NCBI GenBank assembly: GCA_001563335.1
Contig: LRSL01000080.1
Span: 1-15,519 of the forward strand
DNA: 15,519 bases
Reading direction: 5' to 3'
From: Candidatus Thorarchaeota archaeon SMTZ1-45
Lineage (GTDB): Archaea > Asgardarchaeota > Thorarchaeia > Thorarchaeales > Thorarchaeaceae
The first letter of the stretch is position 1. Every line of letters starts with the position of its first letter. Made by a program: the position numbers and the translations under genes. The notes under the pieces were generated by a model. It made no database searches. It was not told where the DNA came from and saw only the letters and a program-made list of their open reading frames with translations. Below, piece after piece: positions 1-15,519 of this stretch.

Positions 1-531
1 CTCAGCGCTATAATTGCGTCTACTCTCAATAGATTGCGATGTGAGAAATTCATGCATCCAATCAAGATCCTCTTGCATGAGCCAAGTACTAATGCCAAAA
101 TTGCCGCCAGATTTTAAGAGTCGGCATATGGACGCCATCAGATCGTCTGGTTTTTTGTATTCAAGCGTCTTAAAATCAAAATAGTCATCCCAACCAATAA
201 ATCCTGCTGTGACACAATCAAATGAATGCTCTTCAAAATTAGTTTCACGGGCATCCATGAAATGCACTTCTGCATTTTTTATTTTACATCTCTTGATCTC
301 TGAATTGGTTGTTCTTGCACAATGCTCACATGTTTCAACACCAATGACATAACCAGCTTCTCCAACTCTCCTTGCGAGAGGATATAACACTGAGCCACCA
401 CCAGTACCAATATCTAAAATCCTCTCGCCCTTTTTAATATCGAGGAGGGTCACCAGATTCTCACCAAAGATGTCCCAAAATCCACCCCATGTCTTTGGTT
501 CCAATTCACTTTTTGAAGAAGAACTACTCAA
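1..531 (-). CDS. Class I SAM-dependent methyltransferase (UbiE/Methyltransf_11/25-like), 3' end truncated by window edge
   Basis: Not in the ORF track; translated by hand. TTG at 531 follows GAGGTG (538-543). Open to base 1: MSSSSSKSELEPKTWGGFWDIFGENLVTLLDIKKGERILDIGTGGGSVLYPLARRVGEAGYVIGVETCEHC...HFMDARETNFEEHSFDCVTAG...ICRLLKSGGNFGISTW. Contains motif I (ILDIGTGGG), an acidic residue after beta2, SFDCV and LKSGG. Confidence 0.9.
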   Translation of the reverse strand, partial: MSSSSSKSELEPKTWGGFWDIFGENLVTLLDIKKGERILDIGTGGGSVLYPLARRVGEAGYVIGVETCEHCARTTNSEIKRCKIKNAEVHFMDARETNFEEHSFDCVTAGFIGWDDYFDFKTLEYKKPDDLMASICRLLKSGGNFGISTWLMQEDLDWMHEFLTSQSIESRRNYSAE

Positions 532-661
532 CCAAAGCACCTCTGTGGTATCTTCATGTTTGAATACTATTATACATTGGATGTGCGCAAATCTGCCTGA
601 AGGGTAAGAAGCTGCGTTGAACCTTATCTTAAATACAATGCTTCATGTTTCATTTTGAAAC

Positions 662-1462
662 ATGAGTCCTTCAAATAAACCCCAAACTATTGTTATTATC
701 ACAATCTTGATTGCTATCATGGGTGTAGGAGCTTTTGCTGGATATACACTCTTAAACACACCCTCATCGCCTCCTGAAGATTTCACAATCATTCTAACTG
801 TTCTTGACAATGCTGGTGTGATGATTGAAGCTGATGGAATGAGAATCTACATTGATCCTATCAATCTGCCATCGAGTTACTCTTCACTCCCTGCTGATGC
901 TGTTTTGATCACACACCCTCATGGTGACCATTACAACAGCACGTATATAGAGATGCTACAGAAGACAACAACTGTGAGCATCTTTCCAAATAACATGTCA
1001 TCAGAAATCGCATTACATGATGGCGTAGGTATTAACCCTCTTGATAGTGTCCAGGTGGGAGGAATCAACATAACTGCCTACTACATGTATACCGAGGTCT
1101 GGGTTGATGATGTTAGGTATGCAAGTCATCCTCCTGAAGCAAACTGGACAAGCTTCATTGTTGATATTAATGGATTCAAGATATTTCATGCTGGTGACTC
1201 TAAGAACATCACTGAATATGAACAGATCTCAGGACTGATGGATGTGGTTCTGCTACCACTCGGTCCAGGATGTCAGGCGATGACTGGTCTAGAGGTCGTA
1301 GATGCTATTGCGAAATTACAACCCAAATATTTCGTACCTATACACACAACAAATCTCAATGCAGAAATCTTTGTAGGCGCCTACACTGATGAGATACAAG
1401 AGTGTTCAGACTGCGTTCCAATCTGGATTAGGCACTTTGAATCCTATACATTTGAGCCCTGA
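662..1462 (+). CDS. Membrane-anchored metallo-beta-lactamase-fold hydrolase (UPF0173/Lactamase_B_3-like)
   Basis: N-terminal TM helix (IVIITILIAIMGVGAFAGYTLL) and a Pro/Ser linker, then IYIDP, THPHGDH (HxHxDH), SHP, FHAGDS and VPIH metal-binding motifs. Confidence 0.88.
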   Translation: MSPSNKPQTIVIITILIAIMGVGAFAGYTLLNTPSSPPEDFTIILTVLDNAGVMIEADGMRIYIDPINLPSSYSSLPADAVLITHPHGDHYNSTYIEMLQKTTTVSIFPNNMSSEIALHDGVGINPLDSVQVGGINITAYYMYTEVWVDDVRYASHPPEANWTSFIVDINGFKIFHAGDSKNITEYEQISGLMDVVLLPLGPGCQAMTGLEVVDAIAKLQPKYFVPIHTTNLNAEIFVGAYTDEIQECSDCVPIWIRHFESYTFEP

Positions 1463-1480
1463 AATTCGAACCAATATGAT

Positions 1481-1508
1481 GAGTTGGCTTATTTAACGAT
1501 GCCAACTC
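1481..1508 (+). terminator. Stem-loop downstream of the MBL hydrolase gene
   Basis: GAGTTGGC (1481-1488), 12-nt loop, GCCAACTC (1501-1508): a perfect 8-bp stem 18 nt after the stop, followed by T-rich sequence. Confidence 0.45.
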
Positions 1509-1583
1509 TCAATTCTATTTCATTCTTCTGTAGGAAGAAATCATAGACTAACCAAACAATTGTGAAAGACACCGATCGTATAG

Positions 1584-1853
1584 AAGCTCTTTCTCTTTGT
1601 TCTCCTTAACAATCACACAACTCTGAAAGCAACGAAGCTTGGTAAAAAACCCAATGAAGTTGGTTCTGCACTCTACAACCTTGCATGTTACAACTACTCT
1701 GCTGATAAATTCGATGAAGCACTAGAATATCTTGATAGAGCATTTCAAAAGGATGAATCAATGAAAGAGTGGGCTCGTTAGGATATCGACCTTGAAGTCA
1801 TAAAATCAGATGAACGATTTCAAAAGTTGTTAAAATCTAAATATCTCAAATAA
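1584..1853 (+). pseudogene. Remnant of a TPR-containing gene (YNLAC-type C-terminal TPR), no start codon, in-frame TAG
   Basis: Hand translation from 1623: LKATKLGKKPNEVGSALYNLACYNYSADKFDEALEYLDRAFQKDESMKEWAR*DIDLEVIKSDERFQKLLKSKYLK*. It matches the YNLAC...EAL..L..A.......A..D.DL..I..D.RF..L TPR-end pattern. TAG at 1779-1781; upstream in-frame stops at 1563 and 1581. Confidence 0.75.
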
Positions 1854-2275
1854 AGGGAGAGTGGCCGAGCATATTGCACAGCCAATGCCGCTCCTATGGT
1901 TATCTCTATCGAGATGAATGACATGTGCCTTACCTCTGGAAGGAGGCTCTATAAACTTCAACACGGACTTGTGACTTGAATTGTTGGAACTCCTTCAGAT
2001 CTGGTTCAACACTGATTTTTTTCCTAATCTTTGCGAATGCCAATTTAGTTACACCGAGATATTCCTCAACGAAATAGGATATCTATTCGTGTGTACATCT
2101 TGGTGTTTTTTCTTACCCGCGGCACATCGTTTTATGTAAAAATCGGAAATGACTAGTTCCGATTTCTGCAAGTCTGATTTGAAATCAGATCATGGTTGAA
2201 ACACGTTCAAATTGGAATGATATTTCTGAGCCTGTGTTTGGAAGTCTTGCGAATAGGAACAAGTGTGCATATGAA

Positions 2276-3073
2276 TCATCCAAGAGTTTCCACACGCACT
2301 CTAGGAATGGGTAAAGGTTTCCTTTTATGTTCTGAATTCTTCATCATCTTGAGAGCTTTTTTAACTTTGATTTTGTCAATACCCCACTCAACTATCTCTC
2401 CCTCACTCATGTCCCTCTCGAGACACAGGTAGAGTATACTGTCTAGTTCTGCATAGGATATCCCAATTTCTCCTTCATCAGTCTGACCTTTCCAGAGACC
2501 AGCCGAAGGTACTTTTTCTATGATTTTTTTGGGAATTCCCATAAAACGCGATAGACTCCATACGTTCTCTTTATACAAATCCCCAATAGGAAGAATATCT
2601 GTGCCACCGTCTCCATACTTTGTGAAGTATCCTATCATCAACTCTGTTTTGTTACCTGTTCCTAAGACAAGAAGATTCTCTTGATTTGCTCTAGCATACC
2701 ATGCTACCATCCTTAACCGAGCTGCGAGATTCCCGAGTGCTACACCATCAAGTGATAAAGAGTCATATGCGGCTATAGCCCCTTTAAGCTCAAACAGCTC
2801 ATGTTTCATTTGTAGGGCTTCAGCTAGATCAACTGCATCCGCAATGTTTTCTGCATCTTTCTTTGCATCTACAGGTAGCATAATACCATGAACTCTCTCA
2901 GGTCCTATTGCTTCGCAGGCTAAGGTGGCAACAAGACTTGAATCAATGCCGCCACTCAAGCCCAAGATTACCCCCCTAACCCTAGCCTGAGATACATAGT
3001 CTTTGATAAAGTTAACAATTATTTCCCTCGGTCTTTCAAAATCATCAAACTTGAGTCCATCTGGGAGTTCCAT
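2276..3073 (-). CDS. nadE: NH3-dependent NAD+ synthetase
   Basis: PP-loop GLSGGIDSS, GNLAARLRM, GTGNKTE, GYFTKYGDG, PSAGLWKGQTDE and SEHKR motifs. No glutaminase domain. Confidence 0.97.
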   Translation of the reverse strand: MELPDGLKFDDFERPREIIVNFIKDYVSQARVRGVILGLSGGIDSSLVATLACEAIGPERVHGIMLPVDAKKDAENIADAVDLAEALQMKHELFELKGAIAAYDSLSLDGVALGNLAARLRMVAWYARANQENLLVLGTGNKTELMIGYFTKYGDGGTDILPIGDLYKENVWSLSRFMGIPKKIIEKVPSAGLWKGQTDEGEIGISYAELDSILYLCLERDMSEGEIVEWGIDKIKVKKALKMMKNSEHKRKPLPIPRVRVETLG

Positions 3074-3168
3074 TCAGATCCCTCACTACTGAAATCCACT
3101 AAGTCCTTTTGTAGATTACTTGAGTGGCAATGCCTGCCACGAGCAATATATTCTGGCAAAATCTCATC

Positions 3169-3861
3169 CTATGCTCCAAGTAGTAATGTTTCAATCAAGA
3201 AAAAGAAGAATGATGTATTACCAATATAGAAAATCATCACAGCGAATGCACCAGCAAGCTTCATCCAGATTTTCTTATCTTTGATGATTTTGTAGGAAAT
3301 GAAAGTAGAAAGACCTAGGAAAAGCTCTGGGATGATGATATACCATGCAAGGTTTCCAGTCATGCCGCTCACAGTGGCTGACCATGACGGGAGATAGACA
3401 AGGGTTAATTCAGCGAGCACAAATATCAGGACAGTGAGTATAGATACAACGATGAACGCTAGTTTTCCAGATTTTCTCTGCTGAACTTGAACTCCTGTGA
3501 ACACAATTATGAAGAATGGCATTGTCCAAAGTCCAGCCATGTAAATGGGAATAGCTCCACCAATCATTGGGAATCCGTCAACTGGAAATTGAAGAGCTCC
3601 AAGTGTTTCAGAGAGATACCAGTCAGGAAACACCATTAAAAGACTCAGAATGAACGAGAATGTCCAGATACTCATCCATTCTTCAAATCCAATCCGTAAT
3701 CCCTGAAGCATCACCAATCCGTTGTAGATTATGACAACGATTAGTAACTTTGCACTGATTGGAGCTGTAACCGGTATCAAGAGTGTCATAGCTGTGAGAA
3801 TTGCAAAGATGATGTGAGTTACAAAGAACTCTCTAACTGATTTATCCCTCAGTATTTGCAT
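3169..3861 (-). CDS. Integral membrane protein (~7 TM), resembling the DUF6989 family
   Basis: About seven hydrophobic helices and a conserved-looking core PDWYLSETLGALQFP..GFPMIGG.IPIYMAGLWTMPFF. The family name is from recall, not a search. Confidence 0.75.
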   Translation of the reverse strand: MQILRDKSVREFFVTHIIFAILTAMTLLIPVTAPISAKLLIVVIIYNGLVMLQGLRIGFEEWMSIWTFSFILSLLMVFPDWYLSETLGALQFPVDGFPMIGGAIPIYMAGLWTMPFFIIVFTGVQVQQRKSGKLAFIVVSILTVLIFVLAELTLVYLPSWSATVSGMTGNLAWYIIIPELFLGLSTFISYKIIKDKKIWMKLAGAFAVMIFYIGNTSFFFFLIETLLLGA

Positions 3862-3898
3862 GACCTTCTTCTTTCCTGAGTCCCAACAAACCTCGCGA

Positions 3899-3913
3899 CC
3901 TATAAACTATAGG
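3899..3913. promoter_or_regulatory. TATA-containing palindrome in a divergent promoter region
   Basis: CCTATA-AAC-TATAGG (6-3-6 inverted repeat), containing TTTATA on the minus strand about 40 nt upstream of the ATG at 3861. Confidence 0.35.
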
Positions 3914-4006
3914 GGACAAATCATGCCAAGACTTATCTTTTCTCAGGCTGGTAAATCGCCGAAGCTATGGTTTAGACCAATAGCACGCTAATACGAGGAG
4001 ATTCAA

Positions 4007-4900
4007 TTGTCAGAAAAAATAGGGCAGTTAGATCTAGTTTTTGTTGTTGACAATACTGGATCTATGGGACCATATATTAACACAGTGAAGACCAAGATTC
4101 TAGAAATCATTCGCACAATCAAAAAGGAGGAGTTATGTCACAGACTTAGGGTAGGTCTTGTATCGTACAGAGATCATCCTCCCGAAGAAACATCTTATGT
4201 CACACAGAAATATGAGCTATCACCTGATACAACAAAGATTGAAAGCTATGTAATGCAAATGGATGCATCTGGCGGCGGAGATGGTCCAGAGGCTGTATCA
4301 ACCGCTCTTCAAGTAATGAATAAGATGGAGTTCCTAAACGAGTCAGCTAAGATAGCTGTTTTGATAGGAGATGCTCCGCCTCATGGAGTTGAGCCTGGAG
4401 ACCGTTGGCCCCGGGGCACACCAGATGGTGCAAAGTGGTCTGAGGAGGCAAAGAGAGCCTTTGGAAGGGGAATTGTTATTCATACCGTAGGATGCTTTCC
4501 AGAAATTGCAGGCTATGAGAATGCAGTGAAGACTTACGAAAGAATTGCTGCTGACTCTCAAGGAAGATTTTTCCCCCTTGAGAAAGCTGATCTCCTTGTC
4601 AATATTATAACAGGAATTGCTCTGGAAGAGATCGACAAACTAGCAATTCAGAAGACAATTCTCGAAGATATGGGTGTCAGTGTGGATGATTTCCCTGCTG
4701 ATGAGGAATTCACTGAGGAGAAGATATCAGAGATTGTTGCTAAGGTTCAAGCAAAAGGTGTAAAGAAACGTGCAATGGCTGAAAGGCCAGCAAGTACACC
4801 TGCCATGGCTAAGGAAGACTTGAGAATGGAAGAGCAAGAGATAGATGAAGCTGACATCCGTGAGGCTGTACGACAGCTGAAATCCAAATCACGAAAATAA
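4007..4900 (+). CDS. von Willebrand factor A (vWA) domain protein, VwkA/hemicentin-like subtype, cytoplasmic
   Basis: TTG start preceded by GAGGAG. MIDAS DLVFVVDNTGSM, plus LRVGLVSYRDHPP, ASGGGDGPEAV and LIGDAPPHG. Charged helical C-terminus; no signal peptide. Confidence 0.92.
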   Translation: MSEKIGQLDLVFVVDNTGSMGPYINTVKTKILEIIRTIKKEELCHRLRVGLVSYRDHPPEETSYVTQKYELSPDTTKIESYVMQMDASGGGDGPEAVSTALQVMNKMEFLNESAKIAVLIGDAPPHGVEPGDRWPRGTPDGAKWSEEAKRAFGRGIVIHTVGCFPEIAGYENAVKTYERIAADSQGRFFPLEKADLLVNIITGIALEEIDKLAIQKTILEDMGVSVDDFPADEEFTEEKISEIVAKVQAKGVKKRAMAERPASTPAMAKEDLRMEEQEIDEADIREAVRQLKSKSRK

Positions 4901-4907
4901 TAATTTA

Positions 4908-4935
4908 GGTGTCGCTTGAAGCGGTGCTACTTTTT
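4908..4935 (+). terminator. Probable terminator between the convergent vWA and giant-protein genes
   Basis: GGTGTCGCT-TGA-AGCGGTGCT is a G-U-rich hairpin that pairs well only as the + strand RNA, followed by TTTTT (4931-4935). Confidence 0.45.
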
Positions 4936-4987
4936 CATTAAACAGACCATCGTCTATGAATGAAAGCATATTGGCTCTAAAGAGTTA

Positions 4988-7900
4988 TTAACTCTCCTCA
5001 TCATCACTACTCTTCGATCCCATCTCTTCGAGTTCTAATAGAGCCTCAAGCTGATCCTTTGAAAGCTTCTTCAGTTCATCTTTGCCAATTGATTCTTTCA
5101 CTTTTTCTGGAAGTTGTTCAATGAGCTCTTTTTTACTTAGACGTCTGCTTTCCTCTGATTCTTTGACCTCTTCCTCTATTTCGAATTCTTCTTCTATTAG
5201 AGGTGTTTCTGTAATCTCAGACTCGAGATCTGCATCAGGCTCGAAATACGATCCTACATCAAATGAGGTGTCAGTTACAACAGCCTCATCTGCAATTTCA
5301 ACAAGTGTCTTGTCATCATCATGTTTCTCCCGTCTGCTACGAGATACACTTGTGATACCTTTCGCCATCTTTGAGGAAACATACGGGACAACCACCAAGA
5401 ATACAACAGGCATAAGAACGATGACACCCAGAGAATAGCTCTTCAGGAAATCCATTGTTAATACAGATGTGCCCGCCAATACTACGAGGAACATGAAGAA
5501 TTTCGTACGGATTGATGAACCTAGCTTTTCTACTAAATCCACACATTCTTGCTCAACAACGATCGGAGGTGTACCAAGTACAGCCATCTCTTTGATTCGT
5601 GAGAGTCCCTTACTTATTTCTCTGTAGAGGTTGACAACAACTATCACAATCGATGAGATGTAGGCTGCAAAGATTGTTAGCATTATGGTTGGAACCGTGA
5701 GTTCACCAAGGTGGAATACATTCTGTAACACATAGAAATCAAGCCATTCTATATGTTGTCCCCAATCGAATATCTGAATGATGACAAGTGGGACAAATAT
5801 CAAGTGCCACAGACCAAGGACCATCCTTCTCCTGCTCACAGCTTGTGATTGAAGAATAGTTGATGTAGCATCTCTGTATAGCCAAATGCCATACAAGATT
5901 AATGAAATCCCAAGTAGCAGAACACTCTCCAGTACAGCGAGGTTATAATCAGCAGCCCCGGCTGACGCATACGAATGAACGAGGGTCAAAGCTGCTAAGC
6001 CAACTACGCCAAGATAGAGATAGTCTAATCTTCTGAGACCTCGGATAAGTTGTTCTTGGGATCCTCTTGTAATTGAGAGGCCAGATGCAATCTTAAAGTA
6101 TAGAAGTAACCCGATGAAGCTAACGAGGAACGACCCTAACGCAAGTACTCCAAAGTTCTCCATATTTAGTGTAAGCTGCGGTGCTGGTACAATGACATAT
6201 GCAGGTACACTTCCAACTCCTGCAATGCATGTGACGCCTTCCGCACTTACAATGATAGAATCCTCACCAAATCCTACTCCTGTAACAATGAAACTCACAA
6301 AATATGTTCCTTTTTGTGATGTTTCTATTGCCACTTCTGTGTGATTGCGAAATGTCACATAGACTGAAAGACCAGACATAGGATTCCCATATTTGTCTGT
6401 AATCTCGATAGTGATGTTTACGAGCTCTCCCTTTACAGGCTGTTCAGGGGAATATTCAATATTGAAACGTAGCTCTGCAAGTATCTCGATAGACCCTCGA
6501 ATTGTTGCATCTTGGGATAAGAAACTATGAGCTACCATCAATGTGTAATTGAATATGCCTGCAGCCCAACCATCAGTTGATACCACTATCGAGTAGGTTC
6601 CATTTCCAAAGTCATTTAGGATATAGAATGAATCATGGATTAGGACTGAAACTGATCCCCCAATCATTACATTCCCAATCATATCTTCAAGGTTCAGAGT
6701 GAACAAGATGTCTTCCGTACCCTGAATATATTGAGTGTCATCAATTGGTGATATTACTGAGGTGATTGTATCACTCCATACACTTACATTCACGAGATGC
6801 TTTTCAACTGGAAAATGCACTCCAGAAACGGTGACATTGAGAACATATGACCCAGGCACAAGGTCTGGGAGTATTCTCCAAGATTTTAGAGAAGATGTAG
6901 ATGTACCAGATATTGTATATACGCCACCAAAATCAAAAATGTAATCATAGACATAGATTGGATTTCCCCATTGGTCAACAACACTAATGTCAAATGTCAC
7001 ATTCTCGTAGTTCAAAACTGTGTTTGGATTTGTTTGGACTGTGATGTGAGCACTACCCGTGATTGAGAAGTGCACATAGGCTGTGTACGTGTCCATGAAT
7101 CCTTGGGATGCTGTGATTTTCACTGTGTATTCTCCAAGTGGTAACTGTGTTGTGGAAATTGTCACAGTATAGATGCCTGGAGAAGTTTCCGTTAATGCGA
7201 AAGTACTACCAAGTAAGTCGAGTTCAACATCTGCTCCTGTAATGTTGAAGAATAGCTCATCCTGCACGTGCACAGTGAACTGAATTGGAGTTCCCTGAGA
7301 AAATGCAGAATAATCTGTTGGTGTAAGAATGCTTGCTGAAACTACTCCCTGAACATCAATGCTGAAGCTGAATGTTGAATGTAGTAAGTAAGTTCCATTG
7401 AGAGTCATGTTTAGAAAGTACTTGCCTGGTGTGAAGCTTGGGTCAACAGTCCAAGAGAATCTATAGTTTAATGCAGTTCCAGTTTGATTATATACTCCTG
7501 CAAAGTCCAAAGTATAATTGAAACCTGACAATGGGTTTCCATATTGGTCAGTCACAGTGAAATTGAATGTAACATCGTCCTTGTTTTGAACCGGGAATGG
7601 AGAATATGACAGCTTGACATCAGCGTAGCCTTCAAGTGATACAACCATCTGTATCTCTTGTGAGCTGAGATAAGTGTGAGTCACTCTGATTAATGGAATA
7701 TACTGCCCCAGTGGGAATCCTGCTGTTGGGATATTCCTAGTGTAAATTCCAGGAGCGCTTTCAGTCAGAAGATAACTGCTTCCATGGATTGTAACACTTA
7801 CTTGGCAACCTGATATATCATAACTAGCAAGGTCTTCCACAAAGACTGTGAAGTTTATCTGATCACCCTGTGCAATTATTGAGTTATTCAATGGAGATGG

Positions 7901-10900
7901 GACGCTTGAATTCGGAATTCCCCTAACATCAACCCAAATTGTGTATTCATAATGAGCAATGAAGTCACCATCAATTATGATATCAAGAGGATATGACGCT
8001 GGATAGAGATCTGGCAAAAATTCCCAACTCAGCTCATACCAATCAGATGTCCCTGACTTAGAGTAGGTCCCTGCAAAAATCAGTGTATAATCAAAGTCCG
8101 ACAGTGGATTTCCATATATGTCAATAACTGCAAAATACAGAGTCACAGTCTGATGGTTCCACACAAGTTCTGGTATTTCCACATCGACCGCCGCTTGACC
8201 GTTTACAGTCAATATTGTATGCAAATCAGCCTCAATCAAATATGGATGGTCTGCATACACAATCACTGAATAATTGCTTGGAGAATATCCATCTGTGTCC
8301 AGCGTCACGGAATAGGTTCCATCCCAGTTGTCAATGAAGGCGAGGCTACTTGGACTTAGCATTGTAACAGTTGCACCAGAAACTGGATTTCCATTCCAAT
8401 CTGAAAGCGTGAGTGTAAGAGATGTAGAGTCCCCTTGATTTAGAACCCATCCAAGGGGGGAGTCAAGAACCATGTTGGCCATTGAATATACATAGAGGTC
8501 ATGATAATCTAATCTCGAGTTACCAAAATCAGAACCTACATAGACAATGAAGTTCTGATGTCCAATAGCTAATGCTGCATTCAATTCAATGCGAAATTCA
8601 GCACCTGAAACATATAGAGCAGTGAAATTATTTCCATCAATTTCCACAATTGCCCAAGCGCCATCAGGGAATGCACCGTATGAATCATAGATGAATATTG
8701 AAACTGTGAAGTTTGCACCACCAGTGACGGAAGATGCATAGTTGACTACAGGGTAGAGGTCTCCTGTGACAACCATATAGAATTCGCCAAAGTTCCTTCC
8801 TTCAACATAAGGATGCTCCACAGTGATTTTAGCTGTGTAATTGCCAACTGGTAATGCAGCTGTGGTATTTAGCTGATACTTTCCTGGTTGAATCTCACTA
8901 AGTACAAATTCACTTCCATCAAAACCAATTCTTACATCAGCGCCATTGATGGAATTACCGTATGCATCAGTAATGTTAAGCCATATTTCGAAATACTGGT
9001 CTTGATTCACTTGACTTGGGGAGCTTCTAACAATGTTTAAAGTGTCTGTGAAGATTGAAACAGAGCTTGCTTGAGTCTTGACACCTGTTGCGTAGCTATG
9101 ATTAGCAGTAACAAGTAGTCCATAACTCCCAGGAGATTTTGTTACGCTTGGTATCATTACATAATAGAATTGCCCAATTTGTGTCGCTATATAATCCGTG
9201 CCATCAAATGTTAGTGTTACATCAGCATTTGCGACTTTACCACCAAGACTGTCAGCAACAGTAATGTTGACTTCGAGATTATTGCCTTGCAGCAAATTGG
9301 GCTCCCGTATCATTGAAATGGTCAAAGGTGACTCCACCCTCAATGCATCTGCTTGGAACTGCCTAAATGGATCATAGTAATCGTGATTTACATTGAGTGT
9401 CATGTTCACAATACCAATTGGCCAATTTGGAGCAATGGAGGTTGTATAGAGTTGCAACATCTCGTCGTAGACTAGACCTAGTGTTTGCTGGGTTGTGCCC
9501 CCTCCAAATTTATATTCAACTATCAAAGAAACCAAAGAATCATAGACTGGTTCATTGTATGCATTTAGAACTGTGGCATTAGCCCAGATGTTAATACCCT
9601 GAAGAGTTGTACTTGATTCTAAGGAAAAGGTGGTATTCATTATGTATAGGAGATCAATATTTCGGATGGTTGCTAAACTATATCGTGCACGTAGCACAGG
9701 GAATGCAGCTATGTCTTCACCAATCCCCACATCAACACTATTCACTTTAACCATATTGAATATCATTCCAATTTTAGCCTGATAGTCAACAATGCCTTGG
9801 AAACTAATAGCTGTAAGTATGTCGTCAGAAGTTGCAATTATAAACTCCTCTGCACCATCTCCATCATAATCCAATGTGGTTGCACTGGTTGGGAACGCTT
9901 CGCTTACAAACACAGTCCATTGCCTAGGTATTGCTACTCCTAGTTCGCATAGTGAAATGTTACCTGATTCCTCAAAGACAAACAGTTCGTCAATCTGGTC
10001 TGAGTCTATATCCTGGGGGAATATTCCCTTGATGTGATCCCCAAGCAGCTCTGTATATGGCGCATCTCCTACCTGCAGAGTCTGATAATCAATTAAACAA
10101 AAGTAAACTGTCGGAGTATCTCCTGACCAACCACTATATGCAGCCAGAAATTGTTCATTTGTGTGTGTGGAATTTAGATATTGGACAATACCAAGAGGCA
10201 TGTCTTCCGGTGTTGAACCCGGTGAAGAGTAATTTAGAGCTTTTAGCAATGTCAGATTGTAGGCTTGATAAATTTCTACTCTGCGGTTCTCTCTTAGAAT
10301 TGCTATCTGAGGTCTTGCTCCTGTAATAGTGGCATGAGCCATCCCTACAATCTCACTATTAACAGGCAGTGTATAATTAATAATGCTAGAGAAATCATGC
10401 TCAATCCTTCTGATTCTTATGGAAGAATAATTGCTCTCAATATAGTGAATTTCATCAAATCCATCTTGATCGTCATCGAAAACATTGATTGGTCTTTCTT
10501 CAAGAATTGGTATATCATTGAATGTTACGTTCTTCCAAGATGTCAGACCATTTCCATGAACCACATAGAACATTGTGTGAGTCGAGTTGTATCTTGTAAT
10601 CACTGGATCTAAAATTGAGTCGCCATCATGCATTCCTGAATATACTTCAAAGCTATCATAGGAGGTTGTTTTTCCAACCGTGAAGTTTGAGATAGAAGTT
10701 CCATTAGGTGCAAAAGTTCTGAGTGTTGCTATTCTTGAGGTGGTCCCCATTGTGATGATGTGAATCAGCTCATCACCAGCACTATTGTTTCCGACTGCTA
10801 ATACATGACCCATCGCATGGTCGATTGTTGCATTGAAATAAAATCCCTTGGCAAAATGGTCTTCAACACTAAGCGTTTCTGGATTAGTTTCATTTCCATA

Positions 10901-12496
10901 GGAAAACGAGTTAAGATATGCATCATCGACTTTGATATAATAGAGATATTCTCCTGCCTGCAAGTCGGTTGAAATGAAGATGAATTTATCATTTGGAGCT
11001 CTTATCATTTCATTTGGCATGAATGGTAGCATCATCCCTCCAGTTGTAGGTTTGATGTAAATTGTAGCACGTTCAACATGTATATTGTCAGTTGCTGTAA
11101 GCTCAATCTTCATGTAACTGTCATAGATTGTTGGGTGTGTTGGATACAACGGGTCTAAGAAAACGCTGGGGGTTTCAGTATCACTCAATAAGATTGAAAC
11201 ACTCTCCGTTAAAGTGATGATGTCCTCACGACCATCTTCATTGATATCAAAGGAAATTACTTGTTCGAATGGTCCTGGAAGTCGGTTTTCTTCGTATCCA
11301 ATTACTCCAGTGCTTCCTCTTATTATTGTCAATTGCCCTCGTGGACCTTCAACAGCCAAATCGCTATAGGAGTCAGAATCCAACCTTCCTATTGCAAATC
11401 CACTAGGCCAGTAGCTTGAAACCTCTTCCTGTGAATGTCTGATGAGTGTTCCAGTGCTGCCCTCAAAGAACCATGCGGTATACCACATCCCCCCAACAAG
11501 TACTAAATCATCTATTGAATCACCATTGAAAGATCCTGTTTTAACATAGAGTTCTCCAAAATAATCAGGTATCTTTTTGACAAAGCTAGCGGACAGATTG
11601 TTGCCATAAATTCCTACAAGTTCACTATTCCCCATATCTTGGTTCATCAGTGTTATAGCTAGATCATCAGACTGACTACGTTTAGTGTGAAGTATCATGT
11701 CATTGGCATATGACATGCTTGGATATTCAGTCCATCTTATTAATGATCCATCTCCAGCTATGATTTCAATTTTGACTCTTTGTGATCCCCAATTGGTACT
11801 GAGAATTGCAATCTCATTCTGTGATGATATTGAGAAATTCCCAGCAACAGCACATTTTATCTCTGTAGTAGGGTTGTATGGAGGTCCAATTTGACTTCCA
11901 TCACTAAGGTCAATCCTTATGACAGAATCCATGTTATAGATGGCGGCATCAGTCCGAGAATCCGCAGTGAAGTTTCCAAAGATAATCTCGAATGGCCAAG
12001 GTACAGGACAGTCATAGTTTGTAACTAAACTAGCATCGAAATCAGCAATGACTAGTTGCTCACCCAATGTTAGATTTCTCATAATAAATAGGAATTCAGT
12101 ATACCCGTCATTGTCTATATCGAATCCAGTAAGAGTCTCATGAAAAATTTCGCCCGGTCCGATTGGAAGTGAGTCATTCAATTGGTTGACAGGATCCTTG
12201 AAACGTATTGTTTCCCCATGGACATAGGCGAATCCAGATCCTATTGGGATTACACCTGGAGCAATTGATTCCACCTTATATGGTAACTTGACCCTGATGA
12301 AGTTGGAAGCTGTAGAAAAGCCAGTTTCAAGAGGAATGACATCTCCAATTTCTATGGGCTGCACCAAACCCATGTCTGAGGTTGGAGTTAATAGAAAGAG
12401 TATCGTGACCAAGACTACACCCCATTTTAGTAGGTCGGAGTGTCTTCCAGAATGTGTTCTCACAATTGGTCTGAATTTTGATGTGGATGATATCAA
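4988..12496 (-). CDS. Giant cell-surface glycoprotein: signal/anchor, FG-GAP beta-propeller regions, 12 Ig-like repeats, 7-TM domain and acidic cytoplasmic tail
   Basis: TTG start with GGTGA SD (12506-12510). N-terminal hydrophobic segment WGVVLVTILFLL. DxDxDG-type Ca-binding blades (DIDNDGYTE, FNGDSIDD, LDSDSYSD, DINEDGRED, HDGDSILD, DDDQDGFDE, DIDSDQIDE, DYDGDGAEE). Twelve ~96-aa repeats with D..GNP..G..V motifs, seven hydrophobic helices at about aa 2115-2375, and dozens of NxS/T sequons confined to the ectodomain. Confidence 0.92.
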   Translation of the reverse strand: MISSTSKFRPIVRTHSGRHSDLLKWGVVLVTILFLLTPTSDMGLVQPIEIGDVIPLETGFSTASNFIRVKLPYKVESIAPGVIPIGSGFAYVHGETIRFKDPVNQLNDSLPIGPGEIFHETLTGFDIDNDGYTEFLFIMRNLTLGEQLVIADFDASLVTNYDCPVPWPFEIIFGNFTADSRTDAAIYNMDSVIRIDLSDGSQIGPPYNPTTEIKCAVAGNFSISSQNEIAILSTNWGSQRVKIEIIAGDGSLIRWTEYPSMSYANDMILHTKRSQSDDLAITLMNQDMGNSELVGIYGNNLSASFVKKIPDYFGELYVKTGSFNGDSIDDLVLVGGMWYTAWFFEGSTGTLIRHSQEEVSSYWPSGFAIGRLDSDSYSDLAVEGPRGQLTIIRGSTGVIGYEENRLPGPFEQVISFDINEDGREDIITLTESVSILLSDTETPSVFLDPLYPTHPTIYDSYMKIELTATDNIHVERATIYIKPTTGGMMLPFMPNEMIRAPNDKFIFISTDLQAGEYLYYIKVDDAYLNSFSYGNETNPETLSVEDHFAKGFYFNATIDHAMGHVLAVGNNSAGDELIHIITMGTTSRIATLRTFAPNGTSISNFTVGKTTSYDSFEVYSGMHDGDSILDPVITRYNSTHTMFYVVHGNGLTSWKNVTFNDIPILEERPINVFDDDQDGFDEIHYIESNYSSIRIRRIEHDFSSIINYTLPVNSEIVGMAHATITGARPQIAILRENRRVEIYQAYNLTLLKALNYSSPGSTPEDMPLGIVQYLNSTHTNEQFLAAYSGWSGDTPTVYFCLIDYQTLQVGDAPYTELLGDHIKGIFPQDIDSDQIDELFVFEESGNISLCELGVAIPRQWTVFVSEAFPTSATTLDYDGDGAEEFIIATSDDILTAISFQGIVDYQAKIGMIFNMVKVNSVDVGIGEDIAAFPVLRARYSLATIRNIDLLYIMNTTFSLESSTTLQGINIWANATVLNAYNEPVYDSLVSLIVEYKFGGGTTQQTLGLVYDEMLQLYTTSIAPNWPIGIVNMTLNVNHDYYDPFRQFQADALRVESPLTISMIREPNLLQGNNLEVNITVADSLGGKVANADVTLTFDGTDYIATQIGQFYYVMIPSVTKSPGSYGLLVTANHSYATGVKTQASSVSIFTDTLNIVRSSPSQVNQDQYFEIWLNITDAYGNSINGADVRIGFDGSEFVLSEIQPGKYQLNTTAALPVGNYTAKITVEHPYVEGRNFGEFYMVVTGDLYPVVNYASSVTGGANFTVSIFIYDSYGAFPDGAWAIVEIDGNNFTALYVSGAEFRIELNAALAIGHQNFIVYVGSDFGNSRLDYHDLYVYSMANMVLDSPLGWVLNQGDSTSLTLTLSDWNGNPVSGATVTMLSPSSLAFIDNWDGTYSVTLDTDGYSPSNYSVIVYADHPYLIEADLHTILTVNGQAAVDVEIPELVWNHQTVTLYFAVIDIYGNPLSDFDYTLIFAGTYSKSGTSDWYELSWEFLPDLYPASYPLDIIIDGDFIAHYEYTIWVDVRGIPNSSVPSPLNNSIIAQGDQINFTVFVEDLASYDISGCQVSVTIHGSSYLLTESAPGIYTRNIPTAGFPLGQYIPLIRVTHTYLSSQEIQMVVSLEGYADVKLSYSPFPVQNKDDVTFNFTVTDQYGNPLSGFNYTLDFAGVYNQTGTALNYRFSWTVDPSFTPGKYFLNMTLNGTYLLHSTFSFSIDVQGVVSASILTPTDYSAFSQGTPIQFTVHVQDELFFNITGADVELDLLGSTFALTETSPGIYTVTISTTQLPLGEYTVKITASQGFMDTYTAYVHFSITGSAHITVQTNPNTVLNYENVTFDISVVDQWGNPIYVYDYIFDFGGVYTISGTSTSSLKSWRILPDLVPGSYVLNVTVSGVHFPVEKHLVNVSVWSDTITSVISPIDDTQYIQGTEDILFTLNLEDMIGNVMIGGSVSVLIHDSFYILNDFGNGTYSIVVSTDGWAAGIFNYTLMVAHSFLSQDATIRGSIEILAELRFNIEYSPEQPVKGELVNITIEITDKYGNPMSGLSVYVTFRNHTEVAIETSQKGTYFVSFIVTGVGFGEDSIIVSAEGVTCIAGVGSVPAYVIVPAPQLTLNMENFGVLALGSFLVSFIGLLLYFKIASGLSITRGSQEQLIRGLRRLDYLYLGVVGLAALTLVHSYASAGAADYNLAVLESVLLLGISLILYGIWLYRDATSTILQSQAVSRRRMVLGLWHLIFVPLVIIQIFDWGQHIEWLDFYVLQNVFHLGELTVPTIMLTIFAAYISSIVIVVVNLYREISKGLSRIKEMAVLGTPPIVVEQECVDLVEKLGSSIRTKFFMFLVVLAGTSVLTMDFLKSYSLGVIVLMPVVFLVVVPYVSSKMAKGITSVSRSRREKHDDDKTLVEIADEAVVTDTSFDVGSYFEPDADLESEITETPLIEEEFEIEEEVKESEESRRLSKKELIEQLPEKVKESIGKDELKKLSKDQLEALLELEEMGSKSSDDEES
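6170..9650 (-). repeat. Protein-level tandem array of 12 Ig-like (Big_1/invasin-like) domains
   Basis: Recurring (Q/N)G..(I/V).F.V.V.D..GN.(I/L).G..V motif counted 12 times (NAYNEP, DSLGGK, DAYGNS, DSYGAF, DWNGNP, DIYGNP, DLASYD, DQYGNP, DELFFN, DQWGNP, DMIGNV, DKYGNP). Boundaries approximate. Confidence 0.8.
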
Positions 12497-12700
12497 TTTT
12501 TACAATCACCTTTTGAATCTTCAACAATCATACTTTGGTGCAGCATGCATGAACTGGCCTAAATACGACCTTCCAATCATTGTACTATTCGCAGTATCTG
12601 TATTTAGGATTCTTAGCATGTAATAATTCAAAAAATCAGAAATTGCCTAAATTTTAGAGAAAATTATGGATTGGACTCTCTGCAGAAATTTATAGAAGTT

Positions 12701-12791
12701 GGTGGCAAGCGCCAATGGGGCAAATGGTAGGAGGGGGGGAGTTATGAGGGCATGTTACAGAAAATGTTGCCCCATTAGCCGCCTGTCCACC
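12701..12791 (-). ncRNA. Candidate ~91-nt structured small RNA or leader element
   Basis: GC-rich island in an AT-rich spacer. On the minus strand 5'-GGUGGACAGGCGGCUAAUGGGGCAA pairs with UUGCCCCAUUGGCGCUUGCCACC-3' (~23 bp, two single-nt bulges). Both + strand A/C mismatches become G-U pairs on the minus strand. TTATTA box at 12820-12815 lies 24 nt before the stem. Confidence 0.55.
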
Positions 12792-12902
12792 GTTCTTGCA
12801 TATGACGAGGTTCCTAATAAGCCTCACCCTCCCATGTTTTTTTAGAAAAAGACTGATTCCCCAAACAAAATGCTATTCAATAGGATTAATTAGATTCACC
12901 TC

Positions 12903-13349
12903 ATGTCAGATAGTCAAGAAGAACACAAGTATGATATGATTAGCAATTGGGTCAAAGACAAGATAGTCACGATTGAGATTGAAGGTAGGCATAATATTCA
13001 GGTTGCCACTCCCCCTGATTTTTGGTCTGAAAGTCCCAAAGACATATTATCCCCCGAGGAACTCTTCGTGGCTTCAGCTCTCTCATGCTATGGTGTTTCT
13101 TTGCATGGAGTGGCAAAACGTTTCCATGCAGAGTTCAAAGATTTTCATCTATCTGCATCTGGTACCCTAAAGCAAGGAGAATATGGGTGGGAGTTTGCTC
13201 AGATTACAATCAAAGCGAAGATTGTGGTTGAAACTAAAAAAGATCAAAAGAGAATGGTAAAAGCGGCTGAAAGAGCGCATCGTTATTGTCTTGTTGCAAA
13301 CTCAATGAAGTGTCCAATTCATCTAGACTATGAAGTGGTAATCGGTTGA
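12903..13349 (+). CDS. OsmC/Ohr family protein
   Basis: SPEELFVASALSCY and AERAHRYCLVANSM motifs with both family cysteines; 148 aa. Confidence 0.9.
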   Translation: MSDSQEEHKYDMISNWVKDKIVTIEIEGRHNIQVATPPDFWSESPKDILSPEELFVASALSCYGVSLHGVAKRFHAEFKDFHLSASGTLKQGEYGWEFAQITIKAKIVVETKKDQKRMVKAAERAHRYCLVANSMKCPIHLDYEVVIG

Positions 13350-13396
13350 TTTCACTCTACTCATGATGTACTCTTTGATTCAAAGAAACTTGCATT

Positions 13397-13777
13397 TCAA
13401 TCCGGCAGTTGTGGGAGAAGAATCTCAGCTGAGTATTCCTCTCCGCATTCACAGTTCAGGTTCACTGACCATTTCCTTGGTACAGGAACATTGAATTCTT
13501 TGATGTGATCTTTTAGACTATTACGAACTCCATCTATCAGCTTAACATATGCATCAGAAAGAGTAACAATCTCTGTTGGAAAATCGAGGTCTGAAAGGAA
13601 GTATCTGAATGTTTTCTCACACTTCGGACATGCAGTCAGTAGCAGGTGTGTGACATCACCACAGTTTCCACATTTGATTTGATCGCGTTCGATTTTTGGT
13701 GCCAATGGGACATCCAATTCTAGATCATTTGAGTGACCACATACATAACAATAGTATCTCAAAGGGAGTTTTGGCAT
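13397..13777 (-). CDS. Hypothetical double zinc-ribbon protein
   Basis: CYVC, CGNC, CPKC and CEC give 8 Cys in four pairs. GAGGAG SD upstream of the ATG. Confidence 0.8.
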   Translation of the reverse strand: MPKLPLRYYCYVCGHSNDLELDVPLAPKIERDQIKCGNCGDVTHLLLTACPKCEKTFRYFLSDLDFPTEIVTLSDAYVKLIDGVRNSLKDHIKEFNVPVPRKWSVNLNCECGEEYSAEILLPQLPD

Positions 13778-13898
13778 AGGCTTCTCCTCATCTCATCAAC
13801 GCACTGAGAATAACGCATATTTCGCTAAAAGTATAGTGTGTATATTGATAGCAGAGATGCTTTCTACTGGGTGTAAGAGATTAGTCACGCGTCTTTCA

Positions 13899-14129
13899 CT
13901 ATTCTGCAAGTAGTACTGACTTAGCGGTCAGGATTGACATGTTACCCAGAGTTTCAGCAACAATATGGACTCTTTTTCCAATTTCAAGTGTTTCGTACTT
14001 GGTATAGGCTGCCACTTTGATCTTGAGGTGCTCCTTTTCATCAGTTTCAACACTAATGAAACCATAATATTTCGATCCCATGTTTCCCAATTGTGCTGAG
14101 GTTATTGAACCAGTAAATATGTGTTCCAT
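13899..14129 (-). CDS. Small OB-fold-like protein (DUF5666-like pattern), paralog of 14215-14490
   Basis: Beta-rich pattern G.I.S...KIKV.AYT.YE.L..G..V.I.....IL.A; GAGG SD; aligns with the neighbouring ORF. Confidence 0.8.
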   Translation of the reverse strand: MEHIFTGSITSAQLGNMGSKYYGFISVETDEKEHLKIKVAAYTKYETLEIGKRVHIVAETLGNMSILTAKSVLLAE

Positions 14130-14214
14130 TATTTTTCCTCAAACGAGCTGCCATTCTGATTTCCGTATAATCTCATCTATTTGAGCAATCTCTCTTCTTA
14201 CACAGACCAAGTCT

Positions 14215-14490
14215 TTACGTAGTTGCAGTGGCTTCTTCTGGTGATGCGTCTGTGCTAGTTCTTAATTGGATTTTTCTTGCAACAAGGATGTCAGTGTTAG
14301 CCAAGACTTCAACCTCAATAACCACTTCGTTACCAAGACTCAAGCTCTCATACCAAGTATATGCATCAATCTTTATTTTGACATGTTTTTTGTCTGAAAG
14401 TTCAATCCCGATATATCCATAGACTATCTTCTTCTTGGAGAATTCACCCAGGCTGGATGATATTATTTTGCCCTGTATTGTTTCAATCAT
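14215..14490 (-). CDS. Small OB-fold-like protein (DUF5666-like pattern), paralog of 13899-14129
   Basis: About 31 of 76 positions identical to the downstream ORF by manual alignment; short Thr/Ala-rich tail. Confidence 0.82.
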   Translation of the reverse strand: MIETIQGKIISSSLGEFSKKKIVYGYIGIELSDKKHVKIKIDAYTWYESLSLGNEVVIEVEVLANTDILVARKIQLRTSTDASPEEATATT

Positions 14491-14491
14491 A

Positions 14492-14520
14492 TATTAACAA
14501 TAGTTAATAATATTTAAAAA
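14492..14520 (-). promoter_or_regulatory. TATA box plus operator-like palindrome upstream of a probably leaderless gene
   Basis: Minus-strand TTTTTAAATA (14520-14511) lies 21-30 nt upstream of the ATG at 14490, with a perfect TATTAAC-N4-GTTAATA (14492-14509) between them. Confidence 0.5.
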
Positions 14521-14540
14521 TTTATGGGTTTGAGATATTT

Positions 14541-15083
14541 CTATTCTTCGATCTTATGTAGGTCTTTTCTATACAATTCTGTGTTCGCAACATATGTGTC
14601 TAGATACTCATCAATTGCTCGCCTAGCGTCACTTGTTGGATCGAGGTCTCGCATGTATTTTGCAGGAACGCCTGTATAGATTTTATTTGGCTCAGTCTTG
14701 GTCTTATTGTAAAGAAGAGCTGAATTAGCAATCATAACTCCCTCAGCTACTTTACTTCCAAGCATCAGAACAGCACCCATCCCAATTGCAGCGTTATCTT
14801 CTACGCTTTCAGCATGGATTGTAGCATTGTGTCCAATGTTGACTCTGCGTCCAATTTTCGTTACGAAACTAGGCTCTGAGTGAATGACCGCTCCGTCTTG
14901 TACATTTGTTTCATCACCTATCTCGATTCTACCACGGTCGCCTCGAATAGACACCATGGGTGCAATAAACACTCGTTCTCCTATTCTTACATCTCCTATG
15001 ACCGCAGCTTGTGGATGAACATATGCTGTTGGTGCTATCTCTGGTTTCTTATCTCCAAGTGCGTAAATTGTCATGATATTCAC
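14541..15083 (-). CDS. Gamma-carbonic anhydrase family protein (YrdA/CaiE/PaaY/CamH-like left-handed beta-helix)
   Basis: Hexapeptide repeats, IRGD, NVQDGAVIH and IGHNATIH (three Zn-ligand His), GVPAK. Start is either the GTG at 15083 (GTGA overlap with the upstream stop) or the ATG at 15074. Confidence 0.93.
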   Translation of the reverse strand: MNIMTIYALGDKKPEIAPTAYVHPQAAVIGDVRIGERVFIAPMVSIRGDRGRIEIGDETNVQDGAVIHSEPSFVTKIGRRVNIGHNATIHAESVEDNAAIGMGAVLMLGSKVAEGVMIANSALLYNKTKTEPNKIYTGVPAKYMRDLDPTSDARRAIDEYLDTYVANTELYRKDLHKIEE

Positions 15084-15519
15084 TTCTTAGTTAGAATTCC
15101 AACATATGCTGGTTGGTTAACCTTACCGGTTTGGTATATTTTGTAGATGCGCCATCCGCTTTTTTCAGTAATTCTCTCCAGCTCGCTAAGTGTGACTAAC
15201 CAGAGACCAAACCAATCGGTCAGATATTCCTTATACTTAACTCTGATTCGCACAAGACCCGGTGGTTTGTTCTTTGCTCGATTCATCTCATGATACTTCA
15301 AATGATCTTCATTATTGGTGTTCACCGCATCTACACTACCTGCAAGGATGACTGCCTCAGGCGTTGTGATTTTGTACAAGGTATGAAGCATCGATATAGT
15401 CTGTTTCTCATTCCCTGCAATTCCAAAGTTGTTTCCAAACATGACAATTGTGTCAAACATGTTATCTTTGAACTGTAAGCTGTTGGCAGACATGACATAC
15501 GCTTCCTTCAGACCCATCG
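15080..15519 (-). CDS. Class I SAM-dependent methyltransferase, C-terminal part (5' truncated by window edge)
   Basis: FDTIVMFGNNFGIAG, L..ITTPEAVILA, YH..NR...PPG.VRIRVKY...DWF..W and EKSGW motifs. Motif I is absent, so the gene starts beyond the window. Confidence 0.8.
   Translation of the reverse strand, partial: MGLKEAYVMSANSLQFKDNMFDTIVMFGNNFGIAGNEKQTISMLHTLYKITTPEAVILAGSVDAVNTNNEDHLKYHEMNRAKNKPPGLVRIRVKYKEYLTDWFGLWLVTLSELERITEKSGWRIYKIYQTGKVNQPAYVGILTKK

Follow-up and report, generated by a model that had tools for sequence, protein, structure and literature searches.

A single minus-strand open reading frame of a Thorarchaeia-type Asgard archaeon encodes what is likely a giant N-glycosylated surface adhesin or receptor. 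Its C-terminal membrane module, to judge by sequence searches of Pfam, NCBIfam and the PDB, belongs to no described family. On balance, and by a modest lean, we favour reading the product as an adhesin or receptor whose conserved six-helix core would act as a coupling platform rather than as a mere anchor. The frame spans positions 4988-12496 of the window (the whole 15,519-nucleotide stretch of DNA analysed) without internal stops, and its 2,502-aa product exactly matches a protein in the public collection (P0001). The domain order is a signal or anchor segment, two regions of beta-propeller type that contain FG-GAP repeats, an Ig-like stalk of ~1,080 aa, seven helices and a 129-aa tail, with the following features:

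4988-12496, minus strand: whole gene, 2,502 aa plus a stop codon at 4988-4990, with a TTG start at 12496.
12362..12433, minus strand: N-terminal hydrophobic segment, aa 22-45, with a Kyte-Doolittle peak of 1.7-1.9 and basic residues preceding it.
11168..12322, minus strand: predicted beta-propeller 1, aa ~59-443, with FG-GAP_3 at aa 323-382 (Pfam E 6e-9) and AlphaFold pLDDT 70-93.
9467..10762, minus strand: second all-beta, propeller-like region, aa ~579-1010, with FG-GAP at aa 868-889 (Pfam E 8e-5).
6197..9439, minus strand: Ig-like stalk, aa ~1020-2100, with Pfam matches to Invasin_D3, Big_1, Big_7, Wzt_C and Filamin.
Minus strand, aa 2115-2134, 2159-2176, 2186-2207, 2225-2243, 2268-2291, 2333-2348 and 2356-2373: seven hydrophobic helices, from hydropathy.
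6095..6154, minus strand: TM1 linker helix, aa 2115-2134, predicted to run from out to in and followed by a basic cytoplasmic loop (hydropathy and AlphaFold).
5378..6022, minus strand: six-helix core TM2-TM7, aa 2159-2373, AlphaFold pLDDT 89-97.
5180..5377, minus strand: cytoplasmic stretch of the TM7 helix, reaching aa ~2403, then an acidic linker to aa 2439, predicted to be disordered (pLDDT <50 for aa 2406-2439).
4997..5179, minus strand: C-terminal helical tail motif, aa 2440-2500, pLDDT 88-97.

The segment at aa 22-45 is a candidate for either a signal peptide or an N-terminal anchor. No tRNA or Rfam match was found in the window, and a look for RNA evidence at positions 4988-8000 gave no listed source.

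The original prediction had described the ectodomain as sequon-rich, with integrin-type propellers. The first part is borne out: aa 46-2110 contain 45 N-X-S/T sites, compared with 19.4 +/- 4.0 (maximum 31) in 1,000 shuffles, and the 392 aa of the membrane part and tail contain none, so that the enrichment is a property of the ectodomain only. The second part holds for the head only as FG-GAP repeats and a generic propeller, and not for the legs. Modelled with AlphaFold, aa 40-1030 reach a mean pLDDT of 60.4, with values of 70-93 over the first ~400 residues, while the second propeller-like region is of medium-to-low confidence (pLDDT 55-87 up to aa ~809 and <50 beyond); Foldseek with this whole ectodomain model returned tandem-propeller proteins. 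With integrin alpha chains the protein shares an FG-GAP propeller head on Ig-like legs and a glycosylated type I orientation, and the model of propeller 1 superposes on the alphaIIb and alpha5 propellers with Z values of 19.5-20.2 (rmsd 3.9-4.1 A). However, 7-8-bladed propellers of the WD40 and bacterial types are closer, at Z 25-28 (24.9 for V. cholerae Bap1), consistent with a generic propeller fold. The legs are of the Big_1/invasin/filamin type (the 14 Pfam families listed include none for integrin legs), and seven helices with a 129-aa tail stand in place of one helix with a short conserved cytoplasmic motif.

Many surface proteins of prokaryotes contain FG-GAP repeats, and the product has the features of FG-GAP/Big_1 surface adhesins of this kind: a putative secretion signal, FG-GAP and bacterial Ig-like repeats, and an extracellular sequon pattern. 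Stalk matches to Invasin_D3 and Big_1 lie at aa 1353-1400 (E 2e-17 and 2e-14), and a super-repeat of ~191 aa is marked by D-x-[YW]-G-N-P at aa 1459, 1650, 1841 and 2034. Salmonella SiiE is a giant prokaryotic Ig-repeat adhesin. The protein resembles adhesins of the SiiE type, and two giant proteins of its own genome (contigs C46 and C95), in presenting thousands of residues of surface Ig-like repeats; those proteins are secreted or held by a single helix, whereas the Asgard family adds a conserved six-helix core.

All of the hydrophobic stretches put forward as seven C-terminal helices were found, at aa 2115-2373. The second is the weakest on the Kyte-Doolittle scale (<1.5 in a 19-aa window); it is backed by the mean hydropathy of 54 family members and is helical in the AlphaFold model. 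Among the same 54 members, mean K+R was 0.44 before TM1 and 0.12, 1.0 and 0.63 in loops 2-3, 4-5 and 6-7, as opposed to 6.4, 4.2 and 8.2 in loops 1-2, 3-4 and 5-6 and 4.5 after TM7, a bias that by the positive-inside rule places the N-terminus out and the C-terminus in. Hydropathy, loop charge and the AlphaFold model thus agree on a predicted topology of seven helices, N-out and C-in. The model of the membrane part and tail (mean pLDDT 82.7, pTM 0.67, with a confident tail module) gives the core an outer beta-hairpin loop at aa ~2260-2269 and long helical extensions into the cytoplasm. The seven helices make better sense as 1 + 6, that is, a linker helix followed by an autonomous six-helix core. 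The core showed no internal 3+3 repeat when TM2-4 and TM5-7 were compared by hhalign (probability 2.9%).

The membrane module is also the best conserved region of the protein. Compared with 13 full-length orthologues it is 73-89% identical, the corresponding values being 51-84% for the stalk, 43-75% for the propellers and 25-66% for the linker; even in distant orthologues the module retains 73-89% identity versus 43-55% for the propellers. In the family alignment, F2336 and P2363 are invariant in the core, and Y2161, D2209, W2251, G2264, P2269, S2282, Y2291, K2332 and L2337 nearly so. The family motifs are WLYRDA at the end of TM3, IEWF..Y in the outer loop, NLYRE at the end of TM5, SSIR.KF at the start of TM6 and a proline in TM7; the Thorarchaeota protein carries the six-helix core motifs, with the linker helix ahead of them as in ectodomain-fused members. 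The predicted layout, a large adhesive ectodomain on seven N-out/C-in helices with a cytoplasmic tail, is therefore both present and conserved. None of the outcomes named beforehand as counting against it (a different number of helices, a C-out topology, a match to a known transporter or anchor family, or a bundle that is not conserved) was observed.

A phmmer search of 1.84 billion representatives returned 99 proteins at E<=1e-3, 57 of them at E<=1e-10. The large proteins among them carry the module at their C-terminal end, and the others are fragments. Every source name seen for the family is that of an Asgard archaeon, in keeping with the taxonomy first supposed; the family occurs in 56 of 85 genomes of the window organism's own family and in ~90 of 400 Asgard genomes overall. 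The organism has a paralogue of 1,848 aa on contig C44, with 43-48% identity in the module and 32% in the ectodomain. Restricting the homologue search to short lengths gave 33 matches, mostly fragments on short contigs, which therefore do not document stand-alone forms for the Thor clade. A literature search found no published description of a family with this seven-helix base.

The membrane region recurs beneath different ectodomains, a possibility that the original prediction had raised. Relatives of the Loki, Hel and Sigyn types pair the core with BNR propellers or beta-helix-like repeats, and Pfam recognised BNR_2 in 10, FG-GAP in 4 and CarboxypepD_reg in 2 of 36 distant matches. A cytoplasmic double zinc ribbon is frequent in these relatives and follows the module in 17 of the 36. 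In at least one genome (locus L064, G175:C162) the two parts are encoded separately: the ectodomain ORF (at least 904 aa) closes with a single TM helix, equivalent to TM1, and a basic tail, and a 345-aa ORF encoding six TM helices and a double zinc ribbon starts one base past its stop codon, preceded by GGAGGG. This split form could alternatively be a frameshift in one assembly. A cluster of proteins of 347, 348 and 267 aa from three assemblies (P0195) begins at the point equivalent to the start of the split core. Complex prediction with the end of the L064 ectodomain ORF, including TM1, and the 345-aa core ORF gave a median score of 0.32 against a mark of 0.34.

No neighbouring gene was found to be conserved at family loci beyond the genus. 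A convergent VWA gene was considered as an operon partner and rejected: it is kept in only seven other loci, all of the same genus, and is replaced downstream by NIF3 or nitronate monooxygenase in other genera.

A cytoplasmic tail had been predicted at ~125 aa; it is there, with an actual length of 129 aa (2374-2502), and is rich in E (21.7%), S (13.2%) and D (9.3%). Alignment of 19 tails gave the consensus RLTK.ELI.LLP.E.KE..G..ELKKLSK.QLE.LL for the terminal motif, with invariant K, E, L, L, K and L. Elsewhere in the same genome, the two single-pass giants of C46 and C95 also carry this motif, and a cytosolic HEAT-repeat (HEAT_2) protein on C93 has three copies of it. It has no Pfam match and no sequence match in the PDB (best E 0.013, over a 22-residue stretch), and a search among shorter proteins in a 5.8-billion-protein set returned solely fragments of orthologues. 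The C44 paralogue has no such tail and ends ~20 aa after TM7; an output domain is therefore not obligatory.

We propose that two FG-GAP propeller regions would be carried at the cell surface atop the long Ig-like stalk, that TM1 would cross the membrane after the stalk, and that a short basic loop would lead to the autonomous core TM2-TM7. The core would hold the ectodomain in the membrane and present a conserved cytoplasmic face together with a lineage-specific output: in this protein a flexible acidic linker with a small helical candidate docking motif at its end, and in the Loki, Hel and Sigyn types presumably the double zinc ribbon. In such an arrangement the core would pass on, or organise, contact, load or clustering to cytoplasmic partners. 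The contact- or mechano-sensing role originally suggested stays an inference, although one that the highly conserved membrane module and the lineage-specific cytoplasmic outputs make more plausible; packing constraints or an intramembrane function, rather than coupling, could also be the cause of the high conservation. The ways in which Asgard cells make contact with surfaces and partners matter for models of how eukaryotes arose, and Asgard surface proteins are almost unstudied. Giant adhesive ectodomains are joined in this family to a membrane module that is better conserved than they are and for which no described family or fold was matched. A core that does couple the outside to cytoplasmic partners would represent a new class of archaeal receptor.

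A broader version of this proposal, which we put forward only tentatively, is that Asgard archaea may have an outside-in coupling system peculiar to them, with the core as its shared adaptor in the membrane. Interchangeable giant ectodomains would dock on the core, whether joined to it by the linker helix or made from the adjacent gene. Contact or mechanical load would be relayed to cytoplasmic machinery by way of the zinc ribbon in the Loki, Hel and Sigyn lineages and, in the Thor lineage, by way of a docking tail to which HEAT-repeat adaptors bind. If so, the closest archaeal relatives of eukaryotes would have arrived independently at the function of integrins and adhesion GPCRs.

Bacteria have multi-helix receptors, 7TMR-DISM, 5TMR-LYT and HisKA_7TM, in which a conserved core is joined to varied ectodomains and outputs. 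The Asgard family is like them in combining a prokaryotic helical core with varied extracellular and cytoplasmic domains, but has no Pfam match to them even at E<=10. Its outputs are a zinc ribbon or a short candidate docking motif rather than kinases or cyclases, its ectodomains are giant adhesin-like arrays, and its distribution is Asgard by every name seen.

The coupling platform has to be weighed against a reinforced but passive anchor, in which the seven helices would merely grip the membrane more firmly for a load-bearing giant, the tail would be a spacer and no information would pass. Other giant proteins of the genome use a single TM helix, and anchoring is therefore the minimal role they share; the tail-less C44 paralogue, the lack of any enzyme or signalling domain in the protein (Pfam, NCBIfam) and the lack of a conserved partner gene nearby fit this reading as well. 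Anchors, however, are usually the least conserved part of a protein, and here the module is the most conserved, its cytoplasmic loops and outer beta-hairpin included. The core moreover occurs as a gene of its own with a zinc ribbon and recurs beneath unrelated ectodomains in various Asgard lineages. We consider a purely passive anchor unlikely. Even if it were correct, the family would be a clean example of an adhesion-receptor-like layout that arose without GPCR ancestry, and a warning not to take such proteins too readily for eukaryotic signature proteins.

It is less likely still that the core has a membrane activity of its own, as a channel, transporter, scramblase or enzyme gated by the ectodomain or acting on it (export, glycosylation, lipid attachment). 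Strongly conserved intramembrane residues, namely S2282 in TM5, a polar H/Q/N position in TM4, K2332, F2336 and P2363, would suit such an activity, but nothing among the invariant columns resembles the conserved His, Cys or acidic clusters of intramembrane hydrolases, and no transporter family was matched. The best fold matches do include pore-forming helical bundles, among them pLGIC membrane domains (Z 7.9-8.8) and ATP synthase subunit a (Z 8.5), values that fall within the range of generic helical bundles. Weak matches to HlyIII (PAQR, PF03006) were seen in 3 of 54 members, the best at 19 bits against a cut-off of 26.2; the Thorarchaeota protein itself had none.

Very improbable, in our view, is a true, highly divergent homologue of an adhesion GPCR or a GPCR/rhodopsin-type receptor, which would be a eukaryotic-signature protein. 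The gross layout and topology do match: adhesion GPCRs (class B2; latrophilins, CELSR, ADGRV1; compare PMC13466386) likewise have a very large multi-domain adhesive ectodomain, seven helices N-out/C-in and a cytoplasmic tail. Adhesion GPCRs also have a secretin-type 7tm_2 domain and a GAIN autoproteolysis domain whose GPS cleavage motif sits directly before TM1, and the Asgard protein is without both. No 7tm family was matched in Pfam by the whole protein (E<=0.1), by its membrane part (E<=10) or by the 54 family members (E<=0.01). A GAIN or GPS domain likewise had no Pfam match, the last domain before TM1 being the Filamin/Ig-like one at aa 2021-2075, followed by ~40 aa. For aa 2100-2502 the Pfam matches at E<=10 were TMEM127 (E 0.13) and Ribosomal_L12 (E 1.6) only, with neither 7TMR-DISM nor HisKA_7TM among them. 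Microbial rhodopsin was not matched in Pfam either, and TM7 (aa 2356-2373) lacks lysine, the residue that binds retinal in helix 7 of rhodopsins of this type. A search for G-alpha (PF00503) found no match in the organism's own genome, which is 87.7% complete.

Structural comparison points the same way. GPCR chains do appear among weak Foldseek matches (E 0.35-1.1, TMq ~0.15; mGlu2 at E 0.35, BK2R at E 0.59), but none was in the top 50 of 48,161 structure representatives with the predicted model as query. VIA-align of GPCR chains on the model gave Z 6.4-7.1 and rmsd 13.8-16.4 A over 220-244 residues, as against Z 10 for generic helical bundles, one of which was the best fold match (Z 10.1). These fold searches, which covered essentially model residues 43-253, return only generic helical bundles and therefore give no functional hint. 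The module is, in addition, a 1 + 6 arrangement whose core is separable and can exist without TM1, and its predicted packing is not superposable on that of GPCRs. Homology to GPCRs, rhodopsins, PAQR proteins and transporters is rejected on the Pfam, NCBIfam and PDB-profile searches and the fold comparison, and those sequence and profile searches gave no link to 7TM-DISM or HisKA_7TM, which had been suggested for checking. On the sequence searches and the predicted model, the likeness to adhesion receptors is one of layout only, so that the earlier caution that it might be analogy was well placed.

The possibility that an adhesin gene and a membrane-protein gene were wrongly fused by assembly or annotation in a metagenome bin is negligible: a split arrangement is known in one relative, but the fused frame is open and collinear across many independent assemblies, with at least 13 full-length orthologues of 2,490-2,529 aa and open frames of 2,499-2,538 aa in other genomes.

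The giant gene (4988-12496, minus strand) is a single reading frame, open over 2,502 codons and starting at TTG. We class its product among the prokaryotic surface adhesins or modular multi-helix receptors, with an undescribed domain in the membrane: an adhesin-like, sequon-rich ectodomain stands on a seven-helix base with its N-terminus outside and its C-terminus inside, and this base is the most conserved part of the protein. The features of the product are:

aa 22-45: N-terminal hydrophobic segment, basic residues before it, as in a signal peptide
aa 323-382: FG-GAP_3 (Pfam)
aa 868-889: FG-GAP (Pfam)
aa 1353-1400: Invasin_D3/Big_1 (Pfam)
aa 2021-2075: Filamin (Pfam)
aa 2115-2134, 2159-2176, 2186-2207, 2225-2243, 2268-2291, 2333-2348, 2356-2373: seven hydrophobic stretches
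aa 2112-2140, 2147-2180, 2184-2217, 2222-2246: TM1 to TM4 as modelled by AlphaFold
aa 2250-2269: short outer helix and beta-hairpin between TM4 and TM5 (AlphaFold)
aa 2270-2306: TM5 (AlphaFold)
aa 2311-2347: helix beginning in the cytoplasm and ending as TM6 (AlphaFold)
to aa 2403: TM7 running on as a cytoplasmic helix (AlphaFold)

All seven hydrophobic stretches listed in the original prediction are present, and they stand out in hydropathy averaged over 54 aligned family members. The mean number of lysines and arginines per loop alternates sharply in these members (0.44, 6.4, 0.12, 4.2, 1.0, 8.2, 0.63 and 4.5, from N- to C-terminus); the base is therefore N-out/C-in, as expected from the proposal of seven C-terminal helices with a cytoplasmic tail (129 aa after TM7). 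The ectodomain, described as sequon-rich, indeed contains 45 N-X-S/T sequons, against 19.4 ± 4.0 in shuffled sequences; the membrane part has none, nor has the tail. This distribution agrees with the topology. The AlphaFold model of aa 2100-2502, based on 54 aligned sequences, has a mean pLDDT of 82.7 and a pTM of 0.67, with the core at pLDDT 89-97. Beyond aa 2403, a disordered acidic stretch (pLDDT < 50) is followed by a helical tail module (aa 2440-2500, pLDDT 88-97).

Big_7 and Wzt_C were also among the Pfam matches of the giant protein. The model of aa 40-1030, built from a 13-sequence alignment, has a mean pLDDT of 60.4; it is confident over the first ~400 residues and of only moderate quality for the second propeller. 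The modelled first ~400 residues superpose on 7-8-bladed propellers (Z 25-28, rmsd 3.0-3.4 Å; Z 24.9 for V. cholerae Bap1), whereas integrin alpha propellers match less well (Z 19.5-20.2). Foldseek matches to the whole model are tandem-propeller proteins, e.g. DDB1. The propellers and Ig stalk originally proposed are thus confirmed, while 'integrin-type' amounts to a generic propeller fold with FG-GAP repeats. In the stalk, the motif D-x-[YW]-G-N-P occurs at aa 1459, 1650, 1841 and 2034, and the super-repeat of ~191 aa over aa 1459-2100 (window 6197-8122, minus strand) suggests tandem pairs of Ig-like domains.

Identity to 13 full-length orthologues is highest in the membrane module, at 73-89% (propellers 43-75%, stalk 51-84%, linker 25-66%, tail motif 35-74%). 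Invariant or near-invariant residues are Y2161, D2209, W2251, G2264, P2269, S2282, Y2291, K2332, F2336, L2337 and P2363. A paralogue in the same genome (contig C44, L063:1324-6870, minus strand; 1,848 aa) has an FG-GAP/Big_1 ectodomain on the same seven-helix base and lacks the tail; it is 43-48% identical to the giant protein in the membrane part and 32% in the ectodomain. Across Thor-type genomes, this shorter type (~1,830-1,900 aa) is the commoner form.

The base is reused modularly with different ectodomains and outputs. Whether the membrane region recurs under other ectodomains had been raised with the original prediction, and it does: Pfam found BNR_2 (sialidase-type propeller) in 10 of 36 distant matches, FG-GAP in 4, CarboxypepD_reg in 2 and no family in 9. 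In 17 of the 36, the membrane module is followed by a double zinc ribbon (PF12773). In some short relatives the N-terminus is basic and non-hydrophobic, and equivalents of TM2-TM7 and a zinc ribbon follow; one of these relatives, P0195 (347 aa), is not marked partial and its cluster has members from three assemblies. The TM1-TM2 loop varies from 24 aa in the giant protein to ~70 aa in the relatives P0185 and P0203, which fits our reading of the seven helices as 1 + 6, a linker helix attached to a core that is autonomous.

On a relative's contig (G175:C162), the two parts lie in separate frames. The first ORF (at least 904 aa, without a match in a Pfam scan) is beta-helix-like and Ig-like and has a single TM helix, then a basic tail, at its end; the second (345 aa, six helices and a double zinc ribbon) begins one base past the stop codon of the first, in another frame, with GGAGGG seven bases upstream. 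A fused version of this ectodomain type is present in genome G127. The split could be due to a frameshift in that single assembly, but the same start point recurs in the P0195 cluster, which argues for a real split; judging from these sequences, a form with an ectodomain gene and a separate six-helix gene probably exists. A Ras-family small GTPase gene (L064:934-1491, plus strand; Pfam Ras E 7e-43) is the tail-to-tail neighbour of the stand-alone gene on this contig, a juxtaposition that may be due to chance because Asgard genomes are rich in small GTPases.

The tail carries a motif (consensus RLTK.ELI.LLP.E.KE..G..ELKKLSK.QLE.LL) conserved in 17 orthologue tails and without a Pfam or PDB match. 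In the same genome, two other giants have it at their C-terminus as well, and a third protein contains ~3 copies:

C46, L060:843-7934, plus strand: 2,363 aa, signal peptide, one TM helix (aa 2081-2099), acidic linker, tail motif
C95, L061:56-3880, plus strand: 1,274 aa, single TM helix, long acidic linker, tail motif
C93, L062:1020-2189, plus strand: 389 aa, N-terminal HEAT_2 repeats, then the motif copies

Its matches in other genomes are ORFs of 2,283-2,475 aa and ~400-444 aa. We read the motif as a putative docking element and the HEAT_2 protein as a candidate cytoplasmic adaptor. The six-helix core would be a coupling platform: its conserved cytoplasmic face and a lineage-specific output would link the surface protein with partners in the cytoplasm; we lean slightly towards this reading. 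That it amounts to a new Asgard outside-in coupling system is a more doubtful proposition. Full-text literature searches (article text) found no description of such Asgard proteins; the matching passages of PMC13466386 refer to these archaea only as eukaryotes' relatives.

The base might otherwise be a reinforced passive anchor, which is rather unlikely, or its core might have intrinsic channel or enzyme activity, which is less likely still. The membrane region matched no known transporter or anchor family in Pfam, NCBIfam or PDB profile searches: Pfam at E ≤ 10 on the membrane part and tail gave two noise rows only, NCBIfam no meaningful match for the membrane part, and the PDB profile search nothing below E 0.27. 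HlyIII matches were sub-threshold, in 3 of 54 family members. No internal repeat was found in the core. A VIA-align comparison with 48,161 representatives placed a designed helical bundle first (Z 10.1, rmsd 3.7 Å over 154 residues), with pLGIC membrane domains at Z 7.9-8.8 and ATP synthase subunit a at Z 8.5, all values in the range generic for helical proteins.

The original prediction had likened the architecture to adhesion GPCRs, with the caution that homology was not shown. This caution was justified: profile and fold searches gave neither kinship nor fold likeness, and true GPCR homology is very improbable. Foldseek of the membrane model against the PDB returned nothing at E ≤ 1e-3 (best E 0.1; all TMq ≤ 0.21), and the VIA-align top 50 of the 48,161 representatives included no GPCR or rhodopsin. 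When Foldseek's top 990 chains were re-aligned, GPCRs (A2A, GPR120/FFAR4, Y2, 5-HT1B, GABA-B and PAF receptor) scored Z 6.4-7.1 with rmsd 13.8-16.4 Å; their helices pair in order with those of the predicted model, but the packing differs. We thus rejected GPCR kinship or fold likeness on the lack of a profile match and on these rmsd values. No G-alpha was found in the genome, which is 87.7% complete (3.54 Mb, 119 contigs, the window being contig C80).

The membrane module defines a genuine and conserved family, and a fusion artefact is scarcely credible. With aa 2100-2400 as query, a word-seeded search returned 87 proteins, query included (1,409-4,181 aa, all E ≤ 2e-29). The closest are named for Thorarchaeota, Sifarchaeia and Promethearchaeota MAGs, which marks the source of the window as an Asgard archaeon. 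When 1.84 billion representatives were searched with HMMER, 99 proteins matched at E ≤ 1e-3; of these, 57 reached E ≤ 1e-10 and 42 reached E ≤ 1e-30, with the matching part at the C-terminal end of 900-2,500-aa proteins or in fragments. Among the named matches, a minority of the total on which the Asgard-only range rests, all sources are Asgard (Thor, Sif, Odin-labelled, Loki, Hel, Sigyn, Promethearchaeota and one plain 'archaeon'). A single-sequence search matched 96 of 400 phylum genomes, some by the tail only; the family profile picked up 96 genomes at E ≤ 1e-5, 90 of them also at E ≤ 1e-10, distributed over families as f1 (that of the window) 56/85, f27 4/5, f6 3/4, f23 3/4 and f22 15/135. 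A few of the weakest profile matches probably reflect zinc-ribbon alignment columns only.

The genes around the giant gene are ordinary, G+C is 39-43% over the whole window, and tRNA and Rfam scans of it found none. Besides a class I methyltransferase, a metallo-beta-lactamase-fold protein and a hexapeptide transferase, the neighbours are:

2276-3073, minus strand: NAD synthase
3169-3861, minus strand: DUF6989 protein (E 5e-41)
4007-4900, plus strand: VWA protein, cytoplasmic-looking, 297 aa, convergent with the giant gene
12903-13349, plus strand: OsmC
13397-13777, minus strand: small zinc-ribbon ORF, 126 aa

Comparison of same-genus and other-genus loci revealed no conserved neighbour gene pointing to a partner. 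In 7 other loci of the same genus the VWA gene is retained (88-92% identity); it is absent beside orthologues of other genera, where NIF3 or nitronate monooxygenase lies downstream. The VWA product lacks a signal peptide and starts with a MIDAS-like DxTGS; the adjoining DUF6989 gene forms a syntenic pair with the VWA gene in same-genus loci. Two ORFs antisense to or overlapping the giant gene (5082-5438, 118 aa, and 12288-12623, 111 aa, both plus strand) are most likely shadow frames, not genes. The 126-aa ORF, ~900 bases upstream on the same strand as the giant gene, has several CxxC pairs and a weak double-zinc-ribbon match (E 0.0064, below cut-off); distant relatives of the giant protein carry a fused double zinc ribbon, a resemblance that is probably coincidental.
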